This document shows positions 1-64,000 of a stretch of DNA of 64,000 nt, one piece after another. The stretch lies in the IMG/VR virus record IMGVR_UViG_3300025030_000051, positions 48,829 to 112,828 of that record; one strand, 5' to 3'. The notes beneath the pieces were generated by a model. It was not told where the DNA came from. It saw nothing but the letters and a program-made list of their open reading frames with translations, and ran no database searches. The translations under genes were made by a program, and so were the position numbers. The stretch comes from a virus. Positions within the stretch are counted from its first letter, which is position 1, and each line of letters opens with the position of its first letter.

Positions 1-938
1 ATCCACTGCCAGGTCTTTTCCAATCCCTCTTTTAACGAAATTTTATACTCCCATCCAAGTTTCCTTAATTTAGAAACATCACCGATTCTTTTTAGTTCAA
101 TATCTTTTCTCTCTTCATTCAAAATAATTCTATTTAATTTAGTATCAGTTATTTCTTCCATTAGATCTACTAAATTAGTAAGAGTAATTCCAGTTTGAGT
201 TGAAACATTAAAAATATCATTTTTAGAATTTTTCATCGTTAACAATACTGCATCGACAACATCATCTACGTAAACTAAGTCTAATACCTTTTCATCTGGA
301 TTACCGTATAAAAATATATCTTTTTTACCCTTTTTTATTTGATTGAAAAAATTCCACAAGATTTCCGTATATGGTCCCGATGAATCCATTCTAATACCAT
401 AAATTGAGAAAAATCTATTTATAACATATTCTAAACCAAATAGTTCATGATAGCTTCTCAGAATATTTTCGCAATACAGTTTTCCCGACCCATAAATTGT
501 GTGAGGTAAACAATTTATCGACTCCTTAATAGGAAGCTCTTTAGGCTTTTGATAGACACTTGCACTGCTTGCAAAGAAAAATTTAATATTATACTTACTA
601 ACCCAGTCAATCAGTTTTACACCACCATCAGCAATATATTTGTGTCCCTCAAGAGGCTTGTCATTGCATCTATTAATACGAGTAGCAGCAAGGTGGAAAA
701 CCCACAATACTGTAAATGGATCTACAAAATCTTCAAAATTACATGTTGAAATATCAGTGTGGTGGAATTTCAATTTTGGATTAGACAATAAATGTTCTAT
801 ATTTTTAAGTGAATTAGTTCTAACTAAATTGTCTAATATTATTACATTATAATTTTTATATTCTTCATTATTTATAATTCTTTCAGCAAGATGAGAGCCT
901 AGAAAGCCTGCGCCACCTGTTATCAAAACACTATTCAT
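1..938 (-). CDS. NAD-dependent epimerase/dehydratase (extended SDR), 3' end runs off the window
   Basis: Not in ORF track; manual translation from ATG at 938: MNSVLITGGAGFLGSHL (TGxxGxxG), FHLAA, SSASVY, YGSGK (YxxxK), RFFSIYG, DLVYVDD. Confidence 0.9.
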   Translation of the reverse strand, partial: MNSVLITGGAGFLGSHLAERIINNEEYKNYNVIILDNLVRTNSLKNIEHLLSNPKLKFHHTDISTCNFEDFVDPFTVLWVFHLAATRINRCNDKPLEGHKYIADGGVKLIDWVSKYNIKFFFASSASVYQKPKELPIKESINCLPHTIYGSGKLYCENILRSYHELFGLEYVINRFFSIYGIRMDSSGPYTEILWNFFNQIKKGKKDIFLYGNPDEKVLDLVYVDDVVDAVLLTMKNSKNDIFNVSTQTGITLTNLVDLMEEITDTKLNRIILNEERKDIELKRIGDVSKLRKLGWEYKISLKEGLEKTWQW

Positions 939-1107
939 TTAAAAAAACTCCATTTTAAAATAAAATTATTTTTAATTGGAACATAAATTGTTCTTTGTAA
1001 TTCATAAAAATCATAATATAAATCTTCATTATATTGTAAAAAATCTTTAGTATTTTTCCAATCAATAAATTGATAAATTTTAGAAATTATTTGTACACTT
1101 ATTGCAT

Positions 1108-1626
1108 TCATTTTAACTCAAATGGAGTATAATTATGAATCTCAACACAAGCATTTATAATATTTCCAATAAAATTGAAAGCATTCCAATATTTATTATG
1201 AGTGTGCCCATGGAGAATCTTTGTAGATCTATAATATAGATGTTTATACTTTGTTAGAAATTCTTTTGGATTATGAACACACAACATTCCATTTTCAGAC
1301 CAATAATCAACTACTTCAGCAAACTTCATTTTTTTCATTCGCGATTTTGACATATCGTTGTCCCCTTTGACCAAGATAACCTGTCCATTTAACCTTTCAG
1401 CAAAAGAAGGAATAAGTTTTTTTGGCCCCATTGCAAAATCACCAAGATGAATCACTATATCATTTTTATCAACTACACTGTTCCAATTATTTATCATAGT
1501 TTCATTCATTTCTTCAACAGATTGAAAGGGACGATTGCAATATTTAATAATATTTTCGTGATTAAAATGAGTATCAGATATAAAAAAAGTTTTTACCATT
1601 GTTTTAATTTGAAACTTTATTTTCAT
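1108..1626 (-). CDS. Calcineurin-like metallophosphoesterase
   Basis: SDTHFNH, HLGDF, GDND (variant of GNHD), HGHTH; real start probably MVKTFF. Confidence 0.85.
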   Translation of the reverse strand: MKIKFQIKTMVKTFFISDTHFNHENIIKYCNRPFQSVEEMNETMINNWNSVVDKNDIVIHLGDFAMGPKKLIPSFAERLNGQVILVKGDNDMSKSRMKKMKFAEVVDYWSENGMLCVHNPKEFLTKYKHLYYRSTKILHGHTHNKYWNAFNFIGNIINACVEIHNYTPFELK

Positions 1627-1689
1627 TCAAAATTTATTTTTAAACTAGTAAAGTCATTTGTTTCAACATCACAAATAAAATGTAACATT

Positions 1690-1983
1690 TTATATTTTTA
1701 CCAATTTAAATGCACTGAATTCTTTAAAATCTTCTATTCTTGTCATTATACAGCTTCCACACAATAAATTCTGACTTTGTCTTATTTTATCCCAAATATC
1801 ATCTGTAACTGTGATATCTACTTTATATTTTAAACCACAGGACTGACAAGTCCAGCCATAATTTTCGTTTTTAAAAAAAGTACCACACTCATTGCATAGA
1901 ATTACTTTTGCTTCTAAAACTTTTTTACTCCAATCATAGTTATAATGAAAGTTATCTATATTATTACAACTTGGACATTTCAT
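1690..1983 (-). CDS. Zinc-ribbon hypothetical protein
   Basis: Four CxxC motifs. Confidence 0.55.
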   Translation of the reverse strand: MKCPSCNNIDNFHYNYDWSKKVLEAKVILCNECGTFFKNENYGWTCQSCGLKYKVDITVTDDIWDKIRQSQNLLCGSCIMTRIEDFKEFSAFKLVKI

Positions 1984-2790
1984 TTATTTAAACCTTTCAT
2001 CATTTTTTACTAGTTGTGTATATTTATCTTTAATGCGTTGAATTGCGAATTGTTGGTAACCTGGATTTTGTTTGGTTCCTCTATTTATTAAACCATTAAT
2101 TATTTCACTCCCAGCAGAATATTTAGATTGGCGATAGTACCAACAGGGATTTTGTATATATGTTCCCTTATATTCATTAAAAAGTATTCTTGACCAAAAT
2201 TCCATATCTGCAGCGCCTTCATATTCTAAATCAGGTTCTCCTATTAAACTGTGTAATTCTCTTTTATACACGGTTCCACTTGCCAACATGTTATTGTTTG
2301 CTCTTGTAACCTTATTATTAGTTACTCCAAACCATTGTTTAAACTGTTTTAACGATTCTCTATATTCAATATAATATTCTGGATGTATTAATATAGATTG
2401 CAGGGATAAATCTTCTGAAACTTTAAAACCATTTGCTGTAACAAAATATAAATCTTTTTCTTTTTCAAACCAATATTTAACTTGTTCATAAAACATAGAA
2501 GTCATTACATCATCTTGACCAGAAATTTGAACATATTCTCCTTCTAAATATGGAATTACACCGACATATGAACCAGCACACATTTTATTACCATAATTAA
2601 TTTTTGAATAAATATATTTAACATCATTTGAAACTTCTTTAATATCATCTTTTATTATCTCATCACCACAATCATTAAAAATAATGTACGTAAAATCTAT
2701 TCCAGATTTTATTAAAGACATTAAATTTAATTTAATGGTTTCTAAAATAAATTCATTTCTTTTATATACACTTTGTACTATACTTATCAT
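1984..2790 (-). CDS. Glycosyltransferase family 2
   Basis: ISIVQSVYKR, IIFNDC, QDD (DxD-like), ADMEFWSR, YYRQ. Confidence 0.8.
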   Translation of the reverse strand: MISIVQSVYKRNEFILETIKLNLMSLIKSGIDFTYIIFNDCGDEIIKDDIKEVSNDVKYIYSKINYGNKMCAGSYVGVIPYLEGEYVQISGQDDVMTSMFYEQVKYWFEKEKDLYFVTANGFKVSEDLSLQSILIHPEYYIEYRESLKQFKQWFGVTNNKVTRANNNMLASGTVYKRELHSLIGEPDLEYEGAADMEFWSRILFNEYKGTYIQNPCWYYRQSKYSAGSEIINGLINRGTKQNPGYQQFAIQRIKDKYTQLVKNDERFK

Positions 2791-3141
2791 GTATTATTGT
2801 TGTCATAATTCTTTTTTATTAATTCTATGAGCTTTGGATTTCTATACTCAAAATTATCTGGAATATTTAAACAAATTATTTTTTTATTAGTCATTTCAAA
2901 AAGAATATTTTTTTGATTTTTATCCATGCATACAACTTCATCTGCCCATTCTAAAACAACATCGTCTATTGGTATTAAAGCAAACTCTTTAGAAAGTCCA
3001 ACTGATCTTGTATTATAATTGTATGGTTCTTGTGATAATACAAGTGCTGTTGTTGGTGATCTAAGTAAACCGGCAGAACAAACACATAATACTTTTTTAT
3101 ATTTTCCTTGATTTATTATTAATATTTGCCATTCTATTCAT
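2787..3141 (-). pseudogene. Low-molecular-weight protein tyrosine phosphatase-like gene, frameshifted near the 5' end
   Basis: Manual translation: KVLCVCSAGLLRSPT (CX5R), EWADEVVCM, LNIPDNFEY; the ATG-started MNRMANINN is out of frame with the body near 3112. Confidence 0.7.
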
Positions 3142-3152
3142 TTTGAATTCTG

Positions 3153-3471
3153 TCATAATTCTATAACTCTTTTACCAATTTGTGCAAAATTACTTTCTGC
3201 TTTTTTATTATCTTTTTCTTTTAAAAATTCAATTATTTCAATATTTTTTAACTCCTTCAATTCAGCCTTATCAAATTCATGTTGTATTTCATTTAATATT
3301 TTATTAATATAAAGTGATTGTGAATATAAAAGTTCTTCAGTAATAAAAAAAAGTAAAGATTTTATCATTTTTTTTAATATAAAATCTATGAACACCATTA
3401 TCATAGTAACTTTTGACTTTACATTCAAATTTTGTTTCTATTAAATTCTTTAATTCATATAAAATCTGCAT
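3153..3471 (-). pseudogene. Hypothetical gene split by a frameshift in a T8 run
   Basis: ORFs 3337..3588 and 3153..3428 overlap and join at the homopolymer at 3345-3352. Confidence 0.4.
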
Positions 3472-3949
3472 TTTTAATATATTCATCAAAATCTTCTTGA
3501 CTGTAAGTTTCTTTAATATCTTTTTTATATATAATTTTAGCAGGATTACCATAAGCAATTGCATTATTAGGGACATCTTTAGTAACAACTGAACCGGCGC
3601 CTATTATTGCACTATTACCAATGTTTACAGGCAATAAAGTTACTCCACTTCCAATTCTTACATTATTACCAACTTTTGTTTTTCTCAATATCCAATTTTC
3701 TTTATTTTCTTTAAATAAATCATTAGTAAATGCACACAAATGTGAAATAAAACAGTCATCACCAATTTCTACACCCTCACAAATGAAAGTATGAGAACTT
3801 ATTCTTGTTCTGTTTCCTATTTTTACATTTTTCTGAATTTCAACAAAGGGACCTATTAAGCAATTTTCTCCTATTTCACAGTCATATAAATTAACTTGAT
3901 CTAAATTTATTATTTTAGTATTTTTGCCTATTTTACAATTAGTTATCAT
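3455..3949 (-). CDS. Hexapeptide-repeat sugar acetyltransferase (WxcM/WbpD-like)
   Basis: Left-handed beta-helix repeats, FTND, IGAGSVVTKDVP, GNPAK. Confidence 0.9.
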   Translation of the reverse strand: MITNCKIGKNTKIINLDQVNLYDCEIGENCLIGPFVEIQKNVKIGNRTRISSHTFICEGVEIGDDCFISHLCAFTNDLFKENKENWILRKTKVGNNVRIGSGVTLLPVNIGNSAIIGAGSVVTKDVPNNAIAYGNPAKIIYKKDIKETYSQEDFDEYIKNADFI

Positions 3950-3952
3950 TTT

Positions 3953-4396
3953 TTATTTTCTCTTTAGAGTTAAACTTTCTGAATCGTATTCAAATTCTTG
4001 TGACAATGAAATTGTAGATGATTCTTTTTTCTCTATTTTTTCTATTTGTTTTATATTTTCTTTTCTAATCATTTGAAAGTTAGCTTCATAACGTCTTTCG
4101 CTTGCAAAATCGAATGTTGATTTAAGATATCTATATGCATCTCTACTTATTTTTCCTTTTAATGGAATGCAATAGCCTACACAAGTCTGATAGTGTAATT
4201 CACCATCTATGTCTCTTGTCAAATAATACAAATCGTCATCACCAATATTAAATCCCTCTAATATTTCAAGCTTATCATACAGTGTGTAAACAATAGTATT
4301 AAGATATTTCTTAACGAATCTTCTACAAAGCTTAGTGTTTGTTTGACGAAAAACTTTATAGATTAAAAAGTGTCTTACTATATAATATAGTTTCAT
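3953..4396 (-). CDS. Hypothetical protein
   Basis: 147-aa ORF tightly packed in the operon. Confidence 0.5.
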   Translation of the reverse strand: MKLYYIVRHFLIYKVFRQTNTKLCRRFVKKYLNTIVYTLYDKLEILEGFNIGDDDLYYLTRDIDGELHYQTCVGYCIPLKGKISRDAYRYLKSTFDFASERRYEANFQMIRKENIKQIEKIEKKESSTISLSQEFEYDSESLTLKRK

Positions 4397-4641
4397 TTCA
4401 ATATTTTTTTCACTAATTTAACTATTTTAGGATCTTCAAAGTTTTTAATACCATACAATTTTATATTAGATAACTTAAGCTTAATATTAGTTTTATCTTT
4501 TATTTTTTTTGCTAAATCTATAATATTTTTATTATCTTTTTCCTTCCAGTCAGTTGTAATATCAACACAACTAGAAAATATTAAAGATTCTAAAATATAC
4601 TGTAGATCTTCTTCATTTATGTCTATCTTATATGTTTTCAT
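4393..4641 (-). CDS. Hypothetical protein
   Basis: 82-aa ORF with ATGA overlap. Confidence 0.5.
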   Translation of the reverse strand: MKTYKIDINEEDLQYILESLIFSSCVDITTDWKEKDNKNIIDLAKKIKDKTNIKLKLSNIKLYGIKNFEDPKIVKLVKKILK

Positions 4642-5608
4642 ATTCTAATATCTCATTAAATTTTTCAATAAATTTTTCTTCTGTATATAATTTTTCATAA
4701 TTATAACGAGTCAATACAGAACACTCGTCATAAAAATCTTTATCATTTACTAATTCATAAGCAACACATCTAGCTGAATCTAAATCACCCTCTTTTAATG
4801 ATAAAGAACTGTGGTGTAGTTTTCTTTGAGTATCACAATTTTCATAACCAATACAAGGTAATGATAGAAATGAACAGTTAAGAGCAAATGTGCCTGCTGC
4901 ATATACTCTCATCAAATGAATTCCATAAGACATTTTTCTTAAACTCATCATCCAATCATACCAAGGCACGTATTGAAGATATTTGATGTCCATAATATTA
5001 TCTTCACCTAATTTCTTCCTTCCCATTGATGGAGCAAAAATTTGAATGTTCATTTCTTTAGCAATTACATAACTGTCTATTCCTGAATACCACTGACAAA
5101 TCGTACCACCGAGCATCACAGCTTCTTGTCTTGTAAAAATATCATCTGAATTTATTAAATCAGTTATCATTAAGCTTTGTAGAACATAAACATTTTTTCC
5201 AGTTAAACCATAAAAATATGAAACATCACAATCATTATGACAAAATAAGAAATCAGCATCCATTAAAATTTTTATATATTCAAATTGATGTTGTATTGAT
5301 GAATCTTGAAAATATTCTTGATTAGCTTCTTGCATAATAGCTATTTTTTTACAGTATTTTCTAATATTTTCATTTATGTGTTTTCTTAATATAGGTATTG
5401 CATTAAAATTTAATACAAACCATTTTTTTGGAATTATAATTATTCCTAAATCAAAGTTTTCTTGTATTTTTTCTTCATATAATGGAATGTGTACAGCATT
5501 TAAAGCACATATCCATGCACAGTCCGTCCTCATATTGGAAAAATTTCTTGGTATTTTACTATAATAATTACCTTCGGTAAAAAATGCTATTTTTTTATTT
5601 TGTAACAA
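4628..5608 (-). CDS. Putative GT-B fold glycosyltransferase
   Basis: ADFLFCHN, GIHLM..AAGTFALNCSFLSLPCIG resembles the GT-B C-terminal nucleotide-binding motif; sugar-gene context. Confidence 0.6.
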   Translation of the reverse strand: MLQNKKIAFFTEGNYYSKIPRNFSNMRTDCAWICALNAVHIPLYEEKIQENFDLGIIIIPKKWFVLNFNAIPILRKHINENIRKYCKKIAIMQEANQEYFQDSSIQHQFEYIKILMDADFLFCHNDCDVSYFYGLTGKNVYVLQSLMITDLINSDDIFTRQEAVMLGGTICQWYSGIDSYVIAKEMNIQIFAPSMGRKKLGEDNIMDIKYLQYVPWYDWMMSLRKMSYGIHLMRVYAAGTFALNCSFLSLPCIGYENCDTQRKLHHSSLSLKEGDLDSARCVAYELVNDKDFYDECSVLTRYNYEKLYTEEKFIEKFNEILEYENI

Positions 5609-5748
5609 AATTTATAATCCTATTTGTGATGAATATTTTTTTAACATCGTACAAATCTATTTTTATTTTTTCTAAAGAAGATTTGATTAAGTCAAAATTC
5701 CATTCGTGACTATAATTATTTTTTATTATAACTTCTATTATTTCTTCT

Positions 5749-6240
5749 TTATTTTTCATTCAATTTTTTTTCTAAATATTCAAAGGATTTCATAAAAGCT
5801 TCTTGTTCTGCCTCGAATCTAGACTTAATATTTTCTCTTTCTATTCCCAAATAACCGCTTTCATTTTGTAATTTATAATTCCAAGTATTTAAATATTTTC
5901 TTTCTTCGACATCACGAATTAATTCGTAATCTTTATCAATTATTATAAAAATATTATTATCATCAAAGAAACTGTAGTTAAAAGCCGAATAAGAAAATTC
6001 ACACATAGTTTCTTTAGATATATTTACTCCTGTTCTTTTCCACCAATTTAAACAACGTTCAAATGATTTTGGATATTTTTGTTTTATTATATCAAAATTT
6101 AACTTAATTGTTTTATTTTTCTTTATCTCATTTAATTTTTCTAATGTTGACATTTCAACGTCACTAAGTTCACAATCATAATTTTCAAGCAAATCGGCTT
6201 TTAACTTATAAAAATCAATGTAATATTGTTTTTCTTTCAT
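5749..6240 (-). CDS. Hypothetical phage protein
   Basis: 163-aa ORF, C-terminal SRFEAEQEAFMKSFE helix. Confidence 0.5.
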   Translation of the reverse strand: MKEKQYYIDFYKLKADLLENYDCELSDVEMSTLEKLNEIKKNKTIKLNFDIIKQKYPKSFERCLNWWKRTGVNISKETMCEFSYSAFNYSFFDDNNIFIIIDKDYELIRDVEERKYLNTWNYKLQNESGYLGIERENIKSRFEAEQEAFMKSFEYLEKKLNEK

Positions 6241-6414
6241 ATCATTTTAATATTTAAAATTAAAGAACTAACTTTTACATAATTGTTTATTTCTGGTAAA
6301 AATATTTCTATACTAGCACCATCAAGAGGCTTTTTAGAAATATAGCAAATATTTTTTTCCTTACAATATTTAGCTCTTTCAATTATTTCTTTAGCTGTTA
6401 ATGCTTTTTTCAAG

Positions 6415-7065
6415 TTATCTCACTATTTTTGAATACATTTCATTCTGTTTTATCTGTTTCTCAAGACTTTTTTCATGATATAAAGCAAATTCTAATTTGA
6501 ATGGTAAATTAGTTTCAGTTTCATGACCTAATATTATTTCATGTACTGAGCCGTACCAACATATTCTTTTAGTATTTTTAAAAATTCTGCCTTGTTTGTC
6601 TGGCCAATTATTTACTAAATCATTATAACCATCTAATTTTGTCATTCTCCACCCCCATTTTTTAATCCATTCACTTGTAATTCCCTTGACAATATTTGTT
6701 CTTGGAATCCAGAATAGTTCTATATCTTTATTTGCTTCTAATATTGTCTTTAAATTTTCTAATAAGTAAGATGATGGAATTTCGTCACAATCTATTTGAA
6801 AAATCCAATCTTTTGTACATTTATTCTTGCCAAAATTTTTAAATGAAGCAAAATCATTATTAAGAGAATAGTTATAATATAACAATTTTTTTGTATTAAG
6901 TAAACCATATTTATATACTTCATCATCTTTTATTTTATCAGACTCTATATCTTGAAGCACAATTATTTCATCTTCTTCATCTTTTTTAGACAATAGATAA
7001 GAAATTAATTTCTTAATTTCTTGTAGTTCATCATGCACTGTAACTAAAAAACTAACTGTCACCAT
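6415..7065 (-). CDS. Glycosyltransferase family 2
   Basis: DFASFKN, WIFQIDCDE (DxD), WPDKQGRIF, VHE. Confidence 0.85.
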   Translation of the reverse strand: MVTVSFLVTVHDELQEIKKLISYLLSKKDEEDEIIVLQDIESDKIKDDEVYKYGLLNTKKLLYYNYSLNNDFASFKNFGKNKCTKDWIFQIDCDEIPSSYLLENLKTILEANKDIELFWIPRTNIVKGITSEWIKKWGWRMTKLDGYNDLVNNWPDKQGRIFKNTKRICWYGSVHEIILGHETETNLPFKLEFALYHEKSLEKQIKQNEMYSKIVR

Positions 7066-7243
7066 CTATATCTATTAAATTCGTCATTTATTAAATAATT
7101 TTTTATTGATATGTTAAAAGTAAAATTAAAATTTCTAAGTGAACCATCACTAAATCCATCAATTTTATTATTTAAATCGTAAAATATTTTAACCCAAATC
7201 TTACTACAGATATTAAAAAAAGTTAAATCAATGTTGTTTTTTT

Positions 7244-7687
7244 TCATTTCACAAAGAAATTATAAGCAACCAATCTCAAGCTATGGATGTCTTCATATTT
7301 ATATGTTCTGTAATGTATGTTTTTATGAGTATCTAAATAATGACGCATTCTTATTCTGTAAAACGACTCTGGCGTCTGGGATTCAGTAGACAGCTTTCTT
7401 AACGCAGGAACAAATTTATCTGGTTCGTCTGTTTCCACTTCTTTTACTTCTTGTATGACAAATTTCCTGAAAGTATTTACATCTTCTAACGTCATATAGT
7501 CTAATACTATTGAATGTAGTAGATTATTAAATCTTGGATTTAATACTATTAATGTTGGATGTTTATTGTTCTCTGATTTTGGATAGTAAAAAGTTATAAT
7601 CTGGCCTATTTTTATTGATGCCCTTCTAATAGGAATGTAGCCCGTTATTCTTTTTTCTATGTGTGTTAAAATATAATTACGAGGCAT
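7244..7687 (-). CDS. Possible T4 gp2-like DNA end-protector family protein
   Basis: GQIITFYY..P.LIVL..LHSIVLDYM..YRTY pattern; weak recognition. Confidence 0.4.
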   Translation of the reverse strand: MPRNYILTHIEKRITGYIPIRRASIKIGQIITFYYPKSENNKHPTLIVLNPRFNNLLHSIVLDYMTLEDVNTFRKFVIQEVKEVETDEPDKFVPALRKLSTESQTPESFYRIRMRHYLDTHKNIHYRTYKYEDIHSLRLVAYNFFVK

Positions 7688-8063
7688 AAATAATTTTTCA
7701 AAAGTTATATTTTTTTAATAAATTTAGACTCAATTAATTTTTTAAATAATTTTTTAGCATCTTTAAGTGCTAATTTTACATTCCTATGTGGTTGTTTACA
7801 AGATATATTTCCTTGAATAATTCCTATCCACTTTTGTTGTTTTGAATAGTCAAAAGTATTTAAGTTAATTGCTGCATAACCCTTTATAATATTTATCATA
7901 TCTTCACTTTAAGACTTTTAAATTTGATTTCAAATAATTGTATTGCTCTCCACATTACTATTTCCAAATTTGTAATTTTTATAGAAGAAAAATCTGTTAT
8001 TTCTATGTTGAGTAGTTTTTGATAAAGAGTCCACTTAATTTCTTTCATAATGTAAGTTATTAA

Positions 8064-8324
8064 TCAGTCTTTCATAATCTTTCTGTCTATATAAATAATT
8101 AAATCATCTAACTCTTCTTTTCTTTTTACAATCTTATTCTTATAAATTTTTAGTTGTTTTTTATTCATTCTATCTATAAACATAAAATTTAATGAATTTT
8201 TCTTAAATCTTTTTTGTTTTTTTAATTCTGATTGTTCAAATTCATTCCAAGTATTTTTTAAATTAGAAAAATCAAAAATTTTATTTTCAATATTTATATT
8301 AGGATCAATAATGCCTTTTTTCAT
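8064..8324 (-). CDS. Hypothetical coiled-coil protein
   Basis: 86-aa ORF; its C-terminal half has a paralogous remnant at ~14915-15035. Confidence 0.45.
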   Translation of the reverse strand: MKKGIIDPNINIENKIFDFSNLKNTWNEFEQSELKKQKRFKKNSLNFMFIDRMNKKQLKIYKNKIVKRKEELDDLIIYIDRKIMKD

Positions 8325-8328
8325 GTAA

Positions 8329-8784
8329 TTACTCTATTTCCAAATCTTGAGATACATTTCCCATTTTTTTACATGCATCTATAAACCTATACTTATCAAA
8401 TTTTTCACTTAAGTCAACTGCAAACCTTTGAGTGTATTCATCTCCATAATTGTTTTTTTCACTTTCATTTATTTCAATAATAGGGGTGTATACCCATTTC
8501 CAGTCTTCCTTTATCCCTTCTGGATAGATAGATCCCCTTGTGCTTATTAACACAATTGGAAACCAGTGCAACCCCCTGTCTTCATCATATAAACTCAAAT
8601 CTAAAATCAACTGTGAAACGTTGTTCATTGATTTAATCAACTCACCAGTCTTAAAATTACTGTTTGTAGTAAAGCCACATTTTAAGCACAAATATGAATA
8701 TATGTTATCACCAAGATCTTTTGAAAGTTCTGTTTTAATTACGTTTTTAGTATTACAATTTATACAAATTTCTTTTTGTTCCAC
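8329..8784 (-). CDS. Zinc-binding conserved phage protein
   Basis: CINC and CLKCGFTT, WFP, GSIYPEG, WKW. Confidence 0.55.
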   Translation of the reverse strand: MEQKEICINCNTKNVIKTELSKDLGDNIYSYLCLKCGFTTNSNFKTGELIKSMNNVSQLILDLSLYDEDRGLHWFPIVLISTRGSIYPEGIKEDWKWVYTPIIEINESEKNNYGDEYTQRFAVDLSEKFDKYRFIDACKKMGNVSQDLEIE

Positions 8785-9170
8785 TATTCATTCCTATTAT
8801 AAAATCTTTTTGCTTCATTATAGCCTTCTAAAAGAAAGACAGAAAATGCAGCTATAGATAAACTTGGATAAAATAAAAATAAAATGATTATTGATCTATA
8901 TATTATCAACAAATATTTTTTTATTTTTAAATATATTTTTAATCTTTTATCCATGGAGTATCTCTTTATATCGTTCAAATTGAGATTTAAACAACTCATC
9001 TGTATATAATAATTGTTCTCCGTCTTCATCTATTACTATCCAATCGTTTTTATTTGCTTTTACTTCAGTCAGAGTTTTACCGCCTTCTGTAAGTAAGATA
9101 ACCTTTCTATCAGAAATAACTTGATTGGCTATTACTAGATTATTACTTAATTTTTTTTTATATTTTTCGT

Positions 9171-10508
9171 TCATTTATCTTCTCCAATCTTTTTCAATTT
9201 AGGCAAAACTGGTAAGGCAATATTTTCATTAGTACGTTTTAATTTTGGTAATGGAGGAAGTACTATATCTTTAGTTTCTGGAAACTTAGGGACGTTTTCT
9301 TCCATTATTTTATCTAATTCTTCTATCATTTTATCGAATGAAAACTTTTCTTTGTTTTGTTGAGCTAACAACCTTGCGTTTGGTAAAAATGTTTGATATC
9401 TTTTCCAAACGTCTACCATAACTTGAGAGGCAAATGAATAGTTTATATTGAACCAACTAGAGTTTGGTTCAATTACTCCATTCCAAACAGCAGAAGGATG
9501 AACCTGCTTAATTTCACCAGGTAACAATAATACTAATTCTTTCGGCAAAAAATCAACATGTCCAGACCATCCACTGACCATAATAGGCTTTTCGCTTAAA
9601 CTTGCTTCAAGCAGAGGCCTACCAAAGCCCTCTCCTTTTGTAAAGCTAACGTGTATTTTTATCTTAGAATGATTATATAGTCCATTCATATCTTCAGAAG
9701 ACAGATCGCCAAATAATAAATAAATATTTGGCAAATCACCCTTTATATCCTTTTTTATTGCTTCAATTTTTCTAATAGTATCAAGTCTGTCAATATAAGA
9801 AAATGTATTTCCAGTTTTTAATAATAAAGCAGGTTTATTAGGCTTATTTTTAAACGTTTCTAAAAATGTCTTAATCAACATTCCCACATCTTTTCTATCA
9901 GCTCCAAGTCCTCCTTGTAGCCAATGGCCTACAAATAAGAAAACAAAATCTTCTTTTATTTTATTTAATTCGTGCCTAATTTTAGTCTGAATATTTTCAG
10001 TTTTATAAAAAATAGAAGTATCAACACCCTCAAATAAAACATGAATTGGTTTAGTACAACTCAAATTACCAATAACCTGCTTTGTAACATTATCTTGCTG
10101 AGTATATTTTGTATTAACAAAAACGTTCTTAGCAAAAATAGAAGGAACAATATTGAAGTTCATTCTGTTCAGTCCTTCAATCCAAGCTGGGGAACATATT
10201 GTCGTCTCAATACCGGCTGTAATGCCTATATTAAACATTGCTATTTGTTGAAACTCATTTGGAACTGATAGTTGTATAGAAATTTCTGGTTTTTTTGGTA
10301 AATTAGGAGTTGGAATTATTTTAGATATAATTTCATCATCAATGCCCTTTTTTAAAGCAGACCTGGGGAGTGTTCCCCAACGAATAGATAAAATTTTAAT
10401 ATCATATTTATCTATTTTTAAAAGAGAATTAACTATTGATTTAGAATGTTCGCCATAACCTGAACGGGAATCAACAGGACCAATAAACAATAAAGTTGGT
10501 TTACTCAT
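9171..10508 (-). CDS. Glycosyltransferase family 4 (GT-B)
   Basis: SRSGYG, FLFVGHW, RKD, GEGFGRPLLEA (EX7E). Confidence 0.9.
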   Translation of the reverse strand: MSKPTLLFIGPVDSRSGYGEHSKSIVNSLLKIDKYDIKILSIRWGTLPRSALKKGIDDEIISKIIPTPNLPKKPEISIQLSVPNEFQQIAMFNIGITAGIETTICSPAWIEGLNRMNFNIVPSIFAKNVFVNTKYTQQDNVTKQVIGNLSCTKPIHVLFEGVDTSIFYKTENIQTKIRHELNKIKEDFVFLFVGHWLQGGLGADRKDVGMLIKTFLETFKNKPNKPALLLKTGNTFSYIDRLDTIRKIEAIKKDIKGDLPNIYLLFGDLSSEDMNGLYNHSKIKIHVSFTKGEGFGRPLLEASLSEKPIMVSGWSGHVDFLPKELVLLLPGEIKQVHPSAVWNGVIEPNSSWFNINYSFASQVMVDVWKRYQTFLPNARLLAQQNKEKFSFDKMIEELDKIMEENVPKFPETKDIVLPPLPKLKRTNENIALPVLPKLKKIGEDK

Positions 10509-10838
10509 TATTAATTCCAGTCAAGAAAAATTTTTGTCTAATTCGCAAAAAATCACATTTTAAAAATTTTTTTATTTCATTTTGTCGCCTAACATCTAAT
10601 ATTTTCATTTTAATCTCTAACTAAAATTGACTGTTTTTCATACAATTTTAATAATGTATTGTCAAAAATATTTCTATTCATTAGACTCCATTATTTATCA
10701 TATACTGCATTATAAATGAATATATTCTATTCTTAAAAATAATACTTTTATATTCTTCAAGAAATAATTTAGCAATAAAATTTAATTTAAAAGAAATGTT
10801 TTCATTTATACTATTTAATAATTGTTTTCTTAGTAACA

Positions 10839-12317
10839 TCATATATGTATCAACTCATATCTTTCTCTCGGTTTAAATTCTTCAAAGCACCTTTCCATAT
10901 CCTGAATAAATCTTCTGCACATTTCAGATGCCTCCATACCTACTTCTTTTTTGAGCATAAATTCCCTTCCCAATAAACCGTATTCCTTTCTCTTTTCATA
11001 TCCTAAATTATACAGATATAATAGTCCTTCAGCTGCATCTTCCCATTTTGCCCTATCGTCAAAAATATATGGAGTTGGTGGTGAACCAACTAAACCCCTT
11101 GCTGCTGGGAATAATGGAAAAGCCCACTTACCACATTTTTTGAATCTACCATCATGATTACTACCCCATTTCTTGTCAAACTTAATTGGATTCCCTTCAT
11201 CATCTACAAATCCCATCTGATCTTGAAGTCCACCAGTAACTGTTGCTAAAATAGGAGTTCCACTCATTAATGATTCCGCTGTTGCTAGACCAAACCCTTC
11301 AGCACTTGCTAAGTTTATCGTAACATCAGAAATGTTATATAAATAGTTCAATTGAAACGATGGTAATCTTGCATCATAATAAATAATATCATAATCCTTA
11401 CACAATTCATTACCGACCTCTGGTAAATCTGTTCCGTTAGGATCAACTAATTGAGTATGCATTATCAACACGCATTTTTTTGCATTTTCTTTTGATAATT
11501 GATCACAAAACAATTTAAATGCCAAAATTACATCACCTGGAGATTTTCTTTTAATATTTCTATTATTATATAAAATTATAAAATTATAATCTTTATCACC
11601 AAAAATATCTTTCCTATATTTAATCATCCCTTCGTAATCATTCTTTAATTCCTTAACTCCATTGTTATCAAATTCACGAACAATTCCTTGCTCTAATTCT
11701 GTAATTGGAAAATGGTTTTTTGAATTAATACCGTGTGGGATATAAGTAATTATTCTTTTGTCTGAACCTAAAACATTATTAACAATATTTTCAGTCTGTT
11801 TACTGATACACATTAATAGATCACATCCCTGATAATAGGAACGATTATAAGTTGGATTGGGAACGTTATCCCAAACTGTATAAAAAAACAATGGTATTTT
11901 TTGTCTTATTTCGTGTTCCATATTAAACATCCAAATAAACTGTCGCGGATCTGTATACATCATTACTGCATCAATATTTAATTCTTCAATTAACGAACGA
12001 ATTAAATCTGGATCTCCATAACCATCATTTGGTTGAATGACAACCTTTGCATCTGTTATTCCTAATGTAGCATTTACATCTTGAGAAACATCTATACGTT
12101 TACCTTTATCTGGATGATTTATGGCAGCGCCAATTTGAAAAAAATTAAACCTATGAGCTGTACCCATTACAATTTCTTTTGATACTACACCTACACCTGA
12201 TGATAATCTTAGCTATAGGTCATCTGATAATAGAAGAATATTTTTACGATCTTTTTGTTGAACGTATTCATATTCATTTATTATCAAACGACCTATAGTA
12301 CCTCCATTCTCTATCAT
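10839..12317 (-). CDS. Glycosyltransferase family 4 whose full-length frame contains an internal UAG at codon 35
   Basis: NNRNIKRK, EGFGLATAES (EX7E). The track ORF (start 12167) lacks the first GT-B strand; upstream in-frame ILLLSDDL*LRLSSGVG continues to ATG 12317 with a GGAG RBS. Confidence 0.8.
12210..12298 (-). other. 36-bp mRNA hairpin ending on an in-frame UAG flanked by identical CUA codons (candidate recoding signal)
   Basis: Arms 12263-12298 and 12213-12248 pair at 31/36 positions including 2 G.U; CTA 12216-12218, TAG 12213-12215, CTA 12210-12212. Confidence 0.75.
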
Positions 12318-12465
12318 TTTTTACTCCAATATAAATTGTTATAAACACTTTTTTGATTATCAAAAATCATCGAATAGTTATAACCATTATTTATTACACC
12401 TTATTTTTTAAGTAATAAATTTTTTTCATTTTTATTAAAAGTCCACATTGATTTGACTTCTACAA

Positions 12466-12666
12466 TTAAATCATATTATTTAATGCATCATCTATCAGTT
12501 TTTCCAACATATCATCATAAGTAAAAAAAATATCATGTGGTCCAGTTCCATGTAAGTTAGATATTAATTGACAAAGTCTGATATCATATTGTTTTTCATA
12601 TAATTTTAAAAGTTTTTCAATTAAACGTTTTTTATCTTCTGGATCTCTATAATTTATATATTTCAT
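12466..12666 (-). CDS. Small hypothetical protein (duplicated at 17130-17319)
   Basis: 66-aa ORF, DIRLCQLISNL..DIFFTYDD. Confidence 0.6.
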   Translation of the reverse strand: MKYINYRDPEDKKRLIEKLLKLYEKQYDIRLCQLISNLHGTGPHDIFFTYDDMLEKLIDDALNNMI

Positions 12667-12848
12667 AATAAACTTCCGCTTATTTGTAAATAATTTATTT
12701 TATTAACAATTTTATCCCTAAATTGAGATTCACTTAGAAAAAATTTTATACAAGTATCAACAAAATTTGTCAAATTAATCTTATTATTAAAACAATCAAC
12801 TTTAAATTCTTTGTATTGACTTTCTTCTAAATTTATAGATGTAAGCAA
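12663..12848 (-). CDS. Small ribbon-helix-helix-like DNA-binding protein
   Basis: LTSINL strand then two helices (YKEFKVDC, LTNFVDTCI). Confidence 0.45.
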   Translation of the reverse strand: MLTSINLEESQYKEFKVDCFNNKINLTNFVDTCIKFFLSESQFRDKIVNKINYLQISGSLL

Positions 12849-13085
12849 AATAGACCCATTATTTCTTTAATGAATTAAGAAGTTCTTTTTTAACATATAT
12901 GACTATAGAAGAATAAATATTTCCCCCAAGCCCAAGCGCATAATCAAAACCTTCAATTTCAGAACAAAGATTGAAAATTTTCTTGTAAATGTACCAGGTA
13001 ATTTGTTTTTTATTCACTTATGATATAAATATAATGAAAATTTCATTTAATTTTTTGTTACTCAATTTTTCAACTTTGACACTTT

Positions 13086-13475
13086 TTAACATATAATAAT
13101 TTCTTTATTCAACTTATTAGCCATTTCTATTAAAATATGTTTCTTGTCTTCATTGTTTTCTATAAAGAATACTATCTTCTCACAGTACTTTATATAGTTG
13201 TTATAAGTAGCGAATATATGTTTTTTACTGAATTTTTTACCAAATTTATATCTTTCTTCGGCACAATAACTGTTCCAGTGTTTATAATATGGAATAAATT
13301 CTTTATAATTTAATTCAAAATTCAAAGAAAATTTTTTGACAAACTTATCTGTTCCGTTTTCATTATCTAAACCTACTATTTCAGTTTCTGGATGTTCCTT
13401 TTTTATCTTCCACAATAGATCCTGTATCTTTAGCTTTTGAGTGAAAAATTTGCTTCCTGTAATTCCTATTTTCAT
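13086..13475 (-). CDS. SLOG/YspA-like nucleotide-binding protein
   Basis: KIGITGSKFF, GTDKFVKKFS, IVFF. Confidence 0.6.
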   Translation of the reverse strand: MKIGITGSKFFTQKLKIQDLLWKIKKEHPETEIVGLDNENGTDKFVKKFSLNFELNYKEFIPYYKHWNSYCAEERYKFGKKFSKKHIFATYNNYIKYCEKIVFFIENNEDKKHILIEMANKLNKEIIIC

Positions 13476-13990
13476 CCTTTTCCAAGCTTGATTTAATTAA
13501 ATTGTAAAATTGAAATACTGAATTAATAAATGAATTTGAGTCATCATAATATATTTTAAACCTGCACGGATTATTATAATTCTTTATCGATATGTCAGCA
13601 AAAAAATGGATGTTTAATAATGGCTTATCGTGTAAGGTTATATTTCTTTTTTTACACATGTTTAAAATTTCTTCAATTTTAACCTTATCTTTTATATCAT
13701 GCCATAAAAAGAATTCTAATACAATATTCTTATGCAAATTTGAAAAATACTCTATGGAATTAAAAAAAGTGTCTAAATCAGGCAGTGTATATTCTGACAA
13801 CTGTATTCTAACATTAAAATGGTTTTTTTTCAAAATTATTTAAAAAATCTTTTAATTATTAATTCAACTAATTCTAATTTTTGTTTTGTTATTAACATAA
13901 TTGTACTATTTTTAGCACTTTCTTTCACATCAAAGAATTTTTTGTTTAAATGTTCAAGCGCTTTGTTTAATATTATTCTATCTTTTTTAA

Positions 13991-14857
13991 TCATATTTCA
14001 TTCATACCAACACTACACAAATCTTTTTTATTTTTAAATGGACAATAAAAACAATTACGTTTTGATGGATTAGCTTTATAATCAAAATTTAAGTTATAGT
14101 TTCCATTACTATCAAACACGTTATCAACAAAATCAATTAATTCTTTACCAACTTTATTTATTATTCTATCTCCAGATGGTGGCACAAATCTTTGAACCCT
14201 TTTAACTTCATAATCTTGACTTTTGAAAATTTTCTGCTTGAATATCAAAAATTCAACTTTTATTTTGTCTAAATCAATATTATTTTGCTCAGCATAGAAT
14301 TTCTTATATAGTTGCAATTGGGCTCTTTTCATCAAGTCTTTCTTGGCATTTTCTTTCCAGCCTCTATAAGATTTCTTAAAATCGTATAAAACATAAGTAT
14401 TAGAATCAATATGCTTTACAGCACAATCTATTCTTCCTATAAAATTTATATTTGATTTTATTGGTATAGATATTTCTATTTCACAACCCAAGAACTCATA
14501 GCCCTTTTTTAAGAAATAATCACTTCTTTTTTTCTTAAACCATTCTAAAATTTTAATTCCATCTTTATAGAATTCCATCATCTGATCTTTTGATGTAAAA
14601 TCACCGTACTCAGAATATTGATTAAATATCTCTGACATTTTGTTTAATAAAATTTCGTTAAGATTTAGCTCGTTAGCAGTCTTTTCACTTTTTTCATAAA
14701 AATCAATTAAATATGTTTGTAGTGTATCATTTAATGCTGAGCCAAACAGTGAATGAATATTTACATCTTTTACTTTATGTCTATCTATATATAATAACTT
14801 CCACTGTAATTGACAGTTTGTAAATACACTAAACTGTGAAAATGAAACGTGCTTCAT
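13991..14857 (-). CDS. PD-(D/E)xK exonuclease (RecB/Cas4-like)
   Basis: SFSQ..CQLQW, GRID, YDFKK, QLQLY, CFYCPF..C. Confidence 0.85.
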   Translation of the reverse strand: MKHVSFSQFSVFTNCQLQWKLLYIDRHKVKDVNIHSLFGSALNDTLQTYLIDFYEKSEKTANELNLNEILLNKMSEIFNQYSEYGDFTSKDQMMEFYKDGIKILEWFKKKRSDYFLKKGYEFLGCEIEISIPIKSNINFIGRIDCAVKHIDSNTYVLYDFKKSYRGWKENAKKDLMKRAQLQLYKKFYAEQNNIDLDKIKVEFLIFKQKIFKSQDYEVKRVQRFVPPSGDRIINKVGKELIDFVDNVFDSNGNYNLNFDYKANPSKRNCFYCPFKNKKDLCSVGMNEI

Positions 14858-15341
14858 TGTATTAATGCCCCATTAAAAAATATTCATTTCTAGTTATATA
14901 TCTGATTTATATATTGTCATAATTTACTGTTAACATATAAAATTAAATCTTCTAAATCTTCTTTTCTTTCAACTATCTTTTTTCTATATGATTTTAATTC
15001 TTTTTTACTCATATTGTCTATAAAATTAAAGTTTGTCTAATAGATTTGTTCCATAACAATTCCAATTTTCTTTAGAACAGTCTTCTTTTAATTTTTCTAT
15101 TCTTTTTAAACTTATTAGTTTTTTTCCATTAAAACTTCAACTTAAATATCTTCTTCTTTATAAATTACAAGTTCGTTCCCATATAAAATTGTAGGAATAG
15201 AAGATAATATTTTTTCATTAAGTGTCGGATGTAATTTATCAATATAATCTTTTAATCCTTCCATAGAATTTATAGCCTCTAATTCTTTTATAAGTTGCAT
15301 TTTATTTAATACTTTATTTTTAATAATTAAATCTAAATCTT

Positions 15342-15734
15342 TCATTTTGCCCACTTTCCTTTTAATACAATCAAAGCTATTTTACCGTAAACAGAAATAT
15401 CAGTAAAAGAATCTTCTACAGATTCGTTTTTTGGAGCCTCTTTTTTCAATATTAAATTAATCAACCTGCTCATTTTATCGTTCATCCTTGTAATCAATCC
15501 TGTCATTGCTAATTTCAAGTCCTGTTCTGATTCTAAAGCTGTATTCATTGCAATGTTAGTTGGGCCATAATCATACTGTTTCTTTAAAAAAGTTATATAT
15601 TGCTGTGCGCACAATTCCTTAAATTTTTCTGTCATTTCTGGATATTTTTCTTCCATTTCTTTTATCAATTCAAAAGCTGAGTGATCTATATTCTGTAATT
15701 CTATAGAAGGCTCTTGTTTTTTATCTGAATTCAT
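15342..15734 (-). CDS. Nucleotide-modification-associated domain 1 (DUF1599-like, all-alpha pyrophosphatase fold)
   Basis: KKQYDYG, RMNDKMSRL, ESVEDSFTDISVY. Confidence 0.75.
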   Translation of the reverse strand: MNSDKKQEPSIELQNIDHSAFELIKEMEEKYPEMTEKFKELCAQQYITFLKKQYDYGPTNIAMNTALESEQDLKLAMTGLITRMNDKMSRLINLILKKEAPKNESVEDSFTDISVYGKIALIVLKGKWAK

Positions 15735-16034
15735 CTATTTCCTTATTTTTAAGTTTTTAAAAGTTTCATTAATTCTTAAATTATTTTCTATAGTTTGTTT
15801 TAAAGTATTTAATTCATTTGGTATGCATCTAAATCTAAACTCCCATAATACTTCTTTATTTGTTTCTTTATTGTAGTTAAAACTTGTGAATGTCATATTA
15901 AAATATTTGAATCTTTCATTTCTTATAATAGAAACTTCATCTAAAATATCAATAGAGACTTTGTTAATCAAAAAATTATTAATTTCGTTAATAATTGCAC
16001 GATTAAAAAAACCTAAAAGAAATATTTGGTTCAT

Positions 16035-17117
16035 TTAATTTAATATTGTCCCATCAATAACTATTTGCTTGCATGATGAGCTATATTTAAATAATTCATA
16101 ATACTTTATTAGATCTTCCTTTTTGGTAATTCCCCATAAAATAAAAGACTTTCTCTCTAAATCAACTTTAATGTGGTATACAAAATCACATTCAATATTA
16201 TTAAATATAAATTTTTTAAATTCATCAAAATCTTCTTCTGAAATTTTAGATTTTTCTTTTAAATATTTTTCCCATTTATTATAATCTTTAGAATATTTAT
16301 CAAATCCCGGATATATAAAAAATGAGTACATCTCATAAGATTTTACTTGTAATTTTTCTCCATTTGGAGTAATTGAATCAATTTTTCCATAATAATCTTG
16401 ATAAGCTGATGCCCTTTTTGAATTAGTGTAATTCCTAACTAATAGTTCAGCAATTCTAGATTTTAACAATATATTATAATCAACTTTATTATTTTTAATC
16501 AAACTAGATTTCGTATCATTTTCAATTTCTAATATTGCATCATCAATTAGTTTTTTATCAAATTCACCAGTTTTTGGCATAGTTCTTATTTTTTTACCTA
16601 CAATTTTATCCATTGTATTTAATACTTCAAGCATATCTTTATCTAAATTTTTATTTAAATCTTCATGTAACTTTTCAAACTTAATATTATTATTTTTAAT
16701 AAAAGTCTCTATTGTTTCGCCCATAATAAATTTATCATAATCATCTTTATAAATTATTCTTATTATACCCGCTTGTAAAATATTTTTAAGACAATTTTGA
16801 CAGGGTTTCATTGTTGAATATAAAGTTGCACCATTTACATTAATATAATTTTTTGCAGCAAAATCAATCACGTTTAGTTCACCGTGTATTTCATTAACTG
16901 AACTCCATTTATGATGTTCTTCTCTATTTAAATTACGACTATCAAATTTTTCATTACAATGTAACGTATTCGATAACGTCCCATTAAATCCTGTAGATAT
17001 TATTCTTCCACTGTCAACTATTACACAACCAACGTTGTATAAAGCACAAGTAGACAATTTAGAAAATTCTTCTGCTATATTCATAAATAATTTATCATAT
17101 GTTTGCTGTGTTGGCAT
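16035..17117 (-). CDS. dCMP deaminase with a C-terminal extra domain (possible restriction-endonuclease-like fold)
   Basis: STGFNG, HGE, PCQNC; extra ~200 aa with AELL..KID..LQVKS. Confidence 0.8.
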   Translation of the reverse strand: MPTQQTYDKLFMNIAEEFSKLSTCALYNVGCVIVDSGRIISTGFNGTLSNTLHCNEKFDSRNLNREEHHKWSSVNEIHGELNVIDFAAKNYINVNGATLYSTMKPCQNCLKNILQAGIIRIIYKDDYDKFIMGETIETFIKNNNIKFEKLHEDLNKNLDKDMLEVLNTMDKIVGKKIRTMPKTGEFDKKLIDDAILEIENDTKSSLIKNNKVDYNILLKSRIAELLVRNYTNSKRASAYQDYYGKIDSITPNGEKLQVKSYEMYSFFIYPGFDKYSKDYNKWEKYLKEKSKISEEDFDEFKKFIFNNIECDFVYHIKVDLERKSFILWGITKKEDLIKYYELFKYSSSCKQIVIDGTILN

Positions 17118-17129
17118 TTTTATTTTCTA

Positions 17130-17319
17130 TACATTTAATTCTTCGTCTATCAGTTTTTCCAGCATATCATCATAAGTGAAAAAAATATCATGAGGTCCGG
17201 CCCCGTGTAAATTAAATATTAATTGACAAAGCCTAATATCACATTGTTTTTCATATAATTTTAAAAGTTTTTCAATTAAACGTTTTTTTATCTTCTGGTT
17301 TTCTATTTATGTATTTCAT
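17130..17319 (-). pseudogene. Frameshifted second copy of the 12466..12666 gene
   Basis: Near-identical DNA; A7 instead of A6 after GAT gives an early TGA. Confidence 0.7.
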
Positions 17320-18011
17320 CTTATGTTATTGTCTATTTCATATTTAGATTTTGGAATTTTTATTTTTAACTGTTTTTCCAATTCTGTTACATTAGTACAG
17401 CTTTCGTTAAAAGTAGAATAATTCGTACCAGATTTTTGTCTATTACAAGAAGAAAACAGACACCCGAAAAGATTAGACAAATAATCTGCAGAACTATAAT
17501 CACAATACTCTAATTTATCACATCCAGGTAAAAATTCTTCAGCTTCTTTTATTCCTTCTTTTATCATCATATCTCTAAGTAACCAGTGCACCCCAGTGAT
17601 AAATTCTTCTTCACAGAATTTTAGTCTTCTTGACATTTGACCTCTTAGTGAAGTCAAATCTTGCTTCACCCAATATGAACAATTTCTTGACATTAAATTA
17701 TATGTTGTTTGAATTTTAATTTCATCATTTCTAATTTTTTCTAATTTTTCTAATGTTTGAAATGTTTTATCTCTAAATTCTTCATTGTCATTCAATAAAT
17801 TATAAACGTGTGTATAAACAATATACTCAGGGCTTTTTGAAACTTTATAATTAGAAAATTTTACACCAATTCTAGCTCTTGAATGTTGATCCCAAGAGCA
17901 TATAGGAATATTAGAAACTGAATATAGTATTGTTGGTGCATTCCATTCGTGGATATCAACAATTAAATTTTCAACGCCCTTCATTATTTTAATATTATTT
18001 TTTACTATCAT
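17316..18011 (-). CDS. ThyX-like flavin-dependent thymidylate synthase paralogue B
   Basis: DQHSRARIG (RHR-like), LRGQMSRRL, Cys-rich C-terminus. Confidence 0.55.
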   Translation of the reverse strand: MIVKNNIKIMKGVENLIVDIHEWNAPTILYSVSNIPICSWDQHSRARIGVKFSNYKVSKSPEYIVYTHVYNLLNDNEEFRDKTFQTLEKLEKIRNDEIKIQTTYNLMSRNCSYWVKQDLTSLRGQMSRRLKFCEEEFITGVHWLLRDMMIKEGIKEAEEFLPGCDKLEYCDYSSADYLSNLFGCLFSSCNRQKSGTNYSTFNESCTNVTELEKQLKIKIPKSKYEIDNNIR

Positions 18012-18815
18012 TTAGTTTTCCTTAAAATAATTTTTGTCAATATTTTCTAATTCATCGTATTTTAATTTTGAAATTCTAAAAAGTATGTCTTTTTTATTCA
18101 TATAAACAGAATAAGAAGCATATAAAGCTATTAAAGGAAATTTATTATGTATATGTGCTACAATATATTTATATAATTCTCTCAAACTATTTGAGTGATC
18201 ATTGTCTTCAAACTTCATATTAGATAATGACAATAAATTTTGTCCAAAAAAATAAGAATGTGAATAATTTTGTGGTAAAAATGATCTTGCACTTTGCCAA
18301 CTTCCCTTACCTTTGTTGAGTATAAATTCATATAAATCTTTTAACTCATTAAATGTATTTTTTTCATATTCTGAAATTTCTTTGTGATTTTGAAATACAA
18401 AATCAGCATCTCTTTTATCATTATCTCTACAGCCTATTGACATAAAGGATGCAAATGGAGCATTTAGTGTATGAAAATCAAATAACCATCGAGGAACACC
18501 TTTTACTCTAAAAATAAAATTGACCATTTCTCTTGCCTGTGGCAAGGTGTTGTTTGTCAAAACTGCTTTTACCACTTCCAGTTTTGATTCAGGATTTGTT
18601 GATACCCATTTGTTTTTATATTCATTATTTCCCCAAGTTGCAGTACTTGTTAAAAACATTGCCTTATAAGGATTTTTATTATGATCGACCAATTCAATTT
18701 CTAAAGAATCTTGTAGACTTAAAAATTTATTTTGTCTATTTGGATTTTCAGAAGGATGAGTTCCTGTTGATTTTCTTAAATCTTCTATTTTATTTATTTT
18801 TTCTTTTTCTGGCAT
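18012..18815 (-). CDS. ThyX-like flavin-dependent thymidylate synthase paralogue A
   Basis: REMVNFIFRVKGVPR, SWQSARSFLPQ (ARxxLP). Confidence 0.6.
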   Translation of the reverse strand: MPEKEKINKIEDLRKSTGTHPSENPNRQNKFLSLQDSLEIELVDHNKNPYKAMFLTSTATWGNNEYKNKWVSTNPESKLEVVKAVLTNNTLPQAREMVNFIFRVKGVPRWLFDFHTLNAPFASFMSIGCRDNDKRDADFVFQNHKEISEYEKNTFNELKDLYEFILNKGKGSWQSARSFLPQNYSHSYFFGQNLLSLSNMKFEDNDHSNSLRELYKYIVAHIHNKFPLIALYASYSVYMNKKDILFRISKLKYDELENIDKNYFKEN

Positions 18816-18963
18816 GGTAAATCTTTATGTTGTTTTCTTTTAAAAATTTAGATATTAAATAATAAGACAATAATGTTTTATATTGTATTTCTTTTATTGT
18901 AAATTTTTCTATTAAATATAAATTTATTATAATTTTTCCTATTTCTATTGGCATCAAAAATTT

Positions 18964-19375
18964 TAAGGCTTCACTAATTTTTTTAGCTTTTTCTTTTGAT
19001 CTTGACTCATTTTTATTTTAGATTCAATTTTATGTTTTTTACCAAGCATTCCCTTGCCTTTGGCTATTTTCTTTATAATATTTTCTCTGTCAGGATGGTT
19101 ACTAATAACATCACCACCAAATGCTGTTTTAGAAATATTATACCAATATTTCTATCATAAGCTTTTAATTCTTTAATCCAATAAGTTTCTCTCTCATTAG
19201 CATTTTCTTTAGAGCATTCTTCAATAACTTCTTTTTTAAAATTTTCAATACCATATTTTTTAATAGCTCTTTTTATAAGCTTTCCAGAACCTAAATAATA
19301 ATTACGGTTTTTAGAATCTTGACCAATGTAAATTTTATTATTAATCAAATTAATTGTTTTATAAATAATACCCAT
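18964..19375 (-). pseudogene. GIY-YIG homing endonuclease with NUMOD3, frameshifted
   Basis: GIIYKTIN..KIYIGQ..YLGSG..RETYWI; GYN motif broken near 19141; other frame gives GMLGKKHKIESKIKMS. Confidence 0.8.
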
Positions 19376-19492
19376 TTTCTTTCTTAATTAATAACCAAAA
19401 TAACCGCGTCATAACTTTTTTCAACATTTTTAAACGGAAGAGTTCCCATTGCTTCTCTTAAGTTATCTATTTCATTTTTATTCATTATATTC

Positions 19493-22400
19493 CTAATTTA
19501 TTTTTTGAATTTCATAATTTTTCATTTTTGTAAAACCATACTCGTTTTTATATACTACTATTACAATAAAATCTCCTGCTTCTATTTGAATTATATCTTT
19601 AGAATCAAATGTAGTTATATAAATTTGTTCATATTCATCTTCAATAATAATTCTATAATACTCTCTTCCTGTTTTTTTAGATTTTTTACTCTCAATTTCT
19701 GTAATTATTCCACAAGTAATAAATGAACCATTTACAGAATTCTTTAAATCAGTGGGACTTTTAAAATCAGCTATTTCAAGTCCCTCAAAAAATGAATTTT
19801 TTAATATATTAAATTTTTTATTAAAAGGATGAACTGAAAAATAAAATTCAAAATATTTTTTTTCAAATTGTAATTTTTCTTTTTCATTCCAGTCTTGAAT
19901 ATCTTTATTTTCTTCTAATAATGCATCAATTTTAGTTTTAATATTACTAGATTTTATTTTTTTTACTTCATTTATAATAAATTCTAGTAACTTTGAATTA
20001 CTATATATATTTTCAAAAAATTGTAATCTACAAAGAGGTTCATAACTTCTTTTAGAAATTTTATTTTCATTAATTAATTTACAAATTTCATATATATTGT
20101 TTGGATTAAAACTATTTATACTTTCTATATCTTTGGATGAAATTCCTTTTACTATATTAAGACCAAAAGTTATAATTTTATTGTCATAATCAACAGCAAA
20201 GTTATTAGAAGTATATCCACACTTAAAATTACTTATAGTAACACCTTGTTCTTTTGCTTGTTTCATAAACCAACTTAACTCTTTTTTCTCACATTTATTA
20301 AATAGTGAAGAAAAATATTCTAAGGGGTAATGAACCTTTAAATACATAGCAATATAAGCATTTATAGAATATGCTAGCGAATGAGACTTAACAAAAGAAT
20401 ATTGCGAATATTTAATTAATGTATTAAAAAGTTCATTAGCGTTTTTTTCACTTATTCCATTTAATATAGCAGATTTTTTAAATTTAGAAATTTTTTCATT
20501 AAATTCAGTTGTATAATCTTTTTTAGAATCTTGTTTTGCCAAAGTTTTTAATAATTTTCTTATACTATCAGATTCTGTTAAAGTAAAGTTACCTAATTTT
20601 TGTAAAATAAGCATTATCTGTTCTTGAAAAATTATTAATCCATAAGTACTGATAAGATTTTCCCAAATAATGGGATGTATTTTATTATATTTTTCTTTTG
20701 CCTTTTCAGTATTATTTTTATTATAAAAGTATTCATCAACAATACCTGCACTTATAGGTCCTGGTCTCCATAAAGCATTTAAACTTGTTAAATCTTCTAT
20801 ATTTTCCGGTTGCATTTTTATCATCAAATTTATCATTGAATCAGATCCAAATTGAAATATATCTCTAGTATTTCCTTTTTTAAATTCATCATATACTTTT
20901 GCATCATTAAAGTCAGAAGTTAATATTTCAGTTTCCATATGTTTCGTATTATGCTTTTTTTCAATAAGATTAAAAGTATTATTTATAACAGAAGCAGTTG
21001 TAAGTCCCAAAATATCAAGTTTCATATATCCTAATTCAGCAATTCCACGTTCATCAACAGAATCTTGAATACCTGTTATAATTTCACCCCCTATTATCTG
21101 TAAGGGTAAATCAGAATCAACTAATTTTTTATCTGAAATAATAATACCGCTTGCATGTTTTCCAAGCTGTCTTGCTAAACCTTCAAATTTACTACCTATT
21201 TTAACAAATAATTCATAATTATCATCTATAAATTTTACCGTTTTATAATCTTTTAACTTCTCAAGAATTTTTCTTGCATTTTTTATTTCTTTTTCAATAG
21301 TAGAATTAATTATATTATCATTAAAAATTTTTGTTAGTTTATTAGTAGCATCAAAATTTAATTCAAAAATTCTACTTAAATCTTTTACTATTGTTTTAGA
21401 AGCAAATCTACTAAAATTACCCACGTGACAAACTTTGTTAACACCGTATTTATCTTTTAAATAACCTTCAATTTGTTTTTGATGTTCAGAATCAAAATCA
21501 ATGTCTATATCAGGAGGATCTTTTCTGGCACTATTAGCAAATCTTTCAAAAATTAAATTATATTTTAAAGGATCTATTTTTGTTAAATCTGTTAACCATA
21601 AACATACACTACTGGGCGCTGAACCCCTACCAGCACCAGTAAATCCTTCAGTTTTTTCAACAAAGTTTTTAATAATATCTTCAATAATTAAAAAATAGTC
21701 ATTAAAACCTTTTTCTTTAAATAAAGAAAACTCATATTTTGCTTGATTTAAATATTTTTCATGTAAATCATATTTTATTAAACCATTTTTAATTTTATTA
21801 ATATAACCTTGTTTTATTTTTTCTAAAAAAAGTTCATCAGCTTCATTTTTAGTAGAACAAAATTTAGGATAATTGTTTTTATACAATTCAATATCAAAAT
21901 TTTCAACTTTATCAGCTATTTCATTAGTATTTTTTAATGATTCAAACAAAATATCTTGTAATTTAACAGGTTCTTTAATTATTAAATTATTAATTTCTTC
22001 TTCAGTTTTAAAATATAGTTCTCTAGCTTCATAAAACCAATCGTCTAAGGTCATCGATTTAATTGTTTTCTTTTGCTTAATACAATATAGTAAATATTGA
22101 ATATAATAATCACTTTTGTCTAAATAATGAACGTCTAAACCAAAAACTGGTTTTATATTTAATTCTTTACAAAATTCAAGATTAACTAAATTAACTTTTC
22201 TTTGTATTTCTATACTGTTTAGTTGAAATTCTATATAAAAATTATCTTTAAATTTATTTTTATATTTCTTATATAATTCTCTTACTTCATTTATTTTACC
22301 TAAAACTATTTTTTTATTAAAAATACTTCCTAAACAAGCTGTAGTAATAATATTATTGTCATCTAAAAATTCAAAAACCATGTCTTGACTTAATAATGGC

Positions 22401-22783
22401 TTTCTGTAAAAATTAAAAAACCCTCTATTAGAAAGATGAATACAATTTTGTAGTCCTTTATAATTTTTTGCTAAAATAATTAAATGAGAGTTTTTTTCAT
22501 TTTTTTCATCTCCAATATCTTCAGCAGATTTTTTATTAAGTTCAAGAAATCTTTCTTTGTCTTGATAATACAAATCATTAATATAAATCTCACAGCCCAT
22601 TATAGGTTTTATTTTATTTTCTTTACATGATTTATAAAACTTTAAAAAAGACATCATATTACCATGCTCAGTTAAAGAAATAGCTTCACATCCAATTTTT
22701 TTAGCTTTTTCAACTATATCATCTATTCTAGCTACTGCATCACCTAAAGAAAATGTACTATGAACGTGAATTGGTGTGTACAT
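19493..22783 (-). CDS. dnaE: DNA polymerase III alpha subunit (family C), PHP domain intact
   Basis: HVHSTFSLGD, GCE, GRGSA, PDIDIDF, KLDILGL, FQEQ, FVKSHSLAY, C-terminal OB fold. Confidence 0.95.
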   Translation of the reverse strand: MYTPIHVHSTFSLGDAVARIDDIVEKAKKIGCEAISLTEHGNMMSFLKFYKSCKENKIKPIMGCEIYINDLYYQDKERFLELNKKSAEDIGDEKNEKNSHLIILAKNYKGLQNCIHLSNRGFFNFYRKPLLSQDMVFEFLDDNNIITTACLGSIFNKKIVLGKINEVRELYKKYKNKFKDNFYIEFQLNSIEIQRKVNLVNLEFCKELNIKPVFGLDVHYLDKSDYYIQYLLYCIKQKKTIKSMTLDDWFYEARELYFKTEEEINNLIIKEPVKLQDILFESLKNTNEIADKVENFDIELYKNNYPKFCSTKNEADELFLEKIKQGYINKIKNGLIKYDLHEKYLNQAKYEFSLFKEKGFNDYFLIIEDIIKNFVEKTEGFTGAGRGSAPSSVCLWLTDLTKIDPLKYNLIFERFANSARKDPPDIDIDFDSEHQKQIEGYLKDKYGVNKVCHVGNFSRFASKTIVKDLSRIFELNFDATNKLTKIFNDNIINSTIEKEIKNARKILEKLKDYKTVKFIDDNYELFVKIGSKFEGLARQLGKHASGIIISDKKLVDSDLPLQIIGGEIITGIQDSVDERGIAELGYMKLDILGLTTASVINNTFNLIEKKHNTKHMETEILTSDFNDAKVYDEFKKGNTRDIFQFGSDSMINLMIKMQPENIEDLTSLNALWRPGPISAGIVDEYFYNKNNTEKAKEKYNKIHPIIWENLISTYGLIIFQEQIMLILQKLGNFTLTESDSIRKLLKTLAKQDSKKDYTTEFNEKISKFKKSAILNGISEKNANELFNTLIKYSQYSFVKSHSLAYSINAYIAMYLKVHYPLEYFSSLFNKCEKKELSWFMKQAKEQGVTISNFKCGYTSNNFAVDYDNKIITFGLNIVKGISSKDIESINSFNPNNIYEICKLINENKISKRSYEPLCRLQFFENIYSNSKLLEFIINEVKKIKSSNIKTKIDALLEENKDIQDWNEKEKLQFEKKYFEFYFSVHPFNKKFNILKNSFFEGLEIADFKSPTDLKNSVNGSFITCGIITEIESKKSKKTGREYYRIIIEDEYEQIYITTFDSKDIIQIEAGDFIVIVVYKNEYGFTKMKNYEIQKIN

Positions 22784-23354
22784 TTATAATCTCATGTAAT
22801 AAATTCATAATTTCTTTTTTATAATCTTTTATCTTACTTTTATTATATGAATAATAATAACTAGGATGCTTTAATTTAAAAATTTTATTAAAATAATTTG
22901 TATTTTCTAATATTATTTTTAAATTATTATATACTGAATTTCCAAGAGCTACTATATACTCTGGTTTTACAATTTCTAACTCATTATAAAAAATATAACT
23001 ACAATCAATAACATTTTTTTTACTAATTTTATTATTAATAGTAGAACATTTAACTAAATTAGTTATATAAAAGTATTCTAAAACTTTAAATTCTCTAAAA
23101 ATATCCAAAAAGTTTTGACTTGAACTTTTTTGTTTTTCGTGTCCTAAAAATATAAAATAGTTTTCTATAATTCTTTTTGAAGAAGGATTTTGTCCTACAA
23201 GCATTATTTTACTATTTTTTCCAAAAGATGGTAAAAGTTTTCCTGGATCAAAAGCTTTTACAGAATTTACTTTAAGTTCATGTAGTTCACACTTTTGGCA
23301 ACAAATAATTTTTTTAGCTAAATCTTTATCTATCCTATCTAAATTTAAATTCAC
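22758..23354 (-). CDS. Uracil-DNA glycosylase family 4/5-like protein
   Basis: CQKCEL, LVGQNP, YITNLVKC, IVALG, HPSY. Confidence 0.85.
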   Translation of the reverse strand: MNLNLDRIDKDLAKKIICCQKCELHELKVNSVKAFDPGKLLPSFGKNSKIMLVGQNPSSKRIIENYFIFLGHEKQKSSSQNFLDIFREFKVLEYFYITNLVKCSTINNKISKKNVIDCSYIFYNELEIVKPEYIVALGNSVYNNLKIILENTNYFNKIFKLKHPSYYYSYNKSKIKDYKKEIMNLLHEIINVHTNSRS

Positions 23355-23899
23355 AGCAATTTATGATAACTTACAGTATTTATAAAAATAGTACCTAATT
23401 TTAAAATCTCAGTATTTCTACTTAATTTATTATAAACATATATGTAAATTTTAATTAAATTACATATATCATTTTTAAATTTACTATCTATTTCGCTTCT
23501 TATAATAATATGCATATCAAGTAAATTTTTATTAACTATAAAACTAACCATAGAAATACAGGCAGCCATATTTTCATCAAAATAATCTTTTGGTCTAATA
23601 ACTACTTTTCGAGTAAATATATCGTCTTTAGCGTATCTATTGTATAATTTATTAAATATATCACATATTTCATCAAATTCAAGCGCATCATAAGAATGCG
23701 GTGATATTATTTTATTTTCTATTATATAATTAAAAATATTATTTTCTAATTCTTCAATAGTACATTTTAAATATATTTTATAATTTAAATTATAAATTTC
23801 TTTATACTTCTTATTATCTCTAATAACAAAATTATTATTACTTTTTAATTTTTTATTCAATTCTAAATATTTTGTTTCTATTTGATAATCTACTTTCAT
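23351..23899 (-). CDS. Thymidylate-synthase-fold enzyme, dCMP hydroxymethylase/hydroxylase-like
   Basis: DIFTRKVVI, AACIS (catalytic Cys), IRS..FKND, SYH. Confidence 0.6.
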   Translation of the reverse strand: MKVDYQIETKYLELNKKLKSNNNFVIRDNKKYKEIYNLNYKIYLKCTIEELENNIFNYIIENKIISPHSYDALEFDEICDIFNKLYNRYAKDDIFTRKVVIRPKDYFDENMAACISMVSFIVNKNLLDMHIIIRSEIDSKFKNDICNLIKIYIYVYNKLSRNTEILKLGTIFINTVSYHKLL

Positions 23900-24329
23900 T
23901 TTGAGTATTTTTTATAATTTTTTTTGCTATTATTTTTTGATTTAAATTTGAAGTATCTATTTCGATATAATTATTAAAATTAAGTATTTTTTTATTAAAA
24001 GCTTTATTTATAAAATTATTATATTCTCTTAAATGAACTTTAATATTCATATATTTTTCATTAGTATTAACGTGTCTTTGTTTTAATATAGATTCATCAG
24101 CATAAAAATAAATAAAATATGAATTATAATAATTTAAAAAAACTTTTAATAAATTCCAAAAATATTTATTATTAACATTCCTTTTAAATATTTTAGCATA
24201 AACAAGAACAGAAAGAGGTGTTCTATCTGTCATATAATATGAACCACTACTTTGTTTAACTATTTCTTTAAAAGTTGAAGTTTTACCTGAACGATCAACT
24301 CCCTCTAATAATAAAAATACATTATTCAT
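23853..24329 (-). CDS. Deoxynucleoside monophosphate kinase
   Basis: EGVDRSGKTS P-loop, DRTPLSVLVY, IDTS. Confidence 0.85.
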   Translation of the reverse strand: MNNVFLLLEGVDRSGKTSTFKEIVKQSSGSYYMTDRTPLSVLVYAKIFKRNVNNKYFWNLLKVFLNYYNSYFIYFYADESILKQRHVNTNEKYMNIKVHLREYNNFINKAFNKKILNFNNYIEIDTSNLNQKIIAKKIIKNTQNESRLSNRNKIFRIE

Positions 24330-24408
24330 TTACAAAAATTGTTTAATTTTTTCAAAAGAAATGATATTTTTATAAAATTAATACACTTACTTATCATAGA
24401 TTTTTTAC

Positions 24409-25527
24409 TCAATAATTTGATTTTTCATAATTAAAAATATCTTTGAATTTCTCTTTATAAAAATTAAGATCTGTAGCCATTTTAATATAATCTTTATTTT
24501 CTTTAATTTCTTTAAGTGCTACTTCATAATTAATTGATTTAATTTTATCAGGAACTTCATTCAATTTTACAACATATTTTCTAAATACTTTTAATAATTC
24601 TGGATAATGTTGTAATCCTCTTTCTAAATTAGCTTCATTGTGAATTAATGAAATTGTATCAGATGCTAATGCTTCAAAGAATCGTATATTAGAAAAATGA
24701 TTAGAATCATAAGATGGAATAATCATTGTAAACCTTGATTTTCCAACTTCTGTATTATACTTATAAATGTTTACAAGTGTATTAATATCTGCAAATTTAT
24801 CCTTTAAGTAAATATTATTTGAAAGTCTTAAATCTTCTAAATTTTGCTTGAGTTTAATAATCTGTGATGTAATATATGTTCTTTTTTTTGTTAGTATTGT
24901 ACAGCCAAAAGTAAAATCAATATTTTTAAAAGATGGATTAATATTATTATAAAAAAATCCGTATTCTACAAATGGCACCCATCTCATATTTTCTGGTGGG
25001 GGACAATCAAAAAAGTACCATCTATTTTTAATAAAATCAGGCTCTTGTGGATCTGTAATCATTTGAAATGATTCAATACCTTTTACTTCTTGAATATAAT
25101 ATGCAAATAATGCTCTATTAAGATAACTAAAATTTATATTAAAATTTGTTTTATAAAAATCACTATGTAATGAATTTTCATAATCTTGTTTAATAGGATC
25201 ATTAATGCCCCTTCTATAATTTTTCATAACTCCTAAATAAACTATTAGATGCTTATCAATTTTATATTTACTTAAAATTTTATCTATAAATGCATATGAT
25301 TTTTTCCAAGATTTTTCTGTAAAATAATCATCTTGCGCATCAATAATAGTAATATTAGGAATATCATATAATGCAAAAAATTTCTTATCTATAGTTTTTC
25401 TTTCCTTGTATGGATTAATAAAATAATAATGATTTTTAGTATCTAAAAAAAGAAATTTAAAATAGTTATTATATTTAGCACTTTCATATCTAGATATCAT
25501 TTTTAAAAAACTCAATAAAATATTCAT
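24409..25527 (-). CDS. Putative DNA glycosyltransferase (GT-B, beta-glucosyltransferase-like)
   Basis: ITDP, DFTFG, SRFTMIIP, RFFEALAS..SLI; nucleotide-modification context. Confidence 0.55.
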   Translation of the reverse strand: MNILLSFLKMISRYESAKYNNYFKFLFLDTKNHYYFINPYKERKTIDKKFFALYDIPNITIIDAQDDYFTEKSWKKSYAFIDKILSKYKIDKHLIVYLGVMKNYRRGINDPIKQDYENSLHSDFYKTNFNINFSYLNRALFAYYIQEVKGIESFQMITDPQEPDFIKNRWYFFDCPPPENMRWVPFVEYGFFYNNINPSFKNIDFTFGCTILTKKRTYITSQIIKLKQNLEDLRLSNNIYLKDKFADINTLVNIYKYNTEVGKSRFTMIIPSYDSNHFSNIRFFEALASDTISLIHNEANLERGLQHYPELLKVFRKYVVKLNEVPDKIKSINYEVALKEIKENKDYIKMATDLNFYKEKFKDIFNYEKSNY

Positions 25528-25559
25528 ATTTGTTTAATTTACTTTATTGATTAACTTTT

Positions 25560-26555
25560 TCATAAACTTTTATAAATATTTATTATTGAATTATAAGTTT
25601 TTAAAATACCAAGTCTGTCGTTATAAGCTTCATTTGGAAGTTTATAATCAAAAAATTTATAAAAATTTTCAGATATACCATTGTGATTTTTTAAATAATC
25701 TAAATCTTTATTTATTTTTATATGTTTATTTATAAGTTCGTCAAACGTAATACCTGTTAATTCACAAATAATATTTAAATAATGCTTAAAAGGCATCGGT
25801 TTATTTCTACTAATTATAAAATCTTTTCCAGATAAGTTATCAAAATTATTTAATATAAAATAAAACATTTTGGCAAAATATTCACTTCTCATATAGTCTT
25901 TAAAAATTTCAGGATCTAAAAATACTGAGAGTTGTTTATTAGTTTTGTTTATTTTATTTAAATAAATTCTTTCTAATATTTTTCTTATCATAGATGAATT
26001 ATCATATGGAGCATCACCATAAATAAATACAGGCTTTATTGTTAAAAATTTTTGTTTTTTAAGCGATTGTTTTATAGCAAGTTCAGCACTATATTTTGTT
26101 AAACCATATATAGTTTTTGGATTTATTGTAGCAGTTTCATTAAATTTTCCATTATTTTTCATATATTCATCTGGATCAAATATAGCTGTTGTTGAAAAAT
26201 TTATAATTTTACATTTTTTTTTAAGAGCTATATCTATTAAATACTGTGTTCCTAAAACGTTAGACTTAACAGCATCATAAAAATATTTTTCACACTTATC
26301 AGTATTTACATAAGCAGCTGTATGAATTATTATAGAATTTTCATCTAAACTGTTTTGTATATAATTTAAATTTTTTTTACTGGTAATATCAATTTCAGAA
26401 TCTTTAATTTGCTTGTTTTTTAAATAATGAAAAACATTAGTATAAGTCGCATACAACTTATTATATATAATTTCATATTTATTGTAATCTAAAATATCTA
26501 TAATAGATTTAGCTAACATACCTGTATGACCAGTTATAAACAATTTAGTTTTCAT
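25560..26555 (-). CDS. NAD-dependent nucleotide-sugar epimerase/reductase (RmlD-like SDR)
   Basis: ITGHTGMLA, HTAAY, NVLGT, YGLTK. Confidence 0.85.
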   Translation of the reverse strand: MKTKLFITGHTGMLAKSIIDILDYNKYEIIYNKLYATYTNVFHYLKNKQIKDSEIDITSKKNLNYIQNSLDENSIIIHTAAYVNTDKCEKYFYDAVKSNVLGTQYLIDIALKKKCKIINFSTTAIFDPDEYMKNNGKFNETATINPKTIYGLTKYSAELAIKQSLKKQKFLTIKPVFIYGDAPYDNSSMIRKILERIYLNKINKTNKQLSVFLDPEIFKDYMRSEYFAKMFYFILNNFDNLSGKDFIISRNKPMPFKHYLNIICELTGITFDELINKHIKINKDLDYLKNHNGISENFYKFFDYKLPNEAYNDRLGILKTYNSIINIYKSL

Positions 26556-27519
26556 TTAATAATTTTATAAAGTTTTTATGTTCCTTAAATGAAATTATCC
26601 TATTATCTAACTTTTTTATTATTTCTTCATAAGACAGATCACATATAAATTTATTATATTTAAAAAATACAGTAAATCCATTTTTAGCTAAAATATTACA
26701 ATTATCTATATCATCATCAAACACAAATTTTTTGTCATTATTATTAAAATTTTTAATAATATATTTTTCTTTTTGTTCCTCCCAAATTATTGCATCATAT
26801 TTAAATTTATTATTTTTAAGCCATTCTAGTGTATCTGAATAAATTCTAGATATTTTTTTATATGGTCTTGCTGTTATCAAAATAATAAAATAATTTCTTT
26901 TACTTAATTCATCTAACAACTCTTTAGAATCATCTATAATAGCCATTTTTCTTTTAATGCCAGATAAGCGATACAATGTTTTTAATTCATATAATTGTAA
27001 TTTAGGAATTATTTTTTCTAATTCTTCTAAATTTTTAATATTTTTATTTAATTTTTCATTAACAAAATCTATAAAACATTTTGGCCAATTTGCAATAACC
27101 CCATCAATATCAATAAATGCAATATTTTTATCTTTTTTATTTTTTATATTATTTAACATAATATTTTGATCAAACTTATCGTTTACAACATTAGATTTAT
27201 CTATAAATTTATTATAAATTTGTTCATAAGTAAAACCATTTATTATAAGAGTTTCTAATAAATATTTTAATGTATCTATTCCTTCTTCTAATAAATTATC
27301 TTTAACGTCATCACCGTCTTTGTCGACGTGTGATTTCCAATCAACCTCATCTAATAATTCACTTGCTTCTTTTATCGTGGCTAAAATAAATTCTTTATTC
27401 CACTTTATTGTTAATTCTTTATCTTCAATTATTTTACTATAATCAATATTATATTTTACTTTAAAAAATTTTTCAGTAAATTTTTTTTGAATATTATAAA
27501 TTTCTTCTAATCTATCCAT
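26545..27519 (-). CDS. All-alpha dNTP pyrophosphatase (dCTPase/dUTPase/MazG-like) fused to a HAD 5'-nucleotidase
   Basis: EASELLDEVDWK, EEGID; DIDGV, ITAR, FDDD. Confidence 0.8.
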   Translation of the reverse strand: MDRLEEIYNIQKKFTEKFFKVKYNIDYSKIIEDKELTIKWNKEFILATIKEASELLDEVDWKSHVDKDGDDVKDNLLEEGIDTLKYLLETLIINGFTYEQIYNKFIDKSNVVNDKFDQNIMLNNIKNKKDKNIAFIDIDGVIANWPKCFIDFVNEKLNKNIKNLEELEKIIPKLQLYELKTLYRLSGIKRKMAIIDDSKELLDELSKRNYFIILITARPYKKISRIYSDTLEWLKNNKFKYDAIIWEEQKEKYIIKNFNNNDKKFVFDDDIDNCNILAKNGFTVFFKYNKFICDLSYEEIIKKLDNRIISFKEHKNFIKLLNEN

Positions 27520-28419
27520 TTATTTTTCAAATCTTTCAATTATTTGTTCCATTTTTATTTTGTGTGACCATTGTGCATAACGACCAATATGAATTATATT
27601 ATTTCCAGTTTTATTTATGTTATCATAAGAAAATTTAATTTGAGCAAATGGAAGTGTAATTTTATCTAAAACCTTATATTCATCCATTAAAATATCTGTT
27701 TTTCCTTTCACTTCAAAAACCACATAATCTTCAAATAAATTACAACGATGCCATTGAGTAGAAGCTATTGAATAGAAATATTCTAATTGTAAACTATTTT
27801 TTATGTTTTTTAAATAATTGTTATATTCACATTTAAAAAATGTTGTATTGAATGCTGTAAAATCATGATTATTTATATTAATTTTGGATAATTTTTGAAA
27901 CATATTTATAGGAAGAGTATTGATTAAAAAATCATATTTTTTTTCTTGTGATGATACTAAATATAAAATATTTTTCTCAATATCAATTTTTTTTACTTTA
28001 TCTATAATAATTCTTTCAAAAACTAATTCTTCTAATCTTTTAAGAATTAAATTATAGTCAATATCAAAAACAGTAAGTTTATTTTTACCAGAAGATAGTA
28101 CTGATGGGTGTATTTCATTCTTATTTAATTCTCTAGTTTTTAAAGCATATTTTTTCTTAAAATTACCATCAATATAATCTTTTATTGAACTATCTTCGTA
28201 CATATAACCAATTTTAACTTCTCTAATTTTTATGTCTTCTAATATAATTTTATTAAAAAAAGATTTTGTATGTTTATTTACTTCAAGTAAACGAGGTCCT
28301 AGTTGAAATTTATTAAGATTTTGCCATCCACCAATACGATCAGTAATGAGTTCATATTTTTTATTATAAAATGCTGAAACTAATCCAGCAACACCCCCTC
28401 CAATAACAAATAATTTAAT
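27520..28419 (-). CDS. FAD-dependent oxidoreductase, UDP-galactopyranose mutase-like; probable ATT/ATA start
   Basis: Frame stays open upstream of the track ATG: FVIGGGVAGL (GxGxxG), DRIGG, GPRLL; INTLP; C-terminal GRYAQW; GGAG 6 nt before ATT at 28419. Confidence 0.7.
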   Translation of the reverse strand: MKLFVIGGGVAGLVSAFYNKKYELITDRIGGWQNLNKFQLGPRLLEVNKHTKSFFNKIILEDIKIREVKIGYMYEDSSIKDYIDGNFKKKYALKTRELNKNEIHPSVLSSGKNKLTVFDIDYNLILKRLEELVFERIIIDKVKKIDIEKNILYLVSSQEKKYDFLINTLPINMFQKLSKININNHDFTAFNTTFFKCEYNNYLKNIKNSLQLEYFYSIASTQWHRCNLFEDYVVFEVKGKTDILMDEYKVLDKITLPFAQIKFSYDNINKTGNNIIHIGRYAQWSHKIKMEQIIERFEK

Positions 28420-28790
28420 ATTTATCTCCCATTCGAGAATTGCTTGTTAGCTTTATGAATATTAAAATCAAAAATAATTAATTTATTCCAATATTTCAAA
28501 TCATTTATCATCTTAATTCTTATAGGCTGCCAAATAAATCTCCAAAAATCATCAGTGATATAAGAAATTTTCTCCTGTCTTCCCAATTCCAAGAATCCAA
28601 TACATGGTTGACACGTATATATTATATTAAAAATCTCTTTTGATATTTCAATCATTTTTTTAAAATTTCACTAAAATATTAAAATCTTTTGCGAACAAAC
28701 ATTATCAACCAATCTATAAATTGTATTCCATAAGCTCCTTTAATTTTTATTTTTTCATTGTATAACACTTATAATTAAATAACATTCCTA

Positions 28791-29243
28791 TTATTTTGAA
28801 ACTACTATGATTCTTTCATCTATTAAAATATTTTCTATAACTAATCTAACATCATTCCAGCTTAGTTTTCCGTTGCCGCATCCTGGTCTTGGAAAATATA
28901 CCTTTGAAATATTTTTTGTATAATATGAATTATTTAAATACACTATTAACTGCCTTGCTGACCTTTCAATTAATTTTATATCTGAATTTTCTGTCCATAT
29001 ATGCTTTGTTGGAAAAGTAAACATTCTGTATCTATCTAACATATATACATTGTTGCCAAAGTTTTTTAATAAGTGTCCTAATTCTTTTGGCAATAAAAAG
29101 AATTTTTCTTTGGCTTGAAGTGCGATTCCCCTACCCATTACTGCTTCTTTATTCTTCTTAACAAATCCATTAGTAGTAATACAGATATAAGATTCTTTGT
29201 CTGAATTATAGAGATCCCAGATATTAGCTTTTATTTCTTTCAT
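28791..29243 (-). CDS. Macro-domain (ADP-ribose processing) protein
   Basis: ITTNG, MGRGIALQ, FPTK, PRPGCGNGKLSW. Confidence 0.85.
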   Translation of the reverse strand: MKEIKANIWDLYNSDKESYICITTNGFVKKNKEAVMGRGIALQAKEKFFLLPKELGHLLKNFGNNVYMLDRYRMFTFPTKHIWTENSDIKLIERSARQLIVYLNNSYYTKNISKVYFPRPGCGNGKLSWNDVRLVIENILIDERIIVVSK

Positions 29244-29439
29244 TTTCTTTTTTGACTGATGAATAACCGTCTTTCGACCACGAATCCCCTCTAAACTCTA
29301 TAGTTGGCAGAAATATAACTGTTTCCATTTTATCATTACACTGAGGACAGATTCTTCTTGAACTGTTAAATTCTTCTAATGTTAGTCTTATATCTTTTTC
29401 AATTAACTTGCAATTTTTGCACTTGAAGTCGTATAACAT
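29224..29439 (-). CDS. FmdB-like zinc-ribbon protein
   Basis: YDFKCKNC..CPQC..FRGDSW. Confidence 0.75.
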   Translation of the reverse strand: MLYDFKCKNCKLIEKDIRLTLEEFNSSRRICPQCNDKMETVIFLPTIEFRGDSWSKDGYSSVKKENERNKS

Positions 29440-29474
29440 TTATTTATCTTAAATATAATTTAAAATTCAATTAA

Positions 29475-31028
29475 TTAAACAAAAATTAATGCTTGCTGGT
29501 ACCATAGTGGAAATAATTTTCTATTATTTTTATAGAAAAAAATAAAACTACTATCTAATATATATGTTTTGCACCAGTCATTTTCATTTCTTATAGATCT
29601 ACCACTGCTTTGAATTATTGTTTTTGCTGTCTCTAAAAGATACCAATCTTTAACTCTTTTCTTTTTTTCTACAATAAAATTATCACCAAGATTTGGAAAT
29701 GGTGTTTTAACTATAATTTGAAATCTTGACAGATCGTCGTATAAGTCAATACCTTCTGTCATTGATGGAGAAATTAAAATTGTTGGTTTATCACTTTTTA
29801 AATGTAACTCATACATTTCCATTCTATTGCTAGAATCGTGAGAAATAAATCTATTTGTCTTTACATTTTTTACAATATAATCAGCTATTTTATATGATGT
29901 ACAATGTATCAATCCTTTGTCTAATCTGTGTTCTGCAATTAATTTAGTTATTGCATTAGCTATTTTTGGTAAATTATTATCAATATCCCTATAATTTAAA
30001 GATCCAACATTTACTGAAAATACAGTTCTGTTTTCTTTTTTAAATGGTGAATCTAATGATAAGAATTCAGTTTCTTCTACTGATATTCCTATATTTCTAC
30101 AATATATTTCTTTATCTAATATAGTTCCACTCATTAATAATATTTTTTCACCTACACAAAATAGTTGTTTATGAGAATATTTAGAAGAAAATAACGGTTT
30201 TAATGAAAGTTCATCTTCTTCTTTATTTACACTCAATATCCATTCATCTTTATTAAATCTTGATACACATCTGTCTAATTGTTTAATATACCTTTCAATA
30301 TTATTTAATTGTTTTAATAAATTTTTATTTTTTATTAACTGATCTTGACTTAAGTTTTTAATTTTTTGGTCTAAATAATCTTTTATTTTAACAAGATTTA
30401 TTATTAAATATTCTTTTATCCAAGAAAAAATTTCATCAATAGAGTGAATTTTATTTTTTGGCCATTCTAAATTGTAATTTTCTATATTATATTTATTTAT
30501 GTTTATGGAGATAAAATCTGAAATTGCAGCATCAATTGTGTGTGCCTCATCCACAACTAATAATTTTCTTTGCTTAATTTCATCTGAATATTCTATATGA
30601 TTTAAGAAAAAAGCAACATTAGTTAAAGATATTTTATTACTTAAAAAATTTCTTTTATCTTGTTGATAAATACATTGACAATATTTATTTTTAAAAACTT
30701 TATTTATTAATGATCCAAGTTGACATGAAACATATTTTCCAGGACATTCATAATGTTCTTTAGACCATATTGAAGATATAAAAGAAAAATCATTTTGATA
30801 TTGTTTTTGTAAAATTCTTTGAGGAGTTATAACCCATGCTTCATTTAAATATCTTGCAACTGTAATTGCAATAGCAGATTTGCCAGATCCGGGACTACCC
30901 TCAAGCAAAGCAAATCTTTTGTTTTTATTTATAAAAATATTTAAAATAAAATTAATAGCTTCTTCTTGTTGTGACCGTACCTTTTCAAAAGGAAAAAATT
31001 GCAACCAGTTTTTCTTAGTTATCATCAT
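29475..31028 (-). CDS. DinG/Rad3-like SF2 helicase
   Basis: GSGKS, DEAH, SGT, EGID, QSSGRSIR. Confidence 0.9.
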   Translation of the reverse strand: MMITKKNWLQFFPFEKVRSQQEEAINFILNIFINKNKRFALLEGSPGSGKSAIAITVARYLNEAWVITPQRILQKQYQNDFSFISSIWSKEHYECPGKYVSCQLGSLINKVFKNKYCQCIYQQDKRNFLSNKISLTNVAFFLNHIEYSDEIKQRKLLVVDEAHTIDAAISDFISININKYNIENYNLEWPKNKIHSIDEIFSWIKEYLIINLVKIKDYLDQKIKNLSQDQLIKNKNLLKQLNNIERYIKQLDRCVSRFNKDEWILSVNKEEDELSLKPLFSSKYSHKQLFCVGEKILLMSGTILDKEIYCRNIGISVEETEFLSLDSPFKKENRTVFSVNVGSLNYRDIDNNLPKIANAITKLIAEHRLDKGLIHCTSYKIADYIVKNVKTNRFISHDSSNRMEMYELHLKSDKPTILISPSMTEGIDLYDDLSRFQIIVKTPFPNLGDNFIVEKKKRVKDWYLLETAKTIIQSSGRSIRNENDWCKTYILDSSFIFFYKNNRKLFPLWYQQALIFV

Positions 31029-31719
31029 TTAATTTTAATCTATTTTTAGCAATGTTTATCCATGTTTTGTCATTATCACATAATAAAAAACGACGATTTA
31101 AATTTTGACAAGCTACACCAGTAGTACCACTACCACAAAAATAATCTAATATTAAATCATTTTCATCTGTTCTATTTTGAATAATATATTCTAATAATTT
31201 AATTGGCTTTTGTGTTGGATGACCAACATACTCTTTTGTAGAAAGTTTACCCTTAAAGTATGCTTTTACTCTTTTTTTAATTTTTATATTCTCATTTAAT
31301 TGTAATCTTGATTTTTCTGGATTTTCTTTGCTAAAATGTAAAATGAGTTCATGGATATTTCCCATTATATTTAAATTTCCAGAATTCATATCACCCTTAT
31401 CCCACACAAAATCTTGGTTATATTTAAATTTATTTTTTATAATATTGAATATCTTAACTAGCGAATCAAATCTTCCATGTATATAAAAACTCTTGTTTTC
31501 TTTTAATATTCTATAAGATGAATCTATTATTTTTACCCAATCTAAATTTTCAATAGAAGAATCATTATTTATTTTTGATTTTATGGCTTTTTTATTAAAT
31601 CCATAATTATAATTTATACCATAGGGCGGATCTATTATTATTAAATCAATAGAATTATCATCTATTAATTTCATTATTTCTAAACAATCTCCAAGATATA
31701 TTTTATTTATTTCTATCAT
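31015..31719 (-). CDS. Orphan N4/N6 DNA methyltransferase (beta class)
   Basis: DPPY, HPTQKP, DYFCGSGTT. Confidence 0.9.
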   Translation of the reverse strand: MIEINKIYLGDCLEIMKLIDDNSIDLIIIDPPYGINYNYGFNKKAIKSKINNDSSIENLDWVKIIDSSYRILKENKSFYIHGRFDSLVKIFNIIKNKFKYNQDFVWDKGDMNSGNLNIMGNIHELILHFSKENPEKSRLQLNENIKIKKRVKAYFKGKLSTKEYVGHPTQKPIKLLEYIIQNRTDENDLILDYFCGSGTTGVACQNLNRRFLLCDNDKTWINIAKNRLKLNDDN

Positions 31720-32118
31720 TTATTCTAAAAACAAATAAATTCCTAAAGCTAATAATGGTAATTTTAAATATTCAACTTTGTTTAAAATGCTTGATGAGTT
31801 GCTACCATTAAAACCTCTTAAATCTAGGGTTAAATCATATAAAATCCAATAAACAATAGCAGACAAGAATGTTCTTTTAGAAATATCTAATAAACTTTTA
31901 TCACTTGAAATTGCTATTGATATACCAAGATTTACTGCAGAAATATTTTCTATAAATTTAAATGTGTGCCACTGCTTATTTATTTGATAGGCTTTATCAA
32001 AATCTAAATTATATAAATTTCTTTCTTCTAGTTTTAATGATTCTGTATAACCACTTGAAATTGGATAAAATAACATTGATAACAAATACCATATTAAAGT
32101 AATCAAAATAATCCTCAA
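31720..32118 (-). CDS. Membrane protein
   Basis: Several hydrophobic segments. Confidence 0.5.
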   Translation of the reverse strand: MRIILITLIWYLLSMLFYPISSGYTESLKLEERNLYNLDFDKAYQINKQWHTFKFIENISAVNLGISIAISSDKSLLDISKRTFLSAIVYWILYDLTLDLRGFNGSNSSSILNKVEYLKLPLLALGIYLFLE

Positions 32119-32173
32119 TAATCAAAAATAATTTTTTCAACTAAAGATTTTTTATTTTTAAATTTAATGATTT

Positions 32174-32503
32174 TCATCTATTATCTCCACTTCCCTTTAA
32201 AACATCTCTATCTTTTCTATCAAATAATTTTTCTATATTTTCGATTGCCACTTCATTTAAATTAAATTCTAAATCAGAACATAAATTTGCAATATACCAT
32301 AAAACATCTCCACATTCTCTTTTTAATTGAATTAATTGTTCTTTCGTTAATTTTCCAGCATCATTATCTCTAATCCATTTGCCTATTTTTCCAGCAACTT
32401 CTCCTGTTTCTCCAGCTAATCCAAGAGCTGAATATATTATTTTAAATCTTTCGGGATATATTGCAGTTAATCGAGCACTTTTTTGATATTCATTAAATGT
32501 CAT
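32174..32503 (-). CDS. mazG: MazG-like nucleotide pyrophosphohydrolase
   Basis: LGLAGETGEV, ECGDVLWY, NIEKL, GSGDNR. Confidence 0.9.
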   Translation of the reverse strand: MTFNEYQKSARLTAIYPERFKIIYSALGLAGETGEVAGKIGKWIRDNDAGKLTKEQLIQLKRECGDVLWYIANLCSDLEFNLNEVAIENIEKLFDRKDRDVLKGSGDNR

Positions 32504-32681
32504 AAATTAAAACTCATTTTTATTAAAAATCATATTTAAAAAATTCTGCCATAACTGCCAATATCGCTTATATTTAATTGTATAAAAAAATCTTTTATAA
32601 TTTAAATACAATCTATACTTCCAATTATATTTTATTTTTTCTAATTCTTCTGGAGTTCTAACCCAGCCAGTAAAATCAACT

Positions 32682-33251
32682 TCATACATTTAATTTTCTA
32701 CTATATTTATTCCAAATTGTTAAATCATATTCTGCATACGACATATTTTCTTTTTCAGCTAAAGAAATTATAATTTTTTCTAATTCTAAATATTTACTTT
32801 TTGATGGTGTATTTTTTGGTACATCATGACCAAGAAATTTTAAGTGTTGTAATATATGAACATCAAGTCCACTTAATTTTTGATTTTTTCTACTATGTAA
32901 TAAAAAGCACCTTGAAGTTTTTAATCCAATTCCTTTAACTGATTCTAATTCTTTTATTGAACATTTTTTTAAATCTACATTTTTATTTATTAAATCAATA
33001 ATATATTTTGATTTATAATTATAACATCCAATACCCGATTCTTTTAATAAAACTTTTATTTGTTCAAGAGAATATTTTTTTAAAGAATTAAATGGTCCAT
33101 TTTTATAACCATCAATTTTATTTAATAATTTATCTAAAGATTTTGCTGTATTTTTAGCATTCTTACCAGCTACCAAAATCCAAAATATAATTGTTTCTTC
33201 TAATTGAAATTTAGTCTGATTATAATTTGTAATTTCTTGTGGATTAATCAT
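32682..33251 (-). CDS. HhH-GPD DNA glycosylase/AP lyase (8-oxoguanine glycosylase-like)
   Basis: VKGIGLKTSRCFL (HhH Lys), LDVHIL, DLTIW. Confidence 0.8.
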   Translation of the reverse strand: MINPQEITNYNQTKFQLEETIIFWILVAGKNAKNTAKSLDKLLNKIDGYKNGPFNSLKKYSLEQIKVLLKESGIGCYNYKSKYIIDLINKNVDLKKCSIKELESVKGIGLKTSRCFLLHSRKNQKLSGLDVHILQHLKFLGHDVPKNTPSKSKYLELEKIIISLAEKENMSYAEYDLTIWNKYSRKLNV

Positions 33252-33600
33252 TATTTTGGTCTATTATTAATTTTTTAATTATACCACCATGACATTCATT
33301 TTCTGAACTGCAAAAACAAACCAAATTAACTCCATTTTCTCTCTCAGCCCAAACTTTAATTCTATTTAATTCATTCACAATATTAGTATATTTTATTAAA
33401 TTTTGTTTATTCTCTAAAATATCATATAACCATTCTTTGTATTTTGAAATAGCCTCTTCTCTTGTTTTTACTTGAATTAAGACTTTAGTCTTATTTAATT
33501 TTAAATGAGTGTATATATTTCCCAATACTGAACCTCTTCCAATATAAATATCATTTATTTGAGGTACATGTTTATGTTTATTTACTATATTTATTTTCAT
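33244..33600 (-). CDS. DUF4326-like protein
   Basis: YIGRGSVLGN, LVCFC..CHG. Confidence 0.75.
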   Translation of the reverse strand: MKINIVNKHKHVPQINDIYIGRGSVLGNIYTHLKLNKTKVLIQVKTREEAISKYKEWLYDILENKQNLIKYTNIVNELNRIKVWAERENGVNLVCFCSSENECHGGIIKKLIIDQNND

Positions 33601-33679
33601 TCAGTTATTCAAAAATAATCATTTATATATCTAGAAATTCATTATATGATGTCTGTTTAAATAATTAAATATTATATTA

Positions 33680-34702
33680 TTATTTAATAGGACACGCACC
33701 AGTTTCACATTCTAAGTCATCCTTTAATTCTGATAAATCAACAGTTTTTTTATAAAGTTTATTAAAATCAATTTTGCTAATTAATTCTTCATATTTTTCT
33801 TTTGTAATTTCTTCATAAGGTGCTTGTTTAAATCCGTGTTCACTGTGAAGTAAAAAAGAAACTGATTTTATTGAATTTTTATAATTTTCTTTTAACCACA
33901 GTTGTATATTAGTTAGTTCTTCTTTTTTATAATAAACAGTACAACTAACAGCATTATCAGACCAAATTGTCTGCATTTTTTTTAATAATTCTAACTGTTT
34001 AATGGCATCAAAATCTTTTGTTAAAATTGCATTTTTATTAGATTTCATTGGAAATTCTACAATAACAGTATTTCTATCTAAACTTCCATCTAATTGAGTC
34101 ACATATTCAGTATTAAGTCCAGCATCTTTACATAAATTTACCAAACTATCGTTTGACGACATTCTTATTCTTCTAATATAATACTCAGAATATGCTGAGT
34201 GTAATCCTGGTGTGGTATTAGGAAGAAGACTTAAAGTACCAGAAGGCTTCAAACATGTTAATCTTATTGATTCATTCCAATTATTTTCTTTTGAATATTT
34301 TTTATCAAATTCTTCTATATAATCTGATATTTCATTAAGCCAATTAAGTTGCTCTTCAGTAGATTCACATATTCCAGTTATACCTATTCCAAGACGATTA
34401 TTTTTATGAACTATTTTATTTGTTTCTTCATGTAAATAATTCATGTTTGCAACATTTTTAGAAAATTTATATAATAAAATAACTATTTCTTTTAATTCTT
34501 CTTTTAATTTAATTCGAGGGAGAAATATTTCTGTTAAATTGCAACATTCTTTATTGGCAAGAAAAATTTCAACACAATTATGCACAAGTATATTATTAGC
34601 AAAAAAATTATGATTATTTTCAACACTAATATCATAAACATCTTCATTGGAAATAATTTCTATTTTTTTTATTTTAGTTTTAACAATCGTTCTTTTTTCC
34701 AT
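33680..34702 (-). CDS. nrdJ: Class II (B12) ribonucleotide reductase, C-terminal fragment preceded by a 42-aa IntC
   Basis: VYDISVENNHNFFANNILVHN|CVEI; CNLTE, KPSGT, CETGACPIK. Confidence 0.9.
   Translation of the reverse strand: MEKRTIVKTKIKKIEIISNEDVYDISVENNHNFFANNILVHNCVEIFLANKECCNLTEIFLPRIKLKEELKEIVILLYKFSKNVANMNYLHEETNKIVHKNNRLGIGITGICESTEEQLNWLNEISDYIEEFDKKYSKENNWNESIRLTCLKPSGTLSLLPNTTPGLHSAYSEYYIRRIRMSSNDSLVNLCKDAGLNTEYVTQLDGSLDRNTVIVEFPMKSNKNAILTKDFDAIKQLELLKKMQTIWSDNAVSCTVYYKKEELTNIQLWLKENYKNSIKSVSFLLHSEHGFKQAPYEEITKEKYEELISKIDFNKLYKKTVDLSELKDDLECETGACPIK
34577..34702 (-). mobile_element. Split intein C-fragment (NrdJ), 42 aa
   Basis: Block F VYDISV, block G HN followed by Cys+1. 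Confidence 0.9.
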
Positions 34703-34711
34703 TTTTTTAAT

Positions 34712-35086
34712 TCACTTCCATAAGTTGTATTTTCTTCTAAATAATTGTTTATATTTTCTATTAATATAACATTTATATTTTTTAATTTTTCTTTTAATAA
34801 AATTGTTTTCCAAATCATAATATTCTTTTAAAGATTTTTCAAAAATATTAAATTTAAACTTATTTTCTTCAATTAAACATTTAAGTATATAATCATTTTT
34901 ATATTTTAATCTCCTTTTACTTCCAAGTTTATTTTTATTAAAATATTTTATAAAATTTTCATTATTTTCTAAATCATCATATATTTTTGGCAATAAATTA
35001 TTTTTAATATTATTCATACCAATAACAGGTTTATAAAAAATATTATAGAGGGATATAATATTTTTTTGCAATTCTAATATATTCAA
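34712..35086 (-). CDS. Basic orphan protein inserted between the NrdJ intein halves
   Basis: 124 aa, GGAG RBS and TTG start; no nuclease motif recognised. Confidence 0.55.
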   Translation of the reverse strand: MNILELQKNIISLYNIFYKPVIGMNNIKNNLLPKIYDDLENNENFIKYFNKNKLGSKRRLKYKNDYILKCLIEENKFKFNIFEKSLKEYYDLENNFIKRKIKKYKCYINRKYKQLFRRKYNLWK

Positions 35087-35148
35087 AGTATTCTCCAGAT
35101 TAAAAACTAATACGGATTTATACCTATAAAATATTAGAAATTAAATTT

Positions 35149-36471
35149 TTAATTATTTTTTATTTGTATAATAATATCATTTTCACTCAAATTATTAGCC
35201 GCTATCCAGCCTCTGTTTTCTGTATAAACTTTATGATTTGGTGTTAGTTTTAATTCTGTATTATCTTCTAATATTAATTTTATAATATTTACATCTTTTC
35301 TTGTCAACTCAATCTGTCTTATATTATTATATTCTAATTTTTTATTATTTTCATTAAAAGTTAATATTTTGGGTTTATTTTTACATTTAATTAATTTATT
35401 TATTTTAATGTCACCAATTTCAGTAGTTATAAAAGTATCACCGGTTACGCAAGGATTTGCCCCATCAATTGAATTATCACGCTTTTTTCTTCCAAGCTTA
35501 CCAACTGCTCTTGCTAATTTTAAATTTACTAAACCATAAGGTTCACCATTACCATTATAACTATTCCAAAACTCTGGCATTAATTCGTCGTAATCATCTG
35601 CTGCAATACTATTATTTGACATTGCTCTCCAAGATGGTACATTTTCCATATCCCATCTTTTAGCTCTAAGATATAAAATATCATCTGGATCACCTATGGC
35701 CAACTCAGCGCTTCTCCTGACATTTCCACTTACAACTATCTGTCCAATAATATTAAAAACATCTAACACATCAATACTTCTTAATCTTTTGCCTTCTCTA
35801 TTTTTCAATATCGAACAAATATTTTGAATTCCAATATGTAATTCTTCAGGACCTGAAGAAACTCCACCAAAACCTTTTATTAATGCTCCTTTGCTTCTAA
35901 TTAAATCCAATGAATATGAAAATGATTTTCCGTTATTCATAAAAGCTTCTAAAACTTTTTTTAATAATTCAACCCAGCCCTCTCTTTTATCTGGAACTAT
36001 AAAGTCTGCATCTTTAGTATCTTCTCTATATATATTAATATTTTCTTTTATTTTTGGCAATTGATAAACATCTTCTTTTCTTACAGAAACTCCAACACCA
36101 CCTCCAAGCATTAATTCTTCCATACCAAAACAAAAATCTTCTATAGTTGATAATTTTGTAAACCAACAGTTTAATAAACTATCTCCCATGAATTTATCTA
36201 CTATTTTAGTTCCAAGTTGCCATAAAGCTCTACCAGATAAGCAACATTTTAAATTAAATATATAATCATATAATTTTACTAATTCATCGTCTGAAATTTT
36301 AAAATTATATTTTTTAATTGCACTTACGCATCTTTGAATTGTTTCATGCCATTCTTCAGTTATATCTTCATTTTCTTTTAATCTTGCATAAGTTCTTTTA
36401 TAAACTATATAACCAAGAATAGATCCTGGCCAGTTTTTATTTTCATATTTTTTATATAGATTATCTATCAA
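35149..36471 (-). CDS. nrdJ: Class II ribonucleotide reductase, N-terminal fragment ending in a 100-aa IntN
   Basis: GRALWQLG, LLNC, GGGVG, VRRSA, GANP|CVTGDT..TPNH. Confidence 0.9.
   Translation of the reverse strand: MIDNLYKKYENKNWPGSILGYIVYKRTYARLKENEDITEEWHETIQRCVSAIKKYNFKISDDELVKLYDYIFNLKCCLSGRALWQLGTKIVDKFMGDSLLNCWFTKLSTIEDFCFGMEELMLGGGVGVSVRKEDVYQLPKIKENINIYREDTKDADFIVPDKREGWVELLKKVLEAFMNNGKSFSYSLDLIRSKGALIKGFGGVSSGPEELHIGIQNICSILKNREGKRLRSIDVLDVFNIIGQIVVSGNVRRSAELAIGDPDDILYLRAKRWDMENVPSWRAMSNNSIAADDYDELMPEFWNSYNGNGEPYGLVNLKLARAVGKLGRKKRDNSIDGANPCVTGDTFITTEIGDIKINKLIKCKNKPKILTFNENNKKLEYNNIRQIELTRKDVNIIKLILEDNTELKLTPNHKVYTENRGWIAANNLSENDIIIQIKNN
35152..35451 (-). mobile_element. Split intein N-fragment (NrdJ), 100 aa
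   Basis: Block A CVTGDT, block B LTPNHKVY. Confidence 0.9.
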
Positions 36472-36720
36472 ATATTTTTTTCAATTAATAAATCAATAAG
36501 ATTGATTTTTGTGTGAGACACAAGTTTAAAATTTATTTTATTTTATTTCTTGATTTTTAAAATTAAGAAATTAGTTTAAACTAAATCAAAGCCAGTACAG
36601 ACAGTTTTTATAAACTGTTAAACAATATTAAATGTTAAAGGATAGAATTTCCCATTCAATACTTTTAATCAAGCCTTGATATATCTATTTATGTTCTCTT
36701 TTGAACTAACTAATACTTGA

Positions 36721-37167
36721 TTAAATATTTAGTGTAATATTAAAATTATTTAAAAATTGATATTCTCTATTTTTAATACTATATATATAATTATTTATTT
36801 CTTTAATTACTTTATTAATATTATTTTCTATTTCTTCATTAGTAAATCTTATTAAAAAATTTTTATAATATTGTTTTAGTTTTATTTCTCTTAAAGTATC
36901 TTTAATTTTTTGTTTATCATTTTCATGATATTTTCCATCAACTTCTATAAATAAATAATTTTTATATTTATCATTTTTTATAGGAATTGAAAAATCAGGT
37001 ATATAAAACTTATTTTTATAAGATCCTCTAGGGATAGCTCTTTGAAAGTAAAAAAATATATTTTCTTTTTCTAACTTACTTTTTAACAACATTTCAGCAT
37101 TTGTTGCATTTTTTTTTAATTTTTTAGAAAATTGTAAAGCTCTTTTTTTATTATTATTAAATTTCAT
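36721..37167 (-). CDS. Vsr/DUF559-like endonuclease
   Basis: TNAE, FQ, PDF, EVDGKYH, D..R, IRFTN. Confidence 0.85.
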   Translation of the reverse strand: MKFNNNKKRALQFSKKLKKNATNAEMLLKSKLEKENIFFYFQRAIPRGSYKNKFYIPDFSIPIKNDKYKNYLFIEVDGKYHENDKQKIKDTLREIKLKQYYKNFLIRFTNEEIENNINKVIKEINNYIYSIKNREYQFLNNFNITLNI

Positions 37168-37670
37168 TTAAATTTTTTATTTCTTTTAATTTGATTATTT
37201 AAGTGAAACTGTTCGTTTTCTAATTTATGTATTTTCCCTTTAGAAGGTCTACCAAATTTTTTTGATCTTTTTTTGGTTAATTTATATCTTTTAAAACTAT
37301 CATATCCTTTATAATTTTCTGTTTTTTCTTTTGAATCTATTAACAATCTTTTATAATTATTTAAACAATTATTTATCGTTTCTATAAAGTATTTTTGTTT
37401 ACTAAATATATCATTATTTGTAAATCTTAATATATTTTTTATTTTATTACTATATTCAATCATTAATGTTTCTTCTCTTAATTTATCTTTTTCTTTTTGT
37501 TCATTATGATATTCTCCATCTATTTCAATAACAGTCTTAATTTTAGGTATATAAAAATCTACTCTATATAGAATAAATATTTTTTGGAAAATAAATTTTA
37601 TTTTATTATCTTCTAATAATTTTTTTGCTATTAATTCAGCTTTAGTTGGATTTTTAATAGCCTCATTTTT
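37164..37670 (-). pseudogene. Second Vsr/DUF559-like endonuclease, 5' end frameshifted
   Basis: Frame upstream of the track ATG reads NPTKAE..FQK..VDFY..EIDGEYH..LRFTN; no in-frame start, break in the A-run near 37666. Confidence 0.7.
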
Positions 37671-37726
37671 CTATAAAATGATAATTTATTTATATTTTTC
37701 TTTTATTAATAAATATTATTTAAAAT

Positions 37727-38887
37727 TCAATTTTTATCTTTAAAATATTTTTCTTTTAATAATTTTTTTGTTAAGCTATTTCCATTCATTTTTTCATTCA
37801 GAATTTTACCTTGTAAACTATTACTTTCAAAAATTGATAACTTTCCGTTATTTACGTTAAACTGTGCTGGAAATCTAATTTTATCTACTCCGAATCTATT
37901 CTTAATAATAAAAATTCTTGCTGTTTTTGATTCACTGTCTATTTCTTTTCTTGATACTGAAAAAATAAAATCACCAATCATTATTTTAGAATAATCTTCA
38001 GATATTTGTTCTCCAACTATTACATCAGATTCAGCACCTGAACGATTAACTTGAGAAACTGTCCAAACTCCAGTATTAAAATCACCAGACATTCCTCTTA
38101 ATTCTTCATAAATATTTCCTATTTCTAATCTTTTATCTTTATAAAATCTTGGTGCCTTTAATAAATCACCATAATCAACTATAATTAAATCTGGTTTTAA
38201 TCCAAGTTGAATAGATCTTTCAATATGTGATGTTAAAGTATTTATTGTTGCTCTTTTTGGAGGATATTCTTTTACTAATAGTTTTCCTTTTTTTTCATTT
38301 AAATTATTTAGAGATTTTTCTATTTCAATTTCATTAAACTTTAATTCAGAAACATAAATATCTGTAAATCTAGAATAGTATCTTTTAGTTATCATTTCTT
38401 TACTTAATTCTAAAGTATAATGAAATACTATTTTTCCTTGTTTTAAAGCTTCAGTTCCTATATTGGCAAGTTGCCATGAATTATGAGATAGTATTTCATT
38501 ACTATAATAACAATTAACGTCATCTACTTCTAAATCAAATAATATTTGTTTTTTATGAATTATATATTGTTTTTTTAATGTAGTTATACCATTTTTAGTT
38601 TCAATAATATCATTATTATTTATATTTTTTACATATTTCCACTCATTATTTGCCATTATTCTATGTTTGGTTGATGTCTTTAGTGTTTTTCCATTACTAA
38701 AATAATTAATGACAACAAATTTATTTTTTATTGTGAATAATTTATTTATTTTTTTATATCCAAAGGGTGTTAAAACATTAATTTTAAATGGTAATATATA
38801 ATTTATTTCTTCATTGTAATTTAAATTACAATTTTTAAATAAATCTACAATCTTAACAGTTTCAGTTTTTTTTCTAAAATATATCAT
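37727..38887 (-). CDS. dnaB: Replicative helicase C-terminal fragment preceded by a 136-aa IntC
   Basis: TSTKH (block B), LFDLEV..SHN|SWQL; TLEL, IIVDY, SQVNR, KNRFG. Confidence 0.9.
   Translation of the reverse strand: MIYFRKKTETVKIVDLFKNCNLNYNEEINYILPFKINVLTPFGYKKINKLFTIKNKFVVINYFSNGKTLKTSTKHRIMANNEWKYVKNINNNDIIETKNGITTLKKQYIIHKKQILFDLEVDDVNCYYSNEILSHNSWQLANIGTEALKQGKIVFHYTLELSKEMITKRYYSRFTDIYVSELKFNEIEIEKSLNNLNEKKGKLLVKEYPPKRATINTLTSHIERSIQLGLKPDLIIVDYGDLLKAPRFYKDKRLEIGNIYEELRGMSGDFNTGVWTVSQVNRSGAESDVIVGEQISEDYSKIMIGDFIFSVSRKEIDSESKTARIFIIKNRFGVDKIRFPAQFNVNNGKLSIFESNSLQGKILNEKMNGNSLTKKLLKEKYFKDKN
38480..38887 (-). mobile_element. Atypical split intein C-fragment (DnaB), 136 aa
   Basis: Blocks B, F and G all in this fragment; HN then Ser+1. 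Confidence 0.85.
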
Positions 38888-39849
38888 TTTAAAAATTTCT
38901 TTATTTTTTTTATTATTTCACTTTTATTGTTATACCAATCATCTTCCCAAACAATCATTATTTTATAATTATTATTTTCTAATTTTTTTATTCTTTTTTT
39001 ATCATGTTCCCATATATCTTTTATTTTTTGTTTTGTCATCTTGTGTTTTTCTTCTCCATTTAAAAAATATTTAGGATTACAATGCCAAAAATCTCCAAAA
39101 AATTCTATTATCTTATTTTTATAAAGTATATCTACAGAATAAGCTCTTTCTTTATAAATTTTTATATCAACATTTGCCTTTGCTTTTATATTGAAATTTT
39201 CACATATATAATTATATAATTCAGCTTCACCCTTGCTTCTTGATACAATAAAATGTTTTGCCCATTTAGTAGCTCCAATATCTAATATTGTTTTACTAAG
39301 TGTAGAACTTATTTTTAATTTTGATATATCTGAATGGTTGTGATTTAAAAATTTAGATGATTTTTTACTATTTTTTGATTGAAGTTCACAAATAATGTTT
39401 TTTGCTTCTTTTTCAGAATAACCCTTTTTAAGCCAGTGTAGTATACTAAGTATACTTTTTTCTTTTTGAATAATTTCAATTTGTTTATTTGCTTCTTTTT
39501 CAGAATAACCCTTTTTAAGCCAATATTCTATATACCAGTTGCTATTTTGTTTTTGTGTTAAACTAACCATATTAGTGGCTTCTTTTTCAGAATAACCCTT
39601 TTTAAGCCAATATTGTGGTTTTCTATTTGTAATAACTTTTGTTTTAAACCACTTTTTAAATTCAGGATCTTTATACTTATCTCTTATTTTTTGTTTTGTT
39701 TCTTCTGTTAATTTTACTATTATTAATTTTAATTCTTTACCGTATTTTTCTTTATATTCATTTCCCCTCATGTTGTGTTTAAATTTTAAATGTGGGACTA
39801 AATTTTTCATTTTTCTATTACATATTTTACAAATTAATAGTTTTTCTAT
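38884..39849 (-). CDS. Free-standing Vsr-like homing endonuclease inside the fractured dnaB
   Basis: SKGE, VD, EFFGDFWH, VWEDDW; NUMOD3-like motifs; upstream in-frame C2H2 finger CKIC..H..H implies a start at ATA 39849. Confidence 0.8.
   Translation of the reverse strand: MEKLLICKICNRKMKNLVPHLKFKHNMRGNEYKEKYGKELKLIIVKLTEETKQKIRDKYKDPEFKKWFKTKVITNRKPQYWLKKGYSEKEATNMVSLTQKQNSNWYIEYWLKKGYSEKEANKQIEIIQKEKSILSILHWLKKGYSEKEAKNIICELQSKNSKKSSKFLNHNHSDISKLKISSTLSKTILDIGATKWAKHFIVSRSKGEAELYNYICENFNIKAKANVDIKIYKERAYSVDILYKNKIIEFFGDFWHCNPKYFLNGEEKHKMTKQKIKDIWEHDKKRIKKLENNNYKIMIVWEDDWYNNKSEIIKKIKKFLK
39404..39609 (-). repeat. Three identical 32-nt coding repeats (WLKKGYSEKEA), 87-nt period
   Basis: gcttctttttcagaataaccctttttaagcca at 39404, 39491 and 39578. 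Confidence 0.9.
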
Positions 39850-39895
39850 TTGTTTTCTCCATTTTTTATTAAAAATATAAAGAAAACAAATTTTT

Positions 39896-40672
39896 TTAAT
39901 GTTTTTCCTGTACCGGGTGTTTCAATTCATAAGCAAACATTGTTTTTTCATCAATTTTTACTATTTCCCATGGTTTATACCATTTTATTTCATTATCAAT
40001 TTCTATTCCTATTTCATTATATTGTATATCTATTTTTGTGTTTTTACCAACACATTTTCCCATTCCGGGTGACCCAGCAATTATAAATAATTCACCGGTT
40101 TTCGAATCCCCAATACCACCTTCTGTTATTTCATTAATAATATCCCACGGAGTTGCTATAGTATTTCTTTTAGCTTTTTCAAGCATTTCATTTGGAGATT
40201 TTTCTAACAACATTAATCCTATATCTCTATCTTGACCTGCTCTTTCGGCCTCCCTAAATCTTATTTTAACAGCTTCATAATCTCCTTTTTTAATATCGTC
40301 AACAGAATTATAAACAGTTAATTTCCAGTTTTGATTAATACAAAATTCAATAAAGTTATCTTTAATATAAGATAAATCTTCAGCAGTTTTAAAGTCGTAC
40401 GATTCTCTTAATTTTTGTACAATGCTTTCTTTAAAGACATCATTCTTTTCACTTTCAATTTCTGCCTTGAATACTTCTAACGTAGGATTTAATTTGTATT
40501 TTTTGTAATATTCTTTGATTTTATTCACAATCCACTGACAAGCTTCAGAATCAAAAAATTCTGGTTTTAATATGTCTTCAGTTTTAATTAAAAATTTCAA
40601 ATCATATATAAGGCAGGTAACAACCTTAGATTGATAAACTTGTCCGAAGCGTGTTAAGTTATCTAATTGCAT
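39896..40672 (-). CDS. dnaB: Replicative helicase N-terminal fragment ending in a 52-aa IntN
   Basis: TPWDIINEITEGG, GEL, GSPGMGK|CVGKNT (Walker A split after Lys). Confidence 0.9.
   Translation of the reverse strand: MQLDNLTRFGQVYQSKVVTCLIYDLKFLIKTEDILKPEFFDSEACQWIVNKIKEYYKKYKLNPTLEVFKAEIESEKNDVFKESIVQKLRESYDFKTAEDLSYIKDNFIEFCINQNWKLTVYNSVDDIKKGDYEAVKIRFREAERAGQDRDIGLMLLEKSPNEMLEKAKRNTIATPWDIINEITEGGIGDSKTGELFIIAGSPGMGKCVGKNTKIDIQYNEIGIEIDNEIKWYKPWEIVKIDEKTMFAYELKHPVQEKH
39899..40054 (-). mobile_element. Atypical split intein N-fragment (DnaB), 52 aa
   Basis: Block A CVGKNTKI; no block B before the TAA. Confidence 0.85.
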
Positions 40673-41115
40673 GATTTGACAAAAAGTTTTGACTTTTCAA
40701 GTAATGAGAATTTTCTTGAAGGCTGTTTTTTATCTACAATCTTACAACCAAATGGATATTGCGGAAAACAAATAGAATTAAATCTATTTTTTCCTTTAAA
40801 TCTTGGAAACCCTGGTATCTGATGTTGTTTGATTCTTCTAAAGAAATTTTTATAGGCATTATCAACAGTTTTAAGTACATATTGTAAATTTTGAGCAAAT
40901 ATTTCTTTATATTCAGGATAAAATTCTTTAAACTCTGTAAGTTCTTTAGATTGATCATAATAATTAATAGATTTACTGTTTATAGATGATTTATATGAAT
41001 TTATTCTTTGTTCAAGACAAACGTTATAGAGATTTCTACAAAGTTCAAATTGATTGTTTAAAGTTTTTTGAATTGTTTTATTTGGGTAGATTCTATATTT
41101 GAAAGATTTTCTCAT
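40663..41115 (-). mobile_element. tnpB: IS200/IS605 TnpB remnant lacking the RuvC domain
   Basis: KYRIYPN, CRNLYN, AYKNFFRR, GFPRFK; ends at 150 aa. Confidence 0.8.
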
Positions 41116-41164
41116 TGCTTAATTATAAAATTTTGAATTTTAATAAACTTTCTATTCGAAAAAT

Positions 41165-42223
41165 TTAACTCTCTTTTGCAAATTTATTTAAAATAGAAAA
41201 ATTTGTTGTAATCCATTCATTAATATTCTTAAAAGAATTCCAAATTTTATCGTGTTTGATCAGTTCATAAATATGTATAAGATTTATTTCTGTAATTTTT
41301 TTATTAAATAGTTCAGTAATCTTTAATACGGAAGACTTAGGAATATTGTCATTAGAAAGCTTCATAAGCTTATAATTCAAAATATATTGGTTTATATTGT
41401 CTGATAGTAATCTGAATGCTCTGGCGTCATCTGTGTGATCGTGGGAGTAATCTAGAACGTTATCTACGGTGTATTGTTTGTCTTCATTTAAGAAACTAAA
41501 ATGCTTGTTTATATTCTTAATTCCTAATCCCTTTATTCCCGGTACATTATCACTTTTGTCACCAACCATAGATTTATATAAGGCAAAGTTATTTGGACTA
41601 ACGTTAAATCTTGTTAATACATTTTCTTTTGTGACAACTTCTTTTTTAATAGGATTCCAAACTTTTACTCTATCATCAATTAGCTGATAAAAATCTTTAT
41701 CTGAAGAGATGATAAATAATTCCTGTAGTTCTTTTTTATTTTTACATATATCTATTAAACAGCTTATTGAATCATCAGCTTCAATGCTATCTATACATAT
41801 AAAAGTTATAGGAAGATTTTTTAAATATTGAACAATACGCAATAATTGATATTGCATTTGTTTTCTTTCTTCTTCTTCATTTTCCCACTTATAAGCTCTG
41901 TTTAATCTTGTACCAGATCCACGGTTTTCTTTATAATCAGGAAATATTTTTTTTCTTCTTTTAGAAGAGTCTTTACCATCTAAAACAATAAAAATACGAG
42001 TGGGTCGTAATGCTCTAATAGAAACCCCCAAAGTATGAAGAAAACCGACTATTCCACCAACATGGCGTCCATCTTCATTTGTTGTAGGCATTACAACCCA
42101 AATTCGTATGAAATTATTTAAACAGTCAACAATTAAAATTCTAGAATTTAAAGTTAAATCTTTTTCTTCTTTATGTTCTTTTTCTATTATTTTAAGAAGT
42201 TCTTCAAATTTTTCATTCATCAA
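41165..42223 (-). CDS. 5'-3' exonuclease / T4 RNase H-like flap nuclease
   Basis: VDCLN, DG..R..YKENR, EADD, SSDKDF, GDKSDNVPGIKGLG. Confidence 0.92.
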   Translation of the reverse strand: MMNEKFEELLKIIEKEHKEEKDLTLNSRILIVDCLNNFIRIWVVMPTTNEDGRHVGGIVGFLHTLGVSIRALRPTRIFIVLDGKDSSKRRKKIFPDYKENRGSGTRLNRAYKWENEEEERKQMQYQLLRIVQYLKNLPITFICIDSIEADDSISCLIDICKNKKELQELFIISSDKDFYQLIDDRVKVWNPIKKEVVTKENVLTRFNVSPNNFALYKSMVGDKSDNVPGIKGLGIKNINKHFSFLNEDKQYTVDNVLDYSHDHTDDARAFRLLSDNINQYILNYKLMKLSNDNIPKSSVLKITELFNKKITEINLIHIYELIKHDKIWNSFKNINEWITTNFSILNKFAKES

Positions 42224-43527
42224 TCTTCTACTGTTTCGTCAATTTCTATTTTAGATTTATCTATATTTTCAGAATTTCTGTCTACGTATTTCATAATGAT
42301 TTTATCTGCAAGATTATCATACAACAGCTGTTTCTTTTGTGGATTATTAATTATTAATTCTTCGAAATTTGGGTTTTGAAATCTTGTCATTTCTAAATCG
42401 TTTTCTATCATATACCACCCTTTTACTTCTTTAAATTTATTATCTTTATTTTCTGACTTAGTTTCATCTTCTAATTTTTTGGCTTTAATAATAGAACCAT
42501 ATTTTTTTCCTGTTTCAAACCAAGTTGTAGAATTATCTAACCCTCTATCAAAATAAACATCATAATCACAAGATCTAAAAGATGGACCTAATTTACTTTT
42601 TATAACTTTACAGTTACCTCTAATACCAATTATATCAGTGCCACTTTTTAGTTTGCTTATATTTTTTAATCTCAATCTTAATGATGCATGAAATTGTATT
42701 GCCTTTCCGCCTGATGTTGTATACGGATCTCCAAATGTTACTCCAATATTTGATCTTAATTGATTTGTAAAAATTAAAGCTATTTTATGATTAGCTATTA
42801 CTTTACCAATTTTCCTCATAGCTTGTGATAATATTGTTGCCTTTTGAGTAGCAAACCCTTGTTTATCATATGTTCCCTCATCTTCAACTTTATTTGTTGC
42901 ACCCATAATAGAGTCAAGAGCAATGGTAACTAATCTATCACTGTTTGCTTTTCTAACACTCTCAATAATGTTTTCTATAGTCTGGAATGCGTCTTCTATA
43001 ACTGGTATTGGAGCATAAATCATTTTACCTAAATCTAATCCTATTGCTTTCATAAATTCTCTATCAGCAGAATGTTCAGTATCTATTAATACAGGAACTC
43101 CATTCTTTTTTTGAGTTTCTAATAATATATGATGAACTAATAAAGACTTGGCTGTGTTATGATTCAACATTCCATTTCCAAAATAACATTGATCATCATA
43201 ATTTTTTTCATCTATTACTATATCTACAATTTTATATTTTCCAATATAATTTACTGCTTTTACTAAATGATAATTATCGTCATCACATAATATTTTAGTT
43301 TCATTTGGTATCAATTCGAGTGTTTTTACCCACCCAGAATTAGTAAAAAATTGATGTTTTTTTGCTACATTTTGTTTATAGTTATTTTTTAATATAACTT
43401 GCCAAGTATCTAATAATCCTTTTTCAATGTATTTTTTTATATATACGTATTCTCCATTTTTTGATTTAACTTTTATTTTTTTATTTTCTTCAAGTAATTT
43501 TTTTATTTCTTTAATTTCTACTTGCAT
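42220..43527 (-). CDS. recA: RecA/UvsX C-terminal fragment preceded by a 124-aa IntC
   Basis: IVDIVI..YFGNGMLNHN|TAKS; IDTE, LDS, NQLR, TSGGKA, KSK. Confidence 0.9.
   Translation of the reverse strand: MQVEIKEIKKLLEENKKIKVKSKNGEYVYIKKYIEKGLLDTWQVILKNNYKQNVAKKHQFFTNSGWVKTLELIPNETKILCDDDNYHLVKAVNYIGKYKIVDIVIDEKNYDDQCYFGNGMLNHNTAKSLLVHHILLETQKKNGVPVLIDTEHSADREFMKAIGLDLGKMIYAPIPVIEDAFQTIENIIESVRKANSDRLVTIALDSIMGATNKVEDEGTYDKQGFATQKATILSQAMRKIGKVIANHKIALIFTNQLRSNIGVTFGDPYTTSGGKAIQFHASLRLRLKNISKLKSGTDIIGIRGNCKVIKSKLGPSFRSCDYDVYFDRGLDNSTTWFETGKKYGSIIKAKKLEDETKSENKDNKFKEVKGWYMIENDLEMTRFQNPNFEELIINNPQKKQLLYDNLADKIIMKYVDRNSENIDKSKIEIDETVED
43156..43527 (-). mobile_element. Atypical split intein C-fragment (RecA), 124 aa
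   Basis: VAKKHQF (block B His), IVDIVI (F), HN then Thr+1. Confidence 0.85.
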
Positions 43528-44732
43528 AATTTTAATAATCTTTCTTTCTGTTTTGAATTTAATATAATTAAATTATTTTTTATTAAATTTAGAATTTTAT
43601 TTTTATTTAAAATATTTTTTATATCATAAGTTTCTTCTGTTATATAATTACATTTTAAATTAAATTTGTTACAATATTCTTTTAATGCATAAAATTTAAG
43701 TTTATTTAAAGATAAATTGATTAATACTTTGGGTTTGATTTCATATATATTGTTTTCTATAATAATGTCTGGATTATATGTTTTTTTTGTGTTTTTATAT
43801 TTAAAGCTTATTCTATGTTTAGATAATGAAAAATTTATATTATTTTCTATTAGATAAATAAAAATTGATAATTCTAAAGAACTTCTAAATAAAATTTTTT
43901 TACCATTATTAATTAAATGACCAAATATTCCTCTACCTGATAAATATGATGGAGATCTTCCATACATTGAAGTTCTTTTTGTTTTTCCATATAATTTTTT
44001 AAGATGTATATAGTTATGAAATTGATTTATATTTTTTAATTTTAATTTAATGTCTTTAGCAAAATCATTATTCTTTAATCCATCTATATATATCCCTTTA
44101 GCATCATTACTTAATTCTGGTAAAGCATTTTTTCTATCTAAAGCATTTTGATGTAATCTTTGTGCATTTTTTTTAAATTGATTTTTAGCTTTTATAGCAT
44201 TTAATATTTTACCATTATTTTTTGCATTTTCAAAAAAATTATAAAATTTTAAATAATTAGTTATAGGAATTGGACCAATTTTTGTTATTTTGCATATATC
44301 AGTTATAGACTTTCCGTTTTTTATTTCTTCTCTAATCAGTTCTCCAAAATTTTTATTAATATTGTTGAATCTTTTTATTCTTTTTAATTTTTGATATTTT
44401 TTTAATTTTATAGATTTATTTCTTTTGTTTGTACCATTTAATTTGTTCTCTAATTTAAGTTTTGTTTCATCTTTGGATATTTTAAATCTTTTTTTTAGTG
44501 TTTTTTCATATATATTATAAAAATTATATTCTTTGACTGTTTGTAAAATTATTCTTTCATTTTTTATATTAAAAATTTTTGCTATTTCAAATCTATTTTT
44601 TCCTTCTATCAGTAAGTTTTTAATTTTATTCCAATTATCAAATTTAAATTTACAAATATGATAATGCGAATTATAATTATTTTTACTAATTATTTTATTA
44701 CACAATTCACATTTTATATAATTTACTATCAA
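43518..44732 (-). CDS. Free-standing TnsA-like PD-(D/E)xK endonuclease inside the fractured recA
   Basis: N-terminal CELC..H..C finger, HTH-like segments, FRSSLE, YNPDI, YEIKP; GGAG RBS. Confidence 0.75.
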   Translation of the reverse strand: MIVNYIKCELCNKIISKNNYNSHYHICKFKFDNWNKIKNLLIEGKNRFEIAKIFNIKNERIILQTVKEYNFYNIYEKTLKKRFKISKDETKLKLENKLNGTNKRNKSIKLKKYQKLKRIKRFNNINKNFGELIREEIKNGKSITDICKITKIGPIPITNYLKFYNFFENAKNNGKILNAIKAKNQFKKNAQRLHQNALDRKNALPELSNDAKGIYIDGLKNNDFAKDIKLKLKNINQFHNYIHLKKLYGKTKRTSMYGRSPSYLSGRGIFGHLINNGKKILFRSSLELSIFIYLIENNINFSLSKHRISFKYKNTKKTYNPDIIIENNIYEIKPKVLINLSLNKLKFYALKEYCNKFNLKCNYITEETYDIKNILNKNKILNLIKNNLIILNSKQKERLLKLCK

Positions 44733-44788
44733 AAAATTTCTCCATATACTTATTTTTATTATTATATAAATATATGGATTTTGAAATT

Positions 44789-45061
44789 TTATTCAATTAT
44801 TATATCAATAATTGTATCTTCAGAAACACAACTTTCTAGTCCGTTTATTTCTGTAATTCTTCCAACAGGAATTCCACCGTTTCTTCTATTTGATATTACC
44901 ATATCCATGATTGGGTCTCCAATCGAGACCCAATCTGTAATGTCTGATGGATTCCATTCTGGATTATCAAGAAAATATGCACTAAAAGGACTTTCAGAAG
45001 AATTTATAACATTATATACTGAAGAAATTAATTCATCATGAATTTCACTTTTTTTCTTCAT
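44789..45061 (-). CDS. recA: RecA/UvsX N-terminal fragment ending in a 13-aa IntN
   Basis: WVSIG..D..GGIPVGRITEINGLES|CVSEDTIIDIIIE-stop. Confidence 0.9.
   Translation of the reverse strand: MKKKSEIHDELISSVYNVINSSESPFSAYFLDNPEWNPSDITDWVSIGDPIMDMVISNRRNGGIPVGRITEINGLESCVSEDTIIDIIIE
44792..44830 (-). mobile_element. Ultra-short split intein N-fragment (RecA), 13 aa
   Basis: CVSEDTIIDIIIE is block A only, followed by TAA. Confidence 0.85.
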
Positions 45062-45063
45062 TT

Positions 45064-45840
45064 TTATTTCTTAGGAAATAATTTATCAAAAGCTGCAGAT
45101 GCTTTATCGACATCTTCATTTTTTACTTCTTCTTCATCATTACTATTATTTGAAATTTCTTTTTCTTCCTTACTATTTTTGTTCTTTAACCAATTTTCTA
45201 GAATATCTTTCAGTTCGTCATATTCCAATTCTTTATAGATATCATTGATATTTTTTTGTTCATCAAGATATTTTTTAATTAATTCTTCAGAGTCTGAAAG
45301 TGGACTGGTATTTCTTTTTGTTCTAATTGAAGTTTTACCAAAATTGTTTCCTGCCTCTTCTGGAGTTTGATAAGTTATTACTAAATCAGTTCCATTATTT
45401 ATATCAGAAATATCACCGTAATCTGGATCTGACATAATTTTTAGAATTTCTTCATAAGTAGTTTTACCAAATTGCCAAAATCTTATTCCCTCATCTTCCT
45501 CACTTCTTACTAAAACTGGAACAAATATTCTCATTTTGGCTCTTAATGTTCTGCTTAGTGCATAATCATTTTTATCTCCAGTTGCAGCTAGTTTATCAGC
45601 AAACTTTTCAAAGGGGTCTGGATTTCCAAAGGACTTTGGGGAAATATAATTTTTATTGTCTATACCATAGTGGAAAAATAATTCTATAAAAGGATACTCG
45701 GCGTGTTTATATGGAACTATTCTTACTGTGTGTTCTCCTGTAGGCTTCCACATCCCAGAAGTTCTCTGAGATGAATCTTGTAACCCTTTGAGTGTTTTTC
45801 GAACTTTATCTAAAAGTTCTTTGTGAGATCTTGTCTTCAT
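45064..45840 (-). CDS. Single-stranded DNA-binding protein (gp32-like)
   Basis: WKP..VRIVP, PF..HY, WQFGK, GTDL, acidic tail ending FDKLF. Confidence 0.8.
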   Translation of the reverse strand: MKTRSHKELLDKVRKTLKGLQDSSQRTSGMWKPTGEHTVRIVPYKHAEYPFIELFFHYGIDNKNYISPKSFGNPDPFEKFADKLAATGDKNDYALSRTLRAKMRIFVPVLVRSEEDEGIRFWQFGKTTYEEILKIMSDPDYGDISDINNGTDLVITYQTPEEAGNNFGKTSIRTKRNTSPLSDSEELIKKYLDEQKNINDIYKELEYDELKDILENWLKNKNSKEEKEISNNSNDEEEVKNEDVDKASAAFDKLFPKK

Positions 45841-45944
45841 TTTTTATTACTCCCATTATTTAATGTTTAATAATTTATTAGTTATCAGTTAATATTTTAA
45901 TGCATAACCAAATAACCAATTTTTAATAAATATAAAAAAAAATT

Positions 45945-46346
45945 CTACAATTCAACTATTTTAAGTAATTTAGTATTAATTTTTTTGAATTCATTGTTGT
46001 CTATAACTAATATTGAATTTGAATAATTATTCCAGTCAACTAAAAATTTTTTATCTAATATTCCATCGTTAAGTAGAGTAATAAGATGATTCAAAGCATT
46101 TATAGTATAGAGAGTATTGGAAATCTTTTTCCTGTGAACTGAAATTGTATTTATAGGAATAGTTTCAACTTTGATTTCTTTTGAGCTGTCTATATTATAG
46201 CTACAGATTAGTTTATTATTCTCATTAACACTCTGTAAAATAAATATTTTATCAAATAGAATTGTATAAGAACTTTTAATAGATTCAACTATTTTATCTA
46301 AATTCTTACTGTCTGTAAATGTTATTAGTAATTGAGAAGTAAACAT
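45945..46346 (-). CDS. Conserved hypothetical phage protein
   Basis: HRKK.SNTLYTINALN motif; replication context. Confidence 0.55.
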   Translation of the reverse strand: MFTSQLLITFTDSKNLDKIVESIKSSYTILFDKIFILQSVNENNKLICSYNIDSSKEIKVETIPINTISVHRKKISNTLYTINALNHLITLLNDGILDKKFLVDWNNYSNSILVIDNNEFKKINTKLLKIVEL

Positions 46347-46360
46347 TTAGTTTTATAATG

Positions 46361-46522
46361 TCAACATTTATTAATAATTTTTACGCGATATTTCTTATTA
46401 TCATATTCAAATTCTTCTATACCTCTATTATTCTTAGCAGAAGCAATTGCTTTACTAAGAATTTTGGCTCCGCTGTAAGAATTAACTAATTTTTTAGCTA
46501 CACCTTTTATAGGAGCTGCCAT
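46361..46522 (-). CDS. Small basic protein (53 aa)
   Basis: Manual translation MAAPIKGVAKK..KIINKC; fills the gap, AGGA upstream. Confidence 0.45.
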   Translation of the reverse strand: MAAPIKGVAKKLVNSYSGAKILSKAIASAKNNRGIEEFEYDNKKYRVKIINKC

Positions 46523-46560
46523 ACAATTTCCTTTTTATCATTTTATAATAAATATATAAA

Positions 46561-47883
46561 TTATACAATTTTTATTAAGTTTTCATAATCTTTTCCATAT
46601 AATATAGAAACAGGAAATTTATGATCTTGTTCAATTATGTCCTTGATTTTTAAAATAAAATCTTTTCCATCATTTAAATTAAAGTCAATAAGTACTGAAT
46701 CATAAATATATAATACAGTTTTTGATTCATAGTTTTCCATAAATTCGTATAATTTATCGAGCATTATCATATTGTTCTCAGTTTCATATGCCTGTAAGTA
46801 ATAATTAAAGAGTTTATTTGGAGTAATATTTTTAATGTTACTAATTTTCTTTTTGAATAATCTAGTTTCTGTGTAACTATTTTCTTTATAAAATCTATAT
46901 AGTTCGGTGATAAATTTTTGTGTCTTATAAAAAAATGGAATACTTAAAAATTCTTCCGGAATATTACCATAAATAATTTCAAATAAAAGTTGTTTAGATT
47001 GTTTATATTCTTCTTCTGTTAAATCATCTTTATTGAAAAATATTTTGCCTAAAACTTTATAAGGATGTTCTTTAAATTTTTCACCAATAATATCAGCAAT
47101 TAAATAGAAATGATATGCGTTATAATCTATTAACAATAAATAACCACTGTCGCTAAATCGACTTATAAAATGCTTTCTTGTTCCGTCATTTTTATTCATT
47201 GCTACAAAGTTAAATCCGTTATATGTACATGATGGTCTTTCTGTAGACGTATAGGGATTGTATTTGTAAAAAATTAACTCATCAGCATTATCAGTCTTTA
47301 TTCCATTTCTTTCAATTCTATAGAGATTATTTAATAATAAAGAATTCATTTTATTGTAAGTATCTGATTCTAATATATTTTTGTTTTCTAATAATTTTAA
47401 TATTTTATCTTTAATGTTATGCAAATATTCTATATGTTTTTGTAATGGAATGATTAAATTATTCTCACTGTTATTATAAAATTTTCTATAAATAAACTTG
47501 TGAGCTTGTGTATATTCATAAAAATTATTTTTTAATTTGTTGCTAATAATATAATCTAATAATTCCATATCTTTCCAAGTTTCATCTAATTCTTCTTTAA
47601 AATTATGCTGAATATTTCTCTTGTCTATTATAAATTTTTTATTTTTAGACAATTTAATTAATGACAATAATTTATTTACTTCTTCATTTGATATATTTAA
47701 ACAATCTGGATGGTTGATTGGAACAACAAATTCTTCATTTTTTGTTGATATGTAAATAATAGAAATATTGTTTAGAATAGGATGGACTTTGTCATTATAA
47801 AAAATAGGAATTAAGATAAAATCATTAATTTCTGTTTCTTTTATTAATTTTAGATATGATTCTTTAGATTCTGTTATTAACAA
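46561..47883 (-). CDS. polA: Divergent, compact family A DNA polymerase
   Basis: TERPS, R..FISR, IDYNAYH (A), K..FEIIYG (B), NYYLQ, IYDSVLID (C). Confidence 0.75.
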   Translation of the reverse strand: MLITESKESYLKLIKETEINDFILIPIFYNDKVHPILNNISIIYISTKNEEFVVPINHPDCLNISNEEVNKLLSLIKLSKNKKFIIDKRNIQHNFKEELDETWKDMELLDYIISNKLKNNFYEYTQAHKFIYRKFYNNSENNLIIPLQKHIEYLHNIKDKILKLLENKNILESDTYNKMNSLLLNNLYRIERNGIKTDNADELIFYKYNPYTSTERPSCTYNGFNFVAMNKNDGTRKHFISRFSDSGYLLLIDYNAYHFYLIADIIGEKFKEHPYKVLGKIFFNKDDLTEEEYKQSKQLLFEIIYGNIPEEFLSIPFFYKTQKFITELYRFYKENSYTETRLFKKKISNIKNITPNKLFNYYLQAYETENNMIMLDKLYEFMENYESKTVLYIYDSVLIDFNLNDGKDFILKIKDIIEQDHKFPVSILYGKDYENLIKIV

Positions 47884-48002
47884 ATGTAACCTTTTTTAAA
47901 TAAATATAAAAAAAATTACAAAAAATTTTAATTTTTATATATTTATTTTTGTCCCTCTAGTATTAAAAAATTAAGTTAACTATAAACTAAAAGTTCATTA
48001 AT

Positions 48003-49637
48003 TTACTTCTTAAATTCTGTTAATTTATTTTCTAATAGTTTTTTTATTCCCATTAACTGTATTTCAGCATCATTCAATATATTTAAATTAGTATTAATAA
48101 TATTATCTGTATTTCCAGTAATTTTCCATTTAATGCTTAAATTTGAGTAAAATGGATCTGATTGAAATTTGTTAAACTGAGCTGTATCTACTTCTAATAT
48201 TTTAGATTTAGGATTGTTTACCTGTCTTAGAAAATATCTTGTAAAATATCCATTATTATAGTCAGCTTCTTTTGGTAAAGTCTTCTTTTCTTTAGCATAA
48301 TCGTTTGCGGGAGCATTAGTCAATTTTTTATAAATTTGAATAGTTATTACATTTTCTTTGCTTAATTTATTGATTATAATTTTACTTGGTAATAATTCTA
48401 TTATTCCGCTTGGCAGTGAAACGATAATTTCTTCTATAAATTCTTCTAATGTGAAGTCTGATATAAATAAAGTTTCTATACTAATGTCACTATCAATATT
48501 CACGTTTCTTATTAATCTATCAATTATATTTGTTGTAGCATTTAAATTTGCTAATATTTGTATTGAATCTGTTGTACGACATAAAACATAAGTATTTATT
48601 GAGGAACTTTCAACTAATTGAATAGTTTTTATTAATCTATCTATTTCTAAGTTTGTATTGACATTTAAATCAGCTGATATATTTACAAAATTTCCTTTTG
48701 TAATATTACAGGTTATCAATGTTGTGCCAGTAATATCACTGTTTAAATTTGTCTCTTTTATAAGAGTGTCAATTATTTTAGTGGTTGAATTTAAACTAGC
48801 TAATAATTCTATTGAATTTAATGTTTTACACGATATATAAGTGTTTGTTAATGAACTCTCAGTTAATTGAATTGTTTTTACTAACTTATCTATTTCTAGA
48901 CTTGTAGAAATATTTAAATTAGCAGATATGTCTATAGGATTTGCTGGATTTCCAGTCGTGATATTACATGTTATTAATGTAGTACCGTTAATACTACTCA
49001 CTGGAAGCGAATCAACAGTTAATTCTAAATTTAATAAAGTGTTTATAGAACTTGTTTCATATGTTATTATGTTTCGTATTAATCTATTGTTTATAAGTGT
49101 GTTTATTGATGAAGTAGAAACTAAATTAATTACTGAAGATGTTTCATATACTGCATAAATAGCATTTAAAAATTGTTGATTAGTTGATGTTGAAGTGCCC
49201 CATGGATTGACTAAAGAAGTATTATTTGTTGAATTATAATGATGTTCTTGTGTTGCATCAGCAGTAGTATCTATAGAAGATGCTGTAGTTGTATTATCAA
49301 TTTGTAATGCCAGCCAATAAGTAGTTCCAGAAACTATTGCAATATTTAACCCAGATGCTGTTTTCCATCCAGAAATTGTTCCTTTAGCAACATCACCGCT
49401 GGAACCAAGTAAGACATCTGGCTGATCACTTCCAGAATGGCTGTAGATTCCTATCTGAAAATTTGCTGCATCACTATTGTTCGACGCCCAATATCCCATT
49501 TGTGTAACTGAGCCATTAATAGAAGAAATTACACGAAATGCTCGTGAAGTATTATCTGTTACAATACCTGCACCAGCAGGATCAGCTGTTGGTGCTACAG
49601 ATACAAATCCACAATTTGTTCCTAATACTAATGCCAT
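48003..49637 (-). CDS. Structural protein: beta-sandwich N-terminus, internal repeats, conserved phage C-terminal domain
   Basis: GTTYWLA; 86-aa tandem repeat; DYNNGYFTRYF..W.ITG. Confidence 0.55.
   Translation of the reverse strand: MALVLGTNCGFVSVAPTADPAGAGIVTDNTSRAFRVISSINGSVTQMGYWASNNSDAANFQIGIYSHSGSDQPDVLLGSSGDVAKGTISGWKTASGLNIAIVSGTTYWLALQIDNTTTASSIDTTADATQEHHYNSTNNTSLVNPWGTSTSTNQQFLNAIYAVYETSSVINLVSTSSINTLINNRLIRNIITYETSSINTLLNLELTVDSLPVSSINGTTLITCNITTGNPANPIDISANLNISTSLEIDKLVKTIQLTESSLTNTYISCKTLNSIELLASLNSTTKIIDTLIKETNLNSDITGTTLITCNITKGNFVNISADLNVNTNLEIDRLIKTIQLVESSSINTYVLCRTTDSIQILANLNATTNIIDRLIRNVNIDSDISIETLFISDFTLEEFIEEIIVSLPSGIIELLPSKIIINKLSKENVITIQIYKKLTNAPANDYAKEKKTLPKEADYNNGYFTRYFLRQVNNPKSKILEVDTAQFNKFQSDPFYSNLSIKWKITGNTDNIINTNLNILNDAEIQLMGIKKLLENKLTEFKK
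48480..48986 (-). repeat. Two ~86-aa tandem coding repeats
   Basis: GTTLITCNIT..ISA.LN..LEID.L.KTIQL.ESS..NTY at 258-nt spacing. Confidence 0.75.
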
Positions 49638-49640
49638 ATT

Positions 49641-51821
49641 TTATAAGACTGTTGTAATTGGAATGTTTCTAATTATTTTACTATTAATAAGTGTCAATAT
49701 AGAACCCGTGGTATATAAAATAAAAGAATTACTTTGACTTTGAAATTCATATGCACCAAGATCAAACGTTCCTAATCTATTAAAATGCAAAATATCACTA
49801 TCAAATAATGAAAATGAAGTATTAAGTGATATTGAAGTGGCATAATTAATAGCTGGAGAGCCTGATTGTAGGCCAAAATTTATAATATTAAAATTAGAAT
49901 CAGAAGGCTGTAAATAAAAATTAGATGATGATATGTCATAAAATAATGGATCTAAGTGAATATCATTTGCTCCTGATGTCCAACTTAAAGCATCATATAT
50001 TGAATTACTATAGGATAAATTATAGTCAAAAATACTTCCATGATTGGTACCACCAACTTGCAAACCTCTTGCACCAAAAACAGTAATATTATTTTTAACT
50101 GTCACATTTAATTGAGATGATCCCTTAATTCCACTATCATATGAACCATGACATGTATTAAAAACAATAATATTTGCATCATTTCTAAATGAATGAGATG
50201 TTGCTGATATTCCCACTCCACAGTTATACATTAAATTATTATATACATCACAACGTTTTGCAGCATAAACAGCAACACCAGCCGCTGATGCTGTTGGGGG
50301 TTTCCATCCGCTTGTGCTCCAAATTACATTCTTCATTATATTATTTCTTACTATACAATATTCACATTCCCATTCATAAGCATCACTGGGAGCATCAGTT
50401 ATGCCAGTCCAAGAAATTGGAATATCAAAAACAACACCACTCCCATCACCACTTCCACACCAGTCAATTATATTATCTTCTATTATAACATGTTCCCAAC
50501 CATGCGTCTGAATGCAGTTAAATCCTTGTGCTACTTGAAGTCCACCATCACTATATCTATATCCACTTGATATTATTATATTTCTAGAAACATTTGATTC
50601 AGTAACTGATCCAGATCTTGAACTTAATAAAGATAATCCTACTATTTCTCCTTCTATATATTCAAAATAATTATCAGTTATTTGCCAATTATATGAACTA
50701 CTTCTCGGATAAATAAAATCAGGATCGCGATAATAATTAATTGCTTGATTATTTATATTTTTAAAAGAATTATGTGTTATAAATATATCTCTTGCCAAGC
50801 CCTCTGATCCAAACAAACCTCCAGGAACAAATCCATCATTAAATCTCTGCAATCCCTCATCAGGTGGTACTGCATGATCATATTGAAAAGTCATTCCAAG
50901 CCCACGGCCACCGCTTTGTGAATAATTCGTATTATTATTTAATGGAATTCTGCTATCTAAATCATGAAAATTATTGTGACTTATATATATATGATGAGTA
51001 TCAACATGCGAATTATTTCTATTTAATAAAAACTTTATTCCTTCTCTAGTTCCTGTAAATTCTGATCGAGTTACTATTAAATTTGCCACATCTTGAAAAA
51101 AAACCATGCCACCCCTCTCATCATAAACACCCCATCTTGTAGAATCTACTCCCCAATTATCAAATTTACAATGATCTATTTCTATATATTGACAACCTTG
51201 ACCAAATCTTATTAAAGCTGTTGTCCAATTACCTGATTGTGAAAATTGAACATCTGTTATATTTAAATTTTCAAATTTTAAGTATTTTCTTGAGCTATTA
51301 ATATCTATTACTCTTTGTAATTCGCCACCACCACTTAAATCAGGCTTGCTTCCACTTCCATAAGCACCAAACGTTATATATCTACTTTGAGAGCCCTCAG
51401 CTGAGATTGTAAATGATTGAGTTGGCCATAGAACACCTCTTTTGAATAAAACATTATCACCATTAATTAAAGTCGTTGAATTTAATTTAGATAAATTTTG
51501 CCACGGAACTAACGATGATGTTCCTATATTTGCATCACTCCCGCTATCAAAATCTAAATAATATGTTGTCCCACTGATAGCTGTAAAATTATTATTTAAA
51601 GAATCAGTCGACTGAGTTATTTCTATTTGAGTCGGAGTAAAAGTTATACTTTTTTTAGTAGGAGTTATAAAGCCATTAAACTCATTTATAAAAGACTGAC
51701 TATACTGACCATTAGCATCTGTATATACTATATAGTTACTGGAAGAATCTTCAATAGATACTGTTACTAATGTAATTGGAATACTTGCACTATTTATAGA
51801 TCCCGATACAATTATTGCCAT
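49641..51821 (-). CDS. Right-handed beta-helix protein (tailspike/depolymerase-like)
   Basis: YYLD..GSDAN.GTS..PW, GDNVLFKRG, PbH1-type repeats, DLGAYEF. Confidence 0.75.
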   Translation of the reverse strand: MAIIVSGSINSASIPITLVTVSIEDSSSNYIVYTDANGQYSQSFINEFNGFITPTKKSITFTPTQIEITQSTDSLNNNFTAISGTTYYLDFDSGSDANIGTSSLVPWQNLSKLNSTTLINGDNVLFKRGVLWPTQSFTISAEGSQSRYITFGAYGSGSKPDLSGGGELQRVIDINSSRKYLKFENLNITDVQFSQSGNWTTALIRFGQGCQYIEIDHCKFDNWGVDSTRWGVYDERGGMVFFQDVANLIVTRSEFTGTREGIKFLLNRNNSHVDTHHIYISHNNFHDLDSRIPLNNNTNYSQSGGRGLGMTFQYDHAVPPDEGLQRFNDGFVPGGLFGSEGLARDIFITHNSFKNINNQAINYYRDPDFIYPRSSSYNWQITDNYFEYIEGEIVGLSLLSSRSGSVTESNVSRNIIISSGYRYSDGGLQVAQGFNCIQTHGWEHVIIEDNIIDWCGSGDGSGVVFDIPISWTGITDAPSDAYEWECEYCIVRNNIMKNVIWSTSGWKPPTASAAGVAVYAAKRCDVYNNLMYNCGVGISATSHSFRNDANIIVFNTCHGSYDSGIKGSSQLNVTVKNNITVFGARGLQVGGTNHGSIFDYNLSYSNSIYDALSWTSGANDIHLDPLFYDISSSNFYLQPSDSNFNIINFGLQSGSPAINYATSISLNTSFSLFDSDILHFNRLGTFDLGAYEFQSQSNSFILYTTGSILTLINSKIIRNIPITTVL

Positions 51822-54575
51822 TTATATCCTTTCATATTCTTGTGAAACTTTAAAGACTTGATCAACGTATTCTCTGTTCCAAGAATCAACTGGTTTACCA
51901 AATTTGTATAAGTCTATGATTCTGCCTTGCCCTATATTGTATGCTGCAACTGTCCCCATTAATAATTCATTACCAGATATTCCAACTTTAATAAGAGAAT
52001 TTCTTTTTTCATTTAAAATATCTATTGCTAGTTTAGTTGCAGGTACAGGAGATTTCCATTCGCCAGCTATTATTCTATCATAAATCCAACCGGGCTTGTT
52101 AGCAACATCGTTTATTTGCCAAAATGAATGTGCTGTTCCATTTCCATCAGGATTTCTTACTTCACAATTAGTTTTTGCATCTTTATCTAAATCTATAAAC
52201 ACACCGTATTCTGCATATAAAATTCCTGCAAGTATAGATTCTGGATATGAATCAAAACTCCTTGTTAATAATAATTGAGACACGATAATATCGCCCATGT
52301 TGTCTTTTATCCATTTTAGAATATTTTTTTGTGGCTGGCCATTCCACCTACTATTATTTAAGTTAGCTAAATCTTTGGCGGTTTGACTGCTTTGTTGTTT
52401 ATACTTTATTTGTCCTACTGATTTATCAAATACTCTTAATATAGCTCTTATTTTAGTGGTCCAATAATTACTTTGAACTGAATGATCTATTCCAGAAATT
52501 TGAAAGACAGAATTTTTATTATAAAAATCAGGAACCATATCTAAATTAAACACATCTCCAATTTTTAATCCACTTATTCCCTTAATGTCAAAATCTAAAT
52601 CTGCAGGAATAACAAATTCATATTTACTATTATTTTTTTCAGGACTAGAATATATTTTCTTTTTCATAGCATTTATCAGATCATTTTCATTTACTTCTTT
52701 TTTCCATTCTAATCTTGGCAACATCGTTATTTTAAAATCATCGTTGAATCCACTATTGTCTTCAGATGTAAACAGTTGATCTTTATCATTTTCATTTTGT
52801 GTCTGATTTGTGTTAGAATCCTCATTTGATGATGCTTTAGCCAATCCTGGAGTGTTAGGCAATTCGTATTTAGTAGTCTTTATAAAAAAATCGACATAGG
52901 ATTCTTCATTCCATATATTTATTATGCTATCGTTGTCTGTATTTAATTGTACAGGGTCATCAGACTCTTTATTCAGTCCATATAGAGATGTCATAGTAAC
53001 AGACTCTGGAAGCTTAGTAATAAAATTAATATTTTTTATAATTCCCTCACCACCATACATCTTAAATGTATATAATTTATCAGATTCACCGTCTATAATT
53101 TCTAAGAGTTTTGGATCGAAATAATTATCGTCTATGACACACATTTCTTGTGTAGGTTCTTTAATCTTTAACTTAAAATTCCAAAAATTTATACATGCTG
53201 AATTTATTTGATTTAATATAGACATCAGTGCATCTACAAGCTTGTCATTATCTTTGAATGCCCTTTTTACAACTTCTAAATCAACATAAATGTGTCTAAT
53301 ATATCCTGCTGATTTATCTGAATTGTCTGGATTGTTGGTTGACTCATTAAATCTTATTCCATATTTCTCATTAGCTTTTTGTCCGTTATTTATATAACAG
53401 ACACTTAAATTTGTAGACCTTAAAAATTCGTTATTACTTATTTTGTAAGAATTTCTTTCTTTATCTAAAAAACTGCTAAATCTTTTATTATTTATTTCTC
53501 TACTGAATCCTTTAGATAATATTTCATTGTTTTTTGATGATATTTTTGGAGCCGACTCTTTACTGCTAAGTCTAAATATCTGCCCGTCTTCATTAGAGAA
53601 CTTAGCTCCAAGATGTGAATTTACTATTATATCTTCTATGAATCCCCAAGTAACAAACTTTTTGATATTACCAATAGTACTTGTTATATTTGTTACGCCT
53701 GTAGGACCTGGGGTTCTTGTTGTTATATTATTTTTTGATTCTCCAGAATCAATATAAACGTGTATATCTCTGCTTAATGAATTATTACTGTTGCTATACT
53801 GTCCACTGGTTACAATTTCTTCTAAATCATTTTCTACAAATTGCTTTATTGTCCTTTTATACTTTTGTTCTATTCCACCACTAGAGATTTTTGGTTTTAA
53901 TTCTACTTGTTGAACTAACTGTAATCCGTACATCAATGCTCCTTCATTAATAACGTCAGTTGTACAATTAAATCCACCATCACTTCTTAGTGTTATATCA
54001 AAATTAGATACTATTCCAAAACAACCATCATAATTACCATTGCTTTTTAACGATCTTTCATAAAACAAAAGCCACTGGTTATGCTTATATACATCCAAAT
54101 CATACAAATCAGAATCGTTAAGAGTAAATAAATCTCCATCTTGTAACCATCCCCATTCAATTAACACAGACCTACCAGGGTTCAAAAAATATGGAGCATA
54201 TTGATTCAATTGCTGTTTAGAATTTATTTGCCATTGAATCTGGGCTATTCTGGTTCCTCCCCTCGAGCCCTTATATTTAATATCTATCCCGGTAATTCCT
54301 GGACGGAACCTGTAAGAATCTGATTCATCATAGACATTGTTAAAAACAAAGCTGGATTGGTTCTCATTTTTATTTTTTATAATGCCAACCATAGAAATAA
54401 ATTCGGGATTATTTAAAGATTTCACACCACTCGTGACTTTCACCCAAGCAGTAATTTGATTTATTCTTGATTCTGGAAGCTGTTTTTTACTTAGTTCATC
54501 TCGAATATTTTGTTGTAAAAAAGAAACATAGGGAAAACCTTCATATCTGCGAACATCTTCAAAGATTTGTGTCAT
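51822..54575 (-). CDS. Baseplate hub-like protein with a C-terminal lysozyme/lytic transglycosylase domain
   Basis: PGRSVLIEWGW, GIDH..W.T; C-terminal ILYAE, WQIND, AAYNIG, YVDQV. Confidence 0.7.
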   Translation of the reverse strand: MTQIFEDVRRYEGFPYVSFLQQNIRDELSKKQLPESRINQITAWVKVTSGVKSLNNPEFISMVGIIKNKNENQSSFVFNNVYDESDSYRFRPGITGIDIKYKGSRGGTRIAQIQWQINSKQQLNQYAPYFLNPGRSVLIEWGWLQDGDLFTLNDSDLYDLDVYKHNQWLLFYERSLKSNGNYDGCFGIVSNFDITLRSDGGFNCTTDVINEGALMYGLQLVQQVELKPKISSGGIEQKYKRTIKQFVENDLEEIVTSGQYSNSNNSLSRDIHVYIDSGESKNNITTRTPGPTGVTNITSTIGNIKKFVTWGFIEDIIVNSHLGAKFSNEDGQIFRLSSKESAPKISSKNNEILSKGFSREINNKRFSSFLDKERNSYKISNNEFLRSTNLSVCYINNGQKANEKYGIRFNESTNNPDNSDKSAGYIRHIYVDLEVVKRAFKDNDKLVDALMSILNQINSACINFWNFKLKIKEPTQEMCVIDDNYFDPKLLEIIDGESDKLYTFKMYGGEGIIKNINFITKLPESVTMTSLYGLNKESDDPVQLNTDNDSIINIWNEESYVDFFIKTTKYELPNTPGLAKASSNEDSNTNQTQNENDKDQLFTSEDNSGFNDDFKITMLPRLEWKKEVNENDLINAMKKKIYSSPEKNNSKYEFVIPADLDFDIKGISGLKIGDVFNLDMVPDFYNKNSVFQISGIDHSVQSNYWTTKIRAILRVFDKSVGQIKYKQQSSQTAKDLANLNNSRWNGQPQKNILKWIKDNMGDIIVSQLLLTRSFDSYPESILAGILYAEYGVFIDLDKDAKTNCEVRNPDGNGTAHSFWQINDVANKPGWIYDRIIAGEWKSPVPATKLAIDILNEKRNSLIKVGISGNELLMGTVAAYNIGQGRIIDLYKFGKPVDSWNREYVDQVFKVSQEYERI

Positions 54576-54614
54576 TATAAATTAATTCTTCTTGATTTAA
54601 TAAAATTTTTATTA

Positions 54615-54914
54615 TCATCTATTTAGGTTCTCTAGTTTAGAAATTATTTCACCTATTCTCGTTCTATTTGGAATGCAAATCTGGGTACCTGGTTCTATGA
54701 ATAAAGTTCCTTGGATATTATTTGTTATGGCTATGATCCAGTATAGCTCTGGATCATTATAATATTGATATGCCAGTAAATCTAACCTTGTTTCTCTATT
54801 TGCAGTTATATAGGTATCAATATCTAATTTAGATATTTCTGGATATAATGTTGAACTATAATATCTCTTACCAGTTTTTGTTTTAAATTGTTTTGTGTGA
54901 ATATATCGATTCAT
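54615..54914 (-). CDS. LysM/tail-X-like baseplate wedge protein (gp53-like)
   Basis: RLDLLAYQYYNDPELYWIIAITN, PGTQICIP. Confidence 0.8.
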   Translation of the reverse strand: MNRYIHTKQFKTKTGKRYYSSTLYPEISKLDIDTYITANRETRLDLLAYQYYNDPELYWIIAITNNIQGTLFIEPGTQICIPNRTRIGEIISKLENLNR

Positions 54915-56588
54915 TTATTTAATAATACTAAATTTCGTTGATTTTTGATTAAAATGTGGCATAATTGTTTTTGGTGTAGAAAATCCAAACATTAACGTAA
55001 ATCCAATTGTTAATTCAACAATCATAGGTAGTTGGAATCCTTCTTCTATATCCCACAACGTATTTTCATTTGGTCTAAAATTTATACTATCAAAATATCC
55101 GTAAATATCATGGTATAAATCTCCAAGAGTTAGTTTAACAATTGGACCACGCATCACATTGTCATTTTTATATTCTGTTGGATAACAAAGACCAACTAAT
55201 CTATTTATCTTCCTCCACTGTGATATGACTTCTCTCTTGCTTTGTGAATATACGTTTAATGTAAAAGATATTTTTCTAGTTGTTCTATCGTAAGTATAAG
55301 AAGTGTCAGCACGTCCCAAATAATTAGTCTCAGTCCAAGTTGGAGAAACATCATCTGCAATATCAGTTAGTATTGCTCTAAATATTATTGTTTCCTTATT
55401 AAAAATATCATATACTTTAAACTTTATAGTATCTTTTAGATTATCAGTATAATCTTCACCAATATCTAACATATTTATTTTATCTAAAGAATCATTTTCA
55501 TTTCCAAATTCTTTAGATTTATCAAAATTCATTTGAGGGAATCCAAGTCTATTTACTATTTCTCTTATATCTGGTCGATTTTCATATCTATTATCTGGAT
55601 CTGCTTGAACTCCTAAAGACTGTTGATATAATTTTGCTTTATCAATGTTAGATTGATTAATCTTATTTGATATTGCAGATGTTGCTTTGATGAATCGTGC
55701 AAACGATGCTGGTAAAGCATTATTTTTAGCACCTCCTGGTTGTGCAAAATTATTAATTATAGAATCTGGATTTAAATAACTATTTTTTTTCCAATTTAAA
55801 AATCTATTTTCTAAAGTGTCACCATACAACTCTCTAGCATCCTTATAATTTAATATTTCACTAGCATAACCAATATATTTATCATAGGTAAAATAATTCC
55901 CTAAATTATTAGACCATTTTGGCTTTGTCATATCTATCCAAGCAACAGGTTTTGTATATTTAATTCCTTGTTGAGATAAAATCATAATCTCTGCTGCATC
56001 TATTCCTTTTCCAAATGCTCTTTCAAAATCATAATTAGATAAAGTTCCTGTATTTGCTAATCCAGAAATAACTGGCAATAAAGCAGATATTCCAACACTT
56101 TTTATCGTGTTAAAAATTAAATCTGTAGAATTTGATAAATCTATCTTATCGATATTTGGAGGGTTTGTCGCCATAAATACTTGGGGTGGTATTGTCTGAA
56201 ATATCATTCTGCTCTTGGGAATTCCTAAAATATTTGGACTTGGTAAGAAATTATTTATTGTATTTTCTATGAATGGATTTCTTAAAGCAATACCAGCTAA
56301 TCTTAATGCAATTGAAGTAATCCCACCCCTTGTAGCACCAGGAACTAATAAACTTAATCCATTTTGAACTAAATCAGTAACACTATTTGTCCCAAGTAAA
56401 AAACCACCTGCTGTAGATATTAATGAGGTGTAACCATATTTTTTATAATATATGTCAAGTAAATTTTGACCATTAATACTATTACTAGAAAAATTAAATT
56501 TTTTGTAAGTATCTAATAATGTTGTTTTAGAAAATTCAGTGTCATATAATGGTATATTTTTTTTATAATGTTCTAACAATTTCGACAT
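54915..56588 (-). CDS. Baseplate/tail-tube initiator-like protein
   Basis: FRA..D..W..Y.GR..Y..TTRKISF, P.VKLTLGDLY, WDI..LP; directly after tape measure. Confidence 0.65.
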   Translation of the reverse strand: MSKLLEHYKKNIPLYDTEFSKTTLLDTYKKFNFSSNSINGQNLLDIYYKKYGYTSLISTAGGFLLGTNSVTDLVQNGLSLLVPGATRGGITSIALRLAGIALRNPFIENTINNFLPSPNILGIPKSRMIFQTIPPQVFMATNPPNIDKIDLSNSTDLIFNTIKSVGISALLPVISGLANTGTLSNYDFERAFGKGIDAAEIMILSQQGIKYTKPVAWIDMTKPKWSNNLGNYFTYDKYIGYASEILNYKDARELYGDTLENRFLNWKKNSYLNPDSIINNFAQPGGAKNNALPASFARFIKATSAISNKINQSNIDKAKLYQQSLGVQADPDNRYENRPDIREIVNRLGFPQMNFDKSKEFGNENDSLDKINMLDIGEDYTDNLKDTIKFKVYDIFNKETIIFRAILTDIADDVSPTWTETNYLGRADTSYTYDRTTRKISFTLNVYSQSKREVISQWRKINRLVGLCYPTEYKNDNVMRGPIVKLTLGDLYHDIYGYFDSINFRPNENTLWDIEEGFQLPMIVELTIGFTLMFGFSTPKTIMPHFNQKSTKFSIIK

Positions 56589-56596
56589 GTAATTAT

Positions 56597-59500
56597 TTAA
56601 CTTAATTTATTCAACTGTGTACTTCTTGCAATGCTCTCATTTATTTTTCTACCATCAATGTAAATATTTTTATTTTCATTAATAGCTTTAATGACATCAT
56701 CTAATTTTTTATTTACTTTATCAATTCCTTCATTAATAGACTCAGATTCATTATATATCTTTATCCCCTCTGCTATATTTTCTAATCCTTTAACGTCAGC
56801 AATTCCTTTTATAGAAACTTCTATTGATTTTAATGCGTTTGCTGATTGCATCAATTGAGCACTTGAATTTGCTAATCTTTCTATGTTATCAATAGCAGAT
56901 GAACCTCCAAATATTCCAGCAAACCTGTCTAACACGTTACTTCCAGTCATAGATAAACTAAATACAGAAATTGCTCCGCTAAGTGCTAATATTCCAACAC
57001 TTGCAGCAATCAATTTAGTTCCTGAATTTGCTAATCTTTCTATTTTATCAATAAAAGAATTTGATAAAGATTCACCAGCAATTTTAGTTCCAGCTCCAAA
57101 TATAGCCATTGCCCCACCTAAAGCAATAATTGATAAAATACCCGCTCCAAATAATAATGCTCCAACTCCAGTAAACATAAGTGTTCCTAATCCAAATGCT
57201 GCTAAACTAAAAGCAATTAAAGAAGTGGCAGCAACACCTAATGTTGTCCAACTTACATTTTCCATTAATTTCATTGAATAAGCAAAGGGAATTAAAGATG
57301 TTCCTAATAATGCTATCGCTAATGAACCGATTAATATTTTATCTGTTGGCATCTTACTCATTATTCCTGCAACTATAGTTAATCCACCAAGTGCAGCACC
57401 AGCCATTCCAACATTTTCCCAATCAACTCCTTCAAACTGTTTAAACGCAAAAGCTAATCCAATTAAAGCTCCTATTAAAATTGCTGATATTGCTGCAAAT
57501 TTTAATATTGATTTCATATCAATTTTTTTAAAGATGTCTACAAACGAACTCATCCCTCTATTAAATTTTCCAGGCCCTTCAGTTTTAAGTTTATCTGGTA
57601 TTCCAAATCCAAGATCTTTTGATGATGTCTTACCAAATCCACCGAATAATCCACCAATTCTCCTTTTCAATAAATTAAATAAAGGTTTTCTTGCAACTAT
57701 TCCCGCTAATAATCCAAATGATGCTAATTGTTTTGTAGCATTTGAAAGAAAAGTATCTTCACCTTTTTTACCTTTAAACGAATTTATAATAGAATTAATA
57801 CCATCAGATATGCTACCAATAAATGTAGCAATTGATTTTACAGCAGGCATTAATGCTTCGAATATAGGTAATATTACTCTTCCTAAACTTGTCGCAACAG
57901 CCATTAAATTATTTTTTATGTTTGTTGTTTCTGCTTGAATTCTTTGTTGATTTAACCATTCTTGGTCAGTTAATTCACCCGCTTCTAATTTTAACATCAA
58001 TTTATCAGATTCTGTTAATAGACCTGCTCTATCTAATTCTGCAACTCTTTGTCGCATTTTTAAAGATTCTTGTATTTTGCTGACAGACAGTCCTGTTACA
58101 TCTGCTAATGCTTGTTTTTGAATATAATTTAATTTATTAAATTCTTCTAATGAACCTATTTGTTTAAATATTTCCTGAGTTGCTTCACCAATTTTATTGT
58201 TAAAAACTAACTGTCTTACCCTATTAAAGTTTACAGATTTTCCCAATAATATGGAAGCTTCTAATTCTTTTTCTATAGATGATTCAAAGTCCATAACTGA
58301 ATCTAAAATTCCACCAACATCTTTAAGAGATATACCTAATTTTCTTACATTAATAGCAGTCATTATAACTTCTTTTGTATTACCTCTAAAATATTTTCCT
58401 ATTAATTCAGAACTTTCAGCAATATCATTAAACACGTCAACTGGAGCAATATAAGATGCTATTGCTAGTTGCGCAGTAGTCGCAATCCAATTTTTTAGAT
58501 TCTTTTCAGTAACTCCATCCATTTCTAATAATTGTTTAGCAAATCCAACTGATGTTTCTTTTGACATTCCTAAATTCTTTTCTAATGTAGATATAATTTG
58601 AGCTAAATCTGCTGTTACAAAACTTATATTTTGAAATTGTTTATATATTTCAGCAGCCGATCCATAAATATCTTCTATAGTTATTCCATATTTCCTTGCA
58701 GATAATGCAGCATCTTCAAGTTCTGGAGTTAGCTTTTTAGTCTGATCAATTGTCAAACCAGTTACTTTTCTAAAATCTTCAGCCAAACTCTGTAATCTTA
58801 CAAACTCTTTTATCAATAAAACTATTCCTGTAATAGCAATAGTCCATGGATTTATTAACAACATTCTGGCAAACTTAAGATAAGTTTGAGCTATCCCTCC
58901 AATAGCTACTTTAAATGCACCAGCAGTATCAATTCCTTTTCCTAAATTAGAAACAAGTGCTTTACCTATATTTTTGTTGATCTGTTCTTTAATTTTATCT
59001 AATTCAAGTGCTTTTGAAAAATACTTTCCACCAGGTATTTTTTCAATAAATGAAAATGCAGTATTTATCATATCTGAAAAAGCTTCTTTAGCAGCAATTA
59101 ATTGATTGTTTATTAATAGATATGATTGCAATTCTTGTTTTTTGATATCAATCATCTGTTTAGAATCATTCAATATGTCTTTTGCATTTTTTAACGATTT
59201 ACCCTTTAATATTCCCTCTTGTTTTGCTTTTTCAACAGCTTCTTGCATTTTATTACTAATAAGAGTCATTTTATCAAATGTACTTTTTAATAATTTTTCA
59301 TCAAATAAAGAAGTACCAACTTTAATTCTTGTAGCATCTAATGTATCTAATAACTGTTTTTTTAATTCAGGCAACATTTTTTGCGTAGACTCTTTTTGAA
59401 TTTCTATAATTTGTTTTTGAGTAGTATCTCTAATTATTTTTGCAAGTTGTTGAGCAATTTTTTGTTGTTTTGTGCCGAATTTTCTTGCTTGATCATCAGC

Positions 59501-59692
59501 CATATCATTCATCTTATCAAGCATAGTTTTTATTACTTTGGTATCCATTATTCCAGTACTTACATTTTTTTTCATATCATTTACTGTTCTAAGAATTTGA
59601 ACTCTTAAATTATTAAATTCTCTACTAAATGATGTAATTTCTTTTTGAGGATCAAAGTGTCGTCTATCTTTATCGTCTTTTTCTTTAGCCAT
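56597..59692 (-). CDS. Tail tape measure protein
   Basis: 1031 aa, helical, Ala/Gly-rich hydrophobic repeats, C-terminal IYIDGRKI. Confidence 0.85.
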   Translation of the reverse strand: MAKEKDDKDRRHFDPQKEITSFSREFNNLRVQILRTVNDMKKNVSTGIMDTKVIKTMLDKMNDMADDQARKFGTKQQKIAQQLAKIIRDTTQKQIIEIQKESTQKMLPELKKQLLDTLDATRIKVGTSLFDEKLLKSTFDKMTLISNKMQEAVEKAKQEGILKGKSLKNAKDILNDSKQMIDIKKQELQSYLLINNQLIAAKEAFSDMINTAFSFIEKIPGGKYFSKALELDKIKEQINKNIGKALVSNLGKGIDTAGAFKVAIGGIAQTYLKFARMLLINPWTIAITGIVLLIKEFVRLQSLAEDFRKVTGLTIDQTKKLTPELEDAALSARKYGITIEDIYGSAAEIYKQFQNISFVTADLAQIISTLEKNLGMSKETSVGFAKQLLEMDGVTEKNLKNWIATTAQLAIASYIAPVDVFNDIAESSELIGKYFRGNTKEVIMTAINVRKLGISLKDVGGILDSVMDFESSIEKELEASILLGKSVNFNRVRQLVFNNKIGEATQEIFKQIGSLEEFNKLNYIQKQALADVTGLSVSKIQESLKMRQRVAELDRAGLLTESDKLMLKLEAGELTDQEWLNQQRIQAETTNIKNNLMAVATSLGRVILPIFEALMPAVKSIATFIGSISDGINSIINSFKGKKGEDTFLSNATKQLASFGLLAGIVARKPLFNLLKRRIGGLFGGFGKTSSKDLGFGIPDKLKTEGPGKFNRGMSSFVDIFKKIDMKSILKFAAISAILIGALIGLAFAFKQFEGVDWENVGMAGAALGGLTIVAGIMSKMPTDKILIGSLAIALLGTSLIPFAYSMKLMENVSWTTLGVAATSLIAFSLAAFGLGTLMFTGVGALLFGAGILSIIALGGAMAIFGAGTKIAGESLSNSFIDKIERLANSGTKLIAASVGILALSGAISVFSLSMTGSNVLDRFAGIFGGSSAIDNIERLANSSAQLMQSANALKSIEVSIKGIADVKGLENIAEGIKIYNESESINEGIDKVNKKLDDVIKAINENKNIYIDGRKINESIARSTQLNKLS

Positions 59693-59755
59693 CTATGTTT
59701 TTTTAATATATTATGTTTATTTTTCTCTATAATCTTTTAATTTTATCATTTTTAA

Positions 59756-60043
59756 TCAAAATCGATCTATATAAAAGTCTTCTTTTTTTGCATTTAAATC
59801 TTTTAAAAATTGTTTTCCTTCTGGAGTATCTAATCTTTGGTTATAATGATCTATAACATCTTTTAATCTTTTTGAAATGTCTGCAATCTCTTTTCTTTTT
59901 TCTGGTTCTATTAAACTATCTATTTGTCTCATCTTTGGAGACATTATTTTTACAATAATACTAGTAATTAAATCTGATATAAATCCTTCTTTGATTATTT
60001 TATTATCTTTTACAAGACTTTTTAGCTGTAGTTGTTTTTTCAT
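59756..60043 (-). CDS. Hypothetical, possibly virion-internal protein
   Basis: LKSLV..IIKEG motif; structural region. Confidence 0.45.
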   Translation of the reverse strand: MKKQLQLKSLVKDNKIIKEGFISDLITSIIVKIMSPKMRQIDSLIEPEKRKEIADISKRLKDVIDHYNQRLDTPEGKQFLKDLNAKKEDFYIDRF

Positions 60044-60112
60044 TAAAATTCCTAAAATGTGGTTAGTACTTACTGCATATTAAAGCATTTTTTCATTATT
60101 TGTTGGCCATTT

Positions 60113-61279
60113 TTATTTTTTAATTAAATCTTTAAGATTTATTTTTTCTTTATTCTTATTATTTATATATTTTTTTAATATAAACATTGAATCAGAATCT
60201 TTCGATAAATCAAATACACCATGAAATGAAAATCCATAATTTTTCCAATATTCTCGCCCTTTTTCAAATGTCATCAATTCTGATAATGATTTTACAGATT
60301 TTATATCAGAATCTTTTGATTTTTCGATTAATTTATTAAACATCTTATCATCTAAATTATATCCTAATCTAGCCCATGTATAATATCCATTAAAGGGAAA
60401 AGGACTCCATTTTTTATTTCCTGAATAACTTTCTAATTTACCAATTCCAGCTGCATTGGTTTCTAATTTTTTTATATTCATTTTTTTAAAATTATTGACT
60501 TGATTAAAAAACATATTAGATCCTGTGCCTTTGGGAGCTTCCGGTGAAATTCTAAAATAATCCATATGCACTAATTTTTTATTAGGATAAATAGTCCTTG
60601 TACAATATCCATCATTAGTTATTGCCTCTAATTGAATTTCATCTGTTTTTTGTTTTTCTTTTTTTACTGTTGAACGTTTTGTCGTATGATTCCATATGTA
60701 CACTTCTATGGGATCTCCCTTTTTAATAAGCTTAGTGTTTATATTTAATATTTGTCCATCTCCCAATAAATTCTGTAATTCATTTTCAGATTTAAAATTA
60801 AAAATACCTATGGATTTTTTTTTGTTTGATTCTATATCACTTCCAAATTTCTTATCAGCTTCTTCAATTAAATGTAAATATGCAGAATACGCTTCATAAT
60901 TTTCGTCACCTTTTTCATATAAATCTATATATTTTTCTCTTAATTTATTAATTACAACATCTGCAGGTTTTTTAAATTCTGGAAATGTTCCATGTTTTAT
61001 TGTTTTATTTTTTTTTAATAATGCTTTTGCTAATTGATATACTTGTGTTGATTGATTATAAGTTAAGGCACTAGCAACTTTAATTTTTCTATTAGTTGCT
61101 TTATTTAATATTTTAGTATTTAAAATATCCTTTGTTGATGCCTCATGTACAAGTTCTCTCAATTTAATTCTAGACTTTTTTCTTGAATTAAATTCTTTTC
61201 TTATATCTTGTTTATCATTTAGAAATTCATCAATATAAATTTCTTCATTATGTTTTTTATTTTTTTTTATGGGTTTCAT
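60113..61279 (-). CDS. Putative virion-associated protein with a GNAT-like C-terminal domain
   Basis: FRISPEAPKGTGS (acetyl-CoA loop-like), NGYYTWARLGY. Confidence 0.45.
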   Translation of the reverse strand: MKPIKKNKKHNEEIYIDEFLNDKQDIRKEFNSRKKSRIKLRELVHEASTKDILNTKILNKATNRKIKVASALTYNQSTQVYQLAKALLKKNKTIKHGTFPEFKKPADVVINKLREKYIDLYEKGDENYEAYSAYLHLIEEADKKFGSDIESNKKKSIGIFNFKSENELQNLLGDGQILNINTKLIKKGDPIEVYIWNHTTKRSTVKKEKQKTDEIQLEAITNDGYCTRTIYPNKKLVHMDYFRISPEAPKGTGSNMFFNQVNNFKKMNIKKLETNAAGIGKLESYSGNKKWSPFPFNGYYTWARLGYNLDDKMFNKLIEKSKDSDIKSVKSLSELMTFEKGREYWKNYGFSFHGVFDLSKDSDSMFILKKYINNKNKEKINLKDLIKK

Positions 61280-61339
61280 TAAATAAAATGAACAAAAATT
61301 AAATTTTTGTTTATATATAAATATTAAAATTTGTTAAAT

Positions 61340-61564
61340 TTATCTTTTTCTTAATGGAATTTTGGGAATTTTAGATAAGTTTTTAGGAATAGATTTAGTT
61401 TTTTTGTTTTCGTCTTCTTTAATTTTAGCTAGATAATTAAGATAGAATCTTCTTCTGACAGAAGGCATGCTATATGCTTCGTCGTGTGTTATCGCACCAT
61501 TAGAATAGTATATTAAATCGAAGATTTCAGCCCAAAGTTTAGGTTTATAATCTTCCGGTAGGCC
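61340..61564 (-). CDS. Frameshift extension of the tail assembly chaperone (GT-like)
   Basis: 74 open codons (GLPEDYKPKLWAEIFDLIYY..YSMPSVRRRFYL) with no upstream start, entered through the T7 run at 61565-61571. Confidence 0.65.
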   Translation of the reverse strand, partial: GLPEDYKPKLWAEIFDLIYYSNGAITHDEAYSMPSVRRRFYLNYLAKIKEDENKKTKSIPKNLSKIPKIPLRKR

Positions 61565-62327
61565 AAAAAAAGTTAATGTCCATCGGGAGAGATATCAATT
61601 GCTCATGTCCGCAAGAGTCACACAAAAAACCAACATCAGTGTTTATGCCCGGTGTTATATCTATCAGATGATCCCTAAAAGCCTTAGAGTCTCTCGTTGA
61701 CATCTCATCAGAAACTAACCTAAATATCTTTTGCTGACTTGTTTCGTTGTTGTAACTAGTAATAACATAAGATAAACGTGTAGTTATTTCTTGATCTATA
61801 TCAGTCTTTAATCCCTTTTTAATTCTTTTTAATTGAAAATTTATATTAGTTTCGTCTTTATGAGTTAGAAATCTAAATTTAATATTAATTTTGTTGAACG
61901 GTAATGTAAAGTCAAATTCATTAATGCCCTTTGGATATTTTTCAAAGTCTAATTCCTTTGATTCTAAGTCAGATAAATCATAAGTTTTCTCACTTGATTC
62001 TCCACAATTTGGACATTTTACTTGAACCTTATATTCTTGTCCGTACAATAAAATTCTAGAAGCAATGAATAGACCATTTTTGTCACCCAATAACAAGTCG
62101 TCATAATTTATTTTATCTACGATAATTGATTTTAAAAATTCATCAATAACTATGCCTTTGTTAATAAGATTCTTTGAAGTAAGAATGTCTTCAGATTTGC
62201 CCGTCGGATATTTCATTCTAATTTGTCCTGAAGATAAGATACTATCTTCGGGATAAAAATGTCCATTTGATGGTAAAGTTATAACTTCCGAGTTATATTT
62301 TTCTTGTTGTATTTCTCTTTGTTCCAT
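61545..62327 (-). CDS. T4 gp26-like baseplate hub / tail assembly chaperone
   Basis: LPSNGHFY, EDIL, LLLGD, CPNC, CDSC, FFWP; between tube and tape measure. Confidence 0.8.
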   Translation of the reverse strand: MEQREIQQEKYNSEVITLPSNGHFYPEDSILSSGQIRMKYPTGKSEDILTSKNLINKGIVIDEFLKSIIVDKINYDDLLLGDKNGLFIASRILLYGQEYKVQVKCPNCGESSEKTYDLSDLESKELDFEKYPKGINEFDFTLPFNKINIKFRFLTHKDETNINFQLKRIKKGLKTDIDQEITTRLSYVITSYNNETSQQKIFRLVSDEMSTRDSKAFRDHLIDITPGINTDVGFLCDSCGHEQLISLPMDINFFWPTGRL

Positions 62328-62439
62328 AGTGACCTTTCTAATTTTTTGGTATGTTTTTAAATAACTAATCTCATCTTTGATAATGTTTCTTAATTTTGAT
62401 TTTTAATTCTTGAACTACATTGCTGATTAGGTTGCATTT

Positions 62440-63048
62440 TTATCTTGTACCAGGTTCATCACTAGATTCGAAGTTGTCAGCATATGACCAACTATTTGTA
62501 AACCCAAGAAAGTGAATACCAGTCTTAGTATAATTAAATACACTACTAGAATCTATAAACGTTTGTTTTAACATGCCATTTAAATGTCCGCCTATTTTAA
62601 CTACACTTCCAGTATTTACTGCACTTATTCTTATAGTATCTGGTGGTGTTAATGTAAAGTATACTGGTGCTGTTAAATTAATTATAGAACCATTTATTAC
62701 TTTAATTAAATTATATGAAGAGCTTGCAAATTGATTTTTAATCATGAAGCCATAACATGAAAAATTAGAACCAGAAATTGCTCTTATACATGTAGATATC
62801 GAAGAACTAGTTGAAGAACTAATTATAACAAACTGCGAATGATGGCTAGAAGAAAAATCAACTTCTGCTCTAATAAAACTATTTATATTATTACTATTTG
62901 ATCTAACAGAATTACTTTCAATCAAACAGTCACCATTTACCTCAGTCCACATCCATGAACCAGACTGTCCATTAAATGTTTTACCATCATTACTAGCATT
63001 TAAATTAGTATTATTATTTCTATTAAAGTTATCAGTTATTGTTGTCAT
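62440..63048 (-). CDS. Concanavalin/LamG-like beta-sandwich protein
   Basis: TDNFNR start, Ser/Asn-rich beta strands, DNFES end. Confidence 0.45.
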   Translation of the reverse strand: MTTITDNFNRNNNTNLNASNDGKTFNGQSGSWMWTEVNGDCLIESNSVRSNSNNINSFIRAEVDFSSSHHSQFVIISSSTSSSISTCIRAISGSNFSCYGFMIKNQFASSSYNLIKVINGSIINLTAPVYFTLTPPDTIRISAVNTGSVVKIGGHLNGMLKQTFIDSSSVFNYTKTGIHFLGFTNSWSYADNFESSDEPGTR

Positions 63049-63135
63049 TTTTACTCCTGTTTGTTTTGTTAATTGTTATTTTATTAAAAATTTATTTTTA
63101 TTTTAACCAATAGATAATTTTTTCATGTATTACTT

Positions 63136-63714
63136 TCAAATAGTTGAAGTATTTTCTTTTATATTTTTCCAATCTTTTGTATATCTTTTTATAAGTTTAT
63201 TTTTATCCTTATCAGAATCAACAGTTATCCCAGCATCCATAATTTTATATTCACCATTTATATCTTTTTCTATCCAGTGTCCTTTTGGCAATCTATATTT
63301 TTTAACTTGTACCATTTTTTTAGATGCACTGTGTTTAACAGGTCCACTACCTGGGCCACCTTCTTTTAATTCATTTAAAACTTTTTTTATTTCTTTTCTT
63401 ATTACTTGTCTCAATAATTTATCTTGTTGTTCATACATCGACAATCCTGCTCCTTTTAAATATAGATTTGATATGTATCTAGCTGCTGCCTGAAAATTTT
63501 TTCCCTTTGACTTTATTGTATTAATAACTTCTTTTTCCTTTTCTGGGCTTATTGAAACATGATCTTGCTTGATGCCGTTTTGAATAAAATCAATAATTTT
63601 ATTTGGGTCATAATCTTTAAATAACGGTGCATGACCAAAATTTTGCCATAATTTATCTTTTTGTTTTTGCAACCATGCTGAAAATGAATTATATTTAGTT
63701 AAATCTTGTGGCAT
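63136..63714 (-). CDS. Hypothetical, possibly virion-internal protein
   Basis: LRQVIRKEIKKVLNE motif. Confidence 0.45.
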   Translation of the reverse strand: MPQDLTKYNSFSAWLQKQKDKLWQNFGHAPLFKDYDPNKIIDFIQNGIKQDHVSISPEKEKEVINTIKSKGKNFQAAARYISNLYLKGAGLSMYEQQDKLLRQVIRKEIKKVLNELKEGGPGSGPVKHSASKKMVQVKKYRLPKGHWIEKDINGEYKIMDAGITVDSDKDKNKLIKRYTKDWKNIKENTSTI

Positions 63715-63730
63715 GAACTATACTCGAATG

Positions 63731-64000
63731 TTAAAAATTAAGTGTAGCGTAGTCATACGTCAGTTCAACTGTGAGGTCTACTGGATCCCCTGAGCTCCAA
63801 TCTAAATCACCACCTGTCACGTTGCTTATAAATGCACCCTTTAACGTCCATTCCTCAACGATGTCTCCGACTGGACCAAGCATGTTTAATATAACTTCTT
63901 TCTTATAGAAATCAGCATATCCTGCTCTACCAGTCAATGATTCGTAAGACAATCTTATCCATTCCATTACAGCTTGAGCTCCGCTTGGATTGATCGGCTG
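63731..64000 (-). CDS. Tail tube protein (gp19-like), 5' end outside the window
   Basis: PSGAQAVMEW, YKKE, LGPVGDIVEEWTLKGAF, LTYDYA. Confidence 0.9.
   Translation of the reverse strand, partial: QPINPSGAQAVMEWIRLSYESLTGRAGYADFYKKEVILNMLGPVGDIVEEWTLKGAFISNVTGGDLDWSSGDPVDLTVELTYDYATLNF

What the first reader, a model, noticed from the sequence alone, without database searches (positions are those of the whole stretch)
12210..12317. Candidate programmed ribosomal stop-hop: CUA-UAG-CUA at the foot of a 36-bp coding hairpin in a glycosyltransferase
Seen: from ATG 12317 (GGAG RBS) the frame reads MIENGGTIGRLIINEYEYVQQKDRKNILLLSDDL*LRLSSGVG and continues into the 442-aa GT4 ORF. The single UAG (codon 35) is flanked by identical CUA codons. 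Codons 7-35 fold into a hairpin (31/36 paired, first 20 bp unbroken) whose last paired bases are exactly CUA-UAG. Two stem substitutions are G.U on the mRNA strand, which suggests selection on RNA structure. Known: T4 gene 60 bypassing uses matched take-off/landing codons, a UAG and 5' structure that refolds behind the ribosome. Inference: a 6-nt hop gives SDDL-RLSSG, the spacing I recall for this GT-B N-terminus, and a 490-aa enzyme; hairpin zipping could push the ribosome forward and tune glycosyltransferase output. Alternatives: a template-switch insertion that killed the gene, UAG readthrough, or an assembly error.
Basis: partly seen in the sequence, partly recalled or inferred. Interest (0 to 1): 0.88.

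Follow-up and report, generated by a model that had tools for sequence, protein, structure and literature searches.

The report
Natural ribosome stop-hop in phage glycosyltransferase
A phage sugar-transferase gene is broken by six extra bases (a stop codon plus a repeat of the preceding leucine codon) right behind a strong RNA hairpin, and ten diverged wild versions of the same break show it is conserved and most likely skipped by the ribosome, a decoding trick so far documented only in engineered genes.

Summary
From ATG 12317 the minus-strand frame runs into the GT4 gene with one in-frame UAG (12215-12213) flanked by CUA codons, at the 3' foot of an 86-nt hairpin (-40 kcal/mol, z -6.5). More than 100 homologues have exactly two codons fewer here.

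I first favoured a template-switch mutation that killed the gene. Degenerate DNA pattern scans overturned that. Nine further distinct alleles of the same 6-nt gap sit at the same site in GT homologues only 39-65% identical. They use UAG, UGA and UAA. The codon after the stop always mimics the codon before it, including AUU/GUU in a clade whose native residue is Ile. Each allele has an N-terminal leader whose RNA pairs with the Ser-Asp-Asp codons, with compensatory changes in 11 of 19 stem columns. dN/dS downstream is 0.10-0.15.

Best reading, about 0.7: a programmed +6 stop-hop, partly linked to endonuclease-like genes as in T4 mobA/gene 60. No protein data exist.

This scan has noted similar stop-hop cassettes on other DNA. 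Those notes served as leads only.

The parts
12324..12327 (-). Shine-Dalgarno-like GGAG, 6 nt upstream of the leader ATG
   Evidence: Read directly from the sequence.
12288..12317 (-). N-terminal leader (codons 1-10, MIENGGTIGR). It is absent from gap-free homologues, whose Met aligns with TTG 12287-12285. It carries the start of the 5' arm.
   Evidence: Alignments A1 and A2. Leaders with the same G-R-L codons occur in gap alleles L109, L111 and L114.
12279..12298 (-). 5' arm of the hairpin (20 nt)
12233..12278 (-). Apical part of the hairpin (codons 14-29), with inner helices of 6, 4 and 2 bp
12213..12232 (-). 3' arm of the hairpin: codons for L-L-S-D-D-L plus the stop
12216..12218 (-). Take-off codon CUA (Leu34)
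   Evidence: This position holds the native residue in homologues.
12213..12215 (-). In-frame UAG, the first half of the 6-nt coding gap
12210..12212 (-). Landing codon CUA, the second half of the 6-nt gap. Decoding would resume at AGA 12209-12207.
   Evidence: Landing codons mimic take-off codons in all 10 alleles.
10839..12209 (-). Remainder of the GT4 (GT-B) gene, including the stop codon. It is intact and keeps the E-x7-E motif (E340, E348).
   Evidence: Pfam PF00534, invariant columns, AlphaFold model pLDDT 86.5.
12466..12666 (-). 66-aa DUF1040-like ORF. Together with about 150 nt of spacer it is inserted between the RHH-like gene and the GT, relative to gap-free relatives.
   Evidence: Synteny comparison, atlas hit, paralogue in the window.
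12663..12848 (-). RHH-like small gene that abuts the GT start in gap-free relatives
9171..10508 (-). Second GT4-like gene of the conserved pair, at the head of an intact glycan island

Best explanation
The gene is read by a programmed +6 ribosomal stop-hop.

Translation starts at ATG 12317 in a short leader that is not part of the ancestral protein. When CUA34 is in the P site and UAG in the A site, peptidyl-tRNA-Leu lets go of CUA and re-pairs with the identical CUA 6 nt downstream, and decoding resumes at AGA. Nine nucleotides therefore specify one Leu, and the 490-aa product is collinear with gap-free homologues (SDD-L-RL).

The leader supplies the 5' arm of a hairpin whose 3' arm is the S-D-D-L coding sequence directly behind the take-off codon. 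As this arm leaves the ribosome it can zip up with the waiting 5' arm and favour forward movement. This step is inferred, by analogy with the 5' stem-loop of T4 gene 60.

Leader, hairpin and gap form a cassette found in scattered members of this GT family, sometimes next to an endonuclease-like gene. Its origin and benefit are probably those of the T4 mobA/gene 60 element: a selfish insert that alters a conserved DNA target without altering the protein. This is also inferred.

What is shown: the anatomy, its conservation, covariation in the stem, and purifying selection downstream. What is inferred: the hop itself, its efficiency, the role of the hairpin, and the link to homing.
For: 1. Exact 6-nt excess. 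All 30 aligned homologues and 92 held gap-free loci lack it.

2. The interrupted allele is reproducible. It is on 14-20 contigs from several sources, and no uninterrupted version more than 68% identical exists among 5.8 billion clusters.

3. Ten distinct alleles share the site: the window, L109/L110, L111, L112/L116/L118/L120/L122, L113, L114/L115, L117, L119, L121 and L123. They come from at least 12 metagenome datasets. The L112-type post-gap ORF alone is on 169 contigs.

4. UAG, UGA and UAA are all used. In the window's genome TAG ends 13 long ORFs. On the other gap-bearing contigs the gap's stop type also ends other long ORFs; the one exception is L115, whose allele-mate L114 has one. No suppressor tRNA lies in the 112.8 kb held.

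5. Take-off and landing codons covary: CUA/CUA, CUG/CUA (twice), CUU/CUU, CUU/CUC (twice), CUU/CUG, UUG/UUG (twice). With a pattern that left both codons free, AUU/GUU turned up in a clade whose gap-free members read CDD-I-RM.

6. Every gap allele has the hairpin, with z between -1.6 and -8.3. None of 35 gap-free relatives has it: mean -11.3 kcal/mol, z about 0.

7. Covariation in the stem. 169 of 190 cells are paired and 11 of 19 columns show changes on both sides. Examples are GAC/GTC versus GAT/ATC, and TCA versus AGT with matching partners. Mismatches are wobble pairs only.

8. dN/dS downstream of the gap between gap alleles is 0.10-0.15, with dS above 1.5. L111 and L113 are open for 474 and 457 codons.

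9. Gap alleles fall in at least 6 places in the family tree. A gap-free, leader-free relative is 85% identical to L111's gene.

10. The gap lies in the beta1-alpha1 loop. The 442-aa ORF from ATG 12167 would lack beta1 and most of alpha1.

11. The glycan island downstream is intact.

12. Synthetic stop-hops with matched codons flanking a stop are established (PMC5009743). Pairing of exiting mRNA as a forward driver is proposed for gene 60 (bioRxiv 10.1101/2024.12.09.627546).
Against: There are no protein, ribosome-profiling or reporter data for any allele, and the efficiency is unknown.

The first two search patterns required Leu-type codons on both sides and an Arg-type codon after, so part of the regularity is ascertainment. 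Only the last scan left these codons free, and it added one allele.

Only 6-nt gaps could be searched, so no frame-changing gap is available to exclude readthrough formally.

In all alleles except the window, an AUG lies two codons after the landing codon, so termination-reinitiation is conceivable there.

The window's own hairpin folds nearly as well on the antisense strand. Its outermost base pairs could be a template-switch product.

The hairpin abuts the take-off codon, whereas the gene 60 5' stem-loop lies 9 nt upstream, so its 3' arm is inside the ribosome at take-off.

No nuclease gene lies next to the window's cassette.

Confidence: 0.72

Rival explanations
1. Stop-codon readthrough. 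The stop is decoded as a sense codon by a near-cognate or suppressor tRNA, giving a 492-aa enzyme with two extra residues (L-x-L) in the beta1-alpha1 loop.
For: The gap is in frame, so readthrough restores the ORF. The extra residues would lie in a loop of the model, where pLDDT drops to 62. UAG followed by C is a comparatively weak terminator (own knowledge). Only 6-nt gaps were found, so no frame-changing allele excludes it.
Against: All three stops occur, including UAA in three alleles. No suppressor tRNA lies in the 112.8 kb held, and TAG ends 13 long ORFs in this genome. Each allele's stop type is also a terminator on its contig or on a contig carrying the same allele. Readthrough does not explain why the codon after the stop copies the codon before it, even when that codon is Ile. 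It also does not explain a covarying hairpin 5' of the stop; known readthrough stimulators lie 3' (own knowledge).
Confidence: 0.12
2. Two-piece gene. The 25-43-aa leader ORF (containing beta1) ends at the stop, and the enzyme is made separately by reinitiation just downstream. The pieces either assemble, or the enzyme works without beta1.
For: In 9 of 10 alleles an AUG lies two codons after the landing codon. This family tolerates a genuine split between its N and C domains, with a separate SD and ATG.
Against: That AUG is the native Met of the L-R-M motif in gap-free homologues. The window has TTA there, and its first in-frame ATG is 15 codons downstream of the landing codon, which removes the Gly-rich loop and most of alpha1. 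Beta1 is the central strand of the N-domain Rossmann fold. The model does not explain matched take-off and landing codons.
Confidence: 0.07
3. Dead or dying gene. A quasi-palindrome or template-switch mutation inserted six templated bases, creating both the stop and the longer stem, and the matched codons are a by-product.
For: The inserted hexamer is the exact reverse complement of the hexamer that adjoins the 5' arm; the chance is about 3e-4 from base composition (my arithmetic). The hairpin is almost as stable on the antisense strand. Template switching is known to create hairpins (PMC5453318, PMC8794818). The window's branch is about 1.2-fold longer root-to-tip than its sisters, and it deviates at 5 of 99 highly conserved columns. 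This was my leading reading up.
Against: The same gap design is kept in ten alleles that are 39-65% identical, with dS above 1.5 and dN/dS of 0.10-0.15 downstream. With the 6 nt removed, the window still folds at -35.4, z -4.6, so the insertion did not make the hairpin. There is no second lesion in 457 codons of a 25% GC gene, and the rest of the glycan island is intact.
Confidence: 0.04
4. Assembly or amplification artefact, for example an inverted-repeat chimera.
For: Long inverted repeats are a known source of chimeric reads (own knowledge). Reads could not be inspected.
Against: The exact 34-aa and 442-aa ORFs recur on 20 and 14 contigs from JGI, Logan, ENA, MetaClust and NCBI. Homologous gaps occur in at least 17 other contigs.
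Confidence: 0.01

Closest known systems
Synthetic stop-hops in E. coli (Weiss, Dunn, Atkins and Gesteland 1987, as reviewed in PMC5009743; also cited in bioRxiv 10.1101/2024.12.09.627546)
   Same: Matched or near-matched codons flank a stop codon, and nine nucleotides specify one amino acid. The gap is in frame. The product differs from readthrough by two residues.
   Different: Those were engineered constructs that worked at low level without stimulatory signals, and the review states that no natural occurrence is known. Here the site is natural, conserved in ten alleles, and always preceded by a covarying hairpin and a dedicated leader.
Phage T4 gene 60 translational bypass within the MobA homing-endonuclease element (bioRxiv 10.1101/2022.08.31.505936; PMC5462505)
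   Same: Take-off and landing codons match, and a stop follows directly after take-off. A 5' RNA structure forms from exiting mRNA. The element encodes an N-terminal extension. The cassette sits in a conserved region of a phage gene. Close relatives differ in presence or absence of the element. The endonuclease is often lost while the gap stays.
   Different: The gap is 6 nt rather than 50 nt and is in frame. There is no take-off stem-loop inside the gap, no mini-SD and no identified nascent-peptide signal. The hairpin abuts the take-off codon instead of lying 9 nt upstream. The gene is different (GT4), and the endonuclease-like genes are different (NUMOD3-bearing or TnsA-like, not MobA). There is no sequence homology.
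Streptomyces phage Hau3 terminase, two 10-nt inserts after UUA (PMC10732093)
   Same: A short coding gap in a phage gene whose flanks are adjacent in gap-free relatives. Secondary structure lies around the site. Bypassing is supported by mass spectrometry in E. coli for one site.
   Different: The Hau3 gaps change frame and are triggered by a rare sense codon (UUA) whose tRNA is regulated. Only three genes are known to carry them. Here the trigger is a stop codon and the gap is in frame.
Mitochondrial byp elements of Magnusiomyces capitatus (as summarised in PMC5009743)
   Same: Short mobile inserts within coding sequences that are skipped during translation.
   Different: They are 27-55 nt GC-rich elements in a mitochondrial code with an unused A-site codon. 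They are not stop-plus-repeat hexamers and are not found in phages.
Programmed stop-codon readthrough
   Same: A single in-frame stop within a gene that must be passed to make the full product.
   Different: Readthrough needs no matched codon after the stop. It usually depends on one stop type and 3' context or structure, and it adds residues. Here the stop type varies and the stimulatory element is 5'.

Membership tests
Stop-hop (short in-frame translational bypass) | Identical or near-cognate codons on both sides of a stop codon | tested here: met
   The window has CUA-UAG-CUA. All 10 alleles have take-off and landing codons that share at least 2 of 3 bases, including AUU/GUU found with a pattern that left both codons free.
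Stop-hop (short in-frame translational bypass) | Skipping the gap gives a product collinear with uninterrupted homologues | tested here: met
   Homologues read SDD-(L/M/I)-R with two codons fewer. A gap-free relative 85% identical to L111's gene reads SDDLRM.
Stop-hop (short in-frame translational bypass) | The gap is conserved under selection rather than being a one-off lesion | tested here: met
   There are ten alleles, 39-65% identical. dN/dS downstream is 0.10-0.15 with dS above 1.5.
Stop-hop (short in-frame translational bypass) | A protein product lacking the gap-encoded residues | not testable with these tools
   No proteomic or reporter data exist. Mass spectrometry for NILLLSDDLR is needed.
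T4 gene 60 / MobA-type bypass cassette | Take-off stem-loop within the coding gap (A-site stem-loop) | tested here: not met
   The gap is only 6 nt, so no structure can lie inside it.
T4 gene 60 / MobA-type bypass cassette | 5' RNA structure that forms behind the ribosome | tested here: met
   A hairpin is present in 10 of 10 alleles with compensatory changes. The geometry differs: it abuts the take-off codon rather than lying 9 nt upstream.
T4 gene 60 / MobA-type bypass cassette | Carried by a homing-endonuclease element with an element-encoded N-terminal extension | tested here: inconclusive
   An N-terminal leader is present in all gap alleles and absent in gap-free kin. A NUMOD3 ORF lies directly upstream in L111 and a TnsA-like remnant in L113. 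No nuclease gene is seen in the window, L114 or L117. Homing was not tested.
T4 gene 60 / MobA-type bypass cassette | Nascent-peptide signal that promotes take-off | not tested
   The nascent chain is the native K-I-L-L-L-S-D-D-L segment. No similarity to the gene 60 signal was sought.
Stop-codon reassignment or suppressor-dependent decoding | The stop type is not used as a terminator, and/or a cognate suppressor tRNA is present | tested here: not met
   TAG ends 13 of 97 long ORFs in this genome. The only tRNA in the 112.8 kb held is tRNA-Met. On the other contigs the gap's stop type also ends long ORFs, except L115, whose allele-mate L114 has one.
Template-switch (quasi-palindrome) mutation | The novel bases are the reverse complement of bases next to the other arm, and are absent in relatives | tested here: met
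   The hexamer at 12218-12213 equals the reverse complement of 12298-12293 and is absent in relatives. This can explain how the window's stem was lengthened. It does not explain the conserved gap.
Pseudogene | Several lesions or relaxed constraint | tested here: not met
   There is a single stop. The window has 5 deviations at 99 conserved columns, within the range of homologues (maximum 8). Its branch length is not an outlier. Selection acts between gap alleles.
GT4 / GT-B glycosyltransferase | Glycos_transf_1 domain, E-x7-E motif and two-Rossmann fold | tested here: met
   PF00534 scores 35.5 bits against a cut-off of 26.4. E340 and E348 are invariant. The AlphaFold model has pTM 0.88. The closest solved chain is PBCV-1 B736L.

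The most novel reading that the evidence does not exclude
This is one member of a natural family of 6-nt in-frame stop-hops, a decoding event that reviews list only for synthetic constructs. It would be driven by a zipper hairpin made of a cassette-encoded leader and the coding sequence directly behind the take-off codon. The leader-hairpin-gap unit would spread between phage glycosyltransferase genes as a selfish, endonuclease-associated cassette that changes the DNA target but not the protein.
Probability: 0.65. Interest if true: 0.85.

Novelty: new variant of a known kind. Interest (0 to 1): 0.8.

Why it matters
Translational bypassing is one of the rarest departures from standard decoding. 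T4 gene 60 stood alone for decades, and short stop-hops have been documented only in engineered E. coli genes; a 2016 review states that no natural occurrence is known (PMC5009743).

A conserved, minimal 6-nt version with a simple covarying hairpin offers three things:
- a small, easily mutated system for asking what makes a ribosome let go and land;
- evidence that selfish elements can hide insertions in conserved motifs at almost no coding cost;
- a warning for annotation. Gene callers and GenBank records truncate these genes (the 442-aa, 448-aa and 158-aa calls) or treat them as broken, although one such allele is on 169 contigs.

Tried and rejected

Searches that returned nothing useful:
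- Scans for near-identical relatives of the window's protein found none.
- A search for other short N-terminal ORFs found only the window's own.
- No Rfam family and no terminator matched.
- No nuclease domain was found in the ORFs around the window's GT. The inserted 66-aa ORF is DUF1040-like.

Readings I dropped:
- Until my leading reading was a lineage-specific template-switch lesion, either a pseudogene or weakly rescued. It rested on the apparent uniqueness of the hairpin, the antisense fold and the templated hexamer. The pattern scans overturned it.
- I considered and dropped amber reassignment.
- I dropped a longer hop between the two TTA-TCA pairs, because it would delete the conserved DDLRL.
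- I dropped RNA-level excision of the hairpin, because it would remove conserved coding sequence.
- A phase switch by slippage between the CTA repeats is not testable without reads.

Analyses that did not help:
- An ungapped self-versus-cross arm-pairing matrix was uninformative, because it picked wrong partners for L119 and L121. I relied on the fold-based tables instead.
- A genome-wide count of long inverted repeats gave 2 against 0.33 expected, a weak signal.
Full report
**1. What the window is**

The window is the last 64 kb of a 112.8-kb linear IMG/VR virus record with about 25% GC and nearly all genes on the minus strand. The region belongs to a large phage with DnaE, ThyX-like genes, a dCMP deaminase and a PD-(D/E)XK nuclease.

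The gene in question is the first of two adjacent GT4 glycosyltransferases that head a glycan island. The same order (nuclease, small RHH-like gene, GT4, GT4, further GTs) is seen in Flavobacterium phage immuto and Microcystis phage Mel-JY01. The island downstream is intact in the window: two GT2 genes, a hexapeptide transferase and a Gmd-like dehydratase.

**2. The observation**

- On the minus strand, ATG 12317 is preceded by GGAG. It opens a frame that runs into the GT4 ORF with one interruption: TAG at 12215-12213, between two CTA codons.
- Nucleotides 12298-12213 fold into a hairpin with an unbroken 20-bp outer stem containing two G.U pairs, plus inner helices. MFE is -40.3 kcal/mol and z is -6.5.
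- The structure is not a consequence of the amino-acid sequence. Synonymous resampling gives -17.9 +/- 3.2. The stem uses rare codons.
- Thirty aligned homologues all have two codons fewer at this point.
- The AlphaFold model places the stop in the beta1-alpha1 loop of the N-terminal Rossmann domain. The 442-aa ORF from ATG 12167 would lack beta1 and most of alpha1.
- The exact 34-aa and 442-aa ORFs are on record on 20 and 14 contigs from five sources. No uninterrupted allele closer than 68% identity exists.
- TAG ends 13 of 97 long ORFs. The only tRNA in the record is tRNA-Met.

**3. First reading, later overturned**

The closest relatives whose DNA I could fetch (L002, L096, L104) lack the six bases and start at an ATG that aligns with the window's TTG 12287. 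None of 35 gap-free relatives has a comparable fold. The antisense strand folds almost as well. The extra hexamer is the reverse complement of the hexamer next to the 5' arm.

This pointed to a template-switch mutation (PMC5453318, PMC8794818) in a single lineage.

Two results did not fit. With the six bases removed, the sequence still folds at -35.4, z -4.6 against synonymous resampling. The window's protein also shows no clear sign of relaxed constraint.

**4. The decisive result**

Notes from this scan on other DNA described stop-plus-repeated-codon gaps behind hairpins in other phage genes. I took that as a lead and searched the collections with degenerate DNA patterns for the motif around the site with a stop inserted. 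A last pattern left the codons on both sides of the stop free.

Apart from the window's own record, these scans returned 17 contigs from at least 12 datasets. Together with the window they carry ten distinct alleles:

| Allele | Take-off / stop / landing |
|---|---|
| window | CUA-UAG-CUA |
| L109, L110 | CUU-UAG-CUC |
| L111 | CUU-UGA-CUU |
| L112, L116, L118, L120, L122 | CUU-UGA-CUC |
| L113 | CUU-UGA-CUG |
| L114, L115 | CUG-UAG-CUA |
| L117 | CUG-UAA-CUA |
| L119 | UUG-UAA-UUG |
| L121 | UUG-UAA-UUG |
| L123 | AUU-UGA-GUU |

L123 belongs to a clade whose gap-free members read CDD-I-RM. There the take-off codon is the native Ile codon, and the codon after the stop mimics it rather than being Leu.

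The gap's stop type also ends other long ORFs on these contigs. The single exception is L115, whose allele-mate L114 has one. The L112-type post-gap ORF is on 169 contigs.

**5. Hairpin and leader are part of the unit**

- Each gap allele begins with a leader that gap-free kin lack. This leader supplies the 5' arm of a hairpin whose 3' arm is the L-L-S-D-D coding sequence.
- In most alleles the stem ends at the first base of the take-off codon. In the window it runs on through the stop. Loops range from 9 to about 70 nt.
- Indexed by distance from the stop, 169 of 190 positions are paired. Eleven of 19 columns show changes on both sides. For example, the third base of each Asp codon (C or U) goes with G or A in the leader, and the Ser codon TCA or AGT goes with matching partners.
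- The departures from Watson-Crick pairing inside the stems are G.U or U.G, never C.A. This points to RNA of the sense strand. These counts rest on each allele's own predicted fold, so the fraction paired is partly by construction. The two-sided changes are not.

**6. Selection and distribution**

- Between gap alleles, the 150 codons after the gap have dN/dS of 0.10-0.15 with synonymous sites saturated. This includes L119 versus L121, which share the same gap.
- L111 and L113 are open for 474 and 457 codons after the gap. The other alleles are genuine two-ORF splits between the N and C domains, with their own SD and ATG, as in Mel-JY01.
- Gap alleles fall in at least six places in a tree with 108 gap-free homologues, and are 39-65% identical to each other.
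- A gap-free, leader-free protein is 85% identical to L111's enzyme.
- Directly upstream of the leader, L111 has a 218-aa ORF with a NUMOD3 motif and L113 a TnsA-like nuclease remnant. The window has a DUF1040-like 66-aa ORF plus spacer inserted there. L114 and L117 have nothing extra.
- This pattern resembles the MobA element of T4-like phages, which brings an N-terminal extension and the bypass gap and often loses its endonuclease (bioRxiv 10.1101/2022.08.31.505936).

**7. Mechanism**

The best-supported reading is a +6 stop-hop. With the take-off codon in the P site and a stop in the A site, peptidyl-tRNA re-pairs with the look-alike codon 6 nt downstream and decoding resumes at the Arg codon. 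The product is collinear with gap-free enzymes.

At take-off, the 3' arm of the hairpin lies in the mRNA channel behind the P site. As it emerges it can pair with the free 5' arm, which would favour forward movement. Pairing of exiting mRNA is proposed as the forward driver in gene 60, where the 5' stem-loop lies 9 nt upstream of take-off.

This role of the hairpin, the efficiency, and any regulatory use are inferences.

The rivals fare as follows:
- Readthrough remains possible because all gaps found are in frame. It does not explain three stop types, the mimic codon or the 5' hairpin.
- Reinitiation at the AUG two codons after the landing codon is possible in nine alleles but not in the window, which has TTA there.
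- A dead gene is excluded by conservation.

**8. Comparison with what is known**

Synthetic stop-hops with matched codons around a stop are established, and the 2016 review says no natural case is known. A full-text search for the term found nothing newer.

The nearest natural systems are gene 60 (a 50-nt gap with several extra signals), the 10-nt gaps of phage Hau3 terminase and the mitochondrial byp elements.

This case works like a stop-hop and is organised like the MobA/gene 60 cassette. It is not a member of that family: there is no structure within the gap, the gene and nuclease are different, and there is no homology.

**9. Limits**

- No protein data exist.
- Reads were not inspected.
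- The first patterns forced Leu-type and Arg-type codons.
- Only 6-nt gaps were searched.
- Contigs of the window's own phage could not be fetched.
- The earlier notes of this scan on other DNA are unchecked and were used only as a lead.

Noticed in passing
window 12466-12666 and 17133-17319 (minus strand): The 66-aa DUF1040/YihD-like ORF upstream of the GT has a 190-nt paralogue (88% identical) just upstream of the dCMP deaminase gene. The second copy has no obvious ATG start. Weaker fragments lie elsewhere in the genome.
   Followed up: partly
L107 (Microcystis phage Mel-JY01) 2450-3941; also L110, L112, L114, L117, L119: Many members of this GT family are natural two-ORF splits between the N and C domains of the GT-B fold. 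The second ORF has its own SD and ATG just before the x-S-Y-V-P-H-G motif. This is reminiscent of split GT-B enzymes such as Alg13/Alg14.
   Followed up: partly
G000:C1:7779-7854 (outside the window): A second long inverted repeat (18-nt arms, 2 mismatches, 40-nt loop, GC-containing) lies inside an uninterrupted minus-strand ORF. The genome has 2 such repeats against 0.33 expected from shuffles.
   Followed up: partly
L111:5503-6159 (minus strand): A 218-aa Cys-rich ORF with a NUMOD3 motif sits between the RHH-like gene and the gap-bearing GT. No catalytic nuclease domain was recognised by Pfam.
   Followed up: partly
L113 (JACKQG010015547.1) and the L112-type contigs: GenBank records annotate the post-gap ORFs as 'glycosyltransferase [Pelagibacterales bacterium]' (448 aa, N-terminally truncated) and 'hypothetical protein [Candidatus Woesearchaeota archaeon]' (158 aa). 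These look like phage contigs binned into cellular MAGs with truncated gene models.
   Followed up: no
window 12139-12141 and 11935-11937 (codons 59 and 127 of the GT): The window's enzyme has Phe at two positions where 115 and 119 of 119 homologues have Trp (F59 and F127). The changes are conservative but unusual.
   Followed up: no
window 12317-12311 with 12199-12193 (approximate): In the predicted fold the leader AUG region pairs with a downstream TTATCAT stretch just after the landing codon. This forms a weak outer helix around the main hairpin and could mask the start codon.
   Followed up: no

Follow-up and report, generated by a model that had tools for sequence, protein, structure and literature searches.

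Three fractured phage genes, recA, dnaB and nrdJ, whose products are probably joined by split inteins of different kinds

RESULTS

Layout of the three fractured genes

The recA, dnaB and nrdJ genes of an uncultured, AT-rich phage (IMG/VR record IMGVR_UViG_3300025030_000051) are each broken into pieces within the analysed window, a stretch of 64,000 nucleotides. In the open reading frame (ORF) list, the three minus-strand loci share one order: an N-extein fused to an N-terminal intein piece (IntN) ends at a stop codon, a separate ORF follows, and a C-terminal intein piece (IntC) precedes the C-extein (Table 1). The IntN and IntC pieces are 13 and 124 aa long in recA, 52 and 136 aa in dnaB, and 100 and 42 aa in nrdJ. 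The junctions (arrows) are GLES↓TAKS, GMGK↓SWQL and GANP↓CVEI; the first two interrupt the Walker A loops of RecA and DnaB, respectively, and the third lies at the thiyl-radical cysteine of the ribonucleotide reductase (RNR). The initial annotation had described this layout, with the same lengths, junctions and active-site positions, and we reproduced it from the ORF list.

Within each gene the pieces occupy different reading frames, except that the 124-aa ORF of the nrdJ gap shares a frame with the nrdJ IntC across a TGA and three codons. All three inteins contain Cys1, the block B His, the terminal HN and a +1 Thr, Ser or Cys, and their catalytic residues are intact. All exteins are full length, 55–66% identical to those of relatives, and free of frameshifts. 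A family search of the 112.8-kb record with a recA-type IntC profile found no intein other than these three.

Table 1. Features of the fractured loci, by position in the window
Feature	Position	Strand	Remarks
recA N-half ORF	44789-45061	-	ends GLES + 13-aa IntN CVSEDTIIDIIIE + TAA
recA/uvsX N-extein, 77 aa	44831..45061	-	ends GRITEINGLES, first half of Walker A
recA IntN, 13 aa	44792..44830	-	CVSEDTIIDIIIE; followed by TAA at 44789-44791
RNA hairpin, recA gap	44734..44790	-	pairs GGAG ribosome site of nuclease ORF
recA-gap free-standing ORF, 404 aa	43518..44732	-	TTG start; putative homing endonuclease
recA IntC + C-extein ORF	42220-43527	-	124-aa IntC ending NHN, then TAKS
recA IntC, 124 aa	43156..43527	-	ends GNGMLNHN
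recA C-extein, 311 aa	42223..43155	-	starts TAKS (Thr+1); PF00154 3.4e-41
dnaB N-half ORF	39896-40672	-	ends GMGK + 52-aa IntN
dnaB/gp41-type helicase N-extein, 206 aa	40055..40672	-	ends GSPGMGK (Walker A)
dnaB IntN, 52 aa	39899..40054	-	CVGKNTKIDIQ hairpin + conserved insert with KWYKPWE
RNA hairpin, dnaB gap	39848..39891	-	over GGAG site upstream of nuclease ORF
dnaB-gap free-standing ORF, 308 aa	38884..39810	-	Vsr-like nuclease
dnaB IntC + C-extein ORF	37727-38887	-	136-aa IntC ending SHN, then SWQL
dnaB IntC, 136 aa	38480..38887	-	ends NEILSHN
dnaB C-extein, 250 aa	37730..38479	-	starts SWQL (Ser+1); DnaB_C 4e-12
nrdJ N-half ORF	35149-36471	-	ends GANP + 100-aa IntN
nrdJ (RTPR-type class II RNR) N-extein, 340 aa	35452..36471	-	ends DGANP
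nrdJ IntN, 100 aa	35152..35451	-	starts CVTGDT; block B TPNH
nrdJ-gap Lys-rich ORF, 124 aa	34712..35086	-	no assigned function
nrdJ IntC + C-extein ORF	33680-34702	-	42-aa IntC ending VHN, then CVEI
nrdJ IntC, 42 aa	34577..34702	-	ends NHNFFANNILVHN
nrdJ C-extein, 298 aa	33683..34576	-	starts CVEI; TIGR02505 2.2e-54

The recA intein

The recA N-extein aligns to the N-terminus of uninterrupted RecA proteins from two related loci, L006 and L008 (65% identity), and from Microcystis phage Mel-JY01. Its IntN aligns to β1–β2 of contiguous relatives; the same 13-aa piece terminates an ENA protein that is 81% identical (P0002), and, of the 35 IMG/VR loci of this family with a readable IntN, 28 have one of 13–14 aa. 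Searching with the IntC yielded 58 relatives, 34 of them below 1e-10, and the recA-type IntC profile matched inteins in the PDB at 5e-14 to 7e-8, including Spl DnaX, gp41-1 and VidaL (6vgv). Ten one-piece recA inteins, 133–152 aa long, align over their full length with the 13 + 124 aa found here, and in a structural model of P0017 (pLDDT 84) the split point falls in the turn after β2. By sequence, this intein is one of a large, VidaL-related family from metagenomes.

The recA-gap ORF combines an N-terminal CxxC/H motif, a helix-turn-helix (HTH_7, 9e-5) and a C-terminal PD-(D/E)xK-like nuclease domain with a weak Phage_endo_I match (6.5e-4), and ORFs homologous to it (25–57% identity) fill the corresponding gap at 21 of the 28 related loci where recA is fractured. 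The hairpin at its ribosome site has a folding energy of -15.6 kcal/mol (z -5.1; none of 200 shuffles was equally stable), and the ATG of the IntC overlaps the nuclease stop (ATGCAAGTAG). Empty recA sites of relatives read GLES↓SGKS. The predicted spliced RecA has TAKS in its Walker A motif, where 38 of 38 relatives have (S/T)GKS; the substitution could impair the ATPase, or it could be a tolerated variant.

The dnaB intein

Uninterrupted dnaB relatives read GxGK↓(S/T)W at the insertion point. The dnaB intein is cut at the loop equivalent to that of recA, and its IntN carries an extra subdomain of ~40 aa. This IntN of ~50 aa with its subdomain is conserved: the N-halves of four other phages stop 47–59 aa past Cys1 and share a W..PW(E/D) motif. 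P0066 is a one-piece dnaB intein in which the IntN insert is in frame and continuous; its model, of moderate confidence (pLDDT 64), places the split in a loop after the extra strand/helix element. The IntC is 48–55% identical to those of P0065-P0067, is found by the recA-type family HMM at 1.2e-13, and weakly matches the atypical CatC intein (6dsl, 0.004). An identical C-half protein has been recorded on 21 contigs of up to 217 kb.

The dnaB-gap ORF matches Vsr (TIGR00632, 2.5e-4), MTES_1575 (2.6e-5) and a phrog endonuclease family, and has homologues (~34–40% identity) at the corresponding position in several related loci with a fractured dnaB, for example L022, L037, L093, L101, L111 and L114. 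Its true start is probably farther upstream, at ~39849, on a non-AUG codon. The hairpin upstream reaches -17 kcal/mol (z -4.1; 0 of 200 shuffles), and the IntC ATG overlaps the nuclease stop (ATGA). At both recA and dnaB, the hairpins over ribosome sites and the stop/start overlaps suggest that translation of the C-half is probably coupled to the nuclease ORF.

Two further features were observed at this locus: a CxxC motif in frame upstream of the annotated nuclease ORF, and a truncated TnpB-like fragment adjoining dnaB.

The nrdJ intein

Both nrdJ intein pieces exceed curated profile cut-offs (IntN, TIGR01445, 35.7 bits against 24.5; IntC, TIGR01443, 32.8 bits against 15.6), whereas the recA and dnaB pieces taken alone fall under the Pfam curated cut-off. 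The IntN matches the NrdJ-1 intein structure (PDB 8ubs, 1.5e-9), and the IntC is 57–88% identical to the IntC of many phage split inteins. The N-extein is recognized by TIGR02505 (1.2e-52) and RNR_Alpha (6e-17). In the C-extein, the +1 Cys is the cysteine of the NPCxEI motif that carries the thiyl radical (site definition, PMC2677866), and empty sites of relatives read NP↓C(G/C/S/A/L)E. One-piece inteins of the same family occur in L023, L033 and L095, in the last at the same NP↓C site.

Putative nuclease ORFs occupy the recA and dnaB gaps, but the nrdJ-gap ORF is not a recognizable endonuclease: it matched no Pfam or PHROG family and bears no similarity to the nucleases that occupy this gap at ten related loci.

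A model for the origin and joining of the pieces

We consider it likely that these are three fractured genes in which cognate intein halves trans-splice RecA, DnaB and RNR. The closest relatives (55–66% identity) have uninterrupted genes, the joined exteins reproduce the relatives' motifs, and all stages of endonuclease gain and loss are present among relatives. Ancestral recA, dnaB and nrdJ would each have contained a mini-intein, in one piece, within a catalytic loop that is conserved. A free-standing homing-endonuclease gene would later have entered the coding sequence of each intein and separated IntN from IntC. Six polypeptides would now be made, and cognate IntN and IntC are predicted to pair, fold as a HINT domain and ligate their own exteins by the standard class 1 pathway, in which a Cys1 thioester is attacked by the +1 residue (Thr, Ser or Cys) and the terminal Asn cyclizes. 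The predicted products are intact RecA (Walker A GLESTAKS), DnaB (GSPGMGKS) and class II RNR (NPCVEI). We infer the splicing activity, efficiency and partner specificity of the three inteins.

Alternative explanations

Alternatively, one-piece proteins might be made by reading through the stops or by removing the inserts from the RNA as group I or II introns. The shared frame of the nrdJ 124-aa ORF and IntC across a single TGA favours this, but TGA terminates 42 of the 131 long ORFs of this genome, as an ordinary stop without recoding. The recA and dnaB pieces lie in different frames, intein motifs sit exactly at the junctions, and an Rfam scan found no intron family at E<=1 across 33000-46000; we regard this explanation as exceedingly improbable. 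It is also very unlikely that the halves assemble unligated, with the intein pieces serving as dimerization handles only. A precedent for an RNR that is split and assembles in this way, with no splicing, is the mobE-split NrdA of phage Aeh1 (PMC3045599). Here, however, the breaks fall inside Walker A loops or just before the radical Cys, where 13–136 extra residues would disrupt catalysis, and conservation of Cys1, the block B His, HN and the +1 nucleophile in split alleles would be unexplained if no chemistry were needed.

Decay of at least one locus, such that the halves are made but the intein stays unspliced or the product inactive, and host RecA, DnaB or RNR, or another gene, substitutes, is unlikely, though less so. 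The departure of TAKS from the motif of every relative points this way, the orphan Lys-rich ORF as sole occupant of the nrdJ gap suggests a decaying mobile element, and the TnpB-like fragment shows that debris builds up in the region. Against decay stand the intact catalytic residues, the full-length exteins, the 21-contig record of the dnaB C-half, and a split state that is kept across diverged phages (recA IntN of 13–14 aa; dnaB IntN of ~50 aa). The initial annotation also suggested a post-translational switch. Splicing regulated by redox, temperature or timing, via hairpin-gated nuclease ORFs, would then govern recombination, unwinding and dNTP supply during infection. With two hairpin-masked ribosome sites and overlapping starts and stops, the amount of each C-half could follow nuclease translation, and inteins do cluster in replication proteins (PMC4760082). 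Yet a search for sequence features specific to conditional splicing found none, close relatives lack all three inserts, and the stages of endonuclease gain and loss are more in keeping with a selfish element than with a regulator under selection. We judge such a switch improbable; a homing endonuclease invading a mini-intein is the simpler reading.

DISCUSSION

Fractured genes with naturally split inteins, as the initial annotation recognized, are a known class in environmental phages, and the reading of these loci as members is backed by the motifs, the empty-site and contiguous relatives, and the lack of intron-like RNA. Dassa, London, Stoddard, Schueler-Furman and Pietrokovski (2009; PMC2677866) described such genes from GOS metagenomes: gp41-1 to -9, NrdJ-1/2, NrdA-1 to -7, IMPDH, DnaE, ligase and terminase. 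Their loci share with ours the same-strand order of extein-IntN, short spacer, free-standing endonuclease gene and IntC-extein, as well as the Vsr-like endonuclease family, phage DNA-metabolism hosts, hairpins over the endonuclease start and, in gp41-7, a gap without a nuclease, like that of nrdJ. However, recA/uvsX does not figure among the eight host types that they found fractured, dnaB is interrupted here at the Walker A loop and not at their gp41 sites, and the recA nuclease is PD-(D/E)xK-like, neither GIY-YIG nor Vsr-like. Three fractured genes on one contig could not have been seen in their short reads. The mobE-split NrdA of Aeh1 (PMC3045599) is likewise a phage RNR gene broken by a free-standing homing endonuclease gene under hairpin control, but one that has no intein and is assembled non-covalently, whereas ours carry complete intein halves.

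The three inteins, compared by sequence, are of different kinds: a canonical NrdJ-1 relative in nrdJ, a VidaL relative with an ultra-short IntN in recA, and the dnaB intein described above. NrdJ-1 (8ubs; Carvajal-Vallejos et al. 2012, cited in PMC7090010) is homologous to the nrdJ intein and shares its host enzyme, catalytic loop and canonical split position (about 100–105 / 40–42 aa); IntN identity is modest, and our intein lies one residue upstream, at NP↓C, which makes the radical Cys the +1 residue, rather than at NPC↓S. VidaL (6vgv/6vgw; Burton et al. 2020, cited in PMC13014065) is atypically split with a 16-aa IntN, and the 15-aa IntN of PolB16 was called 'the shortest characterized' (PMC10189870). 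Like these, the recA intein is split right after β2 (the S1 position), so that its IntN is very short and its IntC long; its profile aligns end to end with VidaL (7e-8). It differs in its shorter, 13-aa IntN, its RecA host with a +1 Thr or Ser, and a distant sequence relation to VidaL. The dnaB intein compares with P-loop (site b) DnaB inteins (Novikova et al. 2016, PMC4760082), although its residue position may differ from site b, and it is naturally split, with the extra subdomain in its IntN.

Splits of recA, dnaB and nrdJ occur together in several related phages. Three split inteins are present in 6, and two in 14, of 116 related IMG/VR loci, so that the set does not have the special standing initially given to it. 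The three inteins resemble one another at the motif level only, and given this and the co-occurrence of the splits, mutual orthogonality of the six precursors is plausible. The first strands of the two short-N inteins, recA and dnaB, are identical at 6 of 13 residues, and cross-reaction has been observed in experiments where first strands were similar in this way (PMC7090010).

Three different split inteins most likely join the RecA, DnaB and RNR halves of this phage at the protein level. The layout is confirmed, but arrangements of this type have been known since 2009 and are frequent among related phages; the present three-intein set is a dense case, of moderate interest, chiefly for protein engineering.

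Three fractured replication genes and their inteins

The initial annotation had claimed that recA, dnaB and nrdJ share one layout, in which an extein (the host-enzyme part) joined to an N-terminal intein piece (IntN) ends at a stop codon and is followed by a free-standing ORF and by a C-terminal intein piece (IntC) joined to the second extein, and our ORF list contains each of these elements for all three genes (see the table). The same list bears out the claimed IntN/IntC lengths of 13/124 (recA), 52/136 (dnaB) and 100/42 aa (nrdJ), and also the junctions GLES|TAKS, GMGK|SWQL and GANP|CVEI, where the bar marks the insertion point, with Thr, Ser and Cys at +1, the first C-extein residue. The exteins are identified as RecA, a DnaB-family helicase and an RTPR-type class II ribonucleotide reductase (RNR). 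All three genes show the fractured-gene layout of Dassa et al. 2009, with a same-strand break and in-frame IntN and IntC.

Coordinates of the fractured genes and neighboring features in the window
Feature	Position	Strand	Description
gp32	45064-45840	(-)	T4-like replication module
recA N-half	44789-45061	(-)	ends GLES + 13-aa IntN + TAA
recA gap ORF	43518-44732	(-)	404 aa
recA C-half	42220-43527	(-)	124-aa IntC ends NHN, then TAKS
Start of RecA C-extein	43144-43155	(-)	TAKS, codons ACA GCC AAG TCT
5'-3' exonuclease	41165-42223	(-)	T4-like replication module
TnpB-like ORF	40663-41115	(-)	150 aa
dnaB N-half	39896-40672	(-)	ends GMGK + 52-aa IntN
Open frame upstream of dnaB gap ORF ATG	39811-39852	(-)	encodes CxxC
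dnaB gap ORF	38884-39810	(-)	308 aa
dnaB C-half	37727-38887	(-)	136-aa IntC ends SHN, then SWQL
ORF without known function	37164-37463	(-)	99 aa
DUF559/Vsr-fold endonuclease gene	36721-37167	(-)	free-standing
nrdJ N-half	35149-36471	(-)	ends GANP + 100-aa IntN
nrdJ gap ORF	34712-35086	(-)	124 aa
nrdJ C-half	33680-34702	(-)	42-aa IntC ends VHN, then CVEI

The predicted intein pieces carry the hallmarks of class 1 inteins (HINT splicing domains) in all three genes. Cys1 directly follows the N-extein (GLES|C, GMGK|C and GANP|C), a block B His is found in AKKH (recA), STKH (dnaB) and TPNH (nrdJ), and a terminal His-Asn precedes the +1 nucleophile (NHN|T, SHN|S and VHN|C); the block B His, the His-Asn and the nucleophile are conserved in the family alignments. 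The intein HMM search that the initial annotation had proposed recovered all three. The nrdJ halves exceed the curated cut-offs of TIGR01445 and TIGR01443, and the nrdJ IntN matches the solved NrdJ-1 intein at 1.5e-9, while the recA and dnaB pieces, scored as single sequences, fall below the Pfam cut-off. A profile built from 23 recA-type IntC sequences matches the solved PDB inteins Spl DnaX (5e-14), gp41-1 (2.6e-13) and VidaL (7e-8), and the recA-type family HMM finds exactly three inteins on the whole record (recA, 3.5e-46; dnaB, 1.2e-13 for its IntC; nrdJ halves, 1e-6 and 4e-5).

Uninterrupted relatives confirm the break points. Both recA and dnaB are intact in the closest IMG/VR relatives, loci L006-L008 (55-66% identity), and in Microcystis phage Mel-JY01, and the empty sites at the window's break points read GLES|SGKS and GxGK|(T/S)W. 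The nrdJ gene is likewise uninterrupted, reading NP|C, in L010 and L011 among others.

The window makes up the second half of a linear IMG/VR record of 112,828 bp (63% complete by CheckV; G+C ~24%), for which no near-identical phage was found in GenBank. Every gene of the region lies on the minus strand, and the genes adjoining the fractured trio belong to a T4-like replication module. A scan for promoters and terminators gave no signals above shuffled background in this AT-rich DNA. Upstream of dnaB, and overlapping its start by 10 nt, the TnpB-like ORF covers no more than the N-terminal third of IS605-type TnpB/OrfB transposases (phrog_506, 2.8e-23; HTH_OrfB_IS605, 2.5e-11); it is a truncated remnant and is missing from the equivalent interval of L006-L008. 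Between dnaB and nrdJ, outside any intein, there are two further genes, the 99-aa ORF and the DUF559/Vsr-fold endonuclease gene (2e-11), the latter being the fourth nuclease-type gene in 11 kb.

Other explanations for the interrupted reading frames

The stops between the halves could be read through under an alternative genetic code, and an apparent Pfam match does span a TGA in the nrdJ gap; it crosses a low-complexity, Lys-rich stretch. Long ORFs in the standard code cover ~98 kb of the 112.8 kb, with TGA as the terminator in 42 of 131, and on these grounds we rejected both recoding and read-through. Removal of the inserts as RNA introns was likewise rejected, since an Rfam scan of 33000-46000 at E<=1 matched no intron family and returned nothing beyond one chance sRNA match. 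An assembly artefact is unlikely because the pieces carry intein motifs and matches, because the dnaB C-half protein is recorded in exactly this form from 21 contigs of up to 217 kb, and because an independent protein in ENA (81% identity to the recA N-half) likewise stops right after the 13-residue IntN. The best-supported reading is that three independent protein trans-splicing reactions would restore RecA, DnaB and RNR; the layout, motifs, homology and allele series are observed directly, and splicing activity and partner specificity are inferred.

Split positions of the recA, dnaB and nrdJ inteins

Scanning viral contigs with the recA C-half as a single sequence gave no match; an alignment-based scan yielded 39 loci. 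We located the recA split using an AlphaFold model of P0017, a related database protein with a contiguous (unsplit) intein (mean pLDDT 84, pTM 0.72), in which the intein forms a separate domain in the RecA fold. A Foldseek search with this model returned RecA structures only, which confirms the fold of the extein but not that of the HINT domain. In the model, beta2 spans residues 84-87 and the window's split maps to the turn at 88-89, right after it, which makes this an S1-type (atypical) split, the position known from VidaL and PolB16 (PMC13014065); such splits leave an IntN of about 15 aa. At 13 residues, the recA IntN is shorter than the 15 residues described as the shortest characterised (PMC10189870). 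The spliced window RecA is predicted to read TAKS, a Gly-to-Ala deviation in the Walker A motif, which is (S/T)GKS in the protein relatives and in each of the 38 related loci.

In four other phages, the dnaB N-halves also stop 47-59 residues past Cys1 and share a W..PW(E/D) motif with the window. A word search with the IntN tail found no longer one-piece proteins; the IntC search found P0066, a one-piece dnaB intein that includes the extra segment. Its model, of moderate confidence (pLDDT 64 overall, 54-81 across the intein), orders the elements as the beta1-beta2 hairpin, extra strands and a helix, the loop with the window's split, and the usual strand and helix. Because the split falls in that loop, topologically the same as the recA split, the 52-residue IntN is modeled as an S1-type split that retains an insert of ~40 residues. 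Many relatives (P0065, P0066; L008, L088, L092-L094, L111, L114, L125) have another split intein later in dnaB, at SQxxR|C, whose IntC resembles the nrdJ type.

The nrdJ split position is canonical. NrdJ-1 is inserted at NPC|S, one residue after the radical Cys (PMC2677866), whereas the window's intein lies one residue upstream, at NP|C; it is homologous to NrdJ-1 but, because the insertion points differ by one residue, is a different allele. Relatives of one intein family occupy both adjacent points, NP|C in the window, L017 and L032, and the NrdJ-1-type point, reading NPC|C, in L020-L024, L028 and L033-L037, and the element seems to have moved by one residue between them. In L017 (1881-5490), nrdJ is in three pieces: the gap of its first split intein, at NP|C, contains a gene for a 255-aa PD-(D/E)xK-like nuclease, and the halves of its second (KPSG|C...SHN|T) are separated by ~30 nt with no gene.

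Genes within the intein gaps

A free-standing homing endonuclease gene between the intein halves is a further trait of fractured genes (Dassa et al. 2009), for which the recA and dnaB gaps contain putative candidates. The 308-aa dnaB-gap ORF is a putative Vsr-like endonuclease, of the same family that Dassa et al. found in fractured genes (PMC2677866), and the 404-aa recA-gap ORF combines a helix-turn-helix with a weak match to a PD-(D/E)xK/endonuclease I-like C-terminal domain. The ORF in the nrdJ gap encodes an orphan, Lys-rich protein in which no nuclease signature was found and which has no relatives in the corresponding gaps of other loci. We dropped the idea that it is a decayed nuclease, as it has no significant similarity to ten nucleases of related gaps or to the window's two.

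A short non-coding spacer and a hairpin covering the start of the endonuclease gene, another trait of Dassa et al. 2009, are found at recA and dnaB. The spacers measure 56 nt and <=85 nt, respectively, and upstream of both gap ORFs lies a stable hairpin in which the GGAG ribosome site is paired (z -5.1 and -4.1); the nrdJ spacer has no significant hairpin (z -1.3). The stops of the recA- and dnaB-gap ORFs overlap the IntC start codons, which, with the hairpins over the GGAG sites, suggests that translation of these C-halves is coupled to the gap ORFs. The dnaB-gap ORF likely has a non-AUG start, since the sole candidate behind its GGAG site is an ATA or ATT within the hairpin. This frame is open upstream of the ATG, where it encodes a CxxC like the zinc-finger starts of homologues.

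Empty, contiguous and split alleles among relatives

Ten contiguous recA inteins (133-152 aa) can be aligned over their full length with the window's 13+124 residues, the break falling in a variable loop, and one-piece nrdJ inteins of the same family occur in L095, at NP|C, and in L023 and L033, at the adjacent point. Among IMG/VR loci with a readable junction, the recA IntN has 13 aa in 23/35 and 14 aa in 5/35, and the intein is contiguous in 7/35. In the split loci, the recA gap, measured from the stop codon of IntN to the start codon of IntC, is 22 to 1366 nt long; it holds a homologue of the 404-aa ORF in 21 of 28, full-length in most and truncated in several, and lacks one in the other 7. 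As read from their sequences, these alleles form the series predicted by the gene-breaking model of fractured genes (Dassa et al.; PMC2677866). Both Walker A inteins, of recA and dnaB, are one-piece in L116 and L117, useful controls for the split forms.

Neither the density of fracturing nor the gene trio is unique to the window phage, since 6 of 116 related IMG/VR loci have three split inteins of these types and 14 have two, and L098 and L125 share the split recA, dnaB and nrdJ. In L059 (2516-4465), a split intein breaks the dUTPase gene, an ORF for a 311-aa nuclease lies between the intein halves, and the contig also carries a fractured dnaB.

Orthogonality and significance

Orthogonality is favored because the three inteins resemble one another at the motif level only. 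[quoted passage not shown] We regard as improbable a more ambitious proposal, in which the three inteins co-evolved as a natural toolkit and are all orthogonal to one another in the same cytoplasm. Under this proposal, the set would comprise a 13-residue IntN (Thr+1) below the length of every natural IntN characterised so far, an IntN of ~50 residues that is new in structure and has its own small subdomain, and a NrdJ-1-like intein; hairpin-gated nuclease ORFs with IntC-overlapping stops would set when the C-halves become available and thereby when recombinase and helicase are reconstituted in the course of infection.

The architecture has been known since 2009 and has characterised relatives in NrdJ-1 and VidaL, so that this is not a new kind of system; in the open literature, we found no description of a fractured recA/uvsX or of a dnaB Walker A split intein of this type. 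For protein engineering, the recA family is a source of natural IntN peptides of 13-14 residues with Ser or Thr at +1, the dnaB family contributes a split geometry that is uncharacterised, and phages with several such inteins are a sensible search ground for naturally orthogonal pairs. Together, the window phage and its relatives show all the stages on the proposed path by which a mini-intein becomes a fractured gene and then a split intein free of the endonuclease: the empty site, the contiguous intein, and split forms with a full nuclease, a truncated one or none. The window itself is a clean, well-supported case in which one phage may depend on three separate trans-splicing reactions for its core replication enzymes.

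Follow-up and report, generated by a model that had tools for sequence, protein, structure and literature searches.

Organization of the RecA/UvsX locus

The window, the whole 64,000-nucleotide stretch analysed here, carries the RecA/UvsX locus of an uncultured phage (viral record IMGVR_UViG_3300025030_000051). The locus consists of three minus-strand ORFs, all open and of full length, which lie in three different frames, as an earlier note on this DNA had stated. ORF 1 (44789-45061) encodes 90 residues, comprising the 77-residue N-terminal part of RecA/UvsX (N-extein, 44831..45061) and a 13-residue IntN (44792..44830) of the sequence CVSEDTIIDIIIE, after which the reading ends at a TAA codon (44789..44791). 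This IntN and its stop codon are those given in the earlier note. ORF 2 (43518-44732) encodes a free-standing nuclease of 404 residues; it starts with TTG, with a GGAG located 8-9 nt upstream, and has a G+C content of 16.8%, versus 28-30% in the exteins. ORF 3 (42220-43527) encodes 435 residues, namely a 124-residue IntC (43156..43527) ending in ...NGMLNHN and the C-extein of RecA/UvsX (42220..43155, 311 residues and the stop), which begins TAKSLL... with Thr+1 as its first residue.

In the interval from the IntN stop to the TTG of the nuclease, an RNA hairpin (minus strand, 44733..44790) is predicted. Its 3' arm spans the GGAG ribosome-binding site of the nuclease, and the hairpin holds the box CCATATATTTAT. 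The 121-nt stretch folds with a minimum free energy of -25.4 kcal/mol (z -3.97), a value equalled by none of 200 shuffles. Similar hairpins and a CC..TATTTAT box are found in the relatives; the box alone shows no enrichment within the 64-kb window. The hairpin may regulate the nuclease by sequestering its ribosome-binding site. At the other end of the nuclease gene, the last 10 nt (minus strand, 43518..43527, ATGCAAGTAG) overlap the IntC ORF, so that the IntC start codon lies within the final codons of the nuclease ORF. A clear ribosome-binding site was not found upstream of the IntC ATG, and an overlap of like kind is seen in relatives. The overlap suggests that IntC translation might be coupled to that of the nuclease.

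The N-extein matches the UvsX-like recombinases of PHROG 97 (E 4.6e-8), with 229 protein-library matches at E<=1e-3. The C-extein matches Pfam RecA PF00154 with 141.9 bits (cut-off 27) and the RecA structure 1ubc (E 2.5e-37), and K127 is aligned with the P-loop lysine. The interrupted gene is the only one of the RecA family in the viral record, which is estimated to be 63% complete, and a second recombinase gene might therefore exist. The intein is inserted inside the ATP-binding loop, between the residues matching S69 and S70 of E. coli RecA. The N-extein ends in ...GRITEINGLES, the last four residues being the first four of the Walker A loop, and the C-extein supplies T-A-K-S with the Walker A Lys-Ser. 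Uninterrupted homologues read GLES-SGKS over the junction, for example P0024 (...GRITEINGLES-SGKSLLVGHIL), which has near-identical flanks and no intein; ligation would therefore restore a normal P-loop.

The predicted spliced loop is GLES|TAKS, and both the reading of the junction and the alignment with relatives support the earlier proposal of this variant Walker A. The loop departs from the canonical GxxxxGK[ST] by an alanine at the second glycine. This glycine is present in all of the 30+ relatives examined (GK[ST]), and the alanine is unique to this allele. The substitution could impair the ATPase or could be a sequencing error. However, a residue other than glycine is tolerated in T4 UvsX (GPSKSFKS), which has phenylalanine at this position, and one uninterrupted homologue reading GLEASAKS gives a second precedent.

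The split intein and its fold

All catalytic residues of an intein are found in the two pieces. Cys1 directly follows ...GLES and is shared by all 18 distinct IntN peptides. The blocks B, F and G do lie in IntC, as had been claimed: the block B histidine is H58, block F has its aspartate, D102, within IVDI, and block G consists of H123-N124, each of them invariant in family alignments of 14 and 27 sequences. Block B reads AKKH rather than TxxH, the Thr position being Ala here and Ser, Thr or Ala in relatives. IntC matches Pfam Intein_splicing (E 1.2e-4), and its residues 22-124 align with residues 35-137 of the Spl DnaX mini-intein. The net charge is -4 for IntN and +4 for the first 25 residues of IntC, which bears out the acidic IntN and Lys-rich IntC start noticed earlier. 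Family-wide, the values range from -1 to -6 for IntN and from 0 to +7 for the IntC N-terminus, and the +1 residue, Thr at this locus, is Ser or Thr in relatives. Thr+1 and the acidic-basic pairing are ordinary in this intein family and not specific to the locus.

The fold was assessed on an AlphaFold2 model of a relative with a contiguous intein (L020), not on the two pieces of this locus. The model (pLDDT 97.1) adopts a HINT fold and has 63 PDB matches at E<=1e-3; those listed are inteins or HINT domains of the bacterial intein-like (BIL) kind. The best match by Foldseek is the VidaL intein (6vgv) with an E of 8.4e-11, a TM-score of 0.89 and an rmsd of 1.7 Å. The IntN of this locus corresponds to residues 1-13 of the model, containing strands β1 and β2. 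Since strands of the model span residues 7-12 and 15-20, the break 13|14 falls in the β2-β3 hairpin turn, the S1 site, which is defined by a split right after strand β2 (PMC13014065). The model thus places the intein in the atypically split S1 class, in which separate ORFs encode a short IntN and a long IntC.

Related loci and the nuclease

At least 24 split IMG/VR loci share the position of the stop codon, 19 of them with a 13-residue IntN and 5 with a 14-residue IntN ending one codon later. The 24 loci contain 18 distinct IntN peptides and use TAA (15), TGA (8) and TAG (1). A chance origin is excluded by the recurrence of one stop position in 24 independent loci with 18 peptides and three stop codons. 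The best 150 matches in a library of 1.84 billion proteins include 26 N-fragments, with an IntN of 13 (18), 14 (6), 15 (1) or 11 residues (1); P0135 is a candidate for an 11-residue IntN. The family consensus is C-V-T-E-D-T-x-I-[DE]-V-I-I-E, in which C1, V2, D5 and T6 are invariant. Thirteen residues is the usual, conserved IntN length across a diverse family, with 14 less common, and the IntN described here is no one-off.

The nuclease gene (minus strand, 43518..44732) encodes a helical HTH-type N-terminal region followed by a C-terminal PD-(D/E)xK domain (residues ~266-390; minus strand, 43563..43937). The catalytic motifs are RSSLE (E287), PDI (D322) and EIK (E331 and K333), and the four residues are invariant in the nuclease family alignment A2, in the order E...D...ExK. 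Comparison of the catalytic domain in the AlphaFold2 model (pLDDT 81) with known folds (VIA) revealed TnsA as the best match (1t0f_B, Z 8.5, rmsd 2.9 Å over 112 residues; 1f1z_A, Z 8.4, rmsd 3.2 Å over 122 residues), followed by the next nuclease at Z 5.1. ESM Atlas structures give TM-scores of 0.72-0.75 to viral TnsA-like clusters, and Pfam TnsA-like_N (PF08722) is found in 7 of 12 nuclease family members (best E 6e-6). By sequence, T7 endonuclease I is an equally good relative: Phage_endo_I (PF05367) is found in 9 of the 12 (best E 7.9e-6), and the catalytic domain has a profile match to 2pfj (E 0.004). The nuclease of this locus alone reaches 19.8 bits with Phage_endo_I (cut-off 29.1) and has no match to TnsA-like_N. 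The earlier assignment as a TnsA-like PD-(D/E)xK nuclease therefore holds for the fold, with a sequence kinship shared by T7 endonuclease I. We take the modelled nuclease to be a PD-(D/E)xK enzyme with TnsA as its best fold match and T7 endonuclease I-like motifs.

The gene shows several indirect signs of the homing type, including its position in a host gene, its low G+C content, a polymorphism of presence, decay and absence, and a patchy spread on the intein tree. We found no paper describing a homing endonuclease of the TnsA/endonuclease-I-like type, and this nuclease with its HTH-type region may represent an undescribed homing-endonuclease family.

Comparison of the loci revealed different states of the gene. 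Contiguous mini-inteins of 136-146 residues occupy the identical P-loop site in some relatives, and L020 reads ...IIE-M... precisely where the split relatives break. The fractured-gene arrangement recurs at 11 IMG/VR loci, where homologous nuclease ORFs of 360-438 residues take the same position. In eight loci the split is kept and the halves are only 77-306 nt apart; in several of these (L023, L014, L004 and L022) the 3' end of the nuclease gene (...KNLEKLKRN) has survived. Together, the related loci preserve each stage of the fracture, from the contiguous mini-intein through the split with an intact and then a decaying nuclease to the split with the nuclease gone. As the split outlasts the loss of the nuclease, it must be tolerated by itself, and the loci that stay split after decay of the nuclease gene argue that the split form works. 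Some alleles do decay, as shown by an in-frame stop within the intein of relative L019.

On the intein tree the contiguous and split forms are interleaved, which forces at least three state changes (L026 with L006, 100/100; L020 with L005 and L022, 100/98). Together with the position of the cassette inside the intein gene, this makes a nuclease-free intein allele the likeliest target, and not only an intein-less recA. Alternatively, the intein and nuclease may travel as one unit, the nuclease cutting the P-loop codons of intein-less recA/uvsX, the target considered in the earlier note, and not pre-existing contiguous inteins. This mobility step would agree with the classical homing model of intein-encoded nucleases and of the fractured genes of Dassa et al. 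(PMC2677866), and intein-less homologues such as P0024 do exist; repeated precise loss of the cassette could also yield the same tree pattern. However, the ends of the cassette sit within intein DNA at codon 13|14, exactly where the contiguous L020 continues, and the interleaved tree speaks against joint travel. We regard joint travel as a possibility to be taken seriously, if not the one that we favour.

Proposed fracture of the gene and comparison with known systems

Based on the anatomy of the locus, its relatives and the models, we propose that it is a working fractured gene, a reading that we hold with good confidence. A VidaL-type mini-intein of 137 residues would have interrupted the only recorded RecA/UvsX of the phage inside the ATP-binding loop. 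A mobile cassette with the gene of a TnsA/endonuclease-I-like putative homing endonuclease would then have entered the DNA of the intein itself, at the codon boundary of the β2-β3 hairpin turn. The cassette would end IntN with a stop behind intein residue 13 and would overlap, at its 3' end, the start codon of the remaining intein. Two polypeptides would be made, RecA-N with the acidic 13-residue IntN, and the 124-residue IntC with its basic N-terminus joined to RecA-C. We infer that IntN docks into IntC as strands β1-β2 to complete the HINT fold, and that Cys1, His58, Asp102, His123-Asn124 and Thr+1 perform standard class-1 trans-splicing, which would yield an uninterrupted recombinase whose P-loop reads GLESTAKS.

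That the gene is dead or dying, its intein and recombinase inactivated by the nuclease insertion and its pieces left unjoined, is very unlikely. The Gly-to-Ala change found in this allele alone, the interrupted intein of L019 and the incompleteness of the viral record would fit such a state; against it, dozens of diverged loci have kept the two halves, every catalytic residue and an identical stop position, the split survives the loss of the nuclease gene, the three ORFs here are open and of full length, and T4 UvsX tolerates a non-glycine residue in its P-loop. Equally hard to believe is that the halves associate but splice poorly, by non-covalent reconstitution or with dominant cleavage side reactions because 13 residues bind too weakly, as the slow short-IntN PolB16 with up to 25% C-cleavage might suggest (PMC13014065), since association alone would not call for Cys1, the terminal Asn and Ser/Thr+1 to be strictly conserved, ATP binding requires covalent continuity in the P-loop, the closest structure VidaL splices fast (PMC13014065), and the engineered 11-residue IntN of M86 is functional (as cited in PMC13014065).

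The 13-residue IntN is shorter than any natural IntN characterised to date. The record is held by PolB16 OarG with 15 residues (PMC13014065, March 2026; PMC10189870), and VidaL has 16 residues and a reported splicing half-life of about 1 min (PMC13014065); these lengths match the 15-16 residues that the earlier note had given for the two. A further, tentative proposal is that the P-loop family forms the natural class with the shortest IntN and splices as fast as VidaL, and that a new nuclease family homes into the intein gene at the codons of the β2-β3 turn, repeatedly splitting contiguous inteins; the related loci point to the TnsA/endonuclease-I-like nuclease as the fracturing agent. Short intein fragments are sought for protein semisynthesis, as they are accessible to chemical synthesis and mean only a small addition to the target. 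The family offers dozens of natural variants, with Ser+1 or Thr+1, among which a fast and robust member could be selected. If the proposal is true, protein labelling by semisynthesis would gain a smaller natural tag. The practical gain over VidaL (16 residues) and PolB16 (15 residues) is incremental, because an engineered IntN of 11 residues already exists in Ssp DnaB M86. M86 is split in the same structural region but is a product of laboratory engineering and evolution; its example indicates that an IntN of 11-13 residues can be enough (as cited in PMC13014065).

The closest known system is VidaL (6vgv; Burton et al. 2020, as cited in PMC13014065), which likewise has Cys1 and a natural S1 split past β2. 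It is inserted in a P-loop at the identical position (ESG|...|SGK, compared with LES|...|TAK here), and its IntC shares the ...Y..KG.L... register in a weak match (hhalign E 4.6e-4 over a 60-residue stretch). Since the intein is a VidaL relative, its kind is already known. However, the identity is only ~22%, a sequence-only PDB search missed VidaL, its +1 residue is Ser instead of Thr, and its 16-residue IntN, CLPKEAVVQIRLTKKG (PMC10264447 supplement), extends three residues beyond the end in this family. VidaL is experimentally characterised, whereas the RecA/UvsX intein family is known from sequence. VidaL is already in use as a laboratory tool. PolB16 OarG (PMC10189870) also shows a natural atypical S1 split with a very short IntN accessible to peptide synthesis, but it is cysteine-less (Ser1), resides in a PolB polymerase and is slow with C-cleavage side reactions.

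The gene order of extein-N with IntN, a free-standing endonuclease gene, and IntC with extein-C on one strand is that of the fractured genes of Dassa et al. 2009 (PMC2677866). These share the overlapping frames, a hairpin in the 5' region of the nuclease, hosts of phage DNA metabolism, and nuclease-less alleles (gp41-7) like those among the relatives here. In contrast, they have the canonical split with a long IntN and a short IntC, they carry nucleases of the GIY-YIG or Vsr-like type, and their eight host enzymes do not include RecA/UvsX.

TnsA of Tn7 (1f1z/1t0f) and T7 endonuclease I (2pfj/1m0d) share the PD-(D/E)xK core with the motif order [RE]S.LE ... PD ... E.K. Unlike them, the nuclease here fuses the catalytic domain to a putative DNA-binding region of ~260 residues, helical and of HTH type, and its gene lies as a selfish insert within that of an intein; neither a TnsA C-terminal domain, nor transposon partners, nor evidence of junction resolution was found for it. 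Restriction-enzyme folds are known among homing endonucleases from I-Bth0305I (Vsr-like/EDxHD) and I-Ssp6803I (PD-(D/E)xK) (PMC3239194, PMC2677866). Like the nuclease here, I-Bth0305I lies in a phage recA and combines an N-terminal DNA-binding region with a C-terminal catalytic domain. However, its fold match reaches only Z 5.1, versus 8.5 for TnsA, and the active site here is a classical E/D/ExK instead of EDxHD, in keeping with the earlier view that the nuclease is not Vsr-like.

Organization of the interrupted recA locus

The RecA/UvsX gene is spread over three consecutive minus-strand ORFs, each in a different frame. The first (44789-45061) encodes the N-terminal part of the recombinase, 77 residues ending in ...GRITEINGLES, followed by the IntN CVSEDTIIDIIIE and a TAA stop codon. 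The second (43518-44732) encodes the nuclease of 404 aa, which begins at a TTG codon behind GGAG and whose stop overlaps the start of IntC (ATGCAAGTAG). In the third (42220-43527), 124 IntC residues ending in NGMLNHN precede TAKSLL... and the remaining RecA core, and this ORF matched Pfam RecA with 141.9 bits and Intein_splicing with an E-value of 1.2e-4. The locus is flanked on one side by a gp32-type SSB gene (45064-45840) and on the other by a flap endonuclease/RNase H gene (41165-42223). The exteins have a G+C content of 28-30%, which drops to 21% for IntC and 16.8% for the nuclease gene. The arrangement is a 'fractured gene' of Dassa et al. 2009. In addition, the window holds a 150-aa ORF (40663-41115, minus strand) beyond the flap endonuclease gene. 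Its match to IS605-family OrfB/TnpB is confined to the N-terminal HTH (PF12323, E 2.5e-11), and it is probably a truncated TnpB remnant.

The insertion lies inside the Walker A loop, between the residues aligned to Ser69 and Ser70 of E. coli RecA. The C-extein resembles bacterial RecA (E 2.5e-37) more closely than T4 UvsX (2.7e-6), and the gene is the single RecA-family member in the 112,828-bp source IMG/VR virus record, which is estimated to be 63% complete. The two halves should be joined by ordinary class-1 trans-splicing, and we consider it likely that the locus gives rise to a spliced recombinase. The predicted spliced P-loop is GLESTAKS, and the residue before the lysine is glycine in every relative; the alanine codon GCC of the window (43149-43151) is a single base away from GGC. 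However, T4 UvsX (GPSKSFKS) and one uninterrupted homologue (GLEASAKS) also have a residue other than glycine here, so that such a residue is not necessarily fatal to the enzyme. The alanine remains the main blemish of this allele.

The 56 nt from the IntN stop to the nuclease start contain a long hairpin, the 3' arm of which covers the GGAG. Folding of the 121-nt stretch gave a z-score of -3.97, equalled by no shuffle, and several relatives carry a hairpin at the same place together with a CC..TATTTAT box. The fractured genes described in PMC2677866 likewise have a hairpin in the 5' region of the nuclease. We infer that the hairpin sequesters the nuclease ribosome-binding site and that translation of IntC is coupled to the nuclease stop. 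Within the window, the CC..TATTTAT box shows no significant enrichment (4 against 1.5 expected, equalled in 6 of 100 shuffles), and no promoter is claimed from it. A promoter and terminator scan found no terminator-like site between the pieces; its promoter-like matches are not interpretable in DNA of 25% G+C.

Length and position of the intein break

Searching with the IntC region returned 20 relatives, the window's own protein not counted, which fall into three groups: proteins of about 425-429 aa with an IntC and C-extein layout like that of the window, proteins of 519-535 aa with a contiguous intein, and proteins of about 286 aa ending in a second short intein fragment. A single-sequence scan of IMG/VR yielded no match, and an alignment-based scan yielded 39 loci, the junctions of which were read by script. 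The intein is split at the same place in 24 of these loci, with an IntN of 13 aa in 19 and 14 aa in five, and eight loci hold contiguous mini-inteins of 136-146 aa. Another contiguous intein at this site (L019:3941-4357) has an in-frame stop (..YTNEG*LMLE..), which reflects either decay of the allele or an error in sequencing. A search of 1.84 billion cluster representatives with the 90-aa N-fragment returned 229 matches; among the best 150, the P-loop is uninterrupted in 89, eight contain contiguous inteins and 26 are N-fragments with a short IntN (18 of 13 aa, six of 14, one of 15 and one of 11). The majority of 13-residue forms in both collections indicates that 13 is the usual length of the family and no accident of the window's contig.

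The IntN peptides were compared over 24 split sequences, with the window included and locus L013 left out. They comprise 18 distinct peptides with the consensus CVTEDT-x-I-[DE]-V-I-I-E, in which C1, V2, D5 and T6 are invariant, and end in TAA (15), TGA (8) or TAG (1). The pairing of an acidic IntN with a basic IntC start, observed in the window by an earlier note, holds across the family, with net charges of -1 to -6 for IntN and 0 to +7 for the first 25 IntC residues. The +1 residue is serine in about half of the IMG/VR loci and threonine in the others. No relative exceeds 67% identity, and synonymous sites have reached saturation. One 95-aa library N-fragment (P0135) ends in GDSG|CVTEDTLVEIE with 11 intein residues; this may be a natural IntN shorter still, or the contig end may have truncated the ORF.

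The fold was modelled on a natural contiguous relative, the intein of IMG/VR locus L020, with a 27-row family alignment. The model (pLDDT 97.1, pTM 0.88) contains strands spanning residues 7-12 and 15-20, followed by a helix (23-29), placing residues 13|14 at the turn of the beta2-beta3 hairpin. As modelled, the break thus coincides with what PMC13014065 defines as the 'S1' split site. Among PDB structures, the VidaL intein (6vgv; E 8.4e-11, TM 0.89/0.84, rmsd 1.7 Å, 22% identity) matches best, ranking above the Ssp DnaB, Mtu RecA and gp41-1 inteins; it was recovered by the fold search but not by searching the PDB with the IntC sequence alone. The IntC of the window starts three residues beyond Met14 of the L020 intein, therefore the residues of the hairpin turn are wholly missing from the window's intein.

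In many relatives, another RecA/UvsX site is occupied by a second intein, also atypically split. Six proteins of about 286 aa (P0003, P0009, P0011, P0013, P0015 and P0018) consist of IntC and an extein ending in ...FGDKY|CVDPYTTKIKIRYKI-stop, corresponding to a 15-aa IntN, and in P0014 (563 aa) the second intein is contiguous (...NHN|TVSGGKAL). The window's gene has no interruption at this site (FGDPYTTSGGKA).

The inserted nuclease and its proposed gain and loss

In 11 IMG/VR loci, the intein halves are 1119-1365 nt apart and the gap is occupied by a homologous ORF of 360-438 aa. Its invariant elements are RSSLE (E287), SKH, PDI (D322), EIKP (E331 and K333) and a K...A...YC motif, and the order of these motifs, read from the alignment, is that of a classical PD-(D/E)xK nuclease. 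The nuclease sequence gave only noise against the PDB, apart from a weak match to T7 endonuclease I. The family profile also matched this enzyme (2pfj, E 0.004), with the alignment centred on FRSGLE...TYTPDF. Pfam Phage_endo_I was matched by 9 of 12 family members and TnsA-like_N by 7 of 12; the window's protein itself falls below the curated cut-offs for both. The AF2 model has a pLDDT of 81 overall and above 90 over most of the nuclease domain. TnsA was its top fold match by VIA-align (Z 8.5/8.4), followed among nucleases by I-Bth0305I (Z 5.1), a clearer result than that of Foldseek with the whole 404-aa model (E 0.012 to TnsA). In ESM Atlas the domain falls among viral clusters labelled 'TnsA-like N-terminal', several with NUMOD3 motifs, and PHROGs labels the family just 'endonuclease'. 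The N-terminal region of about 260 residues is helical with HTH_7-type matches, and therefore probably binds DNA. No second copy of the nuclease was found in the 112,828-bp record. The first ~20 residues of the window's nuclease (44673-44732, minus strand) contain a Cys/His cluster (C-x2-C ... H-x-H-x-C) that is missing from the 11 other members in the nuclease family alignment (A2) and may be an added zinc-binding element.

In loci with gaps of 445-502 nt the nuclease ORF is only partly kept, and in those with gaps of 77-306 nt it is absent. Several of the latter (L023, L014, L004 and L022) retain DNA for the nuclease C-terminal ...KNLEKLKRN directly before the IntC ATG. These partial ORFs and remnants indicate that the nuclease gene erodes through internal deletions, with the intein still split, so the split form must be viable alone. 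In the intein tree, six contiguous forms are interspersed among split forms, and well-supported branches (L026 with L006, 100/100; L020 with L005 and L022, 100/98) force at least three changes. At the break, contiguous L020 reads ...IIE-M..., whereas split alleles read ...IIE-stop ... ATG. We conclude that the cassette repeatedly enters, or leaves, the intein gene at the boundary of codons 13 and 14, which makes a nuclease-free intein allele the likeliest target of the nuclease. Classical homing of intein and nuclease as one unit is a less probable alternative, for which room is left by intein-less alleles with near-identical flanks (GLES-SGKS in P0024, an uninterrupted homologue). Between contiguous L026 and its split sister L006, the 39 nt encoding IntN are identical at 36 positions, and the 99-nt left flank including this DNA at 74, against 39 of the first 90 nt past the break. 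A site recognized by the nuclease would be one possible explanation of this pattern, a recent tract of co-conversion another.

Comparison with known split inteins and fractured genes

Literature searches on UvsX inteins (UvsX-2, T4Lh-1) found nothing, that for an IntN of 12-14 aa nothing informative, and that on TnsA-like homing endonucleases of phages nothing beyond an unrelated review. For natural IntN pieces, a range of 15 to 37 aa was given in March 2026, with 15 aa called 'record-short' (PMC13014065). An engineered IntN of 11 aa already exists (PMC13014065), so the practical novelty of 13 residues is incremental. The exteins of VidaL, ESG|...|SGK (supplement of PMC10264447), place it at the same P-loop position as the window's intein. 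Over a 60-aa stretch, VidaL IntC matches the family profile (E 4.6e-4), and the register is the one expected. VidaL, which probably originates from a Lake Vida metagenome, has an IntN of 16 aa, and the RecA/UvsX family stops three residues sooner. The split is of the S1 atypical type, as in VidaL and PolB16. The fractured genes described to date carry GIY-YIG or Vsr-like nucleases (PMC2677866), in contrast to the TnsA/endonuclease-I-like protein of the window. The family departs from the known systems in the 13-aa IntN, the TnsA/endonuclease-I-like agent, and the complete range of stages, from contiguous through split to decayed, among the relatives.
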